From IMG/VR virus record IMGVR_UViG_3300017727_000002: a stretch of DNA of 64,000 bases; one strand, 5' to 3'. Source of the DNA: a virus. The position numbers and the translations under genes were made by a program. Below are positions 1 through 64,000 of this stretch, in pieces (the stretch's first letter is position 1; every line of letters starts with the position of its first letter). The notes below the pieces were generated by a model. That model had not been told where the DNA came from, made no database searches, and saw nothing but the letters and a program-made list of their open reading frames with translations.

Positions 1-1263
1 ACGAATTTAGTTGACCAGTCATCAACTGCTATAAATGTCCCAGAGATTGACCAGAAAAAATTAATTAATACTGGAGATATTGGTTTAGCATTATCAACTT
101 CCTCGGGAACTGGTACTGTGAGTACAACTTCTGCTAGTCCTACTGTGACTGGTTCAGGAACTGCCTTTACAACCCAAGTCTCAGTTGGCGACACATTAAC
201 AACATCTGCTGGTGCATTAGGTAGAGTAAGAACTGTAGGAAGTGACACAAGTATAACACTATGTGATAACACTGCTCAAGTTTCTACTGGGGCAACTTTC
301 CAAATTACTTCTGACCCAGTAATTACATTTAAACATGGAGCAAAAGCTGTAGAGTCAAATGTAGATGCGATTGATAATCTACTTGATAATGTTACAGCAG
401 GAAGTCAGTTATACTTAACTAACATACACCCAGAATTAAATGGTGCTATCGATGTAGAGTCTGTTATTGTAAGCTCAAGCACACTACCATTCGGTGGTAA
501 TCAAGAGCTCGATAAAACTACTATAAATAAAACAGCGAACTTTAGTTTTAATGAAACTAACGATATTAAATTGGATGTCGCTCAAAACTTTACTGAGCAA
601 AAAGCAGGATTTACTATTACATCACAAACAAGTTCAATTAATGTCACAGCTTCTGGTGCAGTTGATGGTAAATTAATTGCTGGTGATATATTAGTTATCG
701 AAGATGCTGATGGTGTAGGGTCTCTTGCTACTGTTGGTGGTGTACAAGTATTTAATAAAACTATTCTTGGTACAGTCGCATCAGTAAATGGTACGAACAT
801 AGCATTGGCTGCAAACGCAACTGCTGCACTTACTGCTAAGAATGTAGTTATAAGAAAAGATATATCAGCTTCTACTTGGAACTTCTCTGCTATGGAAGAG
901 TTTGTTGCTGATACTGCTCCAGTTGGTGCTACTAATTTAGCAAACTATATAACTAGAACTCTAGAATTAACTAATCCAGCTGACGCATTAAATATTACAT
1001 TCGATGCTAATGTACCGAAGTCAACAAATTTACAAGTTTTATATAAAGCATTCTCTGGTGATACAAATCCTGATACTTTAAATTGGATAGATTCTGGATT
1101 TACTGTATCATCTAAAGATGCAGTTGATGTATTTACTGAAAGGAATATAACTGTAAGCGATATCCCTGAATTTACAAAGGTTGTTGTTAAGATTGTTATG
1201 AAATCTACTGATACAATCTCTGTACCAAAAGTTCAGGCATTCCGATTAATTTGTCATAGCTAG
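1..1263 (+). CDS. Large virion structural protein, C-terminal part (DUF4815-like, cyanophage-type); 5' end lies outside the window
   Basis: Frame 1 is open from base 1, so the track start at 118 is not the real start. Thr/Ser/Gly-rich. The C-terminus (YITRTLELTNPADAL...FTKVVVKIVMKS...VPKVQAFRLIC) resembles the end of DUF4815-type structural proteins of marine T4-like phages. Confidence 0.6.
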   Translation, partial: TNLVDQSSTAINVPEIDQKKLINTGDIGLALSTSSGTGTVSTTSASPTVTGSGTAFTTQVSVGDTLTTSAGALGRVRTVGSDTSITLCDNTAQVSTGATFQITSDPVITFKHGAKAVESNVDAIDNLLDNVTAGSQLYLTNIHPELNGAIDVESVIVSSSTLPFGGNQELDKTTINKTANFSFNETNDIKLDVAQNFTEQKAGFTITSQTSSINVTASGAVDGKLIAGDILVIEDADGVGSLATVGGVQVFNKTILGTVASVNGTNIALAANATAALTAKNVVIRKDISASTWNFSAMEEFVADTAPVGATNLANYITRTLELTNPADALNITFDANVPKSTNLQVLYKAFSGDTNPDTLNWIDSGFTVSSKDAVDVFTERNITVSDIPEFTKVVVKIVMKSTDTISVPKVQAFRLICHS

Positions 1264-1271
1264 GAGTAATT

Positions 1272-1502
1272 ATGATTTGGGCAGGAACTAAAATTGAAGG
1301 CGAACCAGATTTAAGAAAAGATAACGATAGTAAAGCGATTATCAATACTAATACTGATGCATACAAAAGATATAAACAACATCAATCTGGAAAAATAGCT
1401 GAGTTGGCGGAAAAAGAACGCATAAAAAAAGAAATAAATATACTTAAAGATGATGTTAAAGATATCAAAGATATGTTAATTAAACTCACGGAGAAACTAT
1501 AA
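1272..1502 (+). CDS. Small coiled-coil hypothetical protein
   Basis: SD (AGGAG) upstream; DSKAIINTN motif and a coiled-coil tail; occupies the position usually seen after DUF4815-like genes. Confidence 0.6.
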   Translation: MIWAGTKIEGEPDLRKDNDSKAIINTNTDAYKRYKQHQSGKIAELAEKERIKKEINILKDDVKDIKDMLIKLTEKL

Positions 1503-1711
1503 TGGCAAAGGAAGCTGCAGTCGCACAAGTAAGTCAGAGTGAAACCTTTGACCAGTGGCGAGTAAAAACGAATTTGAATATTACTAAGGGAAACAACCAA
1601 GAAGATAAACTTGGCGACTTAGCACTATTACAAAATGGAGAAGCTGATTTAACATCAGCTGTTAATAACGCAAGAGATTATTCAATAGCAATTAGTATTG
1701 CACTTGGTTAG
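1502..1711 (+). CDS. Short fibre/neck-associated peptide with TFDQWRVKTN N-terminus and SIALG C-terminus
   Basis: Translationally coupled (TAATG). The TFDQWRVKTN motif is typical of N-termini of T4-like fibre/whisker proteins. Confidence 0.55.
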   Translation: MAKEAAVAQVSQSETFDQWRVKTNLNITKGNNQEDKLGDLALLQNGEADLTSAVNNARDYSIAISIALG

Positions 1712-1733
1712 TCTTTAAGAAAAGGGAAAATAA

Positions 1734-2057
1734 ATGGCAAACGATTTTAAAAATGGATTGGCGAAGGATGTTGGGTCTTCGGCAGTCACACTCTACACAA
1801 CTCCCAGCTTAAAGCAATCCATCATTATCGAATGTGATGTATGCAATACAACTTCTGCTACTATAACCACTGATGTGTTTATAGCTTCTGGCGGACAAGA
1901 CTTCCATATTGTGAAGAACGCACCAGTCCCAACAGGTGGTACTCTTCAAGTGGTTTCTAACCAGAAAATTATATTAGAAAGTGGCGAAGTTTTAAAAGTA
2001 AAAAGTAGTGCAGCATCATCTGCGGATGTTATTGCTTCAATACTTGAAGATGTATAG
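1734..2057 (+). CDS. Conserved marine-phage MANxFKN-type beta-rich structural protein
   Basis: MANDFKN...VGSSAVTLYTTP...IILESGEVLKVKSS pattern; follows an ALG-ending gene. Confidence 0.55.
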   Translation: MANDFKNGLAKDVGSSAVTLYTTPSLKQSIIIECDVCNTTSATITTDVFIASGGQDFHIVKNAPVPTGGTLQVVSNQKIILESGEVLKVKSSAASSADVIASILEDV

Positions 2058-2067
2058 GAAATAAAAT

Positions 2068-4317
2068 ATGGCATATATTGGTTCACAAACTATTAATGCG
2101 AGTACTACACTCACGCGACCTAGAGACGAGTTCGTATGTGATGGTAATACCAAAGCATTTAAATTAAGTCAAGAAGTTCCTGGAGCATTTGAGTCAAATG
2201 TTCAGGTTGTACTTGGGAATATTATTCAAGAGCCAGTAAATGCTTACACTATACAGGATGTTTATAGATTAACATACTCAAATTTATCATTAACAATTGG
2301 TGCTAACCAACCAGCTCGTGGCGATTTAATTACGCAAGGTGCAAATACATTCTTAGTCACAGAAGCTACTACAGGAATTTTAGATGTAATGGCTGCAACT
2401 GCTGGTGGACCAGTACCAACTACTGGGGCAGGTTTAACATTAAATGTACCTAATATAGATTTCGGTGTAGATACGCAAGTTAAACATGATGATAATACAA
2501 TATCATATACTACTGGAACAATTACAGGAGTCAGTATTGTACAAAGTGGTGGCTCAGGATATGCTACTACTGATACAATTTTTATAGGTGCACCAAATAT
2601 TGGTGGTAATGAAACAGCTACTGCTAGTGTATCAATTTCTGCTCAAGGAGCAGTTCAAGAAATTACTGTCACTAAAGCTGGTAAAGGTTATACATCTGCA
2701 CCTGCTGTAAATATTACTTCTACAGGAAGTGGTACTAACGCAACTGCTACTGCTACTCTAGACTCTGATGGTGGTGTTGCTTCTATTGCTGTTGACTCAG
2801 GTGGGTCAGGTTATGACTCAACTACAACTACCATTACAATAGAAGATGCTACTACTGGTGGTGTTCAAGCAAAAGCAAGTATTACAAGTGTAGATGGTAG
2901 TGGTGCGATTACTGGTGTGACAATGACATCAGGTGGTTCTGGTTATACATCTAAACCAACTATATTTGTTTCAACTGGTGGTGCTACTACAACAAGTGGT
3001 ACAGGTACTATAAGTGTTGCTGCCAATTCAGCTACTGTGACTGGTGTAGGATCTGCCTTTTCAAGTCAACTAACTGTAGGAAATACATTATTCGTTGGTC
3101 AAAGTGTTGTAGGTGTAATTGATGCTATCGCTAGTGATACTTCATTAACTATTAAAACAGCAATTGGATCGACAGCTGTTAATAGTTCAGCATATAGTTT
3201 CGGTGTAAGAGCTGAATTAGATTTAACATTTACTGGTAATGAAGGAACACTTCAAGTTGATTCTGTAGAAACATTACAAAGAAGAGGTTTATATTTTAAT
3301 GGTGTTCCTAGACCAGAAGAAAATTTATATATTAATCACTTAGGTGGGTCAAGTTTCCAAAATGTTCCTTCTGCTGGATCTGTGACAGAAGATACCTTAG
3401 CAACTAATTTAAAAACATTTACTGTAGATAAATTTACTTCTACAGCTTCACAGTCAGCATTTACTTTATCTAAAACTCCACCAAGTGGTAATTCTATTCT
3501 AGTAATTATTAATGGTTCAGTACAAACTGAAACTACACACTACTCAGTATCTGGTACGACTTTAACATTAGTCACTCCATTATCTGCTGGTGTGACTGTC
3601 ACAGTTGTTCATATGGGTTTCAGTACAGTATCTAGAAACGCATTCGTAGATGGTACATTAACATCATCAGCATTTGCTGACTTAACATTAACTGGTAGCA
3701 AGATTGCTCAGAACACAATAGATAATACAAAACTTGCTACAAATACAGTTGTTAATCATTTAGGATATACTCCTGTAGCATCTAATGCAGGTTCAGCTCA
3801 AAGTATTAATGCTCAGTTAGCAATAACTGGCGACTTAGATTTATCTGCTGCTACAGCAGGACAAATTAAATTCCCACCATCACAAAATTCTTCATCTAAT
3901 GGTCAAACTTTAGATGACTACAGAGAAAGTTCATTAGCAACTTCTATGGGATTTGGTGGTGCTCAAGTTGGTTTACAAGCTGGAGCAACAGCTGTAAATA
4001 CAACATACTTTACTAAAGTTGGGAATATAGTTATGCTGAATATGGAAATGACTATTACTGCTAAAGGATCTTCTACAGGAAATGCAGCAATAGTATTACC
4101 AATCGTGGCTAATGCAGATGGCGATGCTATCATTCCTATCTGGTTTGAAGGAATGGCTTCTGGCGTGACAAGTATGATAGGTAGAATAGAAGGTGGATCT
4201 CAGTCTTTAAAATTATTTAAAAGAGATACTGATGGTGAATACACTACAGCAACCCATGCTGATTTTACTGATGCTTCACATCTGATTGGTTCAGGTACAT
4301 ATAGAAGTGCAACATAA
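2068..4317 (+). CDS. Tail-fibre-like virion structural protein (749 aa)
   Basis: Gly/Thr/Ser-rich with repeated xTxxGxGYTSxPxVxI units and FTxTxSQSAFTLS modules; lies in the structural block. Confidence 0.7.
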   Translation: MAYIGSQTINASTTLTRPRDEFVCDGNTKAFKLSQEVPGAFESNVQVVLGNIIQEPVNAYTIQDVYRLTYSNLSLTIGANQPARGDLITQGANTFLVTEATTGILDVMAATAGGPVPTTGAGLTLNVPNIDFGVDTQVKHDDNTISYTTGTITGVSIVQSGGSGYATTDTIFIGAPNIGGNETATASVSISAQGAVQEITVTKAGKGYTSAPAVNITSTGSGTNATATATLDSDGGVASIAVDSGGSGYDSTTTTITIEDATTGGVQAKASITSVDGSGAITGVTMTSGGSGYTSKPTIFVSTGGATTTSGTGTISVAANSATVTGVGSAFSSQLTVGNTLFVGQSVVGVIDAIASDTSLTIKTAIGSTAVNSSAYSFGVRAELDLTFTGNEGTLQVDSVETLQRRGLYFNGVPRPEENLYINHLGGSSFQNVPSAGSVTEDTLATNLKTFTVDKFTSTASQSAFTLSKTPPSGNSILVIINGSVQTETTHYSVSGTTLTLVTPLSAGVTVTVVHMGFSTVSRNAFVDGTLTSSAFADLTLTGSKIAQNTIDNTKLATNTVVNHLGYTPVASNAGSAQSINAQLAITGDLDLSAATAGQIKFPPSQNSSSNGQTLDDYRESSLATSMGFGGAQVGLQAGATAVNTTYFTKVGNIVMLNMEMTITAKGSSTGNAAIVLPIVANADGDAIIPIWFEGMASGVTSMIGRIEGGSQSLKLFKRDTDGEYTTATHADFTDASHLIGSGTYRSAT

Positions 4318-4318
4318 A

Positions 4319-4325
4319 CTAAATA
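4319..4325 (+). promoter_or_regulatory. gp55-type late promoter (CTAAATA)
   Basis: Intergenic CTAAATA just upstream of a structural gene; the same motif recurs before many late genes. Confidence 0.6.
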
Positions 4326-4344
4326 GGGTATAAGAGGAAATAAA

Positions 4345-4575
4345 ATGCCAATATCAAGAGTAAAATCTAACAGTTTAACTAAGAATATAGAATTACAAGG
4401 AGAATCATTTAGATTCCCCATTGGTACACAGGCAAACCGACCTTCACCTGCTAAGAAGGGAGATCTAAGATATAATTCAGATCTCGATAAAACTGAAATT
4501 TACGATGGCTCAAAGTGGGATGTATATAATTCGCAGGCAGTATCACTAGCTTTGAGTGTTGCTTTAGGAGGATAA
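4345..4575 (+). CDS. Small fibre-associated protein ending in ALSVALGG
   Basis: PIGTQANRP...GDLRYNSD...EIYDGSKW motif is common in tail-fibre modules; SD upstream. Confidence 0.6.
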   Translation: MPISRVKSNSLTKNIELQGESFRFPIGTQANRPSPAKKGDLRYNSDLDKTEIYDGSKWDVYNSQAVSLALSVALGG

Positions 4576-4578
4576 ATT

Positions 4579-5283
4579 ATGCACATTAATGTGCATGACG
4601 ACGACCAGTGGAACTGGGAAATTATTGCTACTAGAGCAAAACAAAATTTCATGGTGACTAAAGCTACTGGTAGAAAAGGTCAAACTGGTGTCATTGGGAT
4701 ACCGAATATTGAAAAGTGTACACTAACTTGCGTACACACTGGATTTATAGAGATACTTGATGAAGAAAAACAAGTATTGGGTACTATGGGTCCAGGAGCA
4801 AAGTTTCATTATGGGATACTTCAACAAGGTATTTCAGCAATGAAGCCAGAGTTGGGGAAAGTCGACTACTTAGGAAAGCCGATTCCCTCAGAAGAAGTTT
4901 GTAAGAGAGTGGCTAGTTATACTCATGTTCTTTTACGAACTGCTAGTGAAGAGAGTATATTTTATTGTTGTTCCGATCCTAAGGATATGTTCATTTGGGA
5001 AGGTGACAATTATGCTTTTGGGAACTTTTCAAGTTTTGATACCGATTGGGATTTAGAACTTGGTTCCGAGTTTGTTGTTGAACCAGAAATGGGTAAATAC
5101 TTTTTTGGTTATTCTGACAATCTTGAAATAAATGGAAAAAAAGTACCTAAATATAACAAGATAAACTCTTATGTATATGATGAACCCATGAGAATAAGAG
5201 GTGGTGAAGGTGATGCCTTCTCAATTTTTACTCAAGAGGGTATGTATAAAGAAACAAGTGGTAATAGAAGATACCAAATTTAA
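4579..5283 (+). CDS. Hypothetical protein (234 aa)
   Basis: Long ORF with SD (GGAGG); globular composition unlike the neighbouring fibres; no family recognised. Confidence 0.6.
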   Translation: MHINVHDDDQWNWEIIATRAKQNFMVTKATGRKGQTGVIGIPNIEKCTLTCVHTGFIEILDEEKQVLGTMGPGAKFHYGILQQGISAMKPELGKVDYLGKPIPSEEVCKRVASYTHVLLRTASEESIFYCCSDPKDMFIWEGDNYAFGNFSSFDTDWDLELGSEFVVEPEMGKYFFGYSDNLEINGKKVPKYNKINSYVYDEPMRIRGGEGDAFSIFTQEGMYKETSGNRRYQI

Positions 5284-5300
5284 TTTTATAGGAAATACTA

Positions 5301-8300
5301 ATGGCAAAAAAACTCATCGCAACTGGTTATACGATTAATGCAGCACAGAACCAGATTACTGTTCCTGGCATTATTCAACCAGTAAGGTTGCTATTAATAA
5401 CAGATATTAATAACAATACAATTTTATATAACTTCGCAGATCCAGCAACAGGTTTAGCCAATTTTGCTTACAACTATACTGCGGATACCACGACTTTCAC
5501 TACTACACTTGACTTGAGTGCTAATGGTGTCGAAAACTCACACGGATTACAGATATTCTATGAAACAGACTTTTCTAGACAAGGGTTTGAAGAAGCGATG
5601 CTTGACCCTGTTAATAAGTTGCGTGTTTCAAACCCAGAGAACTTAATTGATACTGACTTTGAGTATGGTCTTCAATCTTCTAAATGGGAAACTCTACAAA
5701 CAGTTTTAAATATTCCTACAATTTATTCACAAGCAGGTGATGTACCTCTTGAGCAATTAAGTTCAATTACAACTACTGCTAACTCTAAGCAAGTTAAAGT
5801 GACCACTACTGCCAACTCTGGTTTATCACTAGGGGATCCAGTTCTAGTACAAGGTACGACACTAAATGCTGCAGATGGTTTCTTCTTAGTGTCTGGTTTA
5901 ACTTCACAATTAGAATTCTTTTATGAAATGGATAATGCTGCAGAATCTACTGCAACTATTTCAGGTTCATATACTTCAGTTATCCCTGCTAAATTCTTTG
6001 AGGGATCTAACTTAAATATAGATTTAACAAGTACTGCGATTGAAACTGATGGAGCAAACCCATCTATAATGACAGTGACTACTGCTCAAACTCATGGACT
6101 TAAAGCTGGTACAAGAGTTTATTTAAGACAAACAGTTGGTCCGAAAAATTTAAGAATCGCTGACCCAACTGCTAATGGTGGAAACGCACCTGATGGCGCA
6201 CCATGGGTTGATACTCGTGCTACAATTACAACAACTACTACTGTAGATGCTACTACTGCTATCGGTGGTGGTGGTGCTCAAGAATTCCCTGTTGTCACTT
6301 GGGACTGGGAAGGTACATATAACTTGTATCTTGCTGCTTCAATGATTAATACAGGGTCAGATAGAATTACATGGACAAACCATGGATTTACTGATAATGC
6401 TTCACTAATATTTCAAACACAAATTAGAGGTCAAACGAATGGTGGTTTAGTAGATGGTACAGTTTACTATGTAAATGTTGTTGACGCAAACACAATCGAA
6501 TTATATTCTGACTATGGTACTCTTGGTTCAAGAATGAATTTAACTTCTTTTGATTTCACTAGAGGTCATCCTAGATTAACACTGGTATATAAAATCGAAG
6601 GAAATAATGGTACGCAAAGATTTACTGCTTTCTATAAAAGAAACCTAGTGACTGGTAGAGCTTTCCAAAACGCACAGGCAACTCAGAATACTACTAATAC
6701 ACAATCATTTAACTTTAGTATTACAACTTCAGGTTATACACCTATTAAAGCGACACTTACAAGAATCGCTTATGCTGGAAACTTAAACGATAGTGACGAA
6801 ACAGTTGCTGTATCAATACAAGCTAGAAACTATCTAGGACTTGGATCTAATAACTATGGTGTCACTGTTGGTGGTGTTGGTTCTTCAAACGGAAACCTTT
6901 ACCCTAACGCAGATGTGACTCGTTGTATTTATCAACAAGGTTCTAACTTCTACTTAACAACTTCATATACTCCAACTTCTTCAGTTATTGAAACTGATAA
7001 AGCTGGTTCTGTGACTACAGATTATCAATTAACTTTTTATGCAACTACTGACGAACTACCAACTTCAATGAATACTGCACACTCTGGTGCTGACTTAGCA
7101 TCTGGTAATAATAACTTCGGTCTTGGTGGTTCACAAGGTTCTAAATTATTTGCCTTTACTGGCAGATCTTCTGGAGGATCTTCAGGTACTTCTGCTGATA
7201 ACTATGCAAATAGTAATGACCCAGCTAGATTCGGTACAGGTATTCTAAGACAAACTGGTGCAGCAACTGCTTCATCAGTATCAGGTATTATTACAGTAAA
7301 CCAATCAGATGCGAATGCTGAAGATTATTCTTCTAATAGTACGCATGTCTATTATGGTTTCGCAAACGAATTAACTTCTTATAGAAATACTATCTATGCT
7401 CAAGCACATAATTTTATTGATGGTAATTCTGCTGTTATTAATGTAAACTCATATTCTACTACTAACAGATTTGAGTTCGTAGATTCTTCAGGAAATAATG
7501 TTCCTATTGCTCAAGCACAATTTAATGCTACGATTACTGTTATATCAGCTGACTATTTCAGATTACAAATTGCTCAGTCGCCAAATACTGATGATATATC
7601 GGCATTCCCTGAGTCATTTACAGTTGCTACAGCAACACCGAATACAACTTATAACTCAATTTATATTTCAAACCATAAATTAACAGGTGGTAATTTATCA
7701 TCTTACTCTACTACAGGTACAGTAATTGGTGGTCTAACTGGTGGTGCTAACTACACACTTCAGTACTTGAACGACTCCAGATTGATTATCAAGGATCCTA
7801 ATTTATCCTCTGGAAGTGGTTCTGCTACTACAGGTGCATTTGGTAGTACTTCTAACAATGCGTCTCAGTCGTTTACTGTAGATATCCAGACACCTCTTGG
7901 AATAACTCCATCAACTGCTACGATTACTCAAGTACAGTATAGAGGTGACTTTAGAAATACAAACGAATATGTTGATTTAGCATTCTCTGATGGCGATACT
8001 TATAGGATTGGTTCAGAGGGTGGTCAGGATACTAACCAGTTCTTGATTGACTCAGCTTTCGGTTCTAAAAATATTTCAAACCTATTAACTGGTTCGCCTA
8101 AGTCTATTAATGTGACAGTAAGTCCATCCTCTCAGGTAAACTTCTCTGTACAAGGTATGTCTAACTGGTGGGAAATAAGATTCGCAGTGACTGCTGCATC
8201 TGGTGATGTTATTCTATCATCTGCTGGTACAGGCGAACAATTATTTGAGTTGGCTGCAAACGAAGGTGCATACGATGGTGTGTATGGTATCGCTTCAGTT

Positions 8301-10796
8301 CCAAGTGCTACGACCTTTACTCTAAGTTCAGAGTTCCAGATTCCTAACAGGTTAATAACATTTGATGGTTCTAGTAAAGTAAACAGTGGTACAGATAAAA
8401 TTACACTAGGAACACAATCACCATTCCTTCCGCATAACTTATATCCTGGAGAGCAGGTCACTTATTCTAATGGTGGTAATACTGATATCGGTGTATTTAC
8501 TGATGTATCTCAACTTTATGTTATAGCAAATAACTCTATTGATATTCAGTTAGCATCTTCTTATGCTTCTGCTATCGCAGGAACTGCTCTTAACTTAACA
8601 GCAACTTCTGGTACTCATACCCTTACATCTAACTCGCTAGTTAAGATGACAAAAGCTGATGGTAATGTAGATTTCGCTAATGGCGGAAATATGGTCACTG
8701 GTACGACTACTACATTCTTAAAAGATTATAAGAGATTCGATAAGATTTACATTATCGTGAATGACTTAATCAGAGCATTTACTGTTGACGCAGTTATGAC
8801 TGATGAGAAAATGAGAATACAAGAAACATTCCCAGGAGCTGGTACTTCTGTTGAATACTTTAAAATTACTCAGTTATCATTACGACCTGATGGATTCGCA
8901 CTACATAAATCGTTTGATGGTGGTGTAGATATTACTGCGGGAACTTCGCCTAATAGTAAAATTGTTAGACAATCTCGTAAGTACTTTAGATATCAGTCTG
9001 GTAAAGGTATTCAAAACTCATTCGCGATTAACTTCTCGCCAGCAAAAGTTTTATCTTCACTAACTTATGCTTCAAGTGGTAATGTTGTTACAGCAATTAC
9101 TCAGGAGCCACATAACTTAGTGGTCGGAGATAGGATTACTGTTGAAGGTGCAGAAGTGACACTAGGAGAAAACTTATATCTTGGTACATTCCAAGTAGCA
9201 AGTGTTCCTAACGCAACAACTTATACTTATGTTGCTGCTGGTACTATTACTCAAACAAAAGCTGCAGGATTCCCAGAATATTACAGAGAATCTTGGAACG
9301 ACTCGTTCGTAAGAGCTGGTATGTTTGATGACCAGAATGGTTTCTTCTATGAGTACGATGGTCAAAAACTATATTGTGTAAGACGATCTTCTACTCTACA
9401 GATTTCAGGTAAAGTAAACACTACTGCTAACTCTCAGGTTGTGACAGGTACGACTACTTCGTTCACTACTCAGTTGGCTGCAGGCGACAAGTGTTCAATT
9501 AGGGGACAATCTTATCAGGTTGTTGCTGTTGACTCTGACCAAAGGATGATTATCCAACCTGCATATAAAGGTATATCTTCTACCAATGTTAAAATTACTA
9601 AAACAGTGGATATTAAAGTAGCACAGGAAAACTGGAATGTTGACCCATGTGATGGATTAGGTGATACAGGATTTAACTTGAATGTACATAAAATTCAAAT
9701 GGGATATGCTGACTATTCTTGGTATGGTGCTGGTAAAATTAGATTTGGTTTCAAAGATAGAAATGGTCATGTTCACTATAACCACGAATTTATTCACAAT
9801 AACAGAATTAACGAATCATACTTCCGTTCAGGAAACTTGCCAGGACGATATGAGATTGAGAATGGAAACGCTCCATCCTCTGCTCCTACCTTGTTCCACT
9901 TTGGTACATCTATAATTATGGATGGTACTTTCGATGACGATAAGGCATACTTGTTCTCGGCTAATAGTAAACCAATGGTATTTAAAGCAGGTTCTACAAC
10001 AACCTTTACTTCTGATGCAGTATCAACTTTCGATCTAGTGACTCTAGATAATAAGAGGGTGTATGTTTATGCAGTACCTTGTTCAGAGTCTGAAGCACAA
10101 ACAGTGACAGTGGGTCAGTTAATTAAAGACGCTGAAGGAAGAATACCTGCTGATGCTCTAGCTTATGTCACTCAGGTGATTGTAGATGGGTCTAACTCAA
10201 AAGTATTTACTTCTTATCCTGCTACTTCTAATGCACCAGAAACTGCTACTTATCCAAACATAACATCTGGTGTCACTATGACAATTGGTGAGAATGCTTA
10301 TGGTGGTGGCTCTGTTGATATGACAAGACCACACCCTCTAATCTCTATTAGATTGGCACCTTCAGTTGACTCAGGTTTAACAGGTGCGATTGGTGAGAAA
10401 GAAGTTATCAACAGAATGATATTGTCACTAAACAACGCAGGTGTGACAACTAACAAAGACTTAACAGCATTCTTTATCTTGAATGGTTTACCATCTAAGC
10501 TAGATTATACTAATGTTCAAAACCCTGCTTTATCGCAACTTATCTCACATGATACAGGTGATATCGTTCAACAAGGTACAGTGGTGTTCTCACAAGCTGT
10601 GTCAACTGGTTCATTGAACATTGACTTGACTGCTTTGATTGATATGGGTAATAGTATATTGGGTGGTGACTCAGTATTCCCAGCTGGTCCAGACTTGATG
10701 ACATTAGCAATACAGGCGAAGGATACTTCGACAATTACTGCTTCGTCACCATTTATCGTATCTGGTAAATTATCATGGAAAGAGTCGCAAACATAA
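5301..10796 (+). CDS. Giant virion structural / tail-fibre-like protein (1831 aa)
   Basis: Thr/Ser/Gly/Asn-rich; at least six H-x-L-x-x-G-x-x-V-type beta repeats (e.g. THGLKAGTRV, PHNLVVGDRI); structural neighbourhood. Confidence 0.75.
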   Translation: MAKKLIATGYTINAAQNQITVPGIIQPVRLLLITDINNNTILYNFADPATGLANFAYNYTADTTTFTTTLDLSANGVENSHGLQIFYETDFSRQGFEEAMLDPVNKLRVSNPENLIDTDFEYGLQSSKWETLQTVLNIPTIYSQAGDVPLEQLSSITTTANSKQVKVTTTANSGLSLGDPVLVQGTTLNAADGFFLVSGLTSQLEFFYEMDNAAESTATISGSYTSVIPAKFFEGSNLNIDLTSTAIETDGANPSIMTVTTAQTHGLKAGTRVYLRQTVGPKNLRIADPTANGGNAPDGAPWVDTRATITTTTTVDATTAIGGGGAQEFPVVTWDWEGTYNLYLAASMINTGSDRITWTNHGFTDNASLIFQTQIRGQTNGGLVDGTVYYVNVVDANTIELYSDYGTLGSRMNLTSFDFTRGHPRLTLVYKIEGNNGTQRFTAFYKRNLVTGRAFQNAQATQNTTNTQSFNFSITTSGYTPIKATLTRIAYAGNLNDSDETVAVSIQARNYLGLGSNNYGVTVGGVGSSNGNLYPNADVTRCIYQQGSNFYLTTSYTPTSSVIETDKAGSVTTDYQLTFYATTDELPTSMNTAHSGADLASGNNNFGLGGSQGSKLFAFTGRSSGGSSGTSADNYANSNDPARFGTGILRQTGAATASSVSGIITVNQSDANAEDYSSNSTHVYYGFANELTSYRNTIYAQAHNFIDGNSAVINVNSYSTTNRFEFVDSSGNNVPIAQAQFNATITVISADYFRLQIAQSPNTDDISAFPESFTVATATPNTTYNSIYISNHKLTGGNLSSYSTTGTVIGGLTGGANYTLQYLNDSRLIIKDPNLSSGSGSATTGAFGSTSNNASQSFTVDIQTPLGITPSTATITQVQYRGDFRNTNEYVDLAFSDGDTYRIGSEGGQDTNQFLIDSAFGSKNISNLLTGSPKSINVTVSPSSQVNFSVQGMSNWWEIRFAVTAASGDVILSSAGTGEQLFELAANEGAYDGVYGIASVPSATTFTLSSEFQIPNRLITFDGSSKVNSGTDKITLGTQSPFLPHNLYPGEQVTYSNGGNTDIGVFTDVSQLYVIANNSIDIQLASSYASAIAGTALNLTATSGTHTLTSNSLVKMTKADGNVDFANGGNMVTGTTTTFLKDYKRFDKIYIIVNDLIRAFTVDAVMTDEKMRIQETFPGAGTSVEYFKITQLSLRPDGFALHKSFDGGVDITAGTSPNSKIVRQSRKYFRYQSGKGIQNSFAINFSPAKVLSSLTYASSGNVVTAITQEPHNLVVGDRITVEGAEVTLGENLYLGTFQVASVPNATTYTYVAAGTITQTKAAGFPEYYRESWNDSFVRAGMFDDQNGFFYEYDGQKLYCVRRSSTLQISGKVNTTANSQVVTGTTTSFTTQLAAGDKCSIRGQSYQVVAVDSDQRMIIQPAYKGISSTNVKITKTVDIKVAQENWNVDPCDGLGDTGFNLNVHKIQMGYADYSWYGAGKIRFGFKDRNGHVHYNHEFIHNNRINESYFRSGNLPGRYEIENGNAPSSAPTLFHFGTSIIMDGTFDDDKAYLFSANSKPMVFKAGSTTTFTSDAVSTFDLVTLDNKRVYVYAVPCSESEAQTVTVGQLIKDAEGRIPADALAYVTQVIVDGSNSKVFTSYPATSNAPETATYPNITSGVTMTIGENAYGGGSVDMTRPHPLISIRLAPSVDSGLTGAIGEKEVINRMILSLNNAGVTTNKDLTAFFILNGLPSKLDYTNVQNPALSQLISHDTGDIVQQGTVVFSQAVSTGSLNIDLTALIDMGNSILGGDSVFPAGPDLMTLAIQAKDTSTITASSPFIVSGKLSWKESQT

Positions 10797-10808
10797 GAGG
10801 ACTCTAAT

Positions 10809-11420
10809 ATGGCATATCTCGGCAGAGAAATACAGTTTGGCAGTTATGAGAAGCAAACCTTTGCTACCAATGGGGCAGATACAAGTTTCACATTAAACTT
10901 CCCAGCACCTAGAGAAGAAGCACTTCTAGTAGTAAAAGATGGTGTGGTTCTAAAACCTGGAACTGGATATACTTTATCTAATGGTGGTGTTACAATTAAT
11001 ATTACAGGTGGAGCATTAGCATCTTCTGTAGATTTATATTGTGTATTCTTAGGAAAAGAACTTACCATACAAAATGTTGGTGACAATTCAGTCACCCATT
11101 CTAAACTTACTACACCTATACGACAGTCAGTAAAAACAGATTTTACTGTAATCAATAGTACTCAAACCCTTGTAGCTTCTAGGCATTATTTTGTTGACAC
11201 TACAGCAGGTGTTGTGACTGTCACCTTTCCTGCATCTCCATCTCTTGGAGATACTGTATATGTTTCTGATGCTTATGGGACTTGGGATACAAATAATTGT
11301 ACTGTAAATCCTAATAACAATTCTATTAATGGCTCATCAGGAAACGCAACGCTCTCATCAGAGTACGATTCAAAAGAATACATTTTTATTGGCGGAACAG
11401 CTGGTTGGCGAACTGTTTAA
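10809..11420 (+). CDS. Fibre-associated structural protein
   Basis: FATNGADTSFTL module and a C-terminal YFVDTTAGVVTVTFPASPSLGDTV...DAYGTWDTNNCTVNPN domain typical of phage fibre proteins. Confidence 0.65.
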   Translation: MAYLGREIQFGSYEKQTFATNGADTSFTLNFPAPREEALLVVKDGVVLKPGTGYTLSNGGVTINITGGALASSVDLYCVFLGKELTIQNVGDNSVTHSKLTTPIRQSVKTDFTVINSTQTLVASRHYFVDTTAGVVTVTFPASPSLGDTVYVSDAYGTWDTNNCTVNPNNNSINGSSGNATLSSEYDSKEYIFIGGTAGWRTV

Positions 11421-11424
11421 TTAA

Positions 11425-11431
11425 CTAAATA
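11425..11431 (+). promoter_or_regulatory. Late promoter (CTAAATA)
   Basis: Intergenic, 18 nt before the ATG at 11450. Confidence 0.6.
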
Positions 11432-11449
11432 GTCACTAAGGAGAACTTA

Positions 11450-11785
11450 ATGGCTGCAATTACAGATATATTCATTGACCAAGGAACTGACTTTACATTA
11501 CAACTAAGTGTTGTAGATACAGTTGGTACTGCTAAGAATTTAACTGGGGCAACTATTACAGCTCAAGCTAGGAAAGATTTCACTAGTGCAAATCCTACTG
11601 CTACATTTACTACTGCTGTGACTAACGCAATCGGTGGTGTATGTACTATAACTTTGCCAGCTGCAACTACTGCTGGCATAAAAGCAGGAAGATATGTTTA
11701 CGATGTGAATGTATTAGATTCAACTAACACTACAACTAGAGCAGTCGAAGGATTAATGACTGTAAGACCAGAGGTGACAAGATAA
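11450..11785 (+). CDS. Conserved marine-myophage structural protein (IDQGTDF motif; BppU-like beta-sandwich)
   Basis: IFIDQGTDFTLQL...AGRYVYDV...RAVEGLMTVRPEVTR pattern; SD AGGAG. Confidence 0.6.
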   Translation: MAAITDIFIDQGTDFTLQLSVVDTVGTAKNLTGATITAQARKDFTSANPTATFTTAVTNAIGGVCTITLPAATTAGIKAGRYVYDVNVLDSTNTTTRAVEGLMTVRPEVTR

Positions 11786-12084
11786 TGCCTGATGTAAAAA
11801 GTACGATAGCAACGCAAGAAGGAACTAATCCTACAGTTCCAAGTACAGGTACACAGACTACAACTACTATTACTACTGGTACAAGTCAATCGGCTACTGT
11901 ATCATCTGTAGGTGTTGCTGGAACAAGTGGTACTGCTGTAAATTTAGAGCAGGGTCAAAATGTAGATGCTACAACTGATGGTTTACAAAATGGATCTATC
12001 TTAGTATATAAAACAGCGACCTCCCAATGGCAGGTCACAAAATTAATGAACGAGGGTCAACAGCTCGATTCAGGAGAATTTTAA
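11785..12084 (+). CDS. Small Thr-rich structural protein
   Basis: Coupled to the previous gene (TAATG); C-terminal NGSILVY...QWQ...LDSGEF motif. Confidence 0.55.
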   Translation: MPDVKSTIATQEGTNPTVPSTGTQTTTTITTGTSQSATVSSVGVAGTSGTAVNLEQGQNVDATTDGLQNGSILVYKTATSQWQVTKLMNEGQQLDSGEF

Positions 12085-12096
12085 TAGGAGACAAAG

Positions 12097-13932
12097 ATGG
12101 CAGCAATTGTTAGAATAAAAAGATCGGCGACTTCGGGTAATCCCACCACACTTGGTGCAGGAGAACTCGCATATTCAGGTCTTACCGATAATGGATCCAA
12201 TGGTGGTGATAGACTATATGTTGGATTCGGTACAGAAACTGCAGGTAATGCAGCAAACCACTTCGTAATAGGTGGTAAATATTTTACAGATGAAGTAGAT
12301 GCAGCAACGACTGCTAATACAGCAAGTACGATTGTAAAACGAAATGGAAGTGGAAACTTCTCAGCAGGAACTATTACTGCTACACTAAGTGGTAATGCTA
12401 CATCAGCAACTTCTGCTGCAGCTTGGACTACTGGAAGAACTATAACTATCGATGGCGATGTAGATGGTTCTGCTTCAGGTGTTGATGGTTCAGGTGATGT
12501 TACAATTACTACTGCCTTAGATGCTACAGGAGTCTCCGCAGGATCTTATGGTAGTACAACTGCTATCCCAATTATTACTGTTGATGCTAAGGGTCGTATT
12601 ACTGCTGCAAGTACTGGCTCAATATCAACTTCATTTACACTAACTGATGGATCTAATTCAGAAACTATCGCAGGTGGCAACACATTAACTGTCACAGCTG
12701 GTGAAGGTATTGATGCAGTAGTTGGTTCAACTGATACTCTAACTATTTCAGCAGAAGATGCTACCTCTTCTAATAAAGGTATTGCTTCTTTCGGTGGAGA
12801 CTTTAGTGTATCAAGTGGTGCTGTATCACTAGCTAATAACTCAGTCACAATCGGATCTGACGCAGTAGCACTAGGTGGTTCAAGAACAGATATAAATGGA
12901 TTAACAAGTTTAGATGTAGATAATATGACATTAGATGCTAATGCTATTTCTACAACAGATACAAATGGAAATTTAGAACTATCGCCAAATGGTACTGGTA
13001 CTGTTGTTGTTCCAGCTTCATACGAAGCTAGAGCAGGTTTCTCAAGTCAATCGCTAGTAAATAAATCATATGTTGATTCGGTCACTTCAGGTTTATCAGT
13101 TAAGTCGCCTGTTAAAGTGGCTACTACTGGCAACCTTGCTGCAACTTATAATAATGGAGCAGGTACATTAACAGCAAACTCTAACTTCGCATTATCAGTT
13201 GATGGTGTCACAGTTTCAGTAAACGATAGAGTATTAGTTAAAGACCAAAGTACTGCTGCTCAAAATGGTTTTTATAAAGTCACAGCTACTGGTTCAGGAT
13301 CTGCTGCTTTCGTTTTAACCAGAACTCCTGACGCAGATGCTGCTTCAGAATTAGTTGCTGGTGCATTCGCTTTCGTTGAAGAAGGAACTGCTAACGCAGA
13401 TAATGGTTATGTACTATCAACTGATGGAGCTGTCACACTAGGTACGACTGCTATTAACTTTGAGCAGTTTTCAGGTGCTGGGCAAATTAGTGCTGGTGAT
13501 GGTTTAGCAAAAACAGGAAACTCATTATCTTTAAATGTAGATAATAGTTCAATAGAAATAAATGCTGATACTGCTAGAGTGAAAGCATTAGGTGTTACCA
13601 ATGCTATGTTAGCAGGAAGTATTACCAATGCAAAATTATCAAACTCAAGTGTCACAATTAATAGTAATTCGCTCGCATTAGGTGCTTCTTTAACACTAGA
13701 TTCAGACGACATAGGCGAAGGATCTACAAACGAATACTTTACTAATACCAGAGCAAGAGGTGCACTAAGTGTGACATCTTCAACTGGTTTAACATATAAT
13801 AATAGTACAGGTGTTCTAGCAGGTCTTGACGCAACAGCATCGGTGAAAGGTATAGCATCTTTCGCTTCAGCAAACTTTACAGTCACAAGTGGAGCAGTAG
13901 CAATAACTGGTGTTGATGGCGGAACATACTAA
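12097..13932 (+). CDS. Tail fibre protein with Mtd-like N-terminal motif (611 aa)
   Basis: IVRIKRSATSGNPTTLGAGELAYS N-terminus; KSPVKVATTGNL...DRVLVKDQSTAAQNGFY fibre module; ends DGGTY. Confidence 0.75.
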   Translation: MAAIVRIKRSATSGNPTTLGAGELAYSGLTDNGSNGGDRLYVGFGTETAGNAANHFVIGGKYFTDEVDAATTANTASTIVKRNGSGNFSAGTITATLSGNATSATSAAAWTTGRTITIDGDVDGSASGVDGSGDVTITTALDATGVSAGSYGSTTAIPIITVDAKGRITAASTGSISTSFTLTDGSNSETIAGGNTLTVTAGEGIDAVVGSTDTLTISAEDATSSNKGIASFGGDFSVSSGAVSLANNSVTIGSDAVALGGSRTDINGLTSLDVDNMTLDANAISTTDTNGNLELSPNGTGTVVVPASYEARAGFSSQSLVNKSYVDSVTSGLSVKSPVKVATTGNLAATYNNGAGTLTANSNFALSVDGVTVSVNDRVLVKDQSTAAQNGFYKVTATGSGSAAFVLTRTPDADAASELVAGAFAFVEEGTANADNGYVLSTDGAVTLGTTAINFEQFSGAGQISAGDGLAKTGNSLSLNVDNSSIEINADTARVKALGVTNAMLAGSITNAKLSNSSVTINSNSLALGASLTLDSDDIGEGSTNEYFTNTRARGALSVTSSTGLTYNNSTGVLAGLDATASVKGIASFASANFTVTSGAVAITGVDGGTY

Positions 13933-13934
13933 AA

Positions 13935-13960
13935 GTTATAAGAAATAGTTTTTTTATAAC
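13935..13960. repeat. Inverted repeat GTTATAA-N12-TTATAAC
   Basis: Intergenic palindrome between two fibre genes; identical arms and spacing at 29825-29850. Confidence 0.5.
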
Positions 13961-13982
13961 TAATTTAATTTAGGAATGGTTT

Positions 13983-16016
13983 ATGTCCACTGTAATAAAA
14001 GTAAAAAGATCTGAAGTCGCATCAAGTGTTCCAAGCACTTCTGATTTAGCTGTCGGCGAAATTGCAGTAAATACCCAAGATAAAAAGATTTATGTTCGTG
14101 CTTCAGGTGGTGTAGTAGAAGTTGCGAATGTTGTAGCAGGTGGTGCTTCAGGAGATATTACCGAAGTTCTTACTGCAACTGGTTCAGGTTTAACAGGTGG
14201 CTCTACTTCTGGTTCAGCAAATCTAGCAATTAATGTAGACGATTCTTCTCTACAAATATCAGGAAATACAGTACAAGTAAAAGCAAGTGGTGTCACGAAT
14301 GCCATGCTTGCTAATTCAGGTGTGACTATAAACTCACAGTCATTATCATTAGGTGGTACACTAACATTAGACTCAGATAATATTGGTGAAGGATCTACTA
14401 ATCTTTACTACTCTAATGAACGAGTTGATGATAGAATATCAGCTCTAGTTCAAAATGGTACAGGTCTTTCTTGGACTTACGATGACAACGCAAACTCATT
14501 TACACCTGCTGTCACACTTTCGCCTTTTGATACTTATAATTTATCAGAAGGATCTACCAACAAATACTTTAGCAATACATTAGCAAATAGTGCAATAGAT
14601 GCACGAGTCACAAAAACTTTTGTTGATAATTTAAATGTAGTTGCTGCAAGTGCTACAGGTAATGCTGCCACTGCTACAGCTTTGGCTAGTGCTCAAAATT
14701 TTAGTTTGACTGGAGATGTCACTGCTTCAGCAGTTTCATTTGATGGTCAGGGTGCAGTTCAACTTACTACCGATATTGCTGCCAACTCTATTACTCCTAC
14801 TGAATTAAATGTCACAGATGCTGCAGGTGCATTACAATCTGATGGAGCAGGAAACTTATCATTCGCTCCAGCTACTGCATCATTTTCTGCGATAGGAGAA
14901 CATGTATTACCATCAGTTGATGATACTTACGATCTAGGATCCTCTACTAAAAAATGGAGAAACTTATATGTTGGTGGCGATACTATATTCCTAGACGACG
15001 CTAAAATTATGAAACAGGGTTCATCATTAATGATGAATCCAGGAGTATCTAACTCTATATCGTCAGTCACAGTAAATAACGATGGTGCTGGTTATTTAGA
15101 ACAACCAAACTTGTCATTCCCATTACCAAACACTTCAGGTGTAGATGTTGTCACTATGACTAATGCTGGTGGTGGATATACTGGTCCACCAGCAGTCACG
15201 ATAGATGCACCAAGTACGACTCCTGGAGTTCAAGCAACAGGAACAGCTGTAATGGTTGATGATGGCACTGGAAATAATACATTCGCTGTAAGTGGTGTTA
15301 CAATTAATAATGGTGGGTCAGGTTATCCGACTGCACCAAATATCACGATTGCTGCAACACCGAATGCTGGAGGAGGTGCTGTTCAGGCAACTGCTAATAC
15401 TACAGTTTCGCCAGCAACTAATGGTGGAAGTATAGCAGGAGCGTATGCTACTATTGATGTAAATACTGGAAAAGTATTAACTGTGGTAATAACCGATGCT
15501 GGTGGGGGATATACAACTGTTCCTACTATAACTGTAGATAGTCCAAATAAAGATATTACATTTAATACAACTGTATATAATGATTATAGTACAGGAAATA
15601 ATTACTACACATTATCAGGTGGCATAAACCAACAATTGGATATTATACAAGGTCAAACTTATACCTTTGACTTATCATCAGCTACACACTCTGGGCACTT
15701 ATTTGCTTTGAGTTCAACTCAAGATGGTATTCATGGTGGTGGTACAAAATTAACATCAGGTGTGACTTATACTGGTACACAAGGCACGACAGGTGCTAAA
15801 ATGGTACTGGTGGTAGATGCTAACACACCGACTACACTATACCCTTATTGTGAAACACACTCTGGTATGGGTGGTACAGCATCATTAACAAAGATTTCTA
15901 GTGGTACGACTGCTGTTTTAACTCCTGTTCTAAGTAGTTATAACTCAGCATTAGACAAGAAATTTGCTATGGAACCATTTTCAATAGCAATGTCTATCGC
16001 ACTAGGGGGATCATAA
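13983..16016 (+). CDS. Tail fibre protein with Mtd-like N-terminus, cupredoxin-like domain and SIALGGS C-terminus (677 aa)
   Basis: VIKVKRSEVASSVPSTSDLAVGEIAVN N-terminus; EGSTNLYY repeats; GxGYxxxP repeats; H...CETHSGM motif. Confidence 0.75.
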   Translation: MSTVIKVKRSEVASSVPSTSDLAVGEIAVNTQDKKIYVRASGGVVEVANVVAGGASGDITEVLTATGSGLTGGSTSGSANLAINVDDSSLQISGNTVQVKASGVTNAMLANSGVTINSQSLSLGGTLTLDSDNIGEGSTNLYYSNERVDDRISALVQNGTGLSWTYDDNANSFTPAVTLSPFDTYNLSEGSTNKYFSNTLANSAIDARVTKTFVDNLNVVAASATGNAATATALASAQNFSLTGDVTASAVSFDGQGAVQLTTDIAANSITPTELNVTDAAGALQSDGAGNLSFAPATASFSAIGEHVLPSVDDTYDLGSSTKKWRNLYVGGDTIFLDDAKIMKQGSSLMMNPGVSNSISSVTVNNDGAGYLEQPNLSFPLPNTSGVDVVTMTNAGGGYTGPPAVTIDAPSTTPGVQATGTAVMVDDGTGNNTFAVSGVTINNGGSGYPTAPNITIAATPNAGGGAVQATANTTVSPATNGGSIAGAYATIDVNTGKVLTVVITDAGGGYTTVPTITVDSPNKDITFNTTVYNDYSTGNNYYTLSGGINQQLDIIQGQTYTFDLSSATHSGHLFALSSTQDGIHGGGTKLTSGVTYTGTQGTTGAKMVLVVDANTPTTLYPYCETHSGMGGTASLTKISSGTTAVLTPVLSSYNSALDKKFAMEPFSIAMSIALGGS

Positions 16017-16020
16017 GGAA

Positions 16021-16027
16021 CTAAATA
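16021..16027 (+). promoter_or_regulatory. Late promoter (CTAAATA) for gp13
   Basis: Ends 5 nt before the gp13 ATG. Confidence 0.65.
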
Positions 16028-16032
16028 GTACT

Positions 16033-17004
16033 ATGGCAAATCCAGCAACAAGAGACCAATTAAAAGATTACGCATTGCGAAGTCTAGGATCGCCAGTGAT
16101 TGAAATAAATGTAGCTGACGAACAGTTAGAAGATCGCTTAGACGAAGCGATAGAATATTTTAATATTAATCATTGGAATGGTACTGAACGAGCATATTTC
16201 CAACATGTAATAGTTGGCACCAAACTAACACTTACTGCTGCTGTCGCAGGAAATTTTACTGGAGGGGAAACTATTACTGGTGGAACCACAGGTGCTAAAG
16301 CAGTTGTACATAAAAGTTCAACTGGTTCTGATATATTCTATCAAGTATTAATTAATCCTGGACCAGACCAAGTAAAATTTCAGGGTGGCGAAACTATTAC
16401 TGGTGACCAATCTGGTGCTACAGCAATTATATCAACTATTACTAGAGGAGACTGCGAAAATGGATTTATTCCAGTCACTGATGAGATATTTGGTGTAAAT
16501 AAAGTTTTTACAGTTTTTTCTAATACTACAGATTCTAGAAATATATTCGACTTACAATATCAATTAAGATTAAATGATTTATACGACTTGACCTCTACAA
16601 GTATTGTTTACTACACTACTGTTATGGGTCATTTAAGTTTACTTGATTTAATGTTAAATGGTAAAACTTTGTATCGTTTTAACAGAATGCAAAATAAACT
16701 ATTTCTAGATGTTGACTTCCGAAGCGATGTAAAAATCGGAGACTCTGTGATGGTCGATGTTTATAAAGCATTAAGTGGTACAGAATATCCAAAAGTATTT
16801 GGCGAACCATGGTTGAAAAAATATACTGCTGCTCTGTTTAAGAAACAGTGGGGACTTAATCTTAAAAAGTTTTCGGGACTAGTTTTACCTGGAGGTGTTT
16901 CAATGGATGGCGATGGTATATATAACGAAGCCATGAACGAACTACAACAACTAGAAGACGAACTCATAGGAAAAGGTGCACCACTAGAGTTCTTTACAGG
17001 GTAA
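16033..17004 (+). CDS. 13: Neck protein gp13
   Basis: LRSLGSPVIEINVADEQLEDRLDEAIEYF and WLKKYTAALFKKQWGLNLKKF...LPGGV motifs; synteny. Confidence 0.92.
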   Translation: MANPATRDQLKDYALRSLGSPVIEINVADEQLEDRLDEAIEYFNINHWNGTERAYFQHVIVGTKLTLTAAVAGNFTGGETITGGTTGAKAVVHKSSTGSDIFYQVLINPGPDQVKFQGGETITGDQSGATAIISTITRGDCENGFIPVTDEIFGVNKVFTVFSNTTDSRNIFDLQYQLRLNDLYDLTSTSIVYYTTVMGHLSLLDLMLNGKTLYRFNRMQNKLFLDVDFRSDVKIGDSVMVDVYKALSGTEYPKVFGEPWLKKYTAALFKKQWGLNLKKFSGLVLPGGVSMDGDGIYNEAMNELQQLEDELIGKGAPLEFFTG

Positions 17005-17007
17005 TAA

Positions 17008-17937
17008 ATGGCTGGAAGAAATACTTACATATCTCAAGGAGTAGCGTCTGAACAGAATTTAATAGAGTCTTTAATTATTGAGTCTTTAAAAATTTATGGT
17101 CAGAATGTTTTCTATATCCCTAGAACTCAAGTAGCTAAAGATGAAATCTTAGGCGAAGATCCATTATCTAAATTTGAGCAAGCATTTCCTATCGAAATGT
17201 ATTTCGAGAATGTAGATAACTTAGGTGGGCAAGGTCCATTTATACAAAAGTTTGGATTGTTTAATGAGATGTCTGCTACTCTAGTTGTAGCAAGATCTAG
17301 GTGGCAAGAATTAGTTGGGCAACATGGTAATACCTTTGTGCCTAATAGACCGAACGAAGGAGACTTAATTTATTTTCCATTAACTAAAGGATTATTTGAA
17401 ATTAAATTCGTACAACACCAAGACCCCTTTTATCAACTAGGAAAATTATATACATTTAAAATGGAAGTCGAGTTATTTCAATATGCTTCTGAGAAAATTG
17501 ATACAGGTGTTGCCGATATTGATAAGTTTGAAGAACTTAAAACTTTCTCACAAGATCCTACAAGGTCAGAGAATATGTTTGTTGATACAATAACATTTAC
17601 TAATGTCGGTGCAGGTTATACTACTCCGCCAACTCTAACTTTCTCAGGTGGTACTCCTAGTGTCATTGCTACTGCTACTTGTACTGTTGATGGAACTACA
17701 GGTAAAGTAAATGGTGTCACTCTTACTAATGTGGGGGATGGTTATAATGCTGTTCCTACAATCGATGTTTCTGCTCCACCAGCAGGTGGTACTCAAGCTG
17801 TCGCAGTTGCTACTATTAAATTAAATGTAGATAAACAAGGTGGCTTCGCTGATAACTTAGAACTAGAAACTGAAAGACAACCTGACACTAACGAAAAAGT
17901 TGCGTGGTCAGAAAATAATCCGTTTGGAGAATTTTAA
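17008..17937 (+). CDS. 14: Neck protein gp14
   Basis: ESLKIYGQNVFYIPR, PNEGDLIYFP, FYQLGK motifs; ends NPFGEF. Confidence 0.92.
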   Translation: MAGRNTYISQGVASEQNLIESLIIESLKIYGQNVFYIPRTQVAKDEILGEDPLSKFEQAFPIEMYFENVDNLGGQGPFIQKFGLFNEMSATLVVARSRWQELVGQHGNTFVPNRPNEGDLIYFPLTKGLFEIKFVQHQDPFYQLGKLYTFKMEVELFQYASEKIDTGVADIDKFEELKTFSQDPTRSENMFVDTITFTNVGAGYTTPPTLTFSGGTPSVIATATCTVDGTTGKVNGVTLTNVGDGYNAVPTIDVSAPPAGGTQAVAVATIKLNVDKQGGFADNLELETERQPDTNEKVAWSENNPFGEF

Positions 17938-18689
17938 TGCTCGGAAAACCACCATTCTATCATCAAACTGTGAGAAACTGTATCATTGGTTTCGGCAAGA
18001 TGTTTTCAGATGTAGAGTTTGAAAGATTCGATAATGCTGGCACAGCACAACAAAAAATATTAGTACCAATCGCTTATGGTCCAAAAGAAAAATGGGTACA
18101 AAGATTAGAGCAAGATCCTAGTTTAGAAGAACAAGTATATACTACTCTTCCTCGTATGTCGTTTGAAATGGCTGCAATATCTTATGACCCACTTAGAAAA
18201 ACTAATCGTATGGGTACTCTTAAGATAAATAGGACTTCTGCTGCAGGTGGTTCAGGTAAAAGGGAAAAACTATTTGCCCCAGTACCATTTAACTTGGATA
18301 TGCAATTAAACTGTCTTACAAAGACTACAGAAGATGGATTACAAATAGTTGAGCAAATACTACCATTTTTTACACCTGAATTTACTATGAAAATTAAAAA
18401 TACCGATCCAAAATTAGAAACAGAAACAGATGTCCCAATAATACTAAATAGTACTAGCTTCGTAGATGATTACGATGGAACTTTCGAAATAAGAAGGTTC
18501 GTGACTTGGACATTTAACTTTACTTTAAAAATATTATTATTTGGTGGAGTTGATGACACAGGTAATGTAATTACATCTACATTCGTAGATTTAGGCAACC
18601 CAGATGAACAACATAAAGCTACTGGCGACCTAAATAATTTACAAGTGACTGACTTGGGTTGGAATGAAACTCAAAAAACAGATTTATAG
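17937..18689 (+). CDS. 15: Tail terminator / sheath stabiliser gp15
   Basis: FYHQTVR...IGFGKMF, VPIAYGPKEKW, TLPRMSFE, PFFTPEF motifs. Confidence 0.92.
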   Translation: MLGKPPFYHQTVRNCIIGFGKMFSDVEFERFDNAGTAQQKILVPIAYGPKEKWVQRLEQDPSLEEQVYTTLPRMSFEMAAISYDPLRKTNRMGTLKINRTSAAGGSGKREKLFAPVPFNLDMQLNCLTKTTEDGLQIVEQILPFFTPEFTMKIKNTDPKLETETDVPIILNSTSFVDDYDGTFEIRRFVTWTFNFTLKILLFGGVDDTGNVITSTFVDLGNPDEQHKATGDLNNLQVTDLGWNETQKTDL

Positions 18690-18701
18690 GAGAAATTATA
18701 A

Positions 18702-19601
18702 ATGGCAAAACAAGATTTAAATATTGGTTCTCTAGCCAATGACGGAACAGGGGATACCCTTAGAGATGGTGGAGATAAAATTAAAGATAACTTTAATGAG
18801 TTATACACAGCTCTTGGTGGAAGCACTGTTCAGATTGCCATTCCAGCATCTGGTATTACTAATGGTCAGGTTCTAAAATACAGCTCAAGCAATTCTGCAT
18901 TTGAGCCTGGAGCCGATACTAATGTAAACACTACTTATAGTGTATCAGCAGAAACTTCTGGTACTGATGCTTCAATTAGATTAACTGGTTCAGACGCAAG
19001 TACTGATAATGTAAATATCGTATCTGGTACTGGTATTAATATTGATAGAACTGATGCCAACAATATTACTGTAAACAATACAGTCACGAATACTACTTAC
19101 GCAACCTCTATAGAATCTGTCACTGCTGGTTCTAAAGAATTAAGACTAGCTGGTTCAAACTCAGTAAATGATGACATTACTATTACTCAAGGAGATGGTA
19201 TTGAGCTAACAAGTTCTTCTACTTCTCAACTAGGTATTAAAGCAGTATCATTACAACAGTTTGACTTTACAGCTGGTGATGGTACTAACTATACAGTACA
19301 AGGTTCAGGTCTTTTATCTGCTGGCGAAAACGATCCGCAGTTATTTGTATATAGAGGACATACTTATCGTTTCAGACATACGATTGCTGGAAACGCACAC
19401 CCACTTGACATCGTAGAGTTCGGTACATCTACTGCACCTGCTGCTGATTATATCAGCTCAACTAACGCAACTAGAAACCTTGCTACCACTAACGACATTA
19501 TTACATTCACTATCCCAATGAATGCTGCAACAGGAAATACATACCAATATAGATGTACTGCTCACCCAAGCAACATGCTTGGTACTATTACTGTTGTTTA
19601 A
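18702..19601 (+). CDS. Fibre-like protein with gp9/gp10-type N-terminus and C-terminal cupredoxin-like domain
   Basis: MAKQDLNIGSLANDGTGDTLRDGGDKIKDNFNELY is the baseplate gp9/10-like N-terminal motif; C-terminus has AHPL...YRCTAHPSNMLGTITVV. Confidence 0.7.
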   Translation: MAKQDLNIGSLANDGTGDTLRDGGDKIKDNFNELYTALGGSTVQIAIPASGITNGQVLKYSSSNSAFEPGADTNVNTTYSVSAETSGTDASIRLTGSDASTDNVNIVSGTGINIDRTDANNITVNNTVTNTTYATSIESVTAGSKELRLAGSNSVNDDITITQGDGIELTSSSTSQLGIKAVSLQQFDFTAGDGTNYTVQGSGLLSAGENDPQLFVYRGHTYRFRHTIAGNAHPLDIVEFGTSTAPAADYISSTNATRNLATTNDIITFTIPMNAATGNTYQYRCTAHPSNMLGTITVV

Positions 19602-19622
19602 TAATCTCCGCAAGGAGGACTA

Positions 19623-21212
19623 ATGGCTACAACTTATTATAATGCAAATCAAAATTTAAAAGCTGTAGGAGTTCCTGTAGAATTTACAGAGGAACAGGTA
19701 AAAGAGTACATAAAGTGTAAACGCAACGCAGTGTACTTTATCGAGAACTACTGCAAGATTGTATCTCTAGATGAAGGAGTTGTTGATTTTAAACTATACC
19801 CTTGCCAAAGAAAAAAAGTAAAACACATTATGAAGAATCGTCAGACGATTCTAATGGAAGGAAGGCAACAAGGTAAAACTGTCACAAGTGCTGCATGTAT
19901 ATTACATTTTACATTATTTAATGATAATAAAACTGCTGCCATTATGGCAAACAAAGCTACTGCTGCCAGAGAAGTTTTATCTAGATACCAATTAATGTAT
20001 GAGTATCTACCAAACTGGATGCAACAAGGTGTAGCTGTATGGAACAAAGGGGATATAGAATTAGAAAATGGTTCCAAAATATTTACTGCTGCGACATCTA
20101 GTTCGGCGATTCGTGGTAAATCTGTAAACTGGTTGTATATTGATGAAGCTGCAATTATACCGAACAATGTAGCTGAAGAATTTTTTACTTCTGTATATCC
20201 TACTATTTCAGCTGGTAAAGAAACAAAGGTATTACTTTCCTCTACACCTCTAGGATATAATCATTTTTGGAGATACTGGGAAGCTGCAAAAGAAGGCAGG
20301 AATGATTTTAAACCACTCTTTATACCTTATACTGATATTCCAGGAAGAACAAAAACTTGGGCAGAAAAACAAAGAGCATTACTTGGCGAATTAAAATTTA
20401 ATCAAGAAGTATTATGTGAGTTCTTAGGATCTAGTGCTACTCTTATAAGTGCTACTGCTATCGGCGAAATGAAACCAAAACCATTTGTATTACAAAGAGA
20501 TGGTTTAGATATACAAGAAGAGCCGATTCCTGGACATACATATACTTTAATAGCAGATACTGCTAAAGGTGTGGGTGGAGATTATAGTGCTTTCGTGGTG
20601 ATAGATACTACCGAAACACCATATAAGGTTGTAGCAAAATATAGGAATAATTCTATTAGTCCTTTACTGTATCCAAATATAATACATAAAGTTGGTACAG
20701 AATATTATAATGCTCAAGTATTAGTAGAAATAAATTCTAGTGAACAAGTACCTTATATATTACACAACGAATTAGAGTACGAGAATATGATTATGGTATC
20801 TCGTACAAATATGGGTCAAAAAATTACTGGTGGCTTCGGCTCAGGTAAATCACAATATGGTGTACAGACCGATAGAAAAATAAAAAGAATTGGTTGCCAA
20901 AACTTTAAAACATTAATAGAGCAAGGCAAACTTAAATTATGGGATGGTGATATTATTGGCGAAATTAGTACCTTTATAGAAAACAAAGGAACATATGCTG
21001 CCGATGAAGGATACCATGATGACTTGGTTATGTGCCTAGTGTTATTTGGTTGGCTTACCTCTGACCAGTATTTTACTGAATATAATGATGTAAATTTACG
21101 AGAAGAGATGTATAAAAACCAAATGAAACAGATCGAAGAGGAACTTACACCTTTTGGTTTTATTAATGATGGGCAGAAATATGACGATGATGAAGAACTT
21201 TTAAACTTCTAA
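19623..21212 (+). CDS. 17: Terminase large subunit gp17
   Basis: EGRQQGKT Walker A, YIDEAA Walker B, SSTPLG coupling motif, ADTAKGVGGDYSAF nuclease, HDDLVM. Confidence 0.97.
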   Translation: MATTYYNANQNLKAVGVPVEFTEEQVKEYIKCKRNAVYFIENYCKIVSLDEGVVDFKLYPCQRKKVKHIMKNRQTILMEGRQQGKTVTSAACILHFTLFNDNKTAAIMANKATAAREVLSRYQLMYEYLPNWMQQGVAVWNKGDIELENGSKIFTAATSSSAIRGKSVNWLYIDEAAIIPNNVAEEFFTSVYPTISAGKETKVLLSSTPLGYNHFWRYWEAAKEGRNDFKPLFIPYTDIPGRTKTWAEKQRALLGELKFNQEVLCEFLGSSATLISATAIGEMKPKPFVLQRDGLDIQEEPIPGHTYTLIADTAKGVGGDYSAFVVIDTTETPYKVVAKYRNNSISPLLYPNIIHKVGTEYYNAQVLVEINSSEQVPYILHNELEYENMIMVSRTNMGQKITGGFGSGKSQYGVQTDRKIKRIGCQNFKTLIEQGKLKLWDGDIIGEISTFIENKGTYAADEGYHDDLVMCLVLFGWLTSDQYFTEYNDVNLREEMYKNQMKQIEEELTPFGFINDGQKYDDDEELLNF

Positions 21213-21225
21213 ATATCGTAAAAAA

Positions 21226-21232
21226 CTAAATA
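21226..21232 (+). promoter_or_regulatory. Late promoter (CTAAATA) for gp18; second copy at 21209-21215
   Basis: Two CTAAATA copies upstream of the sheath gene. Confidence 0.6.
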
Positions 21233-21294
21233 AAAGCATGAGAGTTAAATAAGCTCTCACTGAATTTAATAATTCATTTAATAAGGAGAAACAA

Positions 21295-22971
21295 ATGGCT
21301 TTTCAACTCAGTCCTGGAGTAGTTGTCAAAGAACAAGATTTCACTTCAATTGTACCTAATGTGGCGACATCGTCTGGTGCTTTTGCTGGGAATTTTCAAT
21401 GGGGTCCAATCGAAGACCCTGTTCAAATTGTTTCGGAAAATAACTTAGTAGAGAGATTCGGTCCACCGACTGACGCAACATTTACCAGTTTTTTCACGGC
21501 AGCAAACTTCCTATCATATTCAAATAATCTTTTAACAGTACGAGCTGACACAACTGCTGCAAGAAACGCAGTCGCAACTGGTACTGCTGTAAAGATTAAA
21601 AACTTAAATGACTACACTTCTAACAATGTTGGTGGGTCAAATAATGTCGGTACTGTTGCTGCTAAGTGGGCAGGTACTAGAGGAAACTCACTCAAAGTAG
21701 AAATTGCTGACTCAGCAACTTTTGCTGCTTGGGGTAACAAAGGAAATTTCGACAGAATCCCTGGAACTTCAGCATCTGTTGCCACTGCTGGTGGTTCTGA
21801 TGACGAACTTCATGTATTAGTAATTGACGAAGATGGTTTATTTACTGGTACAGCTGGAGCAATTTTAGAAACATTTGCTCATGTATCTGCTGCAAGCGAT
21901 GCTAAAAAGTTTGACGGATCTAATAATTTTTATAAAGATGTAATTAACTCACAGTCAAGATTTATCTGGTGGATGGATCATCCAACTGTCACAGGTACTG
22001 CATGGGGTGCTGCTTCAAGTGGTACTACTTTTGGTGACCTTGGTGCAGTTTACTCAGTAAGTCTAACTGGTGGTATAGATACTGCCCCAACTGCTGGTAA
22101 CATTCAAACTGGTCTAGCAATATTTGCTAATGACGAGTTGTATGACATTTCATTAGTTATGGTTGGTAAAGCAGATGCTGCTACATCAACTTTCGCAATT
22201 AATAATATTGCTGAAGTAAGAAAAGACTGTATGGTATTCTGTTCTGCTGAAGATGCTTCAGGGAACACTATCCTAGCAACTGATGCTGACCCAGTGGGCG
22301 ACATTACTACTTACAGAAACTCATTACCAAGTTCATATTATGGTGTACTTGATACTGGTTCTAAATACCAGTATGACAGATATAATGATAAATACAGATA
22401 TGTACCACTAAATGGTGACATAGCAGGTCTCGCTGCCAGAACTGACTATGACCAAGACGCATGGTTCTCACCTGCTGGTGCTACTAGAGGTCAAGTTAAG
22501 AATGTTGTTAAACTAGCATTCTCACCAAACAAAACTCAAAGGGATACTTTATATCAAAGTAATGTAAACCCTGTTGTGACATTCCCAGGAAATGGTACAC
22601 AACTATTTGGTGACAAAACTTTACTAGGATCTGAATCTGCGTTCAACAGAATAAATGTTCGTAGATTGTTTATCGTATTAGAAAAAGCGATTGCGATTGC
22701 TGCTAAAGCACAACTATTTGAATTCAACGATGAGTTCACTAGAAATGACTTTAAAAATGCAGTTAATCCTTTCCTAAGAGATGTACAAGGAAGACGAGGA
22801 ATTACTGACTTTACAGTAGTCTGTGACGGAACTAATAACACAGGCGATGTAATAGATAGAAATGAATTCCGTGCAGATATCTTCATTAAACCAAACAGAG
22901 CAATTAATTTCATTACTCTTACATTTGTAGCAAGTAAATCAAGTGTAGACTTTAGTGAAATTGGTGGCTAA
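21295..22971 (+). CDS. 18: Tail sheath protein gp18
   Basis: MAFQLSPGVVVKEQD, FQWGPI, FNRINVRRLFIVLEKAI, IKPNRAINFITLTF. Confidence 0.97.
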   Translation: MAFQLSPGVVVKEQDFTSIVPNVATSSGAFAGNFQWGPIEDPVQIVSENNLVERFGPPTDATFTSFFTAANFLSYSNNLLTVRADTTAARNAVATGTAVKIKNLNDYTSNNVGGSNNVGTVAAKWAGTRGNSLKVEIADSATFAAWGNKGNFDRIPGTSASVATAGGSDDELHVLVIDEDGLFTGTAGAILETFAHVSAASDAKKFDGSNNFYKDVINSQSRFIWWMDHPTVTGTAWGAASSGTTFGDLGAVYSVSLTGGIDTAPTAGNIQTGLAIFANDELYDISLVMVGKADAATSTFAINNIAEVRKDCMVFCSAEDASGNTILATDADPVGDITTYRNSLPSSYYGVLDTGSKYQYDRYNDKYRYVPLNGDIAGLAARTDYDQDAWFSPAGATRGQVKNVVKLAFSPNKTQRDTLYQSNVNPVVTFPGNGTQLFGDKTLLGSESAFNRINVRRLFIVLEKAIAIAAKAQLFEFNDEFTRNDFKNAVNPFLRDVQGRRGITDFTVVCDGTNNTGDVIDRNEFRADIFIKPNRAINFITLTFVASKSSVDFSEIGG

Positions 22972-22974
22972 ATA
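22968..22974 (+). promoter_or_regulatory. Late promoter (CTAAATA) for gp19
   Basis: Overlaps the gp18 stop codon. Confidence 0.55.
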
Positions 22975-22995
22975 GAATAAAAGGAGAAAAAACAA

Positions 22996-23589
22996 ATGGC
23001 TAATATTGCTGATTTTAAAGCTAACATGACTGGTGGCGGAGCTCGTCCTAATCAGTTTCGTGTAGATTTGGCTTTCCCTTCTTATGTCACTGGTGGAAGA
23101 GTTGCTGCTGTACAAGGACAGTTTCTTTGCAAAGCTGCACAATTACCAGCTAGTACATTAGAAAACTTGCCAATCCAATATAGAGGTCGTGCTGTAAACT
23201 TTGCTGCTGAGCGTACTTTCGCTCCTTGGACAGTCACAGTTTATAACGACACTGACTTCGGTATTAGAAACGCAATCGAAAGATGGCAAAATGGTATTCA
23301 GGAATATGCGACTACAGAAGGTCGTACTAATCCGAATGATTACCAAGCTGACTTACTTGTAACACAACTAGATAGAAATGGTGCTGGAGTAAAACAATAT
23401 AAATTTGTTGATGCTTACCCACTGTCTATCGGTATTGTTCAGTTGGATTATGACACTACAAATGCTATTGAAACATTTGATGTTGAATTCCAATACAACT
23501 TCTTTACAAGTAATACAAGCGAAAGTGGTGGATTAGGAGTTAATATATCAATCGATACTCCGATTGGTTCATTCCCAATCAACATTTAA
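22996..23589 (+). CDS. 19: Tail tube protein gp19
   Basis: GGGARPNQFRV, RTFAPWTVTVYND, ETFDVEFQY motifs. Confidence 0.96.
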   Translation: MANIADFKANMTGGGARPNQFRVDLAFPSYVTGGRVAAVQGQFLCKAAQLPASTLENLPIQYRGRAVNFAAERTFAPWTVTVYNDTDFGIRNAIERWQNGIQEYATTEGRTNPNDYQADLLVTQLDRNGAGVKQYKFVDAYPLSIGIVQLDYDTTNAIETFDVEFQYNFFTSNTSESGGLGVNISIDTPIGSFPINI

Positions 23590-23612
23590 TTATTAATAAA
23601 GGTGAATAAATT

Positions 23613-25160
23613 ATGGCTGAATTTTTCGGTTTCGAGATTACACGAAAGAGGAATAGAGAACCACTAAGTCCTGTCGCTCCATCAAAAGATGATGGCTCGA
23701 CAGTCCTTACAGATGTAAGTGCTTACTATGGGGTCACCCTCGATTTAGATAACTCGATAAAAAGTGAAAACGCTTTAATCAAAAGATATCGTGAAGTTGC
23801 TCAATATCCAGATTGTGATGGTGCGATAGAAGATATAACTAATGAAGCAATCACAATTGAGACTGACGCACCCAGTGTCAGTTTAAGTCTTGACGACTTA
23901 CCTGTATCCGATAATATTAAAGATAAAATGCATGAGGAGTTCGAGGAGATCTACGATCTGCTTCAGTTCGACCATAAAGGGCATGATATTTTTAAGACTT
24001 GGTATGTAGATGGAAGATTATACTACCATTTAATTGTAGATCCTAAAAATCCAAAGTTGGGTATTCAGGAACTAAGGTATGTAGATCCACAAAAGATTCG
24101 TAAGATTAAAAATATTAAGAAAAAGAAGAATCAACAAGGGATCGAGGTAGTAGAAAGTCAAGAAGAATACTTTATATACAACGATAAAGGTATTACTGAC
24201 TCAAATACTAAAGGAATTAAACTGAGTAAAGACTCAGTTGTATTTTGTCCATCTGGTAATGTTGACCAAAATACTGGCATAGTATTGGGTCATTTACAAA
24301 AAGCTGTTAAACCAGTAAACCAGTTGAAGATGATTGAGGACGCTGTAGTCATTTATAGACTAAGTCGTGCTCCTGAAAGAAGAATATTTTATGTTGATGT
24401 AGGAAACCTGCCTAAGATAAAAGCAGAACAATATGTCAACGATATCATGAATAAGTATCGAAACAAAGTAGTTTACGATGCGAATACAGGTGAAGTAAGA
24501 GACGATAGAAAACACCTAAGCATGATGGAAGATTTTTGGATGCCTAGAAGAGAGGGTGGTCGTGGTACAGAAATTACTACACTTCCTGGAGGGCAAAACC
24601 TTGGAGATATAGCAGACATACAATATTTCCAAAGGAAACTTTACCAGTCACTTAATGTGCCTATGTCAAGATTACAAGGTGAGACTGGATTTACTTTAGG
24701 TCGTGCTTCTGAAATTACTAGAGACGAATTAAAGTTTAACAAATTTGTTCAGAGAGTTCAAAGAAAATTTAGTCAGGTACTGATTGATATTCTTAGAGTT
24801 CAGTTAATTGCTAAGGGAGTAATGACTGAAGAAGATTTTGAAGAAAGCAGACATCATATAAGAATCGATTTTCTACAAGATAATCACTTTACTGAATTAA
24901 AGAATAACGAGTTGCTACAACAACGAGTTGGTATGCTAGGGCAGATTGAACCATACCTTGGCAAGTTCTACTCATTAGAGTGGGCAAGAAGAAATATTTT
25001 AATGCAATCTGAAGAAGAGATGAAAGATATCGACGACCAGATTGAAGCAGAAAAAGCTGAACAGGAACAGGATACTGACCAAGGTGGGGAAGTCCCTGAT
25101 ATGGATAGTATGCAGTCTGAACCAGCTGATGATAATGAAGGAGAAGAAGATGGGAACTAA
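23613..25160 (+). CDS. 20: Portal protein gp20
   Basis: WYVDGRLYYH, IYRLSRAPERRIFYVDVGNLPK, EDFWMPRREGGRGTEITTLPGG. Confidence 0.98.
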   Translation: MAEFFGFEITRKRNREPLSPVAPSKDDGSTVLTDVSAYYGVTLDLDNSIKSENALIKRYREVAQYPDCDGAIEDITNEAITIETDAPSVSLSLDDLPVSDNIKDKMHEEFEEIYDLLQFDHKGHDIFKTWYVDGRLYYHLIVDPKNPKLGIQELRYVDPQKIRKIKNIKKKKNQQGIEVVESQEEYFIYNDKGITDSNTKGIKLSKDSVVFCPSGNVDQNTGIVLGHLQKAVKPVNQLKMIEDAVVIYRLSRAPERRIFYVDVGNLPKIKAEQYVNDIMNKYRNKVVYDANTGEVRDDRKHLSMMEDFWMPRREGGRGTEITTLPGGQNLGDIADIQYFQRKLYQSLNVPMSRLQGETGFTLGRASEITRDELKFNKFVQRVQRKFSQVLIDILRVQLIAKGVMTEEDFEESRHHIRIDFLQDNHFTELKNNELLQQRVGMLGQIEPYLGKFYSLEWARRNILMQSEEEMKDIDDQIEAEKAEQEQDTDQGGEVPDMDSMQSEPADDNEGEEDGN

Positions 25161-25389
25161 AGAATTAATAGATGCTATTCAGTCAGGTGATGCTGAAGGA
25201 ATAGAAAGTACTTTCCAAGGTGTAATGTCTGCGAAAGTTGGAGATAAATTAGACACGATGAAGAAAGAAATGGCTTCAACTATGTTTAAAACTCCAGAAG
25301 AACAGGATGAGATTGCTGGTGAACCAGAACAACCTGAAGTACCAGCTGAACCAGTAGAGGAACCAGCTGAGAATGTCGAAGAAGTTTAA
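25150..25389 (+). CDS. 67: Prohead core protein, gp67-like (start corrected to ATG 25150)
   Basis: Position after gp20; acidic tail; MGTKELIDAIQSGD start overlaps the end of gp20. Confidence 0.55.
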   Translation: MGTKELIDAIQSGDAEGIESTFQGVMSAKVGDKLDTMKKEMASTMFKTPEEQDEIAGEPEQPEVPAEPVEEPAENVEEV

Positions 25390-25780
25390 AGATATCTATA
25401 CTCATACGATTACTTCGACTGAGGAGCGAGAACAACAGCTAGTAGATAGTATTGATGTTCTTCTACCTGAAGAAAGAGTTGCTGAATATATAGCGAAACA
25501 CTCAGATGATATTATTACTGATGAGTTGGTTGAGTCATATATTCAAAAAGCATCGTCAACTGACTTTAATGTTGACCCAATCATAACTGAGATTAAGGTT
25601 GGACAAGCAAAAGAATTAAGAAATAAACTAGATTATGTATTAAAAGATGGTACGAAGATCGCAATTAGCGAGGAAAACCAAATTTTACTAAATAGTTTAC
25701 TGAAAGACAAGGATGAGATTGTTTCTCATATGTCGGAGAATAAAAACAACTTTATCGAAGTTTTAAAAGGAGTGTACTAA
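25373..25780 (+). CDS. 68: Prohead core protein, gp68-like
   Basis: Synteny; LKDGTKIAISE...LNSLL...SENKNNFIEVL pattern. Confidence 0.5.
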   Translation: MSKKFKDIYTHTITSTEEREQQLVDSIDVLLPEERVAEYIAKHSDDIITDELVESYIQKASSTDFNVDPIITEIKVGQAKELRNKLDYVLKDGTKIAISEENQILLNSLLKDKDEIVSHMSENKNNFIEVLKGVY

Positions 25781-26191
25781 ATGGCAATAACGAAAACAGT
25801 TCTGGCAAAAGATAATCGTAAAGCTATCGTCAGAGTCACTGCGACTGGTACTAATGAGAATGTCACTATTGATATCGACGCAGACTTAAAATTAACAAAC
25901 GAAACGATTACTACTTCTGCTCTTAAAGTTGCCATACAGAAAATCGAGTACAGCTGTGAAGCTGCAAAAGATATTACTGTTGTAAGAAACTCTGTCCTCG
26001 TGGCTACTGTTCATCCAGGAGCACCGAAAATTGAAACATCGATACAGGATGAAGGCAACCAAGATATTGTTGTCACATTTGGTGGCAAAGGTATGATACT
26101 TCTTCATCTTTCTAAAATGGGTGGATTTAATGACCCAGTAGAAACTCCTGAGTTTGGAGCTTACGATGACCAAGATGCGGTAGGAAGCTAA
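25781..26191 (+). CDS. Hypothetical protein between gp68 and gp21
   Basis: Clean ORF coupled to both neighbours. Confidence 0.6.
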   Translation: MAITKTVLAKDNRKAIVRVTATGTNENVTIDIDADLKLTNETITTSALKVAIQKIEYSCEAAKDITVVRNSVLVATVHPGAPKIETSIQDEGNQDIVVTFGGKGMILLHLSKMGGFNDPVETPEFGAYDDQDAVGS

Positions 26192-26192
26192 T

Positions 26193-26849
26193 ATGAAATT
26201 AATTAAAGAACATACAGAAGTTGTAAACTACCTTATCGAAGAAGATAAAGAAACTGGTAAGAAGAATTACAACATTGAGGGAGTATTCCTCCAAGCTGAT
26301 ATTAAAAACAGGAATGGAAGATTATACCCTACAGAGATTCTTGACAAAGAAGTTAAAAGATATGTTAAAGAAAATGTCAAGAAAAATCGTGCGTATGGTG
26401 AGTTAGGACACCCTGATTCTCCAACTATCAATTTAGATAGAGTATCGCACATGATTAAGGATTTGAAGCTAGAAGATAAAAACTTTATCGGAAAAGCTAA
26501 GATAATGGATACACCTTATGGTAAGATTGTTAAATCGTTGATTGACGAAGGAGCAAGTCTAGGTGTATCTTCTAGAGGGATGGGTTCATTGAAAACTACC
26601 AAAGACGGAACTTCAGAAGTCCAAAAGGATTTTATGCTTGCCACTGCTGCTGATATAGTTGCAGATCCGTCGGCACCAGATGCATTTGTACGAGGTGTTA
26701 TGGAGGGCAAGGAATGGATGTTCGTTGATGGGAAGTTTGTCGAGCAAGATATTGATGCTATAAAGAGTTCAATAACTAAGGCAACAAGATCTCAACTCGA
26801 AGAAGCAAAACTTTTCGCATTTGCGAAGTTTTTAAAGAAAATACAATAA
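26193..26849 (+). CDS. 21: Prohead protease gp21
   Basis: IEGVFLQADIKNRNGRLYP, GELGHP, LGVSSRGMGSL, DIVADPSAPDAFV. Confidence 0.97.
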   Translation: MKLIKEHTEVVNYLIEEDKETGKKNYNIEGVFLQADIKNRNGRLYPTEILDKEVKRYVKENVKKNRAYGELGHPDSPTINLDRVSHMIKDLKLEDKNFIGKAKIMDTPYGKIVKSLIDEGASLGVSSRGMGSLKTTKDGTSEVQKDFMLATAADIVADPSAPDAFVRGVMEGKEWMFVDGKFVEQDIDAIKSSITKATRSQLEEAKLFAFAKFLKKIQ

Positions 26850-26871
26850 CCCATACTTTAAGGAGACAAAC

Positions 26872-28041
26872 ATGTCAAGTATAGAACAAAAAATCGCAGA
26901 ACTCCTTGGTGAGAGTAAGAAAGCTGAAGAGCAAATCGATACTCTTGAGGAGTCTGAAGGCTGGAAAAAATCTAGCGATGAAGCTGAAGCTGAAGCACCT
27001 GCTGAAGAAGTAGTGGCTGAAGAAGAAGCACCAGCTGAGGAAGAGGTAGAAGAAATCGAAGAGGGTGAATTACCACCTGCTTTGAAGAAAGCTATCGAAA
27101 AGAAAAAGAAAAAAGATGGCGACGACGATGACGACGACGACGACGATGATGACGATGATGAAAAGTCTAAAGATAAAGAAAAAGACGAATCATATATGAC
27201 ATCTTCTAAAAAGAAAGAGAAGATGAAAGATATGAAAAAAGAAGAATCTGAGTCTGACGAAGAAGTTGTAGCAGAAGAAGCTGAAGAAGATGAAATCGCA
27301 GTAGATGTTTCAGAAGATGTTGAAGCATTATTAAATGGCGAAGAACTTTCTGAAGAGTTCAAAGAAAAAGCTACTACTATATTCGAAACTGTAGTTGTAT
27401 CTCGTGTTAAAAGCGAAGTCGCTAAGTTTAAAAAAGAATTATCTGAGTCTAATGCTGTTGCAATAGACGAAGCTAAAGAGAGTCTAGTTGAAAAAGTTGA
27501 TGGATATCTCAGCTATGTAGTTGAGCAGTGGATAAGTGAAAATGAAATCGCTCTCGAATCTGGTATGAAGTCGGAGATTTTAGATGGCTTCATTAATGGT
27601 ATGAAAAATCTGTTCGCTGAACATTATGTTGATGTTCCTGAAGACAGATTTGACTTACTTGGAGACGCTCAAGAAAAGGTCGAAGAATTAGAGAAGAAGC
27701 TCAATGAGCAACTTGAAGCTAATGTCGAACTTAACAAGAGTGTAAAAGCTATGGAGAAGGACGAAGTCCTTTCTAAAGCATCCGATGGTATGGCTGAAAC
27801 TGATAAAGAAAAATTTGCTGGATTAACTGAGGATCTCAGTTTTGAAGACAAAGAATCTTTTGAGAAAAAAGTCAGCACTATCAGAGAATCTTACTTTGCT
27901 TCTAAACCAAGCAAAACAAATGTAGAAACTGTTGTTACTGATGAGCCAGTACAGTTAGAAGAAGAAACTAAGAAGTCTATTTCAGACCCTAAAATTTCTG
28001 CTTATGCTGACATGCTTGACAGAAGCAACAAAAATAATTAA
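26872..28041 (+). CDS. 22: Prohead scaffold protein gp22
   Basis: Acidic coiled coil; LSEEFKEKATTIFETVV and VEKVDGYLSYVVEQW motifs. Confidence 0.95.
   Translation: MSSIEQKIAELLGESKKAEEQIDTLEESEGWKKSSDEAEAEAPAEEVVAEEEAPAEEEVEEIEEGELPPALKKAIEKKKKKDGDDDDDDDDDDDDDEKSKDKEKDESYMTSSKKKEKMKDMKKEESESDEEVVAEEAEEDEIAVDVSEDVEALLNGEELSEEFKEKATTIFETVVVSRVKSEVAKFKKELSESNAVAIDEAKESLVEKVDGYLSYVVEQWISENEIALESGMKSEILDGFINGMKNLFAEHYVDVPEDRFDLLGDAQEKVEELEKKLNEQLEANVELNKSVKAMEKDEVLSKASDGMAETDKEKFAGLTEDLSFEDKESFEKKVSTIRESYFASKPSKTNVETVVTDEPVQLEEETKKSISDPKISAYADMLDRSNKNN
27121..27159 (+). repeat. (GAC/GAT)13 poly-Asp tract inside gp22
   Basis: 13 consecutive Asp codons, flanked by Lys-rich runs. Confidence 0.9.
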
Positions 28042-28067
28042 TCTATCAACTTTAAGGAGATATAAAA

Positions 28068-29333
28068 ATGGATAGAAAATCATTAATGGAAAAATGGTCA
28101 CCTATTCTGGAACACGAAGGTGTTGCTCCCATCAAAGAGAATTACAGAAAAGAAGTCACTGCTGTCCTTCTAGAGAACCAAGAAAAGGCGATCAAAGAAG
28201 AAAAGCAAGCGATGTTCGAAGCTGTTCATGTCAATGATGCTGCAGCTCTTCCTGACACAGGTGGTGTGGCTAAATTTGATCCAGTACTAATTTCTTTAGT
28301 ACGAAGATCTGCTCCGCAAATGATCGCTTACGATATTTGTGGTGTACAACCTATGACTCAGCCTACTGGTCTTATCTTTGCTATGAAAGCAAGATACAGC
28401 ACTCAAGGTGGTACTGAGGCATTATTTAACGAAGCTGACTCAGACTTTTCTGGTGCAGGTACTCACGCAGGATCTAATCCTGTTGATGGCACTTACACTA
28501 CTGGTACTGGTATGACTACTGGTGCTGCTGAGGTACTTGGTGACGGAAGCACATTCCAAGAAATGGCTTTCTCAATCGAGAAAACTTCAGTGACTGCTAA
28601 GTCTAGAGCACTGAAAGCTGAGTACACTATCGAACTAGCACAAGACTTGAAATCAGTTCATGGTCTTGACGCTGAGGGCGAACTTTCTAATATCCTCTCT
28701 ACTGAAATTCTTTCAGAAATTAACAGAGAAGTTATCAGAACTGTGTACAAAACTGCTAAGCCAGGAGCTCAAACTGGAACAGCTACTGCGGGAACTTTCG
28801 ACCTAGATGTTGATGCATCTGGTAGATGGTCTGTTGAAAAATTCAAAGGTTTACTCTTCCAAATCGAAAGAGAAGCTAATGCGGTTGCTCAGCAAACTCG
28901 TAGAGGTAAAGCTAACTTCATCATCTGTTCTTCAGATGTTGCTAGTGCTTTAGCAATGGCTGGTGTATTAGATTACGCTCCAGCTCTATCAACTAACCTA
29001 AATGTAGATGAAGCTTCTACAACTTTTGCTGGTGTTCTTAATGGACGCTACAAAGTGTATGTAGATCCTTATTCAGCAAATGGTGCTGCTAGTCAGTACT
29101 TTGTAGTTGGATATAAAGGTACAAGTGCATTTGACGCAGGATTATTTTACTGCCCATATGTACCTCTACAATTAGTTAGAGCAGTAGATCCTTCAACTTT
29201 CCAACCAAAAATTGGTTTCAAAACAAGATATGGCTTCACAGCTAATCCGTTTATCCAATTGGATGGTTCTGGCGATCTAGTAGCTGACGAAAACTACTAC
29301 TACAGAAGAGTTAAAGTTACAAACCTAATGTAA
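28068..29333 (+). CDS. 23: Major capsid protein gp23
   Basis: GVQPMTQPTGLIFAM, KSRALKAEYTIELAQDLKSVHGLDAE, FQPKIGFKTRYG. Confidence 0.99.
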   Translation: MDRKSLMEKWSPILEHEGVAPIKENYRKEVTAVLLENQEKAIKEEKQAMFEAVHVNDAAALPDTGGVAKFDPVLISLVRRSAPQMIAYDICGVQPMTQPTGLIFAMKARYSTQGGTEALFNEADSDFSGAGTHAGSNPVDGTYTTGTGMTTGAAEVLGDGSTFQEMAFSIEKTSVTAKSRALKAEYTIELAQDLKSVHGLDAEGELSNILSTEILSEINREVIRTVYKTAKPGAQTGTATAGTFDLDVDASGRWSVEKFKGLLFQIEREANAVAQQTRRGKANFIICSSDVASALAMAGVLDYAPALSTNLNVDEASTTFAGVLNGRYKVYVDPYSANGAASQYFVVGYKGTSAFDAGLFYCPYVPLQLVRAVDPSTFQPKIGFKTRYGFTANPFIQLDGSGDLVADENYYYRRVKVTNLM

Positions 29334-29363
29334 TCTTAACCTTTTAAGGTACAATCCTGAAAA

Positions 29364-29389
29364 GGGGAGCTTCGGCTCCCCTTTTTTTT
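29364..29389 (+). terminator. Rho-independent terminator after gp23
   Basis: GGGGAGC-TTCG-GCTCCCC followed by T8. Confidence 0.92.
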
Positions 29390-29391
29390 GA

Positions 29392-29398
29392 CTAAATA
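29392..29398 (+). promoter_or_regulatory. Late promoter (CTAAATA) driving the riboswitch unit
   Basis: Directly after the terminator; the expected start of transcription (~29404) coincides with the 5' end of the aptamer. Confidence 0.65.
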
Positions 29399-29403
29399 AT
29401 TAT

Positions 29404-29524
29404 ATCGTTCATTCACTCTAAATGTAGCAGTGGACGGAAGTAAGTAGAATAGGAAAACCTCTCACGCAAGTGAGGTAAGCTAGTACCGAAAGGGAACGAG
29501 ACCGACAATCTACCGAAGGAACGC
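29404..29524 (+). ncRNA. Glutamine riboswitch aptamer (glnA / RF01739-like) with expanded P3
   Basis: P1 CGTTC (29406-10) / GAACG (29519-23); P2 hairpin 29414-29432; conserved GACGGAAGTA (29433-42) and CGAAGGAACGC (29514-24), which form the E-loop; P3 GTAGA/TCTAC. Confidence 0.8.
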
Positions 29525-29587
29525 AATAGGTGAATAGAATTGCGCAGTTTTATTCAAAGATCAACCTATTACAATCTGGAGGAAACG

Positions 29588-29752
29588 ATGACTACTTTCT
29601 ACAGAGGTATCAAAGTCACTGATGAAAATGTCGCCAAGGATAATAAATTGTCCAAAAAAGGTGGTATTTACAGAGGGATTAAACATGGTGCCATATCTAA
29701 AGAGAGTGTAAAAGTCGCTACTGGTTTACAGTATCGTGGCATAGCACACTAA
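29588..29752 (+). CDS. YRG-repeat peptide, DUF4278 / IF17-like (54 aa; start corrected to ATG 29588)
   Basis: SD GGAGG at 29578; three YRGI repeats; basic; sits downstream of a glutamine riboswitch, as DUF4278 genes do. Confidence 0.7.
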   Translation: MTTFYRGIKVTDENVAKDNKLSKKGGIYRGIKHGAISKESVKVATGLQYRGIAH

Positions 29753-29760
29753 CTTTAATT

Positions 29761-29807
29761 GGAGGGCAAGTATTATATTCTTATAACCAACTTGCCCTTC
29801 TTTTTTT
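29761..29807 (+). terminator. Rho-independent terminator closing the riboswitch unit
   Basis: GGAGGGCAAGT...ACTTGCCCTTC stem followed by T7. Confidence 0.8.
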
Positions 29808-29808
29808 A

Positions 29809-29815
29809 CTAAATA
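29809..29815 (+). promoter_or_regulatory. Late promoter (CTAAATA)
   Basis: Immediately after the terminator, same arrangement as at 29392. Confidence 0.55.
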
Positions 29816-29824
29816 ATTTCGGTG

Positions 29825-29850
29825 GTTATAAAAATTTATTTTTTTATAAC
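29825..29850. repeat. Inverted repeat GTTATAA-N12-TTATAAC
   Basis: Second copy of the palindrome at 13935-13960. Confidence 0.5.
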
Positions 29851-29878
29851 TAAATGTAAACACTTAATAGGAAAAACC

Positions 29879-30019
29879 ATGTCCACAGTTATTAAATTAA
29901 CGAAGAGCATGGTGCGAAAAACCAAAGCATTTGCCGAATTTCTAGCATACATTGCTCTTCCTTTAGGATTCCCAGTTGCCACATTCGTGACGATGCGAAT
30001 GAGTTATTTTGGATACTAA
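29879..30019 (+). CDS. Small membrane peptide (46 aa; start corrected to ATG 29879)
   Basis: AGGA upstream; basic N-terminus and one hydrophobic segment. Confidence 0.5.
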   Translation: MSTVIKLTKSMVRKTKAFAEFLAYIALPLGFPVATFVTMRMSYFGY

Positions 30020-30173
30020 AGAAAAACCTACAAAAACTCACGAGGACGATGTCGACTTTATGGTCGAGAACCCCATGCTATATATGGTATTATTACCATC
30101 CCTAGTCGCCATCGTTCCTCCTACTCTCGCAGTCGCAGCCATCTGGTTCCACCAATATTATATCGGTATATAG
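30009..30173 (+). CDS. Small membrane peptide (54 aa, TTG start; below track cut-off)
   Basis: Read by hand: LDTKEKPTK...MLYMVLLPSLVAIVPPTLAVAAIWFHQYYIGI; overlaps the previous stop. Confidence 0.4.
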   Translation: MDTKEKPTKTHEDDVDFMVENPMLYMVLLPSLVAIVPPTLAVAAIWFHQYYIGI

Positions 30174-30185
30174 ATTTCAAAAGAC

Positions 30186-30192
30186 CTAAATA
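30186..30192 (+). promoter_or_regulatory. Late promoter (CTAAATA)
   Basis: Intergenic, before the ORF at 30210. Confidence 0.55.
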
Positions 30193-30209
30193 GTAATATC
30201 GAGGATATT

Positions 30210-30350
30210 ATGTCTAAGTTGATTGAAATATACGAACAAGCGATTGACTGGTTTCAAGTCAAGTTCGAGATAGATTATTACCAACTCATTTTCATGGCAT
30301 TTTTGCTAGGACTTGCTGTTGGTTTACTTGCTCTCGGGATACTGTTATGA
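30210..30350 (+). CDS. Small membrane peptide (46 aa)
   Basis: SD GAGG; MSKLIEIYEQAIDWFQVKFEIDYYQLIFMAFLLGLAVGLLALGILL. Confidence 0.55.
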   Translation: MSKLIEIYEQAIDWFQVKFEIDYYQLIFMAFLLGLAVGLLALGILL

Positions 30351-30499
30351 ATAAAAGTTTATTAAACGATATAGAAAATCTTGATAAGATTATAGATAAA
30401 ACATCTGACCCACGATTGAAGCAAATGTGGAAAGATAAAAAGGATCTTAAAAAGAAAATCGAACAAAGAGAAAATGGCACCAGAAGAACTACTAGCTAA
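30347..30499 (+). CDS. Small basic helical peptide (50 aa)
   Basis: ATGA-coupled; MNKSLLNDIENLDKIIDKTSDPRLKQMWKDK... Confidence 0.45.
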   Translation: MNKSLLNDIENLDKIIDKTSDPRLKQMWKDKKDLKKKIEQRENGTRRTTS

Positions 30500-30614
30500 A
30501 AGAATTGCTAAACTACAAAGAGTTCTAGATCGGGCACAGAATAAACAATTTAAAAATATGTGGGCATCTCATTTGGCTCACCTAAAATTACTACAAAAGA
30601 GGAAAGTTAATTGA
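30474..30614 (+). CDS. Small basic helical peptide (46 aa), apparent paralog of 30347-30499
   Basis: MAPEELLAKRIAKLQRVLDRAQNKQFKNMWASH...; stop overlaps the gp3 start. Confidence 0.5.
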   Translation: MAPEELLAKRIAKLQRVLDRAQNKQFKNMWASHLAHLKLLQKRKVN

Positions 30615-31141
30615 CTGCATATTCTAATAAATTCCCTACCGATATATCCCCATTAAATCCTAATGGCTTTACTTTTGATGTAGCCAGATTACCAGATACT
30701 ACATTCTTTGTACAATCAGTTGGATTGCCAGGACTTACTTTGGGCGAGTTTATGCAACAAACACCTTTAGTGGCTAACCCTATTCCTGGAGAAATACTCA
30801 CATACCAAGAACTTGTAGTCGAGTTTCAAGTAGATGCTAACATGACAAACTGGAAAGCAATACATGACTGGATGATTGGACTTGGGTTCCCAATAAATCA
30901 TGAGCAATATTTGTCATACCTTACCTCTGAGGAAAGAGCGAAGATTTCCGAAATATCACAAAACTTCTCAGATGCTACACTTCAGGTATTATCTGGACAA
31001 AACCAACCTGTAAAAACATTCACATTTGTTGATTGTTTTCCTACAGCACTAGAGCCGATTCAGTTTGAAGCTAAGATGCAAGATGTTATGATGGTTTCTA
31101 CTCGTGCTACCTTTAAATATACCTATTACTACTGCGAATAG
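30611..31141 (+). CDS. 3: Tail completion / sheath stabiliser gp3
   Basis: SPLNPNGFTF...FFVQSVGLPG, FQVDANMTNWKAIHDWM, SDATLQVLSG motifs. Confidence 0.88.
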   Translation: MTAYSNKFPTDISPLNPNGFTFDVARLPDTTFFVQSVGLPGLTLGEFMQQTPLVANPIPGEILTYQELVVEFQVDANMTNWKAIHDWMIGLGFPINHEQYLSYLTSEERAKISEISQNFSDATLQVLSGQNQPVKTFTFVDCFPTALEPIQFEAKMQDVMMVSTRATFKYTYYYCE

Positions 31142-31144
31142 ACC

Positions 31145-31173
31145 TTTACTTTTAAGAATAAATCAACTAAGAT
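31145..31173 (+). promoter_or_regulatory. sigma70-type phage promoter (TTTACT-N17-TAAGAT) for uvsY
   Basis: Matches the recurring consensus. Confidence 0.55.
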
Positions 31174-31197
31174 TAAGTTGTTAGGAGTATAATTTAT

Positions 31198-31635
31198 ATG
31201 AATTTACAACAATTACAAGACGAATGGTCAAAGGACTCGATAGTCGATGACGACCACTTAGATAAAGAAGCAGTACGCATCCCAAACCTACACCAAAAGT
31301 ATTTAAAGTTCCTGATGGAGTTTAAAATGAAACTTACTAAACAAAGAGCAGAGTTTCATGCACTTCGCAGATTAAAAATACGATATTATAATGGTGAGTT
31401 GGGTCGAGACGAGTTAGTAGAACTGGGTTGGGAGCAATATCAAGGCATAAAACCTATAAAATCAGCTCAAGACGACCTATTACATGGCGATAAAGAGCTG
31501 ATAGACCAAACTGTACGCATATCTTATCTTGAAGATATGGTATATGCTACCGAAAGTATCATGAAATCAATCTCAAGTAGAGGTTGGGACATTAAAAACT
31601 CAATAGAGTGGAAAAAATTTATATCTGGTGCCTAA
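31198..31635 (+). CDS. uvsY: Recombination mediator UvsY
   Basis: WSKDSIVD...IPNLHQKYL...SRGWDIKNSIEWKKFISG. Confidence 0.92.
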   Translation: MNLQQLQDEWSKDSIVDDDHLDKEAVRIPNLHQKYLKFLMEFKMKLTKQRAEFHALRRLKIRYYNGELGRDELVELGWEQYQGIKPIKSAQDDLLHGDKELIDQTVRISYLEDMVYATESIMKSISSRGWDIKNSIEWKKFISGA

Positions 31636-33115
31636 AATAACGATAGAGAAAGCGAGTAATATACATATTCGCTGTTTTTCAGAGCCTGCAGTTGAACAGG
31701 AGCTCTGCGATTACTTTACCTATTCAGTTCCAGGTGCTCAGTTCACTCCACAGTACCGAAGTCGTATGTGGGATGGTAAAATCCGCCAATATGATAGAAT
31801 ACGACATACATTATATCTTGGATTATACCGATATGTAGAAAGATTCGCTGTTGAGCGAGGTTATGAGATAGAATGTAAGGATTTAGTAGTAATAGACCGA
31901 AAAATACCCTTTGAAGAGGTCGAAAACTGGGTAAATTCCTTAAAATTAGCATCCAAGGGGCAAAAATTGAGCTCCAGAGAATATCAAGTTGAAGCTATAC
32001 ATAAAGCCATTAATGATGAAAGAACGCTCTTGGTGAGTCCTACAGCGTCTGGAAAAAGTCTAATTATATATTCTACACTTAGATATCTATTAAATCAAGG
32101 CAAAAAAGCTATTATCATAGTACCAACAACATCCTTAGTTGAACAGTTATATAAAGACTTTGAAGATTATTCCACTATAAATGGATGGAATGTAGAGGAT
32201 AGTGTACAAAAATTATACTCAGGATTTACTAAAGATATATCTAAGCAAGTATTAATTACCACTTGGCAGTCAGTATATAAACAACCCAAAGCATGGTTCG
32301 CTCAGTTTGATGTATGTTTTGGTGACGAAGCACATCAGTTTAAAGCTAGATCTTTGACGACTTGTATGGATAAATTAATTAATTGTAATTACAGGATAGG
32401 CACGACTGGTACGATTGATGGAAAGAAAGTTCATAAGCTAGTACTAGAGGGTGTGTTTGGACCAGTCTTTGCTGTCACTACAACTAAAAAATTAATGGAA
32501 GAGAAAAAGGTTGCCGATTTAGATATTACTTGCTTACTATTAAAATATGATGACTTAGATAGACAAGGTAGAAAAAATAATAAGTATGCCGACGAGATGG
32601 ACTTCTTAGTGACTAATGATTATAGAAATAAATTTATAGTAAACTTGGCTGCAGATTTAAAAGGAAACACCTTAGTCTTATATCAGTTCGTTCAAAAGCA
32701 TGGGATTCCTTTATATGAAAACCTAAATAAAAAGGTAGATGGTTCAAAGGACATCTGGTTTGTGTCAGGGGACACAGTCGTAAAGGATAGGGAAAAGGTC
32801 AGAGAAATAGCAGGTGATACAAACAACAATATCATAGTTGCTTCTTTTGGTACATTCTCGACTGGCATTAATATACCATCTATCGAAAATATTATTTTCG
32901 CATCGCCAAGTAAAAGTAAGATAAGAAACTTACAATCTATTGGGCGAGGACTTAGACTAAAAGAGGGTAAAGAAACTTGTAATTTGTATGATATAGCTGA
33001 TGACCTTTCTTGGAAATCTTGGAAAAATCATACTTTAAAACATTTCAGTGAAAGACTCTCTATATACAGTGAAGAAAAATTTAACTACAAAATAGTAGAG
33101 GTAAATGTTGGATAA
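31628..33115 (+). CDS. uvsW: DNA helicase UvsW
   Basis: SPTASGKSLIIY, DEAH, GTFSTGINI, LQSIGRGLR. Confidence 0.96.
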   Translation: MPKITIEKASNIHIRCFSEPAVEQELCDYFTYSVPGAQFTPQYRSRMWDGKIRQYDRIRHTLYLGLYRYVERFAVERGYEIECKDLVVIDRKIPFEEVENWVNSLKLASKGQKLSSREYQVEAIHKAINDERTLLVSPTASGKSLIIYSTLRYLLNQGKKAIIIVPTTSLVEQLYKDFEDYSTINGWNVEDSVQKLYSGFTKDISKQVLITTWQSVYKQPKAWFAQFDVCFGDEAHQFKARSLTTCMDKLINCNYRIGTTGTIDGKKVHKLVLEGVFGPVFAVTTTKKLMEEKKVADLDITCLLLKYDDLDRQGRKNNKYADEMDFLVTNDYRNKFIVNLAADLKGNTLVLYQFVQKHGIPLYENLNKKVDGSKDIWFVSGDTVVKDREKVREIAGDTNNNIIVASFGTFSTGINIPSIENIIFASPSKSKIRNLQSIGRGLRLKEGKETCNLYDIADDLSWKSWKNHTLKHFSERLSIYSEEKFNYKIVEVNVG

Positions 33116-33599
33116 TCAAAAATTAATTAGGGAAGATGACGAGTTCATTATTCTTAAGCTAACCACAGGGGAAACTCTAGTGGCTACTATCAGAGCAGAC
33201 GCACCTGAAACTATATCTGTACAATATCCCTTTGAATTAAAAACTATTCATGAAAGAAGGCAAGATATGGTAGTAGATGTCACTGCTGCTGCACCATTCT
33301 GTGGTTTCGCAGAAGATAGGAACTTCACATTTAAAAAAGAAGATATTATGTTTACTAAAGTCCTTCATAATTTTTCAGTTCCATTTTATATAGAATTAGT
33401 CGAAGAGTATGAAAAACTCATCGATGTACCAGTACCAAAGAAAAGATTATCTGAAACTCAAGATGTATTACGCAAAACTGCCGAAACTATGAGACAACGC
33501 AGTGAAGAGATCTTGGGCGAAGACAGACTAGAGGATACAGCAGAAGTGCTTGATTATCTTCTAGGCAACATCGGCAAATCAAAGAAAACAATCCATTGA
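33105..33599 (+). CDS. Conserved T4-like hypothetical protein (Sm-like N-terminus)
   Basis: ILKLTTGETLVA motif; usual position between uvsW and gp55. Confidence 0.6.
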   Translation: MLDNQKLIREDDEFIILKLTTGETLVATIRADAPETISVQYPFELKTIHERRQDMVVDVTAAAPFCGFAEDRNFTFKKEDIMFTKVLHNFSVPFYIELVEEYEKLIDVPVPKKRLSETQDVLRKTAETMRQRSEEILGEDRLEDTAEVLDYLLGNIGKSKKTIH

Positions 33600-33901
33600 T
33601 AAGCATAACTCCAAAAGCTAAACAATACATACAAATCAAACTCAAAGCGAGTGGGAATAAGTACGCACGACTTGCCCTCGATGGTGGAGGTTGTGCTGGG
33701 TTTACTTATAAGTGGGAAGAAACAAACGAAGTCGCCGATGGCACCCTTATTGAAGATACGATTATAGTGGATAAATTAGCAGAGTTATATGTTATGGGAT
33801 CTGAGATTGATTATAAAGAAGATTTCGCAGGATCGCATATCGAGATTATAAATCCGAATGCTACTGGAAGTTGTGGATGTGGAGAATCAGTTGGATTCTA
33901 A
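33596..33901 (+). CDS. iscA: Fe-S cluster assembly accessory protein (IscA/HesB family)
   Basis: GGGCAGFTY and NPNATGSCGCGESV carry the three conserved Cys; TTG start. Confidence 0.9.
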   Translation: MISITPKAKQYIQIKLKASGNKYARLALDGGGCAGFTYKWEETNEVADGTLIEDTIIVDKLAELYVMGSEIDYKEDFAGSHIEIINPNATGSCGCGESVGF

Positions 33902-33932
33902 CAGTCTCGTTATCATCCCTGGAACACCCTGT

Positions 33933-33961
33933 AATCTACTCTTCAGTTTCTTAAAAAGCAA
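33933..33961 (-). promoter_or_regulatory. Antisense-oriented sigma70-type promoter (TTGCTT-N17-TAGATT on the minus strand)
   Basis: Reverse complement reads TTGCTT TTTAAGAAACTGAAGAG TAGATT, close to the gp55 promoter sequence. Confidence 0.5.
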
Positions 33962-33985
33962 GCATTAAATGAAAAAAAATAATAG

Positions 33986-34014
33986 TTGCCTTTTAAGAAT
34001 GTTTTATATAGAAT
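33986..34014 (+). promoter_or_regulatory. sigma70-type promoter for gp55 (TTGCCT-N17-TAGAAT)
   Basis: Consensus match upstream of SD AGGAGG. Confidence 0.65.
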
Positions 34015-34036
34015 TATGTTTTGATAGGAGGACTAC

Positions 34037-34588
34037 ATGGCAGTCTCAAAAAAGAAGCCCCAACATTATGTTGATAATAAACAGTTTCTACAAGCACTAA
34101 AAGATTATAAAGATGCTTGTGCTAAGGCGAGCAAAAAGAAACAAGATAAACCTAGAATCCCAGAGTATATTGGTGAATGCTTATTGAAGATTGGTACACA
34201 CCTTTCTTACAAACCTAACTTCATCAACTATACCTATCGGGATGATATGATACTGGATGGTGTTGAAAACTGTATTCAATACATACATAACTTCGACCCT
34301 GATAAATCTGGTAATCCATTTTCATACTTTACGCAAATTATTTTCTATGCTTTTTTACGAAGAATTAAAAAAGAAAAGAAACAAACTTATGTGAAGCAGA
34401 AACTAATTGCTGAGATGGATGTTGATGCGTTCATGGAAGCAGGTGAAGATAGCGAAGGTACTAACCAATATATTGAGTATATGAAAAAGAACCAAGTTCT
34501 TGACCCTTACTTTGAAGCCAAAGAGAAAAAGAAGAAAGAAAAAAAGTCCACACCCATCTCTGATGCGTTGGACGATGTAAATGAGTAA
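34037..34588 (+). CDS. 55: Late transcription sigma factor gp55
   Basis: HYVDNKQFL, LSYKPNFINYTYRDDMILDGVENC, NPFSYFTQIIFYAFLRRIKKEKKQ. Confidence 0.97.
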   Translation: MAVSKKKPQHYVDNKQFLQALKDYKDACAKASKKKQDKPRIPEYIGECLLKIGTHLSYKPNFINYTYRDDMILDGVENCIQYIHNFDPDKSGNPFSYFTQIIFYAFLRRIKKEKKQTYVKQKLIAEMDVDAFMEAGEDSEGTNQYIEYMKKNQVLDPYFEAKEKKKKEKKSTPISDALDDVNE

Positions 34589-35648
34589 AGTTGCTATTAT
34601 AACCGATCTACATTTCGGTGCTAGAGGAGATGCTATCACTTTTGTAGATTATATGGATAAATTCTATACAAATACTTTTTTCCCTGCTTTGAAGGAAAGA
34701 GGTATCAAAACTATATTAAATCTTGGTGATACATTCGATCGCCGAAAATACATCAATTACCATTCATTAAAAAGATCTAGGCAGTTCTTCTTTGACCCTA
34801 TTAAAGATGCTGGTATGCACATGTGGATGTTGGCTGGTAATCACGATACTTATTATAAGAACACCAACGATACTAATTCTATCGACTTACTATTAAATGA
34901 TTATAAAAATATTACTACTATACCTGAAGCGATGGATATAACAGTTGATGGTCGTGATATTTTTATGCTACCATGGATCTGTACTGACAATTATCAATCA
35001 AGTATGGAAGCATTAGAGGATAGTAAAGCAGAAATATGTATGGGTCATTTAGAGATAGCTGGTTTTGTAATGCATCGTGGGGTTAAATCTCATGGTGGTT
35101 TAAACGCAGAAAGGTTTAGAAAATTTGGTTTGGTTTATTCGGGTCATTACCATCATAGGAACAACGATGGGCATATATATTATCTTGGGAATCCTTATGA
35201 ATTAACTTGGTCTGATTATAAAGACCCAAGAGGATTTCATATCTGGGATACTGAAACTATGGAACTTGAGTTTATTGAGAATCCATATACTATGTTTGAA
35301 AGAGTAGAGTACGATGATGTGACCAATAATTATGATGACTTTGATGCTAGTATTATGGCTGATAAGTATGTCAAAGTGATTGTAGCTAACAAGTCAGACT
35401 TTAATAAGTTTGATACATTTATGAAAGGGATTTATAAAGCTGGTCCACACGATGTTAAAATTATCGAGGACTTCGCTGAGTTTAAAGATGGCGAGATTGA
35501 TGAAGAGATAAACTTAGAAGATACCATGAATATATTGAATAGTTATGTTGATAGTGTAGAAACAAATTTAGATAAGGAAAAAGTAAAAGGATTCCTTAAA
35601 GGATTATATGCTGAAGCACAACAAACTGAAAGTGAAACTGCTGAATGA
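34581..35648 (+). CDS. 47: Recombination nuclease subunit gp47 (Mre11/SbcD-like)
   Basis: ITDLHFG, LGDTFD, GNHD, SGHYH metallophosphoesterase motifs. Confidence 0.96.
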   Translation: MSKVAIITDLHFGARGDAITFVDYMDKFYTNTFFPALKERGIKTILNLGDTFDRRKYINYHSLKRSRQFFFDPIKDAGMHMWMLAGNHDTYYKNTNDTNSIDLLLNDYKNITTIPEAMDITVDGRDIFMLPWICTDNYQSSMEALEDSKAEICMGHLEIAGFVMHRGVKSHGGLNAERFRKFGLVYSGHYHHRNNDGHIYYLGNPYELTWSDYKDPRGFHIWDTETMELEFIENPYTMFERVEYDDVTNNYDDFDASIMADKYVKVIVANKSDFNKFDTFMKGIYKAGPHDVKIIEDFAEFKDGEIDEEINLEDTMNILNSYVDSVETNLDKEKVKGFLKGLYAEAQQTESETAE

Positions 35649-37366
35649 TTACTTTTGAAAAACTTAAATGGCGAAACCTATTAAGCACAGGAAACGCATG
35701 GACTGAAGTAGATCTTAATCGTTCTACTACTACATTAATTGTAGGTAAAAATGGTGAGGGTAAATCTACTATCCTTGACGCACTCATGTTCTCTCTGTTC
35801 GGGAGACCTTTTCGTAAAGTAAAAAAAGACCAACTCGTAAATAGTATTAATGGTAAGAATCTCGAAGTAGAGATTGAGTTTATGATTCGTAATAAACATT
35901 ATAAGATATTACGAGGTGCTAAACCGAACAAAGTAGAATTATATGTAGATGGTTTAAAACTAGATTCCTTCGCCAGCAATGCTGATACGCAGACTTATAT
36001 ACAAACTCAAATAATAGGTTTTGATTGGCGAACTTTTAATAAGCTGGTCATTCTAGGATCTGCTAGTTATGCACCATTTATGCAGTTAAACTTATGGCAC
36101 AGGCGACAAGTTATTGAGGACATCTTAGATATCGGTATATTTAGAACTATGAATGAGTTGCTTACTGATAGAGCAAAACTTACTAAAGAACAACTCATGA
36201 AAGTTGATAATGATATTACTGTCGCTAAACAACAAGTAGATTCTCAGAAAGAATTACTCGAACAATTAAGCAGTGTAAAAGAAGAAGCTGTAGAAAAGAT
36301 AAATGAAAAGATTCGTAATAATGAAGAGTCTATAACCAATATTACTAATTCTATCGAACAACTAATGAAAGATGTTGATTACTTAAATACTCAGATATCT
36401 GATGGCGACCAAGTTAATAAAGATCTAGAAGAAGCTAAGAAACTATTGGCTGGTTATGATAATAAGAAGTCAGGCATTACTAATGATATTGCTTTCTTTG
36501 AAGATAATGAAGTATGCCCACAATGTGAGCAAGGTATAGAACACGACCATAAGAATAACATCTTAACTAAATTAAACGACAAGCTGGGCAAAGCAAGTAA
36601 TCATTTATCTTCCCTAAGTCAAGCACTTGAAAAGCTAAATAAAAGATATGAGGAGATTGCTACTATAAACCAGACCATAATGAGCAAGAACTCAGAGGTA
36701 TCTGCTCTCAATCAATCACTCAGTTTGTTGGGTAAAACAAACAAGGATTTAGTAGAAGAACAATCGACTTTAAATATTGATGATGAAAATGTGGTAACAC
36801 AGAAAGCGAAACTTAAAGAACTAGCACAATCTGCTGTAAAAGCAGTCGAGGAAAAAACGCAAGTTGAAGAACAAAAACAAATTGAAGATGTATCTAAAAC
36901 ACTTCTCGCTGAGTCTGGCATTAAAACTGAGATTATTCGCCAGTATCTTCCTATCATTAACAAACTTATCAACAAATATCTACAAGCAATGGACTTCTTC
37001 GTTCACTTTGAACTGGATGAAACATTCAATGAAACTATTCGCTCAAGATATAGGGACGAGTTTACATATGATAGTTTTTCTGAGGGCGAAAAGTTGAGGA
37101 TAGATCTAGCAATATTATTTACTTGGAGACAAATAGCCAAGATGAAGAATTCAGTAAATACAAATCTATTACTACTAGATGAAATTTTTGATAGTAGTAT
37201 GGATGCGAGTGGTACTGACTTGTTCCTACAAGTACTAAATGAAATCGGCGAGGGAACAAATGTTTTCGTTATATCTCATAAAGGGGATCAACTTTTTGAC
37301 AAGTTTAGAAGTGTAATTAAATTTGTTAAGAAGAATGATTTTTCATCAATCGAACAAGGAGTATAA
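35645..37366 (+). CDS. 46: Recombination ATPase gp46 (Rad50/SbcC-like)
   Basis: GKNGEGKST, CPQC hook, FSEGEK signature, LLLDEIFD. Confidence 0.97.
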   Translation: MITFEKLKWRNLLSTGNAWTEVDLNRSTTTLIVGKNGEGKSTILDALMFSLFGRPFRKVKKDQLVNSINGKNLEVEIEFMIRNKHYKILRGAKPNKVELYVDGLKLDSFASNADTQTYIQTQIIGFDWRTFNKLVILGSASYAPFMQLNLWHRRQVIEDILDIGIFRTMNELLTDRAKLTKEQLMKVDNDITVAKQQVDSQKELLEQLSSVKEEAVEKINEKIRNNEESITNITNSIEQLMKDVDYLNTQISDGDQVNKDLEEAKKLLAGYDNKKSGITNDIAFFEDNEVCPQCEQGIEHDHKNNILTKLNDKLGKASNHLSSLSQALEKLNKRYEEIATINQTIMSKNSEVSALNQSLSLLGKTNKDLVEEQSTLNIDDENVVTQKAKLKELAQSAVKAVEEKTQVEEQKQIEDVSKTLLAESGIKTEIIRQYLPIINKLINKYLQAMDFFVHFELDETFNETIRSRYRDEFTYDSFSEGEKLRIDLAILFTWRQIAKMKNSVNTNLLLLDEIFDSSMDASGTDLFLQVLNEIGEGTNVFVISHKGDQLFDKFRSVIKFVKKNDFSSIEQGV

Positions 37367-37369
37367 TAC

Positions 37370-37549
37370 ATGAACGCACAAGCACATCTAATGGAACAAT
37401 ATAATAGAGTTAATTACGAACATAATGAAATACATGAAGAAGTTGAAAAGCATCGATTTGACTCTGAAAAACTCAAACAACTAAAACTTACCAAACTCAA
37501 ACTAAAAGATAAACTTACTAATCTGGAGAAAAAACTAGGAATCTCATAA
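37370..37549 (+). CDS. DUF465/YdcH-like small coiled-coil protein (59 aa, below track cut-off)
   Basis: SD AGGAG; LKQLKLTKLKLKDKLTNLE motif; TAATG-coupled to def. Confidence 0.55.
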   Translation: MNAQAHLMEQYNRVNYEHNEIHEEVEKHRFDSEKLKQLKLTKLKLKDKLTNLEKKLGIS

Positions 37550-38115
37550 TGAATGTACTTGATGATGCAAAAGGTGAATTAATACCATACAACGATCCAT
37601 TACTAACTTCCCCACAAGACGAGTGGAACTTTGATGAAAATCCACAAGAGGAAGCAGCAAAACTTGGATTGTTATTAATTGAGACTTCTAGAAAATTACA
37701 GGGTGCAGGATTATCAGCCAATCAAATAGGATTACCATATAAAGTATTCGCATTGACTGCTGAGGAACAAATGGACTTACCAGCTATGGCTATATTCAAC
37801 CCTGAGATATTAGAATCTTCAGAAGAAGTTAGTATAATGACTGAGGGATGTTTATCTAGACCCAACCTTTGGCTCATGGTTTCTCGACCTAGACTTATCA
37901 AAGTGAAATACCAAACATTTAAAGGCGAAGAAATCAGGACTACATTATCTGGTTATGTCTCTCGTGTGTTCCAACATGAGTATGACCATATGCTAGGAAT
38001 AGATTTCACGCAAAGAGTATCTAAGATGAAACTCGATAGAGCCATTAAAAAGATGAAAAAAGACGCAAAAAGTGGTCGTACAACCCAAGTAATTAGAGGT
38101 AATTTCAACCAATAG
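37549..38115 (+). CDS. def: Peptide deformylase
   Basis: GAGLSANQIG, EGCLS and QHEYDH, the three PDF motifs. Confidence 0.95.
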   Translation: MNVLDDAKGELIPYNDPLLTSPQDEWNFDENPQEEAAKLGLLLIETSRKLQGAGLSANQIGLPYKVFALTAEEQMDLPAMAIFNPEILESSEEVSIMTEGCLSRPNLWLMVSRPRLIKVKYQTFKGEEIRTTLSGYVSRVFQHEYDHMLGIDFTQRVSKMKLDRAIKKMKKDAKSGRTTQVIRGNFNQ

Positions 38116-38210
38116 TTATAAGTACTTGATTTTATATAATAAAATAATCTAAAAAAAGAGACGATTTTACTTTACTTTTGGGTCAAACGAGAGTAGAATG
38201 ACTGTATAAA
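38115..38210 (+). repeat. Early-promoter cassette, copy 1 (IHF-like site, A/T tract, TTTACT-N17-TAGAAT)
   Basis: Near-identical to 42960-43055 and 61092-61200; -35 at 38171, -10 at 38194. Confidence 0.8.
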
Positions 38211-38231
38211 TTAAATTATTTGAGAGGTAAA

Positions 38232-40604
38232 ATGAATAATTCTAAAGATATACTTGCTAAATTACTCAGTACTGAAGATGTACAAGTAGTTCGTGCTTCA
38301 GTTCCTACTGCATCGTTCGATGTAAAAAATCGTGTTCTTACACTTCCAACTTTCGTAAATCTTGAAGAGACTGTTGAAAACTTGATGATTGGTCATGAAG
38401 TTGGTCATGCTTTATGGACTGACCCCAATTATGCTACTGAAGAAGTCATGAAGGATAAACTTACTAAAAACTATGCGAATGTTATTGAAGATGTTCGTAT
38501 TGAAAAGCTAATTCAAGCTGAGTATCCTGGACTTCGTACTGACTTTTTACAAGGTTATAAAAAACTTGCTGATGATGACTTCTTTCAAATTAAAGGTAAA
38601 GATGTAAACTCTCTACACCTAATTGATAAAATTAACCTGTATTTTAAAATTGGTCTTAAGTCTGGTATCAAATTTTCTGATGAAGAATTCAAAATAGTTT
38701 CTAGAGTTGATAGCTGTAAAACTTTCCCGCAGGTTATTGAACTTGCTAAAGAGTTGGCTGAGTATGCTCGTAAAAAGAAAAAAGAAGAAGAAGAAGCACT
38801 TCAGGAACAAATGGCTCAAGCAGGTGACCTGAATGATGCTGACCTCGACGAAGAATATGAAACTAAAGAAAGCGATGACGATACTGAATACGATGAAAGC
38901 GATTCAGAATCTAATAGTGAAGAGGTTGAAACTAAAGAAAGCGATGACGATAATGGTGATAGTTTCTCATCTGGTCTTGAAGGTGGTTCGGGTCAAGCTG
39001 ACCAAACTCCTGAATATTCTGATACTTCTTTAGAATCTCAAACTCAAGCATCGCTTGATACTAAGATGACTGAACATGCTAAGTATGATGGTAAGATATT
39101 TAGAAATGTTCAAATGGAAGAATATCCTATGGGTGTAGATCCTAAAATTTCTTACAAAAAAATTCTTAAGCAGATTAAAACTCCAGGAGCTGATGGTTAT
39201 AAAAGCGATAACGAATCTGTTCATAGTGAAATTATGAATGATAGTAAAGTTATTAAAGATAATGGTTCGTCTGTATATTTGGATAGTGGTTGGCATGCTG
39301 GTGATACAGAAACATTTAAAGACTACTATGGTAGAGAATATCTTGGCGATAAGTCTGGTGCATACTATAAAGAAGACTATGATAATTTTATGAACAATAT
39401 TAAGTCTGATATTGATTATATGGTAAAAGAGTTTGAGATGAAAAAATCTGCTCAAAGGTATGCTCGTACTGAAACTGCTAAGACTGGTCAGTTAGATGTA
39501 AAAAAACTTTACAACTACAAACTGTCTGAAGATTTATTCAAAAGAATTAATGTTGTTTCTGATGATAAAAATCATGGATTCGTTATGTTAGTTGACTGGT
39601 CTGGTTCTATGCAAAATATTATGCGTGATACTATGAGACAAGTAATTATTCTTTCAACTTTCTGTCGTAAAGTGAATATTCCTTTCGAAGTATTGGCATT
39701 TTCTAATCATGATAATGTACATAACAGATATTCTAATGATAATGAAAATTCTGTAGAGTTAGTATCCCAGGAAGATTACGAAAAAGTGGTTGCTGCAAAA
39801 TCTGCTAATAATGAAAAACTACATCATATTAGAAGAGAAAATATGTGGTTGTACCAACTACTTACTAATGAGATGAATAATAAAGAGTTTGATGAAATGT
39901 GTTTTTACTTACACTCTTTCTTATGGTACTACTCATACAACCTTTCACTTTCAGGTACTCCTTTGACTGAAGCACTTGAAATTATGGTTGGTTATACTTC
40001 TAGATTTCAAAAGCAACATAATCTTGATAAATTAAACTTTATCACTTTGACTGATGGTGCTGGATATAGTAGAGGTATTCAATCTAATTACCAACTTGAA
40101 AGGGAACTGTATCCTGATATCAATGGTCGTCCTTTGAGAGGTTCTTATGTTGATACTCTTATAGATCCTGTGACTAAAAAGAAATATGTTGTTTCAGGTT
40201 CTAGAAATAATTTTGATTTTGCTTTCCTCGATGCTATCAAGTCTAGAGGTTGTACTACTATCGGATATTTCCTAGGAAGAAATTCTTTTAGAGGTATGCA
40301 ACAGTTCTATCACTACAACCATCCTTCTTACGATGGGAATGGTGAATATCCTATGTTTGGGTTTGATAAAGCTAGATTAGAGATTCGTAAGAATGGTGGT
40401 TGGGGATCTTTCTCTGACTTCGGTCGCGATGAAATGTTTTTCTTAGATACAGCTAAATTAAATCCTGCTAGTGTAGATGCTACTGATATTGATAACATCG
40501 AGAAAAAAACTGCTAGTCAAATCGCTAGGCAATTCACTAAAGGTTTGAAAACTAACAGGCAATCTAAAGTTCTTATGAATACTTTCGTAGATAGGGTAGC
40601 ATGA
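38232..40604 (+). CDS. CobT-like protein: N-terminal HExxH metallopeptidase-like domain, acidic linker and VWA domain
   Basis: GHEVGHALWT; DWSGSM MIDAS; LSGTPL and LTDG; start corrected to the ATG after GAGG. Confidence 0.8.
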   Translation: MNNSKDILAKLLSTEDVQVVRASVPTASFDVKNRVLTLPTFVNLEETVENLMIGHEVGHALWTDPNYATEEVMKDKLTKNYANVIEDVRIEKLIQAEYPGLRTDFLQGYKKLADDDFFQIKGKDVNSLHLIDKINLYFKIGLKSGIKFSDEEFKIVSRVDSCKTFPQVIELAKELAEYARKKKKEEEEALQEQMAQAGDLNDADLDEEYETKESDDDTEYDESDSESNSEEVETKESDDDNGDSFSSGLEGGSGQADQTPEYSDTSLESQTQASLDTKMTEHAKYDGKIFRNVQMEEYPMGVDPKISYKKILKQIKTPGADGYKSDNESVHSEIMNDSKVIKDNGSSVYLDSGWHAGDTETFKDYYGREYLGDKSGAYYKEDYDNFMNNIKSDIDYMVKEFEMKKSAQRYARTETAKTGQLDVKKLYNYKLSEDLFKRINVVSDDKNHGFVMLVDWSGSMQNIMRDTMRQVIILSTFCRKVNIPFEVLAFSNHDNVHNRYSNDNENSVELVSQEDYEKVVAAKSANNEKLHHIRRENMWLYQLLTNEMNNKEFDEMCFYLHSFLWYYSYNLSLSGTPLTEALEIMVGYTSRFQKQHNLDKLNFITLTDGAGYSRGIQSNYQLERELYPDINGRPLRGSYVDTLIDPVTKKKYVVSGSRNNFDFAFLDAIKSRGCTTIGYFLGRNSFRGMQQFYHYNHPSYDGNGEYPMFGFDKARLEIRKNGGWGSFSDFGRDEMFFLDTAKLNPASVDATDIDNIEKKTASQIARQFTKGLKTNRQSKVLMNTFVDRVA

Positions 40605-40906
40605 CACAAGAAGAAATAAAACAAAAGATTAAGCAAAGGCGAACACAAATGTTAGTCCACTCCTGCATTTATTATGAAATGAATGACAACATTGTCGATG
40701 ATGCGACATGGCAGAAGTGGGCTGACGAACTTCGTGATTTGCAAAACGAACATCCATTACTTTGTCAAATAGAATTTTTTGATGAAGTATTTGCTCGGTG
40801 GGATGGATCCACTGGTCATCATTTACCTCTCAGAGATCCGTGGGTTTTTGACCGAGCAACCCTTTTAATAAATGCTAAAGAGAAAGGATATGGTACTTCT
40901 TTATGA
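40601..40906 (+). CDS. Stand-alone NAD-dependent DNA ligase domain Ia-like protein
   Basis: HSCIYYEMNDNIVDDATWQKWADELRDLQNEHP aligns by eye with the LigA Ia pattern H..xYY..D.P.I.D.xYD.L..EL..LE..HP. Confidence 0.55.
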   Translation: MTQEEIKQKIKQRRTQMLVHSCIYYEMNDNIVDDATWQKWADELRDLQNEHPLLCQIEFFDEVFARWDGSTGHHLPLRDPWVFDRATLLINAKEKGYGTSL

Positions 40907-41142
40907 GAAAAGAGAAAACACCCCCACCCAATTCAAAACTAAGATATCATGTAAAGCGAAAAGGTAAATCTTTTCATGTGATAGAAAATGGTGGCGATTA
41001 TCAAAACAAAGTTATCCATGAAACTTCTGATAAAAAAGAAGCATATCGGATATCTAAAATACAAAGTAAAACTCAACAGTGGGCACCGAATGCTGGTGTA
41101 CCTTTATATCTATGTCCTACTCAGGTTATACAGCAGTCATAG
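40903..41142 (+). CDS. Small basic hypothetical protein
   Basis: ATGA-coupled ORF. Confidence 0.5.
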   Translation: MRKEKTPPPNSKLRYHVKRKGKSFHVIENGGDYQNKVIHETSDKKEAYRISKIQSKTQQWAPNAGVPLYLCPTQVIQQS

Positions 41143-41963
41143 GAATTTTAATCAGTGACAACCACAGTAAAGAAGATATTCTTAACTGTATGAAAAGTTG
41201 TCAAGGATATCCTATATGGGTACACGCGAACACCAATGATACTAATTGGGCAGATAGGATGAAGATTGCTTGTGAAGAAACAGGTTGTCATTATTTTTCT
41301 AGCACTAGAAGTAATGGTAATCCAGGATTTGGTAAAAACTTGATGATGAGAAACTTTGGTATGGATACTAATTTAAGATTCTTTAGTTATTGCTTTCTAA
41401 TAGATGGCGATGACGCATGGGGATCTACACTGCCTGAGTTATTCAAAAGGAAGTACGATGGCGACTTCTTATTCTCATCAGGTGGCAAGTATAAGTGGAA
41501 AGATGAGATATATGAAAAGGTTGAACTGGCTCAGCTGAGCGAACAAATAAGAAAGGATATGGGGGATAAGTACGATAAGCCAACATCCTATATATCTGAG
41601 TGGTTGGATTTAAGAGAGTTATTACAGAAATTTTATCAGCATCCTAATAATGAGCATGGCACATTAAATAGATTGATAGGATTTCATAAGGGTTCAATCT
41701 ATAAATTACAGTTTAAAGAAGATATTAAAATAGCTGAAGACCTAATTTTTCATATTGAAGCATTGATGGCTGACAAAAGAAAAGAGTTTAAGATACAATA
41801 TTTACATGATGATGACTTATACTTATATCAACCAAATGAAAGAGGAATACATTATTACTCTTTTTCTAGACCAAAAGAAAACTGGTTAGCGAGAGTAAGA
41901 GCATATCTACCAAAGGCATATCCTAAAAGTTTGAAAAAATATAAAGTGGACTGGATAAAATGA
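41112..41963 (+). CDS. Putative GT-A fold glycosyltransferase
   Basis: SNGNPGFGKN and FLIDGDD (DxD) motifs, and a later EDL; start moved to ATG 41112. Confidence 0.5.
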   Translation: MSYSGYTAVIGILISDNHSKEDILNCMKSCQGYPIWVHANTNDTNWADRMKIACEETGCHYFSSTRSNGNPGFGKNLMMRNFGMDTNLRFFSYCFLIDGDDAWGSTLPELFKRKYDGDFLFSSGGKYKWKDEIYEKVELAQLSEQIRKDMGDKYDKPTSYISEWLDLRELLQKFYQHPNNEHGTLNRLIGFHKGSIYKLQFKEDIKIAEDLIFHIEALMADKRKEFKIQYLHDDDLYLYQPNERGIHYYSFSRPKENWLARVRAYLPKAYPKSLKKYKVDWIK

Positions 41964-42613
41964 CATATATCGTTCCTAAAAAAGTTTATTACATACATAT
42001 CCCCAAAGCTGGTGGTACGACTGAGAAGTACAAACTGAAGGAACTATATGGTAATGATATGAAAGAAGTGACCACAGGAAAGCATAGTCCTTATGATAAA
42101 CAGTATGCTGATTATGATTGTATATATACACATGTAAGGAATCCGCATGATAGATTATTGTCAATTTATTTGTTTTGGTTTGAACTTAAATTTATGCCAC
42201 AAAAACATATTACTGATAAAAGAATAGACTTTATGCAATATGAACACAAACAAAGAATATCGCAAAATTTTGGACATTATATGGGTGGGATGTCAAAGTT
42301 TGATACTATGCTTTACAATAAGATAACTCCACTTATTCAAGATAATAATCCTGAAAATTATTACAAGTGGTTAGATACTGTAGGAAAAGCAAATGATGAA
42401 ATGGATTGTTTCTTTGAATATCGACCATGGCTTCAACAACATTTATGGTTGGCTGATAATGTATTCGTAAAGAAGATTGAAGATGAAGGTGGCGAAAAAT
42501 TAAATATTACCAGCAGAATGCCAGAACATGATGATAATGATTACTTACAAATAGGCAAACCACTAATAGAAAAATATTACAAAGAAGACTTAGAAAGGTT
42601 CGGATATGAATAG
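41960..42613 (+). CDS. Sulfotransferase family 2-like protein
   Basis: YIHIPKAGGTT (5'-PSB loop) and VRNPHDRLLSIY (3'-PB motif). Confidence 0.75.
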   Translation: MTYIVPKKVYYIHIPKAGGTTEKYKLKELYGNDMKEVTTGKHSPYDKQYADYDCIYTHVRNPHDRLLSIYLFWFELKFMPQKHITDKRIDFMQYEHKQRISQNFGHYMGGMSKFDTMLYNKITPLIQDNNPENYYKWLDTVGKANDEMDCFFEYRPWLQQHLWLADNVFVKKIEDEGGEKLNITSRMPEHDDNDYLQIGKPLIEKYYKEDLERFGYE

Positions 42614-42696
42614 GTTTAAATTTTATCTAGAAATAATTACCTGCTTTTTTATTATCGCAGGGATAATACGACATTATTAACAAGGAGAACTATAAC

Positions 42697-42954
42697 ATGG
42701 GAAAACATATAAAAACATCAATGGACGAAAAGGTAGTGGATTATCTTGCTATTGAATTATGGCGAAAAGATCCAAACAATAAAGTCCTCCATCAGTTGAT
42801 GGGTATGCAGAATGAGGAAGGAAACCATATTCGTAAGACTATCGATGCTTATGATAAAACAGGTGAGTTTCCAACCCACTATAATACCGATGGAACATGG
42901 AAATATTCGTCTGGACAGATAAGTTTTGACGCATTTTTATCACAAGGAAAGTAA
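42697..42954 (+). CDS. Hypothetical protein
   Basis: SD AGGAG; clean ORF. Confidence 0.6.
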   Translation: MGKHIKTSMDEKVVDYLAIELWRKDPNNKVLHQLMGMQNEEGNHIRKTIDAYDKTGEFPTHYNTDGTWKYSSGQISFDAFLSQGK

Positions 42955-42959
42955 AAAAG

Positions 42960-43055
42960 GTTATAAGTAGTTGTTTTTTAATAATAAAAAAATCTTAAAA
43001 AATGGACGATTTTACTTTACTTTTGGGTCAAATGAGAGTAGAATCATCTGTATAA
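42960..43055 (+). repeat. Early-promoter cassette, copy 2
   Basis: GTTATAAGTAG...GACGATTTTACTTTACTTTTGGGTCAAATGAGAGTAGAAT; -35 at 43016, -10 at 43039. Confidence 0.8.
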
Positions 43056-43083
43056 GTTAATAAATTAAAGCGAGGTATATATT

Positions 43084-44289
43084 ATGACAAACTTATCTAA
43101 AGAAACTGCTTTCCTAGAAAGAGCATTTGAGCTTTTTCCTGAAGCAAGTGACAGTCGTGAAATGACTGCCAAACAAATACTAGAAGTCAGATCTTCTGGT
43201 ATTTCTGTACCAGGATCTATCTGGGAAAATAAAGTTGCTAACAGCAAACCAGCACTTTATGTAATTCCAGGTGGTTCTGTTTCTAAACCAGTTGCTGACC
43301 CAGTTGCTGTTGATACTGTATCAACACCATCTACTAAGTCTTCAGCTGTTTCAACAACTGTTGATAAAAATAGTTTGGTTCCATGTGTGGATCCTAACTA
43401 TGTTCCTTTCGGAAACTATCGTGACTTACAAATTATTGTGAAGTCTGGTATGTTTTATCCTTCTTACATAGCAGGTCCGACTGGTAATGGTAAATCTACT
43501 AGCATTGAGCAAATCTGTGCTAAGCAGAAAAAACCTTTAATTCGTGTCAACTTAAATACTATGACTGATGAAGACCAGTTGATTGGTTCTAAAACTTTGG
43601 TCGATGGTAATGTTGAAATCGTAGAAGGTCCAATTGTAATCGCTATGAGATTTGGTATCCCTCTTCTTCTTGATGAGATTGATGCTGGTGGTGCGAATAC
43701 ACTTCTTTGTTTACAACCTATCCTTGAAGGAAAACCATTTTATTTCAAATTAAAAAATGAAATGATTACTCCTGCTCCAGGATTTAATATCTTCGCAACT
43801 GCGAACACTAAAGGTAAAGGATCTGACGATGGTAGATACATCGGTACGAATGTCCTTAACGAAGCATTCCTAGAAAGGTTTGCTGTGACTTTTAACCAAC
43901 CTTACCCAACTGAAAAAGTTGAGTTAGAGATTGTTAAAAATCTGTTCGTTCACTTTGGTCTAGCTGACCAGAAGAAAACTATCAACCAATCTAAAAGTCT
44001 TGACGACTTTGCTTCTAACTTAGTTAAGTGGGCAGCAGTTGTTCGTAAGACTTTTGATGATGGTGGGTGTGACGAGAATATCACTACTCGTAGGTTGACT
44101 CACATTGTTCGTGCTTTTTCTATCTTTAAAAACGAGAAGAAAGCAATTGAACTTTGCTTGAATAGGTTTGATGATGTCACTAAAATGGCATTCCTTGACC
44201 TTTACACTAAAATCTCTGCTGGGGAAATGGATTCTCCAGCTGAGGAAGATAGTGATAGAAACCCATTTACTGAAGAGGTATCTGAATAA
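43084..44289 (+). CDS. MoxR-type AAA+ ATPase (CobS-like)
   Basis: GPTGNGKS Walker A, LLLDEID Walker B, ATANTKG sensor, AFLERF. Confidence 0.9.
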   Translation: MTNLSKETAFLERAFELFPEASDSREMTAKQILEVRSSGISVPGSIWENKVANSKPALYVIPGGSVSKPVADPVAVDTVSTPSTKSSAVSTTVDKNSLVPCVDPNYVPFGNYRDLQIIVKSGMFYPSYIAGPTGNGKSTSIEQICAKQKKPLIRVNLNTMTDEDQLIGSKTLVDGNVEIVEGPIVIAMRFGIPLLLDEIDAGGANTLLCLQPILEGKPFYFKLKNEMITPAPGFNIFATANTKGKGSDDGRYIGTNVLNEAFLERFAVTFNQPYPTEKVELEIVKNLFVHFGLADQKKTINQSKSLDDFASNLVKWAAVVRKTFDDGGCDENITTRRLTHIVRAFSIFKNEKKAIELCLNRFDDVTKMAFLDLYTKISAGEMDSPAEEDSDRNPFTEEVSE

Positions 44290-44729
44290 TGGAACTTACA
44301 CCATACGAACTTCTTACTAAGTTTCAAAAGCGATGGGTAGATAACATGATTGTTGTCTATCCTGAACTTGAGACTGGTGGTGCTATTACTTTGGAAAAAT
44401 GTACTGAAGGGATTGTTAAGCTGAAAGAAAAACATGCTGAAGATCCTAGTTTTCCTAAGATCGGTACACCTAATTGGAATTATAAGATTAACAAGATCGA
44501 CAAAGGCATCTATTTCTTTCCTGCTCCAGGAGCAGACTCAGAGATGGCGATTCGTGAAGCTGAGGATATAAAGATATCTCGTTTACCGAAACCAAAGTTT
44601 GTCATAAAAGACGAGGAAGATGCCGACTTCGTTCAGGAACTGAAAGACTTCGGTATTGATATAGATGTCGCCGATGAAGATAATGGTGTTTCAGTTCCTG
44701 ATTTAAGGGATTCATCTGTTATTGACTGA
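44289..44729 (+). CDS. Hypothetical protein
   Basis: TAATG-coupled to the AAA ATPase; acidic tail. Confidence 0.6.
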   Translation: MELTPYELLTKFQKRWVDNMIVVYPELETGGAITLEKCTEGIVKLKEKHAEDPSFPKIGTPNWNYKINKIDKGIYFFPAPGADSEMAIREAEDIKISRLPKPKFVIKDEEDADFVQELKDFGIDIDVADEDNGVSVPDLRDSSVID

Positions 44730-44745
44730 CGATAGCTGATGATAG

Positions 44746-44776
44746 AAAGGGAAGGACTGCCATCTCCTTCCCTTTT
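44746..44776 (+). terminator. Hairpin / probable terminator or processing signal before the tRNA
   Basis: AAAGGGAAGGA-8 nt-TCCTTCCCTTT perfect 11-bp stem. Confidence 0.55.
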
Positions 44777-44795
44777 GCATTTATTTACAGTGGAT

Positions 44796-44871
44796 GGACT
44801 CGTGGTGAAACTGGATATCACACTAGTCTTCTAAACTTGTATTACAGGTTCGAGTCCTGTCGAGTCCACCA
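44796..44871 (+). tRNA. trnR-UCU: tRNA-Arg (anticodon UCU)
   Basis: Acceptor GGACTCG/CGAGTCC; D-stem GTGA/TCAC; anticodon loop CT-TCT-AA (one T-T mismatch in the stem); T-arm ACAGG-TTCGAGT-CCTGT; encoded CCA. Confidence 0.92.
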
Positions 44872-44872
44872 C

Positions 44873-44901
44873 TTTACTTTTAAGTTTTTTTAATATAGAG
44901 T
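44873..44901 (+). promoter_or_regulatory. sigma70-type promoter (TTTACT-N17-TAGAGT)
   Basis: Begins directly after the tRNA CCA; consensus match. Confidence 0.65.
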
Positions 44902-44908
44902 ATTGAAT

Positions 44909-45202
44909 ATGAAAAATAAAAATCCTAATATTGATTATAAATTTGATGAAGATAAACTTATTGAAGACTTCAAAGAATATATTGATAAAACTTACATGGG
45001 GCACTACAGTAAAAACTCATTTCAAGCAAGTGAATTTATTATTGATTGTGGTCATGGTATGGGATTTTTTATGGGTAATGTATTGAAGTATGCCCAAAGG
45101 TATGGCAAGAAAGATGGTTATAATCGTGCCGATATTTTAAAAATACTTCACTATGCATTGATGGCTTTACATCAACATGATAAAATTAACAAGGAGAAAT
45201 AA
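44909..45202 (+). CDS. DUF3310 (SaV-like) protein
   Basis: HY...FFMGNVLKYAQRYGKKDG...DILKILHY. Confidence 0.8.
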   Translation: MKNKNPNIDYKFDEDKLIEDFKEYIDKTYMGHYSKNSFQASEFIIDCGHGMGFFMGNVLKYAQRYGKKDGYNRADILKILHYALMALHQHDKINKEK

Positions 45203-45206
45203 TATT

Positions 45207-45872
45207 ATGAAAATTTCAAAAGAAACTTTGAGTGTCCTTAAGAACTTTGCCACTATTAATGGCAATATTCTTATTAAAGCTGGTAATCGTTTATCGACTA
45301 TATCAGCACAAAAAAATGTTATGGCTAGTACTACTGTCCAAGAAAACTTTGATGGTGAGTTTGGTATCTATGACTTAAATGAGTTTTTGGGTGTGTATTC
45401 TTTATTTGATGCAGATCCTGAACTTGCCTTTGATGAAAAGTTTGTCACTGTAGCAAATGGTAAATCTAAAGTAAAATATTTTGCTGCCGATCCATCAGTT
45501 CTAGCATCGCCAACTAAAGATGCTCTTCCTGTTGATGCAGATATTGAATTCGACTTATCAAAAACTATGTATGATATGATTATGAAAACATCTTCAGTAT
45601 TGAGATCTGGTGATGTATCATTCATTGGTGATGGTTCGAATGTTAGTGTAGTTGTAGCTGATAAAAAGAATGCTACTTCTAACTCTTGGGATGCTACTTT
45701 GGGCACAACTGATAAAGTGTTTAAAGTAAATTTCAGGATTGATAATTTCAAAATGCTAGATGGGGATTATGTAGTTTCTATTTCTAAGAAAAGAATCTCT
45801 AAGTTTGCTTCTAAGATGAATGACTTGACTTACTTCATCGCAGTTGAAGCTGACTCTACTTTTGACTTTTAA
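45207..45872 (+). CDS. 45: Sliding clamp gp45 (start corrected to ATG 45207)
   Basis: MKISKETLSVLKNFATIN, FGIYDLNEFL, YFIAVE. Confidence 0.96.
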   Translation: MKISKETLSVLKNFATINGNILIKAGNRLSTISAQKNVMASTTVQENFDGEFGIYDLNEFLGVYSLFDADPELAFDEKFVTVANGKSKVKYFAADPSVLASPTKDALPVDADIEFDLSKTMYDMIMKTSSVLRSGDVSFIGDGSNVSVVVADKKNATSNSWDATLGTTDKVFKVNFRIDNFKMLDGDYVVSISKKRISKFASKMNDLTYFIAVEADSTFDF

Positions 45873-45893
45873 TTTTACTGAGAGATTTATATT

Positions 45894-46832
45894 ATGGATG
45901 ACCAATTTATTTGGGTCGAGAAATACAGACCTAAGACTATTGAGGAGTGTGTCCTTCCTGACAGTTTAAGGGATACATTCAAAGAGTTTGTTGCTAGTGG
46001 GCAACTGCCGAACTTCCTGTTCTGTGGTACTGCTGGTGTCGGTAAAACTACTGTCGCCAAAGCACTATGCAACGAAGTCGGTGCTGAGTATCTGTTCATT
46101 AATGGTTCCGAAGAATCTGGCATTGATGTGATACGAACAAAAATCAAAAACTTTGCTTCGTCGGTTTCCCTGACTGACTCAAAGAAAATCGTTATTCTTG
46201 ATGAAGCTGATTATTTGAATCCGAACAGTACTCAGCCAGCACTGAGAGCATTTATCGAAGAGTTCTCTGGGAACTGCCGATTTATATTTACCTGTAATTT
46301 TAAGAATAGGATTATTGAGCCACTTCACTCTAGATGTGCTGTGGTTGAGTTTAGGACTGATGCTAAGGATAAACCAGCAGTTGCTACAGCTTTCTATAAA
46401 AGAGTGGAGCATATTCTTAATACTGAGGGTGTGGACTTTGAGCAAAAAGCAGTTGTAGAAATTATACAAAAACATTATCCTGACTTCCGAAGGGTGCTGA
46501 ACGAACTTCAAAGATATTCAGTATCTGGTAAGATAGATAGTGGCATTATGATTAATGTCAGTGAAGAGTCCTGGAATAATCTCTTTACACTTCTAAAGGA
46601 TAAGAACTTCAAAGAGGTTCGTAAATGGGTCACTAAAAATAGTGATATTGAAACAACCCAATTATTTTCTGATATATTTAATAATGCTAATAACAAACTA
46701 GAATCTGCTTCAGTTCCACAAATGGTTCTGATTCTCGCAGATTATCAGTATAAAGCAGCATTTGTCGCTGACCATGAACTTAATAAAATGGCAGCACTTA
46801 CAGAGATAATGGCTTCCTGTAAGTTTAAATAA
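45894..46832 (+). CDS. 44: Clamp loader large subunit gp44
   Basis: WVEKYRPKTIEECVLP, GTAGVGKT, ILDEAD, PLHSRC. Confidence 0.97.
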   Translation: MDDQFIWVEKYRPKTIEECVLPDSLRDTFKEFVASGQLPNFLFCGTAGVGKTTVAKALCNEVGAEYLFINGSEESGIDVIRTKIKNFASSVSLTDSKKIVILDEADYLNPNSTQPALRAFIEEFSGNCRFIFTCNFKNRIIEPLHSRCAVVEFRTDAKDKPAVATAFYKRVEHILNTEGVDFEQKAVVEIIQKHYPDFRRVLNELQRYSVSGKIDSGIMINVSEESWNNLFTLLKDKNFKEVRKWVTKNSDIETTQLFSDIFNNANNKLESASVPQMVLILADYQYKAAFVADHELNKMAALTEIMASCKFK

Positions 46833-47215
46833 TGGCAAACCCTTTCCTTTATATTAACAACATAACTAACGACAAGAAGGATCTATTCCAGGATAATCCT
46901 CTTGCCGATAAGGATTATGTACCCTTTATTATTAATAGAGGTTTGAGTTATTTCCCTGACACAATAATGCAGTCCAACATGATGAACCAATATCATGATA
47001 TCCCGAAGTCTTGGCAATACTATTTTTTACTAAATACTATTACAAAAGGCAAAAGGTTCTCGAAGTGGCATAAAAATGAGAAGCAAACCGAGTCTTTGAA
47101 ACTGGTTATGGAATATTATGGATATTCTCCAGAAAAGGCTCGTCAGGTGATGGATATATTAACAACTGACCAGATGAGCATTATTGAACAAAAACTAAAT
47201 AAAGGTGGTAAATAG
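46832..47215 (+). CDS. 62: Clamp loader small subunit gp62
   Basis: YVPFIINRGLSYFPDT, KRFSKW, YYGYSPEKA. Confidence 0.93.
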   Translation: MANPFLYINNITNDKKDLFQDNPLADKDYVPFIINRGLSYFPDTIMQSNMMNQYHDIPKSWQYYFLLNTITKGKRFSKWHKNEKQTESLKLVMEYYGYSPEKARQVMDILTTDQMSIIEQKLNKGGK

Positions 47216-47217
47216 AC

Positions 47218-47634
47218 ATGTCAGTTGAAATGATACATTACGATTGGACTGCGGAGAAGATGCTTGAAGTCACACTCCCAGAGCCAGATAACTTTCTAAA
47301 AGTTAGAGAAACCCTAACTCGAATAGGAATATCTTCTCGCACAGAAAACAAACTATTTCAGTCTTGCCATATTTTACATAAACAAGGCAAGTATTTCATA
47401 GTACATTTTAAAGAACTTTTCGCATTAGATGGTAAAGAATCTAATATAGCTAATAACGATATTGAGCGAAGGAATACTATTGCTGTTCTGCTACAAGATT
47501 GGGAACTATTAAATATTGTAGATTCTAGTCAAGCTGAGCCAAAAGCATCCCTCTCTCAGATTAAGGTTTTATCCCATAAAGATAAATCTTCTTGGGAATT
47601 AGTACCTAAATATAATATTGGGAAAAAGAAATAA
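47218..47634 (+). CDS. regA: Translational repressor RegA
   Basis: PDNFLKVRETLTRIG, QSCHILHKQGKYFIVHFKELFALDG. Confidence 0.97.
   Translation: MSVEMIHYDWTAEKMLEVTLPEPDNFLKVRETLTRIGISSRTENKLFQSCHILHKQGKYFIVHFKELFALDGKESNIANNDIERRNTIAVLLQDWELLNIVDSSQAEPKASLSQIKVLSHKDKSSWELVPKYNIGKKK
47606..47612 (+). promoter_or_regulatory. Late promoter (CTAAATA) embedded in the regA 3' end
   Basis: 31 nt before the ATG of the inserted fibre gene. Confidence 0.5.
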
Positions 47635-47643
47635 GGAGAGTAA

Positions 47644-48897
47644 ATGGCTGACGCAAAGATTAGTGAACTTCCAGTATTAGCGACCCCAGAGTCCATTGAT
47701 AAATTACTGATTGTTGACACTTCCGAATCTACTACAAAACATATTACATATGGAAATCTAGTATCTGCATTACAGGGTGCGAATGTGACATTGGCATCAC
47801 TAGGAGATGTAAATACTACTGGACTTTCTAATGGTCAGGTTTTAAAATACAACGCATCTGCTGGGGAATGGCAACCTGGATCCGATACAGCTGGTATCTT
47901 ATATACAGATTTATCAGCCATCAATGCTTCAGCATCTGGTACTGGATCTTTGGCATTTAATAATGTCACAGGTGTATTTACTAATACTCCACCTGACTTA
48001 ACAGGATTTATTACAGCGTCTTCTACAGACACACTTACTAATAAGTCTGGAAATATTTCTATGTTCACTAATAATAGTGGATATATCACAGCATCTTCAT
48101 CTGATACTCTTACTAATAAAGCTGGTAATGTTGATATGTTTACCAATAATGCTGGCTACCTAACTGGAACATCTACTGATACTTTAACAAATAAAACTAT
48201 TGATGCTGATGGTACTGGCAACTCTATTTCAAATATTGAAGATGCTAATATAAAAGCATCTGCTGCGATTGACGCAACTAAGATTGCTGATGGAACTGTG
48301 ACTAACACAGAGTTTCAACATATTAATAGTGTGACTGGAAATGTACAAACACAGATAAATGCGAAAGCAGATACTTCTTCGCTGGCAGCATCGGCAACTA
48401 CTGATACAACTAATGCTACTAATATAGCAAGTGGTACTTTAAACAAAGCTAGATTGCCTTCATCTATTGATGCAGATACTACTGGGAATGCTCTAACAGC
48501 AACCACTGCTACAACTGCTACTAACTCAACAAATTTACCATCTACAGCTTTAGGAGATAATCAGTCTTATGCTTTCCTATACTATTTCAATGATTTAGCT
48601 GGTACAACTCCAGACTTTATTAATGTTGGAAATACTGTATCTGGTGACAAACTTTGGTATCATACTGGAACTATAAGCACAAGTGACTTGGGTCCAGGAT
48701 ATACAAGCAATTATTCGCCACCCAATACTGCTTCAGGTTTAAACCCTGGAGACGCAGGTGGTTTGAACAGCTGGGCACAAATAGATTCTACAGGTAATAG
48801 CACTTGGAGAAATATGGGTCCACAGCAAGCAACATCGTACGATCCTGCAGGAGCTGACTGGTACAAAGTGCCAGCATTATTCGTGAGGGTCTCGTAA
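47644..48897 (+). CDS. Tail-fibre-like protein inserted in the replication module
   Basis: MADAKISELP...DKLLIVD N-terminus; LGDVNTTGLSNGQVLKYN; three ITASSxDTLTNK repeats. Confidence 0.7.
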   Translation: MADAKISELPVLATPESIDKLLIVDTSESTTKHITYGNLVSALQGANVTLASLGDVNTTGLSNGQVLKYNASAGEWQPGSDTAGILYTDLSAINASASGTGSLAFNNVTGVFTNTPPDLTGFITASSTDTLTNKSGNISMFTNNSGYITASSSDTLTNKAGNVDMFTNNAGYLTGTSTDTLTNKTIDADGTGNSISNIEDANIKASAAIDATKIADGTVTNTEFQHINSVTGNVQTQINAKADTSSLAASATTDTTNATNIASGTLNKARLPSSIDADTTGNALTATTATTATNSTNLPSTALGDNQSYAFLYYFNDLAGTTPDFINVGNTVSGDKLWYHTGTISTSDLGPGYTSNYSPPNTASGLNPGDAGGLNSWAQIDSTGNSTWRNMGPQQATSYDPAGADWYKVPALFVRVS

Positions 48898-48915
48898 AAT
48901 AATTTATATAAAGGA

Positions 48916-48943
48916 CTTGAAATTTTTGTAATGATACCTATAT
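48916..48943 (+). promoter_or_regulatory. RpoH (sigma32)-type promoter for hsp20: CTTGAA-N15-CCTATAT
   Basis: Matches the proteobacterial RpoH consensus, upstream of a heat-shock gene. Confidence 0.6.
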
Positions 48944-49007
48944 ATAATGTAGAGAGAATGCCATAATGGGTTCTCGTAAATTAAACTCGCTTCATAAGGA
49001 GGAAAAT

Positions 49008-49433
49008 ATGACGCATTATAATCTATGGAGGGACAGCAGACTTGCTCCCTTTTCAATCGGCTTCGACAATTTATTCGATACATTCGATAGAGTCGGAGAA
49101 ATCCACAAACAAGAAACTTATCCACCATACAATATCAAAAGACTCAGCGATGAGAAGTTTGCTATTGAAATGGCTGTGGCTGGGTTTTCTAAAAAAGATA
49201 TTACAGTTGAACATCAGGAGAACACTTTGACTATTAAGTCGGTGCCTTCTGAAGAAACAACTGAAGAAGAATATGTACATAGAGGTATCTCTAAGAGAAA
49301 CTTTGCTCGTACATTTACAGTTGCTGATGATGTTATAGTCAAAGGTGGCACTCTAAAAGATGGAATGCTTTCCGTCGAACTCGAAAGGATTATTCCTGAA
49401 GAGAAGAAACTTAAAGTCATCGACATTAAGTAA
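49008..49433 (+). CDS. hsp20: Small heat-shock protein Hsp20 (start corrected to ATG 49008)
   Basis: YPPYNI, IEMAVAGF, YVHRGISKRNF, DGMLSVELERIIPEEKK; SD AGGAGG. Confidence 0.95.
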   Translation: MTHYNLWRDSRLAPFSIGFDNLFDTFDRVGEIHKQETYPPYNIKRLSDEKFAIEMAVAGFSKKDITVEHQENTLTIKSVPSEETTEEEYVHRGISKRNFARTFTVADDVIVKGGTLKDGMLSVELERIIPEEKKLKVIDIK

Positions 49434-49443
49434 TTAACCAAGA

Positions 49444-49465
49444 CTCCCCAGCCGATGCTGGGGAG
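49444..49465 (+). other. GC-rich stem-loop after hsp20 (no U tract)
   Basis: CTCCCCAGC-CGAT-GCTGGGGAG 9-bp stem. Confidence 0.6.
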
Positions 49466-49490
49466 CACCACTTTAATATGGAGATATATT

Positions 49491-49805
49491 ATGAAAGATG
49501 AAAATATCAAATTGTTTATGATGAACTCAGGTGAGATTATCGTAGCAGAAATAGTCGACTTCGGTGTTGAGCAATATGAATGTAAAGTTCCAAGTATGCT
49601 AGTCACCGATAACCCTAATGACCAAGGAAAATCACAAGTAGGATTAGCACCTTATTGCCCATATGGCGATCCAGCTAATTCTATCATATTTTACAAAACA
49701 GCTATACAGTCTGTTGTAATTCCAACCCAACAATTAAAAGACGAATATAAGAGAATATGGGGAAGTCCTAGTATTATGACTCCCGAAAAAAAATTAATTG
49801 TATAA
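49491..49805 (+). CDS. Conserved Sm-like hypothetical protein (start corrected to ATG 49491)
   Basis: KLFMMNSGEIIVAE...GLAPY...IMTPEKKLIV; usual position between hsp20 and gp43. Confidence 0.65.
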   Translation: MKDENIKLFMMNSGEIIVAEIVDFGVEQYECKVPSMLVTDNPNDQGKSQVGLAPYCPYGDPANSIIFYKTAIQSVVIPTQQLKDEYKRIWGSPSIMTPEKKLIV

Positions 49806-49806
49806 C

Positions 49807-49835
49807 TTTACTTTTAAACAAATCTAGAGTAGAGT
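49807..49835 (+). promoter_or_regulatory. sigma70-type promoter for gp43 (TTTACT-N17-TAGAGT)
   Basis: -10 ends 7 nt before the ATG. Confidence 0.65.
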
Positions 49836-49842
49836 TGTATTA

Positions 49843-52326
49843 ATGAAGTTTTATACAAATGTTCATCCCCATGGTAATCAGCTTCTAGTCAGATATATTT
49901 CTGGCACGAAGCGAAAAGCCGAGAAGATACCTTTCAAACCCAGTGTATGGGTCACAAAAGGTAAAGGCGAAACACCATACAAAACTCTTAAAGGGCATCC
50001 TGCTTATAAAATCCAACAAGGATCTATAAAGGATGCTAAAGACTTTGTACACCGATACAATGATGTTATGGAAGTACATGGTCAAACTCAGTGGCATTAC
50101 CAATATATGCATGATGAGTTTAAGGATGATATTGAATGGGATAAAGAACTTATTAAGATTTGGTCAATAGATATTGAGACTGAAACTGAAGAAGGATTCC
50201 CTAATATTGAACGAGCCAACGAGAAACTTCTACTAATTACTTTACAAGATAATCATTCAAAAGAGATTATTACTTTCGGCACTAAAGAATATACAGGTGA
50301 CGAAAAGCAACATAATAACTGGCGATATGTATATTGTCGTGATGAAAAGATTTTATTTCACAAGTTCCTAGATTACTGGATTGAAAATTATCCTGATGTA
50401 ATTACAGGTTGGAACTCTCAGTTTTTTGACCTCGCATATTTATGGCGAAGAATGTGTCATGTAATTGGCGAAGACCATGCTCGTAGATTGTCTCCTTGGA
50501 AAATTGTACATGAACGAGAGATATTCGTAAAAGGTAATAAAGAGTTCGCCATAGCAATCGCAGGTATTGCTCAACTTGATTATCTTGACCTCTATAAAAA
50601 ATATACTTACACAGCACAAGAATCTTATCGTCTAGATAATATTGCCTTCGTTGAACTTGGTCAAAAGAAACTTGACCATAGTGAGTACGCAACATTCTCA
50701 GAGTTCTATAGAAATGATTGGAATAAATTTGTTGATTATAATGTTATTGATACAGTATTAGTTGACAGGCTAGAAGATAAAATGAAGCTGATTGAACTTC
50801 AGCTTACTATGGCATATAATGCTAAGATTAATTATGATGATGTATTTTCTCAGGTTCGTATGTGGGATATGATTGTTCACAATTATCTGATGAAAGTAAA
50901 TGTGGTAATACCACCGAAATCTAATGAAGATAAAAAGACTAAGTTTGAAGGAGCATTCGTAAAAGAGCCATTGATTGGTTTACATAAATGGGTTGCTTCA
51001 TTTGACTTGAACTCGCTGTATCCCCATTTAATTATGCAATATAATATATCTCCCGAAACTCTACAACCTGAGTCTGTAGAAAAAGGAGTTGAGCATTATC
51101 TTAAAAACCCTGCCATAGATTCGGAGTTTGCTGTTGCTGCCAATGGCTCTCAATATAGAAAAGATTTCAGAGGTGTATTCCCTAGTATTATGGAAGACTT
51201 CTATAATCAAAGGAAGATCGCTAAGAAAGAGATGCTTCAAGCACAGCAATTATATGAGGATGAGAAAGATACTCGTCAGCTAAAAGTTATATCAAGTAAG
51301 AATAATTATCAGATGGGTTTGAAGATTGCTCTTAACTCAGCTTATGGTGCACTTGGTAATCAATACTTCAGATACTTTAATTTAAAAATGGCTGAAGCTA
51401 TTACTACTTCTGGTCAATTATCTATTCGTTGGATACACGATAGAATGAATGAATATCTCAACAAGATAATCGGTACAGAAAACGAAGATTATATTATCGC
51501 TGTTGATACAGATTCTATATATGTGACATTCGAAAAACTTGTAGATAAAGTTATGGGAGATAAACAATCTGACATAAATAAAACCATCAAGTTCCTAGAC
51601 ACTATATGTAATGATAAATTTATGCCATATATAAATGAACAATATTCTGAACTGGCTAATAGGCAAAATGCCTTTGCTAACAAGATGGTTATGGAAAGAG
51701 AAGTTCTAGCTGATAAAGGTTTATGGACTGCGAAAAAAAGGTATGTTCTTTCAGTGTATAATTCTGAAGGTGTGTCCTATAAAAAACCTAAGATGAAAAT
51801 TATGGGACTAGAGATGATTAAATCTTCTACTCCCTATGCTGTTCGTGAACTTCTAAAGGGTGTGATACCAGTTATCCTACATGGCGATAATAATGAACTC
51901 TTCAAATATATTGAAGAGACTAGAAACTATTTCAACTCTTTACCTATTGAAGAGATTTCCTTCCCTAGATCTGTAAATGGTCTCAGCAACTATAAAGATT
52001 CTATGAGCATATATAGGAAAGCAACTCCTATTCATGTCAGAGGTGCTTTACTTTATAATCATTATTTGAAAGAAAAGAACATAGACCTAAGATACAATGA
52101 TATTAAAGAGGGTGAGAAAATTAAATTCGTTTACTTGAAAAAACCTAATGTCATCAGGGAGAATGTTATATCCTTCCTAGATGTTGTTCCTAAAGAGTTC
52201 GGCATACATGATTATGCTGATTATGACTTGATGTTTGAAAAGGTATTCTTAGATCCAGTCGATATCATGATACAATCACTTGGATGGAAAGTAAAGCAAA
52301 CAGCCAGTCTTGAGGATTTCTTTTAA
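49843..52326 (+). CDS. 43: Family B DNA polymerase gp43
   Basis: DIETE exo I, SFDLNSLYPHLI, KIALNSAYG, VDTDS, KKRY; C-terminal SLEDFF clamp-binding peptide. Confidence 0.99.
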   Translation: MKFYTNVHPHGNQLLVRYISGTKRKAEKIPFKPSVWVTKGKGETPYKTLKGHPAYKIQQGSIKDAKDFVHRYNDVMEVHGQTQWHYQYMHDEFKDDIEWDKELIKIWSIDIETETEEGFPNIERANEKLLLITLQDNHSKEIITFGTKEYTGDEKQHNNWRYVYCRDEKILFHKFLDYWIENYPDVITGWNSQFFDLAYLWRRMCHVIGEDHARRLSPWKIVHEREIFVKGNKEFAIAIAGIAQLDYLDLYKKYTYTAQESYRLDNIAFVELGQKKLDHSEYATFSEFYRNDWNKFVDYNVIDTVLVDRLEDKMKLIELQLTMAYNAKINYDDVFSQVRMWDMIVHNYLMKVNVVIPPKSNEDKKTKFEGAFVKEPLIGLHKWVASFDLNSLYPHLIMQYNISPETLQPESVEKGVEHYLKNPAIDSEFAVAANGSQYRKDFRGVFPSIMEDFYNQRKIAKKEMLQAQQLYEDEKDTRQLKVISSKNNYQMGLKIALNSAYGALGNQYFRYFNLKMAEAITTSGQLSIRWIHDRMNEYLNKIIGTENEDYIIAVDTDSIYVTFEKLVDKVMGDKQSDINKTIKFLDTICNDKFMPYINEQYSELANRQNAFANKMVMEREVLADKGLWTAKKRYVLSVYNSEGVSYKKPKMKIMGLEMIKSSTPYAVRELLKGVIPVILHGDNNELFKYIEETRNYFNSLPIEEISFPRSVNGLSNYKDSMSIYRKATPIHVRGALLYNHYLKEKNIDLRYNDIKEGEKIKFVYLKKPNVIRENVISFLDVVPKEFGIHDYADYDLMFEKVFLDPVDIMIQSLGWKVKQTASLEDFF

Positions 52327-52346
52327 ATTCAAAGACTTAGCAGAGG

Positions 52347-52375
52347 TTTACTTTTAAGTTTTTTAAGAGTAGAAT
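52347..52375 (+). promoter_or_regulatory. sigma70-type promoter (TTTACT-N17-TAGAAT)
   Basis: Consensus match. Confidence 0.65.
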
Positions 52376-52382
52376 GATGATA

Positions 52383-52682
52383 ATGAATAAAGTAATAGCT
52401 ATATTGATGATGCTTGGAGTCACTATGTGTTCTCCTCCAGCCTATACTGCACCTTTGACTAAGGTTGTAGCATATGGTCCAAACTGTACTACAGAGACGA
52501 CTCAGGTTGTCCAAAATGGTATTATAGTTAAGGAGATAACTACTAGAACATGTAAGGAAGAAACTAAGCAGGGAAAACAAAAGTTTGACCCAGATGCTAA
52601 CGCAACTGATGCCCTATTATATGAGGGTGCTCAGTTATTAATGTATTCTGTATTCGTGAAGCTAATTACGGAAATGAACTAG
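52383..52682 (+). CDS. Exported hypothetical protein
   Basis: MNKVIAILMMLGVTMCSPPAYT signal peptide; two Cys in the mature part; ATG 52383 preferred because 52374 overlaps the -10 box. Confidence 0.55.
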   Translation: MNKVIAILMMLGVTMCSPPAYTAPLTKVVAYGPNCTTETTQVVQNGIIVKEITTRTCKEETKQGKQKFDPDANATDALLYEGAQLLMYSVFVKLITEMN

Positions 52683-52696
52683 GAGATAACTATATT

Positions 52697-52816
52697 ATGA
52701 AATATATTATTGGAGTTGCTATCGGGATTGGGATTACTTACTTCTATCCTGAAATGGCAAATAACATAATTGAAATCGTGAAGGAGGTTTATAATGTCAT
52801 CATTTCAAAATTTTAA
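52697..52816 (+). CDS. Small membrane peptide (39 aa)
   Basis: SD AGGAG; MKYIIGVAIGIGITYFYPEMANNII... Confidence 0.45.
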   Translation: MKYIIGVAIGIGITYFYPEMANNIIEIVKEVYNVIISKF

Positions 52817-53357
52817 AATCTTACTAATCTCAGGTATGCTGGTATTTTTGGCAGCATGTTCTACTACTAAGATTGCCACTGAAGCAAATCGTGATGGTGT
52901 TCTTAATAAAGTGCCGACTTGGTACTTAGACGCAGAAGTAGAAAAAGGATTAATTAGAAACAGGGATGCCGAAGAATTTATTTATGGTGTCGGCTCTTCA
53001 GTTTCTTACGATCTTCAGTTTGCTCTTGATAAAGCTACTACTATCGCAAAGTCGGATTTAGCTGACCAAGTGAATGGCAGGATTACTCAAAATGAGAGTA
53101 TATATAAAGAAGAAGGATCTGGTGAAGGTGAAGACTTAATGGTTGAAAGATCTACAAGTCAAACTAACAACATAATCACTCCTACTTCTCTTCCTGGATA
53201 TGAAGAGTGGAACAAAGATGTATTCATTACAGCTGATGGGTTGTATCGAGTATATGTCGGATTGAAATGGTCTGAAACAAATAATAGGTTGGCACCTAAC
53301 ATTAAGATGCAAAAGTTAGAGCCAGTAGAATCTAAACCTATTGACGCATCTATTTAA
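52794..53357 (+). CDS. Lipoprotein (LPP20-like)
   Basis: Lipobox LAAC; VPTWY...GVGSSVS.DLQFALDKA...AKSDLA pattern. Confidence 0.7.
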   Translation: MSSFQNFKILLISGMLVFLAACSTTKIATEANRDGVLNKVPTWYLDAEVEKGLIRNRDAEEFIYGVGSSVSYDLQFALDKATTIAKSDLADQVNGRITQNESIYKEEGSGEGEDLMVERSTSQTNNIITPTSLPGYEEWNKDVFITADGLYRVYVGLKWSETNNRLAPNIKMQKLEPVESKPIDASI

Positions 53358-53374
53358 CTAAAGGAGAAAATTAT

Positions 53375-54418
53375 ATGGTTGGGTATTTAAACGACCTTAT
53401 AGATAATCTCGATAACGAGTACGCAGGACTTGCGGAAAATGCTCTAGACTCTGATGTCGGTTTTGTTGACACAGGGTCTTACGCATTTAATGCTTTATTG
53501 AGTGGTTCTATTTATGGTGGACTTCCAGGAAACAAGGTGACTGCCCTTGCTGGTGAGAGTTCTACAGGTAAAACTTTTTTCGCTCTAGGAGTTGCTAAAA
53601 ACTTCCTAGACATGGATAAAGAAGCAGGTGTTATATATTTTGAAACAGAGGGTGCACTTACTAAGCAAATCCTTGAAGATAGAGATATTGACACAAACAG
53701 ATTTGTTATTGTACCAGTGACAACTATTCAAGAGTTTCGTACTCAAGCTGTGCGTATTCTTGAAAATCATAAAACTGTACCTGAACAGGCAAGGAAACCT
53801 ATCCTATTTTGTTTAGACTCTTTGGGTATGCTCTCTACAAATAAAGAAGTAGCAGATGTAGCAGAGGGTAAGGATACTCGTGATATGACGAGAGCACAAT
53901 TAGTTAGAGGTGCTTTCAGAGTATTGAGTCTAAAACTCGCACAGCTTGATGTACCAATGATTGTGACCAATCATACTTTCGATGTTATAGGATCTTATGT
54001 ACCTATGAAAGACATGGGTGGTGGAGGTGGCTTAAAATATGCTGCATCTACAATCGTGTTCTTGGGTAAAAGTAAAGATCGTGATGGTACAGAAATCGTG
54101 GGCAATATTATTAAAGCAACTACTCAGAAGTCTAGATTTACTAAGGAGCAAATGAAAGTTGAATGTAAACTTAATTTTGAAACAGGTTTATCTAGATATC
54201 ATGGACTTACCGACCTTGCTGTTGAAGCAGGTATCTGGGAAAGTGCTGGTGGTCGTATTACTGTAGATGGTAAAAAAGTATTTGGTAAAGTTATTATGAA
54301 AGAGCCAGAAAAGTTTTTTACTGAAGAAGTATTAAAACAGATTGACGAACACTGTAAATCTAAATTTATGTATGGGACTGAAAGTGAGCAAGAAACCGAA
54401 GATAATACAGGGGAATAA
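53375..54418 (+). CDS. uvsX: Recombinase UvsX (RecA-like)
   Basis: AGESSTGKT, YFETEG, LDSLG, DMTRAQ, GGGGLKY. Confidence 0.97.
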   Translation: MVGYLNDLIDNLDNEYAGLAENALDSDVGFVDTGSYAFNALLSGSIYGGLPGNKVTALAGESSTGKTFFALGVAKNFLDMDKEAGVIYFETEGALTKQILEDRDIDTNRFVIVPVTTIQEFRTQAVRILENHKTVPEQARKPILFCLDSLGMLSTNKEVADVAEGKDTRDMTRAQLVRGAFRVLSLKLAQLDVPMIVTNHTFDVIGSYVPMKDMGGGGGLKYAASTIVFLGKSKDRDGTEIVGNIIKATTQKSRFTKEQMKVECKLNFETGLSRYHGLTDLAVEAGIWESAGGRITVDGKKVFGKVIMKEPEKFFTEEVLKQIDEHCKSKFMYGTESEQETEDNTGE

Positions 54419-54863
54419 TCCTAAAGAGTACCAACCAATCCACTCTGCTAATGATTATGTATCTGAAGAAGATTACTTAAAAGCAAAAGAGGAATGGGAA
54501 AAGGAAAACTATCATACTGACAAGTTGAGAGATACAGGTCAGCAACAACTTCCACATACAGTATTAGAAGAAACCAACGAACAAGGTTTCATGAAACTTA
54601 AAGTCAATCAAGGCATCCTAGAAGATAAAATAGTTTCCTTTGGTAAAGTTTCTTTTCAACCCACTGAAGATGGTACTATTAAACTTGACTATAATTATGA
54701 GATAGATGGTCCAGATAAATATAGACCAGTACCAAAGGTTGAAGTTGAGAAAATACTTGGCGACTTCCTAATGGCTATGATAAAAGAACAAATGGCTGAA
54801 AAAGCAGTTCTTTTTAGAGGTGGCGAGGATGAAATGAAGGAAGCATTAGGAGAAGATGCCTAG
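54384..54863 (+). CDS. Hypothetical protein at the gp40 position (head vertex assembly chaperone-like)
   Basis: Between uvsX and gp41 as in T4; SFGKVSF...IKLDYNYEI; GTG start at 54384 is tentative. Confidence 0.45.
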   Translation: MSKKPKIIQGNNPKEYQPIHSANDYVSEEDYLKAKEEWEKENYHTDKLRDTGQQQLPHTVLEETNEQGFMKLKVNQGILEDKIVSFGKVSFQPTEDGTIKLDYNYEIDGPDKYRPVPKVEVEKILGDFLMAMIKEQMAEKAVLFRGGEDEMKEALGEDA

Positions 54864-54864
54864 T

Positions 54865-54893
54865 TTGACATTTAACTTTTTTACAGGTAGAAT
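54865..54893 (+). promoter_or_regulatory. sigma70-type promoter for gp41 (TTGACA-N17-TAGAAT)
   Basis: Perfect -35; -10 ends 6 nt before the ATG. Confidence 0.75.
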
Positions 54894-54899
54894 CTAACT

Positions 54900-56291
54900 A
54901 TGCGTATTGAAGACACTATATTAAATAATCTTATTCATAATGATGAGTACTGCCGAAAAGTAGTACCATTTATTAAAGCTGAATATTTCCAAGATAGAAC
55001 TGAAAAGATAATATTTGAAGAGTTTGATAAACTGTTCTTACAGTACAACAACATTCCTAATCCTGATATGATTGCTTCTGAAGTTTTTGAACGAAAAGAT
55101 TTATTTGAAAACGAGCATGCTCTTATTCAGGAAAAAATACAGCAGATGTCTGAGCCAAAATCTATTAATGATAATTGGCTATATGATAAAACTGAGGAAT
55201 GGTGTAAAGAACGAGCAGTACATAATACTATTATGGACTCTATCAAAATTATCGATGGTCGTGATAAAGTACATACCAAAGATGCGATTCCTAAAATGAT
55301 GCAGGATGCTTTGGGTGTTTGCTTTGATGACTCTGTCGGTCATGATTATCTTGAAGATGCTGATGATAGATTTCAATTTTATCATAAGATTGAAGAAAAA
55401 ATTAAATTTGATATTGATTTATTGAATACTATTACTCGTGGTGGTTTGAGTAAAAAAACTCTTAACATCGCCATGGCTGGTACTGGTGTTGGTAAATCTT
55501 TGTTTATGTGTCATCATGCATCTAGTGTATTGAACGAGGGTATGAATGTTCTTTATGTCACTATGGAGATGGCTGAAGAAAAGATATCTGAAAGGATTGA
55601 CGCAAACTTATTGAACTTGGGTATGGATGAAATTAAAGTTGTTGACCATGATATATTCAGTAAGAGAATTAATAAAGTAAAAGAAAACAGTAAAGGTAAA
55701 CTGATTGTAAAAGAATATCCTACAGGTGCTGCTCATGCAGGTCACTTCAGAGCATTACTTGAAGAACTTAAAATGAAAAAAGGTTTCAAAGCAGATATTA
55801 TATTTATCGATTATCTAAATATCTGTGCTTCGCAAAGACTAAGGATGGGTGCCAATGTAAATACTTATTCTTATATCAAATCTATTGCTGAAGAACTAAG
55901 AGGTCTGGCAGTTGAATATAACTGTCCTATCGTATCAGCTACTCAAACTACAAGAGGTGGATATAATAATACTGATGTTGGTCTTGAAGATACTTCGGAG
56001 TCTTTCGGTTTACCAGCTACTGCCGATCTAATGTTTGCGATTATTGCTAGTGAAGAACTGGATAATATGGGACAATGGATGATTAAACAACTTAAAAACA
56101 GATATTCAGATCCTAACTATTATAAGAGATTTGTAGTTGGGGTTGATAAAAACAAGATGAGATTGTACAATGTTGAAGAATCTGCCCAAAGTAATATAAT
56201 GGATAGTGGGCAGGAAGAAAAAGATATCGGAGCAGTATTTGATAAAACCGATGCAGGTGAACGATTAAGTATGGAAGGATTTAAGGTATGA
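54900..56291 (+). CDS. 41: Replicative helicase gp41
   Basis: AGTGVGKS, TMEMAEEKI, IDYLNI, SATQTTR, QLKNRY. Confidence 0.97.
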   Translation: MRIEDTILNNLIHNDEYCRKVVPFIKAEYFQDRTEKIIFEEFDKLFLQYNNIPNPDMIASEVFERKDLFENEHALIQEKIQQMSEPKSINDNWLYDKTEEWCKERAVHNTIMDSIKIIDGRDKVHTKDAIPKMMQDALGVCFDDSVGHDYLEDADDRFQFYHKIEEKIKFDIDLLNTITRGGLSKKTLNIAMAGTGVGKSLFMCHHASSVLNEGMNVLYVTMEMAEEKISERIDANLLNLGMDEIKVVDHDIFSKRINKVKENSKGKLIVKEYPTGAAHAGHFRALLEELKMKKGFKADIIFIDYLNICASQRLRMGANVNTYSYIKSIAEELRGLAVEYNCPIVSATQTTRGGYNNTDVGLEDTSESFGLPATADLMFAIIASEELDNMGQWMIKQLKNRYSDPNYYKRFVVGVDKNKMRLYNVEESAQSNIMDSGQEEKDIGAVFDKTDAGERLSMEGFKV

Positions 56292-57589
56292 CAAAAACAA
56301 TAACAGCACCTAAGAAATTTGACTGTGAAAATATATTGGGTAGATTTGGTGACGAAAGTCATTATGAGTTGTTAGTTGATTATGATTGTGATTTTTATGC
56401 TCCTACACCTATGGGTGAGGAAAACTCTGAAGAAAATATTATATTCAAGTTTAGAAAGAACTTCTTTTCTCAAGAACAACAAGACGAAGCATATAAAGGA
56501 CTTCGTGAAGCAGCAGGTGCCACTGAAAATCGTGGACTCGCAGCAGGTATAGAAAAAACCAAATCGCTTGGCTCTAGAGATTGGGTCACTAATTACCATG
56601 AAGAATTATTGGCATATTTTCAAAACCCATCTACAACACTAGATGGTTCTGACCCAGTAGAAAATATTAAAGCTAAGTGGAAAGGTAGAGAGAATATTGC
56701 TGATGACAGTAGAGGTAATGTATGGTTGGCTCTTAAAGTTGCTGAGGAAGCATTTGAGTTTGAAGCATGGGTTGAAGAGATAAGGTTATTACCCAAAGAT
56801 GAAATGGTAGCTGAAGCGAATAGAGTTAGAGATAAACTTACATCTACAACTTCTTATGCTAATCAGGTTTTCTCAGGTATCGCAGGTTATTTTGACAGAT
56901 ATCCTCGTATTCCTTTTGGTCGTCCTACAACTTACACTCGTGATAATTATGATAAGTTTGAGATGGCACTTCCTTTCTTACAACAACTTAGTAAAGGATT
57001 TGAAGATCTATTACCTGTCAGATATGGTAAGCAGAATGAAGCATGTGGTAAATTAGATTCTAAGTTTATTATTCCAGGAACTGTATTTACTACTGCTACT
57101 GTAAACAAAACTTTTAGAACAGCTTACCATAGAGATGCTGGTGATTTGAATGAAGGTTTTTCTAATCTTACTGTTGTATCTAATAATGGTAAATACTCAG
57201 GTGGTCATTTAATACTTCCTGAATATAAGGTTGCTGTAAACATTCGTCCTGGAGATTTATTACTAATTAATAATCATGACGGAATACATGGTAATACACC
57301 TATGGTTATGGAATCTGATGATGCTGAAAGAATATCATTCGTGTGTTATTTTAGGGAAAAAATGTTAGAACTTGGATCTTGGGATTATGAAAGGGCAAGG
57401 GAAGATTATGTCACTGCTCGTAGAACTAATAAAGAACACCCTTTACAAAGAAAATTATGGAATGGTATCAGTCCTGGAATGTGGGATGAAAGTGAGTGGT
57501 ACGATTTCTTAGAAAATAAATTAGGTATAGATGTATTGACTAAGTATCATCCCGACAGTCAGTCATCAAGTTTGGAGGAATTTTTCTAA
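56288..57589 (+). CDS. TET/JBP-family 2OG-Fe(II) dioxygenase (DNA base hydroxylase)
   Basis: FTTATVNKTFRTAYHRDAGD (HxD), HGNT (distal His), ERISFVCYFRE (2OG-binding Arg); ends SSLEEFF. Confidence 0.8.
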   Translation: MTKTITAPKKFDCENILGRFGDESHYELLVDYDCDFYAPTPMGEENSEENIIFKFRKNFFSQEQQDEAYKGLREAAGATENRGLAAGIEKTKSLGSRDWVTNYHEELLAYFQNPSTTLDGSDPVENIKAKWKGRENIADDSRGNVWLALKVAEEAFEFEAWVEEIRLLPKDEMVAEANRVRDKLTSTTSYANQVFSGIAGYFDRYPRIPFGRPTTYTRDNYDKFEMALPFLQQLSKGFEDLLPVRYGKQNEACGKLDSKFIIPGTVFTTATVNKTFRTAYHRDAGDLNEGFSNLTVVSNNGKYSGGHLILPEYKVAVNIRPGDLLLINNHDGIHGNTPMVMESDDAERISFVCYFREKMLELGSWDYERAREDYVTARRTNKEHPLQRKLWNGISPGMWDESEWYDFLENKLGIDVLTKYHPDSQSSSLEEFF

Positions 57590-58413
57590 TGGACATTTTA
57601 AAAGATTATCAAATCTGTATCCCATCATATAAGCGACACGAAACTGTGATGAATAAAACCATCGAGGTATTAAAGTCATATAATATTGACCCAGCTAGGA
57701 TTAAAGTATTCGTGAATGATGAGGAGCCAGGAGAGTATGACAATTATGTAGATACTTTATCTAAAACTGAATACACAAAAAATATTGAAGTCGTAAAAGG
57801 TGTACCAACTATTGGTAAGCAAAGAAACTTCATAGAGAAGTATTATCCTGAAGGAACTTATGTCATGTCTTTTGATGATGATATTGAAGAAGTACAAGTT
57901 AAGGATGGCGAGCAAAACTTACTGCGTGTTGAAGACTTTGAAAAAGAAGTTATACTTAGAGGTTTCCAAGCATGTGAAGATAACGATGCTAAGACTTTCG
58001 GTATATATGCAGCATCAAATGCGTACTTTATGAAGCATCGTACATATACGAAACTTTGTTATATTATCGCTAGTATGTATGGATTTATAGCTGACCACGA
58101 TCCTGAATTAGATCGTCATACTAATCATGGTGAAGATTATGAGTATAGTATGCGTCAATATAGAAAACATGGTGTTGTCGTAAGACTTGATGATATTACT
58201 GTAAAATCTAATTACTATAAAGAGGTTGGTGGCTTACAAACATTTAGAACTGCTGAAAATATTAAGTCAAGTATTGAGTGGATTGCTGAGAACTTTGACG
58301 ATTTATGTACGATGTATATTCGTAAGACTACTGGGCATGCTGAATTAAAATTGCGTGATACATCTGGTGGTAAATATGATAAAAATTTAAGCACATTAGA
58401 AGGTTTCTTTTGA
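57589..58413 (+). CDS. TET-associated glycosyltransferase (TAGT, GT-A fold)
   Basis: ICIPSYKR, QRNFI, FDDDI (DxD), GEDYEYS, YYKEVGGLQ; coupled to the TET gene; ends STLEGFF. Confidence 0.78.
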   Translation: MDILKDYQICIPSYKRHETVMNKTIEVLKSYNIDPARIKVFVNDEEPGEYDNYVDTLSKTEYTKNIEVVKGVPTIGKQRNFIEKYYPEGTYVMSFDDDIEEVQVKDGEQNLLRVEDFEKEVILRGFQACEDNDAKTFGIYAASNAYFMKHRTYTKLCYIIASMYGFIADHDPELDRHTNHGEDYEYSMRQYRKHGVVVRLDDITVKSNYYKEVGGLQTFRTAENIKSSIEWIAENFDDLCTMYIRKTTGHAELKLRDTSGGKYDKNLSTLEGFF

Positions 58414-58541
58414 ACGAATTAAAACCATTTATCTTAGGTATAGCAATAGCAATGTTATTTGTTGGTCTTATAATATGGATAAGTCCATATGGTGGTCAGC
58501 ATGAGCCATTAGATATATTAATTAGAATCTATCAACAATGA
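58410..58541 (+). CDS. Small membrane peptide (43 aa, TTG start)
   Basis: Fills the gap with 4-nt overlaps at both ends; one hydrophobic helix. Confidence 0.45.
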   Translation: MNELKPFILGIAIAMLFVGLIIWISPYGGQHEPLDILIRIYQQ

Positions 58542-58957
58542 GAACTGGTATAACTGCTTCAACTTTCGACCTGCTTCATGCTGGTCATGTACAAATGTTA
58601 AGGGATGCCAAATCTCAATGCGATTATTTAATAGCATGTTTACAGATAGATCCTAGTATAGATAGAAAAGATAAAAATGCTCCAATACAAACTGTCGTTG
58701 AAAGATACACACAATTAAAAGCAGTAAAATATGTTGATGAGATTATACCATATTCAAGCGAAAAAGATTTAGAAGATATCTTAGAATTATATGAGATTGA
58801 TGTTAGAATACTAGGCGAGGAATATAGAGAAAAAGATTTTACTGGTAAGGATATATGTAAGAGAAGAGATATAGAATTATATTTTAATAAGAGGGAACAT
58901 AGGTTTTCCTCCACAGATTTGAGAGAAAGGGTGAGTGAGCAATGGTCTGGAAAGTAG
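58538..58957 (+). CDS. Cytidylyltransferase (TagD / glycerol-3-phosphate cytidylyltransferase-like)
   Basis: STFDLLHAGH (HxGH), KYVDEIIPY, RFSSTDLRERV. Confidence 0.88.
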   Translation: MRTGITASTFDLLHAGHVQMLRDAKSQCDYLIACLQIDPSIDRKDKNAPIQTVVERYTQLKAVKYVDEIIPYSSEKDLEDILELYEIDVRILGEEYREKDFTGKDICKRRDIELYFNKREHRFSSTDLRERVSEQWSGK

Positions 58958-59256
58958 CAAAGAAAGACGAAAGATATACTGTATTAGATTATGAAGGATT
59001 GAATGTTCTCGTACCTTCTCTCACAATTTTACAACCTGGATGTGAAACTAATGGTCATGTACACAGTGACCCACAACAGGAAGAAGTTTATGTATTTACA
59101 ACTGGCACTGGACTCATGGAAGTTGAAGATGAAACGATCTCTGTAAAAGCTGGAGACATCATCCCAGTGCCAGCCAATAAATTTCATAAAGTCTATAATA
59201 ATGATGTAGTGCCATTACACTTTGCTGCTGTATTCAATGGTGCTAGATATGAGTAA
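58942..59256 (+). CDS. Cupin domain protein
   Basis: GHVH...EEVYVF..G.G...GDII.VP....HKVYN cupin metal motif. Confidence 0.8.
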   Translation: MVWKVAKKDERYTVLDYEGLNVLVPSLTILQPGCETNGHVHSDPQQEEVYVFTTGTGLMEVEDETISVKAGDIIPVPANKFHKVYNNDVVPLHFAAVFNGARYE

Positions 59257-59278
59257 ACCCAACCTTTTCCCAATATCA

Positions 59279-59285
59279 CTAAATA
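59279..59285 (+). promoter_or_regulatory. Late promoter (CTAAATA)
   Basis: 6 nt before the ATG at 59292. Confidence 0.55.
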
Positions 59286-59291
59286 GTTGAT

Positions 59292-59840
59292 ATGGCAAAG
59301 TGGTATAGAGATAAAGCAATAATCAATGTCAGAGGTGGAGATGCCGAGACTAGAAAACTTGTTCGCTCTATCGCCCACTGGGTTTCTCGAAAAACTATGG
59401 ATGTTCGACTCCGAACATCTGTCACTGTAAATATCGTAATACAAAAAAACTTATATCTTAAGGAAAAAGTCCAAGGATTATCTTGGATTGACGATGAAGC
59501 ATATCGTCCTAAGAAATTTAAGATACAGGTTGAAAAGGAATCTAGACTAAGACCTTTGCTAGAAACTATTGCCCATGAAATGATACATGTTAAGCAATGG
59601 GCATCTGGTGAAATGTATGAATATTCTGATGGCTTTAGGACTCGTTATAGAAAGCAAGGGTTTAACACTAAAAAGTTAGATTATTGGGATGCTCCTTGGG
59701 AAGTAGAAGCACATGGTAAAGAGGTTGGTCTATTCGTAAGATGGGCAGAAGAAGAAGGATATAACAAACTTCCTTGGGCACAAATTGACTTCCTAAAACC
59801 TGAGTATGCCAAGAAAATTAAAAATCAAATAAAATCGTAA
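59292..59840 (+). CDS. HExxH zinc metallopeptidase-like protein
   Basis: ETIAHEMIHVKQW and YWDAPWEVEAHG. Confidence 0.8.
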   Translation: MAKWYRDKAIINVRGGDAETRKLVRSIAHWVSRKTMDVRLRTSVTVNIVIQKNLYLKEKVQGLSWIDDEAYRPKKFKIQVEKESRLRPLLETIAHEMIHVKQWASGEMYEYSDGFRTRYRKQGFNTKKLDYWDAPWEVEAHGKEVGLFVRWAEEEGYNKLPWAQIDFLKPEYAKKIKNQIKS

Positions 59841-59847
59841 AAAGTCC

Positions 59848-59875
59848 TTTACTTTTGTTCAAATTTAAGTAGAAT
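59848..59875 (+). promoter_or_regulatory. sigma70-type promoter (TTTACT-N16-TAGAAT) overlapping ATAAATA
   Basis: Consensus with a 16-nt spacer; the late-type ATAAATA at 59874-59880 suggests dual timing. Confidence 0.5.
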
Positions 59876-59885
59876 AAATAGTGTT

Positions 59886-61091
59886 ATGTCTAAATTTGAA
59901 AACGACCTAGATCTTGTAAAAGCCAAACAGAATGCAGTGAGAGCAAAAGCTACACTGGAAAAACGATTTGCTTCAGATCCTAAAATACAACAAATACTTG
60001 ATAAAATAACACCCAATAAACAAGTTATGTGTTATATCTTTTCTAAGAGTATAGCATTTCGTGTGGGTCGTGGTAGTATAAAATCTATCGCAGGATTTCC
60101 TGCTGGACTTAAAAATAGTTTTACAGGTATTAATACTGCCAAATCAACTTTCAATCCTTTAAAGATACCAGCAGAAACTAAAAGCTATTCTAAATCAGAT
60201 ACTGTTTTATTACTTGCTTTACATTATTTAATTAATTTTTCTGATAGAGTAAAAAGCGAAACTGATAAAACCGAAGCAGTTGAAAGTGAGCAAGTTATGA
60301 CAGTACAAGCTGACTTAAAAAAATTAATTAGAGAATATGGTATAGTGAGATTACAAGTAGGAAAAGAAACTTTTGATGTAGATAATTTTAAACAAGTTCC
60401 TGGAAGACCGAAAGCAGATATGGTGTTCGAATATAAAGGCAGACCAAATATTTTTGTATCACATAAAAAAGGAACTAAACCTGCTGCCTTCCAACAGTAT
60501 GGTGGTTTTGCTGTTGACCTCCAAGTGAAAGATTTACAATCAGCTAGAGCATATCCAGAAATAGAACAGTTTTTAAAAGATATAAACGAAACTATGAAAG
60601 CTATGGGTGTGAAAAAAGATTCGGCTGGTCGTTATGATTTAAATGATTTACAAAGAGGAAGTAATATGGCTCGTCTTATTCATGATGAAGATGTTGCTAA
60701 TACTGTTAAGTTTGGTAAAGATTTTAAAACTAAAAAAATGGGTCTAGACAATTGTTCTATACTTATAGATGGTGACATCGTATTTAAACCAATGACTGGA
60801 AATATATTTGAATTATGTGGAAGTTTTCATACAGATATAAATCCTGAATTACAAAAAAAGAAAAAAAGATTTATATCAGATAAAAATGATGTGTACTCTC
60901 CTGCTATGTTTATTTTAAAGTCAGAACAGCAAGGTCTAAATCAAGCAGGGTTGGCTAATGCTAGAGCAGTTATTTGGCCAAATAACCAGATTATTCAAGG
61001 ATATACAGCACAGTTTGAAAGGATGTTTAGAGGAGTAAAAACTAAGAACAGCAATACCATAGAAGGATTGAAGAAAGAATTTAAAAAATAG
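59886..61091 (+). CDS. Putative PD-(D/E)xK restriction-endonuclease-like protein
   Basis: PGRPKADMVF...IFVSHKKG...FQQYGG matches the (P)D...(S)xK variant of the fold; weak. Confidence 0.45.
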   Translation: MSKFENDLDLVKAKQNAVRAKATLEKRFASDPKIQQILDKITPNKQVMCYIFSKSIAFRVGRGSIKSIAGFPAGLKNSFTGINTAKSTFNPLKIPAETKSYSKSDTVLLLALHYLINFSDRVKSETDKTEAVESEQVMTVQADLKKLIREYGIVRLQVGKETFDVDNFKQVPGRPKADMVFEYKGRPNIFVSHKKGTKPAAFQQYGGFAVDLQVKDLQSARAYPEIEQFLKDINETMKAMGVKKDSAGRYDLNDLQRGSNMARLIHDEDVANTVKFGKDFKTKKMGLDNCSILIDGDIVFKPMTGNIFELCGSFHTDINPELQKKKKRFISDKNDVYSPAMFILKSEQQGLNQAGLANARAVIWPNNQIIQGYTAQFERMFRGVKTKNSNTIEGLKKEFKK

Positions 61092-61200
61092 GTTATAAGT
61101 ACCTGTTTTTATATAATAAAATAGTCTAAAAAAAAGACGATTCGGTCGACGATTTTACTTGACATTTGTCTAAAAATGGAGTAGAATTACTGTATAAATT
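61092..61200 (+). repeat. Early-promoter cassette, copy 3 (TTGACA-N17-TAGAAT)
   Basis: Same upstream block as copies 1 and 2, with an extra GACGATT duplication; -35 at 61159, -10 at 61182. Confidence 0.8.
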
Positions 61201-61218
61201 GATAAAAAAGAGGTAAAT

Positions 61219-61608
61219 ATGACTATGACAATTTTAAAAATGACTGAGGAAAAAGGTTCTTATCAAAGAACTGTACATTCTTTTGAGAACCAATTAGTTG
61301 GTGTTGATGAAATCAGAATCGCTGGTAGAGATTATACAAGGCAATCTGACTTTTTTGATAACCAGTGGTCGACTACTTCAAACTCTGTAGAGTTTGCTAA
61401 GAATAGTGGTGGTTTCTATGTTGATGATGAGAGTATCGTTAGATGGCATTCAAATAACCAAGAGCCATTCGGTGATATGCTTCTTGACTTACATGAAGCT
61501 GGTCATATTACTTTAGACCAAGTTGACAGAACTTGTATGTCTAAAGAAATTAAAACTGAACAGTTCTGGAAAGAACAGTTCGAAAATATTAATATGGAGG
61601 ATAAATAA
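61219..61608 (+). CDS. Hypothetical early protein
   Basis: SD GAGG; first gene after cassette 3. Confidence 0.65.
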   Translation: MTMTILKMTEEKGSYQRTVHSFENQLVGVDEIRIAGRDYTRQSDFFDNQWSTTSNSVEFAKNSGGFYVDDESIVRWHSNNQEPFGDMLLDLHEAGHITLDQVDRTCMSKEIKTEQFWKEQFENINMEDK

Positions 61609-61790
61609 TGTCACACTGGAGTACCGATGCAATTATCGATAAAATTAATGATGAGATCGATGGTATGTCTGCTCATGAGAAACACATATACCTTTTCAAG
61701 AATAAGCTACAAACTGCTTATAGAGAAGATTGGAATGATGTGATTGCTCAGGACATGTTCGATAAAAAAATGGAAGAGAGTCCTTACTAA
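61608..61790 (+). CDS. Small acidic hypothetical protein
   Basis: TAATG-coupled. Confidence 0.55.
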   Translation: MSHWSTDAIIDKINDEIDGMSAHEKHIYLFKNKLQTAYREDWNDVIAQDMFDKKMEESPY

Positions 61791-62131
61791 TGGCACAAGT
61801 ACACGAAATGTTATACATGAAAATGGATAATGGTGATTATATCTATGGTACTAATTTAGATATTGGTAAATACTCAGTAAAGTTTGACCCACCACTTGAA
61901 TGTAAATATGAGTTTGACCATGTACCACCTATGAAACTAGAAGGACAAGGTGGCTACTCGGAAGGATCTAAAGCATTCAAGTATGTTGGTACTGACCACG
62001 ATCCTATGACAGTTTCTCATCCACCTAGCCAAGAGATGATGAGAGTGACTGCTCGAGGTGATAAAGAATTCTATAAAACTAATGGCTGGGATTATGAAAC
62101 AGGGGAGTTAATATACAACGAAAAATGGTAA
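61790..62131 (+). CDS. Hypothetical protein
   Basis: TAATG-coupled. Confidence 0.55.
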   Translation: MAQVHEMLYMKMDNGDYIYGTNLDIGKYSVKFDPPLECKYEFDHVPPMKLEGQGGYSEGSKAFKYVGTDHDPMTVSHPPSQEMMRVTARGDKEFYKTNGWDYETGELIYNEKW

Positions 62132-63372
62132 AATCATTTAAGACATTAATTACTGAGCAAAAAAATGTTCATATGGAACATATTGAAGACATCCTCTTTG
62201 ACGAGGGTGTCGCTGGTGCTAGACGAGCAATTAATTTCATGCAAGGTATGCGTGATATGTTGGCTGGTAAATCATCAAACAAAGTAAATGCTACAGTAAA
62301 ATGGGATGGTGCACCAGCAATCTTTGCTGGTACAGATCCTAGAAATGGAAAAAAGTTTGTTGCTAAAAAAGGTATCTTCAATAAAGATCCTAAAGTTTAT
62401 TATACACCTGCCGATGTTAAGAAAGATACATCTGGGGACTTACAAGCAAAGCTATTAATTTGCTTGAAATATTTACCCAAGATTCTACCAGATCGTGGTA
62501 TCTTTCAAGGAGACTTAATGTGGGCAGGTCGTAATGACTTAAAATTAAAAGATATAGATGGTCAGTCTATGGTGACTTTTCAACCTAATACTATCGTCTA
62601 TGCTGTTCCTGCTATATCAGGATTATCAAATGTTATTCGTCGTGCTCATATGGGTATCGTCTGGCATACTGAATATACTGGAAATACATTCGATACTCTT
62701 AGAGCATCGTTTGGTAAAAACATTGCTAAGAAAATGAAACAACCTGGAATACTAGGTGGCGATGTTTGGTTTGATGATGCTACTTATAAAGATGTATCAG
62801 GTCAAGCATCTATGACTGCTAAAGAAACAGCTGAGTTTACTAAGCAACTATCTGCTATCGGTACTCAGTTTAGAAAAGTAAATGCTAATATATTGAACAG
62901 TATTAATGCTAATAAAGATTTGCTTATCAATATCAAGGCATTTAACAATACTAAGATAAAAGCAGGGAAAAGGATTACCAACCCAAGCCAGCATGTGACG
63001 CAAATGTTTCATTATATTGCTAACAAGTATAAGAAAGAAATAGATAGCAAGAAAACTGAAGCTGGTAAGAATACTTGGAAAGCTAAAAAGAATGATGTAC
63101 TGTCATTTTTTATAAATGACAAACAAAAAATCGTTGAGATATTTAAGCTGATGAATATGATGGTGGATGCAAAGCAAACACTAATCAATAAAATGAACCA
63201 AATTGGATCTATGAAAACTTTTGTAAGGACTCGCAATGGGTTTAAAGTGACAGGAGTTGAGGGTTATGTGGCTATTGACAAGATGTCAGGGAAAGCTGTA
63301 AAACTGGTAGATAGACTTGAGTTCTCTCGCCTGAATTTTTCTCCTGAAATATTGAAAGGTTGGAATAAATAA
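62125..63372 (+). CDS. DUF6267-like protein with a ligase-type KxDG motif
   Basis: KNVHMEHIED, TVKWDGAPAIFAG, FQGDLMW, FQPNTIVY, EGYVAID...AVKLVDRLEFSRLNF. Confidence 0.75.
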   Translation: MVKSFKTLITEQKNVHMEHIEDILFDEGVAGARRAINFMQGMRDMLAGKSSNKVNATVKWDGAPAIFAGTDPRNGKKFVAKKGIFNKDPKVYYTPADVKKDTSGDLQAKLLICLKYLPKILPDRGIFQGDLMWAGRNDLKLKDIDGQSMVTFQPNTIVYAVPAISGLSNVIRRAHMGIVWHTEYTGNTFDTLRASFGKNIAKKMKQPGILGGDVWFDDATYKDVSGQASMTAKETAEFTKQLSAIGTQFRKVNANILNSINANKDLLINIKAFNNTKIKAGKRITNPSQHVTQMFHYIANKYKKEIDSKKTEAGKNTWKAKKNDVLSFFINDKQKIVEIFKLMNMMVDAKQTLINKMNQIGSMKTFVRTRNGFKVTGVEGYVAIDKMSGKAVKLVDRLEFSRLNFSPEILKGWNK

Positions 63373-63376
63373 ATAC

Positions 63377-63383
63377 CTAAATA
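63377..63383 (+). promoter_or_regulatory. Late promoter (CTAAATA) inside the palindrome ATACCTA-AATA-TAGGTAT
   Basis: Intergenic; palindrome spans 63373-63390. Confidence 0.55.
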
Positions 63384-63412
63384 TAGGTATATTTAATCGA
63401 TGGGACAAATAA

Positions 63413-64000
63413 ATGAAAGACTTTAAAACACTTCTTAATGAAGTGCCTGCTAAAAAAATGGTCATAGGGTTTGGAAGATTTAATCCTCCAACCACTGGTC
63501 ACGAATTACTTATCAATAAGGTGACCCAGTATGCTCGTTCAAAAGGCAGTCCCTCCAAAATATATGTCACAGCTACTGAAGACAAAAAGAAAAACCCACT
63601 AAAACAAGAACGCAAAATCTATTACATGAAAAGGATGTTCGGTGTGAACGCTCCTTTCGTGCCAACGAAGTCGCCTAATCAAAGAACAATTATAGAAGTA
63701 GCAAAGTATCTCAATACAAAAGAAAAGATTACTGAACTAACACTTATTGCTGGTAGTGATAGGATTGCTGAATACAAGAGATTACTCAACCAATATAATG
63801 GTAAAGATTACAACTTTGATAAGATAACTGTATTATCTTCTGGTCGTAGAGACCCTGACTCAGATATGGCTGAGGGAATGTCAGCTACTAAAATGAGAAC
63901 TGCTGCCAGTTCTGGTAAATTTACTGACTTCAAACGAGGTATCCCTCGTAGAATGACTATGGCTGATAGTAAAAGATTATTTAACGAAGTACGCAAAGGC
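63413..64000 (+). CDS. Cytidylyltransferase / NMNAT-fold protein, 3'-partial (absent from the ORF track)
   Basis: Read by hand: MKDFKTLLNEVPAKKMVIGFGRFNPPTTGHELLI...AGSDRIAEY...GRRDPDSDMAEGMSATKMR; open to the window end. Confidence 0.85.
   Translation, partial: MKDFKTLLNEVPAKKMVIGFGRFNPPTTGHELLINKVTQYARSKGSPSKIYVTATEDKKKNPLKQERKIYYMKRMFGVNAPFVPTKSPNQRTIIEVAKYLNTKEKITELTLIAGSDRIAEYKRLLNQYNGKDYNFDKITVLSSGRRDPDSDMAEGMSATKMRTAASSGKFTDFKRGIPRRMTMADSKRLFNEVRKG

Follow-up and report, generated by a model that had tools for sequence, protein, structure and literature searches.

In T-even glucosylation of hmC (gp42, gp56, alpha-GT) and in the arabinosyl pathways of RB69 and DLP3, the phage makes or selects the donor used by its DNA glycosyltransferase, and in the arabinosyl pathways the UDP-arabinose is itself phage-made (PMC6024577, PMC13326640). 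In contig 53, which carries a subclass III phage 5mYOX (TET) cluster, a HAD/APH protein, a CTP-transferase and a glycosyltransferase (GT) were all required for heptosyl-5hmC in a reconstituted system, and other DNA GTs depended on a partner epimerase (bioRxiv 10.1101/2023.12.21.572611). Which of the restriction, CRISPR and glycosylase defences a phage can evade depends on its glycosylated bases, and any new DNA sugar could become a tool for labelling DNA enzymatically. The stretch of viral DNA analysed here (64,000 nucleotides of IMG/VR record IMGVR_UViG_3300017727_000002, hereafter the window) contains a 5mYOX gene that adjoins a GT gene and is accompanied by at least one further sugar-pathway enzyme, the arrangement that defines 5mYOX-GT clusters of subclass II/III. 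As in subclass III, one cluster holds a CTP_transf-type enzyme together with a dioxygenase of the TET family and a DNA glycosyltransferase. The strategy itself has already been shown in other phages, and the window is a variant in which putative donor genes are chained behind TET and TAGT.

Six ORFs form a single overlapping chain encoding a gp41-type helicase, TET/JBP, TAGT, a 43-aa hydrophobic ORF, an HxGH nucleotidyltransferase (NTase) and a 104-aa cupin. The ORF list and direct reading of the junctions bear out both the ORF positions and the overlapping operon described in the initial annotation: the stop of TAGT and the TTG start of the small ORF overlap in TTGA, the stop of the small ORF and the NTase ATG overlap in ATGA, and the cupin gene, from its ATG, overlaps the NTase gene by 16 nt, with overlaps also at the upstream gp41/TET and TET/TAGT junctions. 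The first gene (54900..56291, plus strand), assigned by homology to T4-like helicases, encodes a gp41-type replicative helicase that is 49-54% identical to helicases of related T4-like contigs, and its stop overlaps the TET start. Immediately before the chain is a sigma70-like promoter predicted by consensus match (TTGACA-17-TAGAAT, 54865..54893, plus strand), which with 11/12 matches is the best such site in 54500-60000. No plus-strand terminator-like site was found inside the block and the first one occurs only past the cupin, whose stop is followed by a 35-nt gap containing CTAAATA and then the next gene. With ORF overlaps, a single promoter-like site and no internal terminator, gp41, TET, TAGT, the 43-aa ORF, NTase and cupin are coupled, and in this marine T4-like phage would be transcribed together as a single early or middle unit. 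Neither TET nor NTase was found in the nearest record, a 30-kb fragment (G001).

All four family assignments (Tet_JBP, TAGT, CTP_transf_like and Cupin_2) exceed the Pfam gathering scores. The 433-aa TET/JBP (5mYOX) 2OG-Fe(II) dioxygenase (56288..57589, plus strand) matches Tet_JBP with 73.1 bits (PF12851, 2e-20) and phrog_24024 (1.7e-161), and contains the HxD...H motifs. TAGT, a JGT-like GT-A DNA glycosyltransferase of 274 aa (57589..58413, plus strand), matches phrog_25200, phrog_842 and PF20691, the last with 45.6 bits against a Pfam cut-off of 27.5, and its active-site motifs, DDD (FDDDIEE) and EDY (GEDYEY), agree with the published R...DDD...EDY/F signature. TET and TAGT both end in a polymerase-like SLExFF tail (...SLEEFF and ...STLEGFF, respectively), which is missing from the NTase and the cupin, as expected of small-molecule enzymes. 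A neighbouring C5-methyltransferase is the mark of phage 5mC-dioxygenase pathways (clades A/B); none was found in the 64-kb window by a weak, motif-only test, in which no ORF combined PCQ, ENV and FxGxGG. By inference from PMC13229309, the lack of a visible C5-methyltransferase makes TET probably a thymine dioxygenase, and the acceptor base is probably 5hmU.

The 43-aa ORF (58410..58541, plus strand), which was taken from the ORF list and the junction reading and has a TTG start, is of uncertain coding status. It contains a single hydrophobic stretch of 19 residues, and gene calls with the identical sequence exist on 40 contigs, one of them 150 kb long. Only exact copies were recovered, with no diverged homologue, and the ORF is not found between TAGT and NTase at the related locus L115/L116; it is therefore regarded as a putative gene.

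The 139-aa NTase (58538..58957, plus strand) is a HIGH-motif (HxGH) nucleotidyltransferase proposed to make an NDP-sugar. Its residues 7-131 align on positions 3-133 of the 133 in the CTP_transf_like profile (PF01467, 56.8 bits against a cut-off of 21, 3.5e-15), and its N-terminal HxGH (FDLLHAGH) and C-terminal R-x-x-x-S-(S/T)-T (RFSSTDLR) motifs are invariant or nearly so among 18 family members. The top NCBIfam match is HldE domain II (TIGR02199, rfaE_dom_II; 71.5 bits, cut-off 181.5), followed almost equally by TagD (TIGR01518; 69.7 bits, cut-off 165.4), and in the ESM Atlas the protein falls under generic 'cytidyltransferase/TagD' cluster names only. The term 'TagD-like', used in the initial annotation, is apt as a superfamily label but not for TagD proper, as both equivalog cut-offs are missed widely. 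The solved relatives are, in order, ECT (1e-25), TagD (5e-16) and HldC (5x9q, 9e-11); this closer sequence match to cytidylyltransferases of phospho-alcohols than to the heptose-1-P adenylyltransferase HldC counts against a DNA sugar donor. With ethanolamine-phosphate and glycerol-3-phosphate cytidylyltransferases at the head of this list, and a TagD score so close to that of HldE-II, the NTase could be a TagD/ECT-type enzyme proper, with a CDP-polyol or CDP-aminoalcohol as its product; another transferase would join that group to the DNA sugar or base as a teichoic-acid-like phosphodiester, and the cupin would have a separate role. This is improbable: both scores are far under the equivalog cut-offs, TAGT is a DxD GT-A glycosyltransferase rather than a phosphotransferase, and the conserved neighbours of the NTase are PMM-type mutases, sugar dehydrogenases and GalE-like epimerases, with neither polyol-phosphate dehydrogenases nor TagF-type transferases among them. 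A role as an NMNAT or NAD-salvage enzyme was rejected, with NCBIfam E-values of 1e-3 or worse and all conserved neighbours being sugar enzymes. The NTase clade is abundant and very highly conserved. Among the matches listed, over 590 are viral stretches, and homologues also occur in 106 records of cultured phages and in the genomes of hundreds of bacteria. Labels for the clade in public records vary between TagD and HldE.

The final gene of the chain (58942..59256, plus strand) encodes a 104-aa metal cupin of the Cupin_2 family (PF07883, 41.9 bits against a cut-off of 27.2, 8e-11) with the motifs GHxH...EEVY...FHKV, of which GHxH...E and H are invariant in 17 sequences. Its structure model is all-beta (pLDDT 93.7). 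The Pfam families GPI (PF06560, 17.5 against 20.7) and MannoseP_isomer (PF01050, 22.7 against 23.6) are sub-threshold for the window protein, and the homologue in Acinetobacter phage Ab1-TPeters exceeds the GPI cut-off with 25.4. The best Foldseek matches are cupin PGI at 29-30% identity (E 1e-8), along with a minimal Thermococcus PMI (TM 0.8), and the best PDB match of the family profile is Pyrococcus furiosus PGI (6.6e-9). The metal ligands of the family, in GHxH, EEVY and FHR, align on GHFH, EVY and HR of the PGI chains. By VIA-align on structure alone, all cupins were tied (Z 14-16), and a word-indexed homologue search with the cupin returned three proteins only, all near-identical. From sequence and structure model, the cupin looks like a putative metal-dependent sugar-phosphate aldose-ketose isomerase acting before activation. 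The initial annotation noted that cupins often isomerise or epimerise NDP-sugars; with cupin PGI ranking top by both profile and Foldseek, this cupin does not resemble an NDP-sugar epimerase. An RmlC-like epimerase was likewise rejected, as the His/His/Glu/His metal site is intact and the top matches are PGI and PMI. The phage is marine, and Pelagibacter DddK is among the best single-sequence PDB matches of the cupin (5tfz, 2.8e-6; 6a53, 2.2e-6), so that a DddK-like DMSP lyase or other marine auxiliary small-molecule metalloenzyme, not a sugar enzyme and unrelated to the NTase, was also considered. It is highly improbable, given that DddK is outranked by cupin PGI under the family profile (1.3e-7 against 6.6e-9), that the cupin adjoins the NTase in 14 loci and in Ab1-TPeters, and that in G002 the cupin is chained to hmC genes.

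The neighbourhood of the NTase is rich in sugar genes. Among its 80 closest viral loci (75-85% identity), a PMM-family mutase (PF03332, 100 bits) is present at 48, a GalE-like epimerase at 30, a sugar dehydrogenase at 13 and a homologous cupin at 23, in 14 of which the cupin adjoins the NTase start; 60/80 have at least one of these four. In Ab1-TPeters the gene order is cupin-NTase-PMM. In a phage that carries TET and TAGT (G008), an NTase paralogue of 49% identity is part of a complete classical heptose cluster with a SIS isomerase, a GHMP kinase, a HAD phosphatase, a transaldolase and a GT1. Taken together with the junctions, the sequence data support the NTase and cupin as putative enzymes of sugar-precursor synthesis, chained translationally to TET/TAGT. 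The donor pathway within the window is incomplete: genes for a mutase, a kinase, a phosphatase, an epimerase or a dehydrogenase were not found there. The proposal that the phage makes its own activated sugar is partly upheld, as far as sugar-precursor genes chained to TET/TAGT and a probably non-glucose donor as best reading, but not as a full pathway encoded in the window. Bacterial homologues of the NTase (n=80, 60-67% identity) have GalE as the next gene at 52 loci and UDP-glucose dehydrogenase at 35, and are located in polysaccharide loci beside GalE, UGDH, ManC and RmlA, suggesting that the native acceptor of the family is not DNA.

This bacterial setting is part of the case for the main rival to a DNA donor, a non-DNA glycan target: the NTase and cupin would be a mobile, auxiliary module for a sugar nucleotide, serving an acceptor such as host envelope polysaccharide or LPS, or a virion protein, their place behind TAGT would be an insertion accident in a plastic region, and TAGT would use a host donor such as UDP-glucose. 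The NTase is present in phages without detectable TET, TAGT, AGT or hydroxymethylase, and neither TET nor TAGT occurs within 6 kb at any of the 80 closest NTase loci or on five long NTase-bearing contigs of 94-200 kb (positive control 5/5). Thymidylate-synthase-like and AGT genes were not found in the NTase carriers G004, G005, G006 and G012. The gene occupies unrelated positions: in G004 it separates gp15 from the terminase gene, and at L032 it lies between homologues of window genes 34037-34588 and 34581-35648, the latter an SbcD-like nuclease. Homologues in cyanophages neighbour nucleotide-sugar epimerases, and the genomes concerned are not known to have glycosylated DNA. The G002 island also carries the unrelated AMG-like genes for a peroxiredoxin and a MaoC-like protein. 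Furthermore, at 37/39 TAGT loci TET is present and the NTase and cupin are both absent within 8 kb, including the closest TAGTs (84-86% identity), so the TAGT donor is not obviously dependent on either. Pairwise BLAST of TAGT against neighbouring proteins of 287 aa in Ab1-TPeters and 242 aa (c5) gave no match, as did PDB sequence searches with c5 and c11. TET homologues in other phages were retrieved by way of TAGT loci.

Against a stray module, the NTase is chained directly to three kinds of DNA-base-modifying enzyme in three phage lineages, it lies inside the replication module in two unrelated lineages, and the window has no membrane glycosyltransferase or flippase-type gene with it. In a second T4-like lineage (L115/L116, from G007), TET, TAGT and NTase directly adjoin. 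In G002/G003, the NTase gene overlaps a GalE-like gene, which in turn overlaps a full-length homologue of T4 alpha-glucosyltransferase (PDB 1y8z, 9e-34), and the cupin, at 73-77% identity, forms a chain with a MazG-like gene and a dCMP hydroxymethylase of the T4 gp42 type (1b49, 1.7e-61). Between the window and G002, identity is 73-83% for NTase, cupin and DUF3310, compared with 30-50% for core genes. In the polB lineage, a TGT/DpdA-like protein follows the cassette in 18/20 PMM-carrying loci, counting only those with at least 4.8 kb of sequence past the NTase. The initial annotation expected the transferase and cupin to co-occur with TET/TAGT and took their independent occurrence as evidence against a DNA donor; independent occurrence was found in both directions, but that measure is too narrow, because independent NTase loci adjoin other DNA-modifying enzymes. 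Overall, a mobile module serving a non-DNA acceptor is considered somewhat unlikely.

The best reading, given about an even chance of being correct, is that the NTase and cupin give a dedicated, probably non-glucose donor for DNA glycosylation. The gene chain, family memberships and conserved neighbourhoods are observed; we infer what each enzyme acts on, which base is the acceptor and that TAGT uses this donor. In replicated DNA, TET would oxidise a 5-methylpyrimidine, most likely converting thymine to 5hmU as no C5-methyltransferase is visible, and the hydroxymethyl group would be glycosylated by the JGT-like GT-A enzyme TAGT, with the last two genes of the chain providing the sugar. The cupin would convert a ketose phosphate (fructose-6-P or sedoheptulose-7-P) into a manno-configured aldose phosphate, and the phosphate would be moved to C1 by a host enzyme or another phage enzyme, a step for which related phages have a PMM-type mutase. 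From the sugar-1-phosphate and an NTP, the HxGH NTase would then form a mannose- or heptose-type NDP-sugar, and TAGT or a second transferase would place that sugar on DNA. The earlier claim of a DNA adduct built from the phage's own donor gains from the presence of the NTase beside DNA-modifying enzymes in other phages, but the idea has a precedent in the CTP-transferase-dependent heptosylation of 5hmC.

A broader and rather unlikely proposal, put forward tentatively, is that the NTase, the PGI-like cupin and, in relatives, the PMM-type mutase constitute an undescribed three-enzyme route to an NDP-manno-sugar, e.g. heptose or mannose, that feeds three DNA-base chemistries. The cupin would act in place of GmhA/PMI and the mutase in place of kinase plus phosphatase, serving TET/TAGT on 5hmU, gp42/alpha-GT on 5hmC and DpdA-like enzymes on 7-deazaguanine. 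If true, several new sugar-bearing bases would be expected, among them, in this phage, an analogue of base J with a sugar other than glucose. If the NTase feeds DNA glycosyltransferases, this would assign a role to a common marine-phage gene, define another way of making an activated sugar and predict new DNA adducts in abundant ocean T4-like phages. If it feeds a non-DNA glycan, many 'DNA hypermodification' calls made from this gene are over-interpreted.

Contig 53 and the window are compared here by the make-up of their clusters. The GT of the window is GT-A (TAGT/JGT-like) whereas that of contig 53 is GT-B; the partner is a putative cupin isomerase rather than a HAD/APH kinase-phosphatase; and, with no C5-methyltransferase seen in the window, the acceptor is probably 5hmU, not 5hmC. 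The window shares a TET/JBP without an adjacent C5-methyltransferase beside a JGT-like GT-A enzyme with phage T-dioxygenases that have GTs (clade C2, ParB-independent; PMC13229309) and with trypanosome base J (JBP + JGT), and is likewise predicted to yield 5hmU and then glycosyl-5hmU. However, base J takes the cell's UDP-glucose, while the window adds two putative donor-pathway genes chained to the GT. Compared with the ADP-/GDP-heptose pathway (GmhA, HldE/HddA, GmhB, HldE-II/HldC or HddC), the window NTase is in the same HIGH superfamily as HldE-II and has the paralogue in the full GmhA/kinase/phosphatase cluster of G008. The cupin would stand for the isomerase, which in the known pathway is a SIS domain, and in place of kinase and phosphatase the relatives have a PMM-type mutase and the window has none. 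The archaeal cupin PGIs (P. furiosus, T. litoralis) and the minimal Thermococcus PMI (7zvy, 7zvm) have the same fold, 29-30% identity and aligned GHxH/E/H, although the archaeal PGI is 189 aa with N- and C-terminal extensions that the 104-aa phage cupin lacks. Unlike the T-even and RB69 systems, the window would follow a post-replicative TET route, with an NTase of the HIGH fold and not the GT-A-like sugar-1-P nucleotidyltransferase fold. The two arrangements are brought together in the distant T4-like phages that share the NTase and cupin (G002/G003), which join gp42- and alpha-GT-type genes to them.

The window comes from the genome of a marine T4-like phage and encodes gp43 polymerase, UvsX and gp41. 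Six ORFs overlap end to end from 54900 to 59256: gp41, a TET/JBP dioxygenase (56288-57589; PF12851, 2e-20), the JGT-like DNA glycosyltransferase TAGT (57589-58413; PF20691, 45.6 bits), a hydrophobic 43-aa ORF, a 139-aa HxGH nucleotidyltransferase (NTase, 58538-58957; PF01467, 3.5e-15) and a 104-aa cupin (58942-59256; PF07883, 8e-11). The initial annotation of TAGT, small peptide, NTase and cupin as one chain is correct, because the ORFs overlap (junctions TTGA, ATGA, then 16 nt), a single upstream sigma70-like site, the region's top one, directly precedes gp41, and no plus-strand terminator-like site lies between it and the cupin end, the first following the cupin. Only the 43-aa ORF is doubtful as a real gene: identical copies occur on 40 contigs, these being its sole matches with no diverged homologue found, and the related TAGT-NTase junction in L115/L116 lacks it. 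At the chain end, a 35-nt spacer (59257-59291) with CTAAATA immediately upstream of the next ATG (59292) looks like a late-type promoter for a 182-aa gene (phrog_10499) with no Pfam match. Elsewhere in the window, 62125-64000 holds DUF6267 (415 aa, 1.5e-106) and then a second, HIGH-type nucleotidyltransferase (phrog_3041/395) with weak NMNAT-like matches, the two being fused in phrog_455 (764 positions), while at 41079-42613 a 294-aa ORF with no Pfam match overlaps a weak Sulfotransfer_2-like ORF (E 4.6e-4).

Similar acidic-aromatic tails end gp43 (SLEDFF, 52303-52326), TET (SLEEFF, 57566-57589) and TAGT (TLEGFF, 58390-58413), and this polymerase-like SLExFF-type C-terminus is absent from the window's NTase and cupin. 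The split fits DNA-bound roles for the former enzymes and small-molecule roles for the latter, and the tail may tether TET and TAGT to the sliding clamp.

The NTase belongs to an abundant clade with strong sequence conservation: matches occur in more than 590 viral stretches, the best 80 at 75-85% identity; homologues are present in 106 cultured-phage records, among them the Vibrio phage Va1/phiKT1024 group at 78%, and many genomes of Flavobacteriia, Sphingobacteriia and Microbacterium carry a bacterial homologue of 60-67% identity. The label 'TagD-like' holds for the superfamily motifs (HxGH and RxxxSST) but not for TagD or any other known specificity, since HldE-II (71.5 bits) and TagD (69.7 bits) both score well under their equivalog cut-offs; solved structures rank ECT over TagD over HldC. 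Production of a CDP-polyol for phosphodiester attachment, with which the ECT and TagD matches would be compatible, is improbable given the sugar genes that surround the NTase. Among the best 80 of the >590 viral loci, a PMM-family mutase lies directly downstream in 48, a GalE-like epimerase is present in 30, a sugar dehydrogenase in 13 and a cupin homologue in 23 (abutting the NTase start in 14 of these), counts that are not an unbiased census because the pattern searches reach only fairly close relatives. Acinetobacter phage Ab1-TPeters has the order cupin-NTase-PMM, and in bacteria the NTase lies within polysaccharide loci, next to GalE (52/80) and UDP-glucose dehydrogenase (35/80). In G008, a T4-like phage with TET and TAGT, a 49% identical paralogue belongs to a full NDP-heptose cluster of the classical type (L137:5373-10457; methyltransferase-like gene, NTase, SIS isomerase, HAD phosphatase, transaldolase, GT1, GHMP kinase). 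Phage transaldolases are usually interpreted as pentose-phosphate AMGs; this one may feed sedoheptulose-7-P into heptose synthesis. From these viral, Ab1-TPeters, bacterial and G008 neighbours, the predicted role of the NTase is concluded to be activation of a sugar phosphate.

The cupin is best read as a predicted metal-dependent aldose-ketose isomerase with a sugar phosphate as its substrate. Its AlphaFold model (17 homologues, pLDDT 93.7) has archaeal cupin phosphoglucose isomerases as top Foldseek matches (29-30% identity, E 1e-8), with the minimal Thermococcus phosphomannose isomerase among the leaders, and the family profile best matches P. furiosus PGI in the PDB (6.6e-9), aligning the GHxH, Glu and His motifs. 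Structure comparison alone ties all cupins, and by sequence Pelagibacter DddK follows closely in second place; an unrelated function is nonetheless highly improbable. The isomerase step would therefore precede nucleotide activation, rather than follow it as initially proposed.

The NTase and cupin are not tied to TET/TAGT across phages, which on a literal reading goes against the initial proposal. TET or TAGT was found within 6 kb at none of the best 80 of the >590 viral NTase loci, nor on five long NTase-bearing contigs (positive control of the same search, 5/5), and 37 of 39 TAGT loci, including those of the closest TAGTs (84-86% identity), keep an adjacent TET yet lack NTase and cupin within 8 kb. 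TET, TAGT and NTase abut directly in a second TET lineage (G007, L115/L116), and in L120-L122 and L126 another gene order, a ParB_N protein, then TAGT, then a short TET (~296 aa), fits the published ParB-dependent T-dioxygenase subclass. DUF3310 follows TAGT or NTase in most TET loci. The window TET gene shares 67.5% DNA identity with 59624-59902 of Caulobacter phage Cr30 (KF301602.1), which lies in a gene whose annotation reads SNF2 DNA repair protein and which may be a JBP2-like fusion; the Cr30 NTase ('TagD', 46% identical, 153246-153632) lies ~94 kb away.

NTases without TET/TAGT often adjoin other DNA-base-modifying enzymes. In T4-like phages G002 and G003, the NTase overlaps a GalE-like gene that overlaps a full-length T4 DNA alpha-glucosyltransferase homologue (PF11440 1e-29; PDB 1y8z 9e-34), and ~7 kb from the NTase a cupin 73-77% identical to the window's lies in the chain DUF3310-cupin-MazG-like-dCMP hydroxymethylase (T4 gp42, 1.7e-61), then a sugar dehydrogenase. 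The NTase (83%), DUF3310 (75%) and cupin (73%) give the three highest identities between G002 and the window, far above the core proteins (30-50%), which suggests that these genes moved horizontally, or are strongly constrained, independently of the core. The large polB lineage carries the cassette [cupin]-NTase-PMM-epimerase/dehydrogenase and, one gene further on, a ~500-aa protein with an LGDSGGFQ motif (L010:9151-10605 and 28 other loci; 18/20 PMM-carrying loci with at least 4.8 kb past the NTase). This protein has no sequence match in Pfam, PHROG or PDB; because its model (pLDDT 71) matches tRNA-guanine transglycosylases only, it is predicted to be a DpdA-like DNA transglycosylase, and sugars may be carried by deazaguanine DNA in this lineage. 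In L118, TET is immediately preceded by a KdsA-like gene (DAHP_synth_1), possibly another donor-supply gene (Kdo-type sugar); such a gene also occurs in L089-L092 (L089:8088-8876), two genes past TAGT, and in the G002 hmC/sugar island (L139:9213-9989).

Against a phage-made donor for TET/TAGT, NTase carriers G004, G005, G006 and G012 (contigs 18-64% complete) show no TET, TAGT, AGT or hydroxymethylase, the bacterial family clearly serves polysaccharides, no enzyme moving phosphate to C1 was found in the window, and the nearest TAGTs manage without the module. Set against the DNA-modifying neighbours, these points leave donor supply for DNA glycosylation at roughly even chances, with a non-DNA glycan target as the main, less likely, rival.

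The DNA adduct is most likely glycosyl-5hmU, a base-J analogue, by analogy: no C5-methyltransferase motif set occurs within the 64-kb window, such enzymes are present in only 6% of phage 5mYOX pathways, and pathways lacking them cluster with proven thymine dioxygenases (PMC13229309). Phage-made donors for DNA glycosylation are already established, with UDP-arabinose genes in RB69 and DLP3 phages (PMC6024577, PMC13326640) and epimerase-dependent DNA glycosyltransferases (10.1101/2023.12.21.572611). A further established case makes heptosyl-5hmC with HAD/APH, a CTP-transferase and a GT-B enzyme (10.1101/2023.12.21.572611). The window locus differs in joining a GT-A TAGT to a putative cupin isomerase and an NTase of the present clade, and its predicted enzymes probably act on 5hmU.
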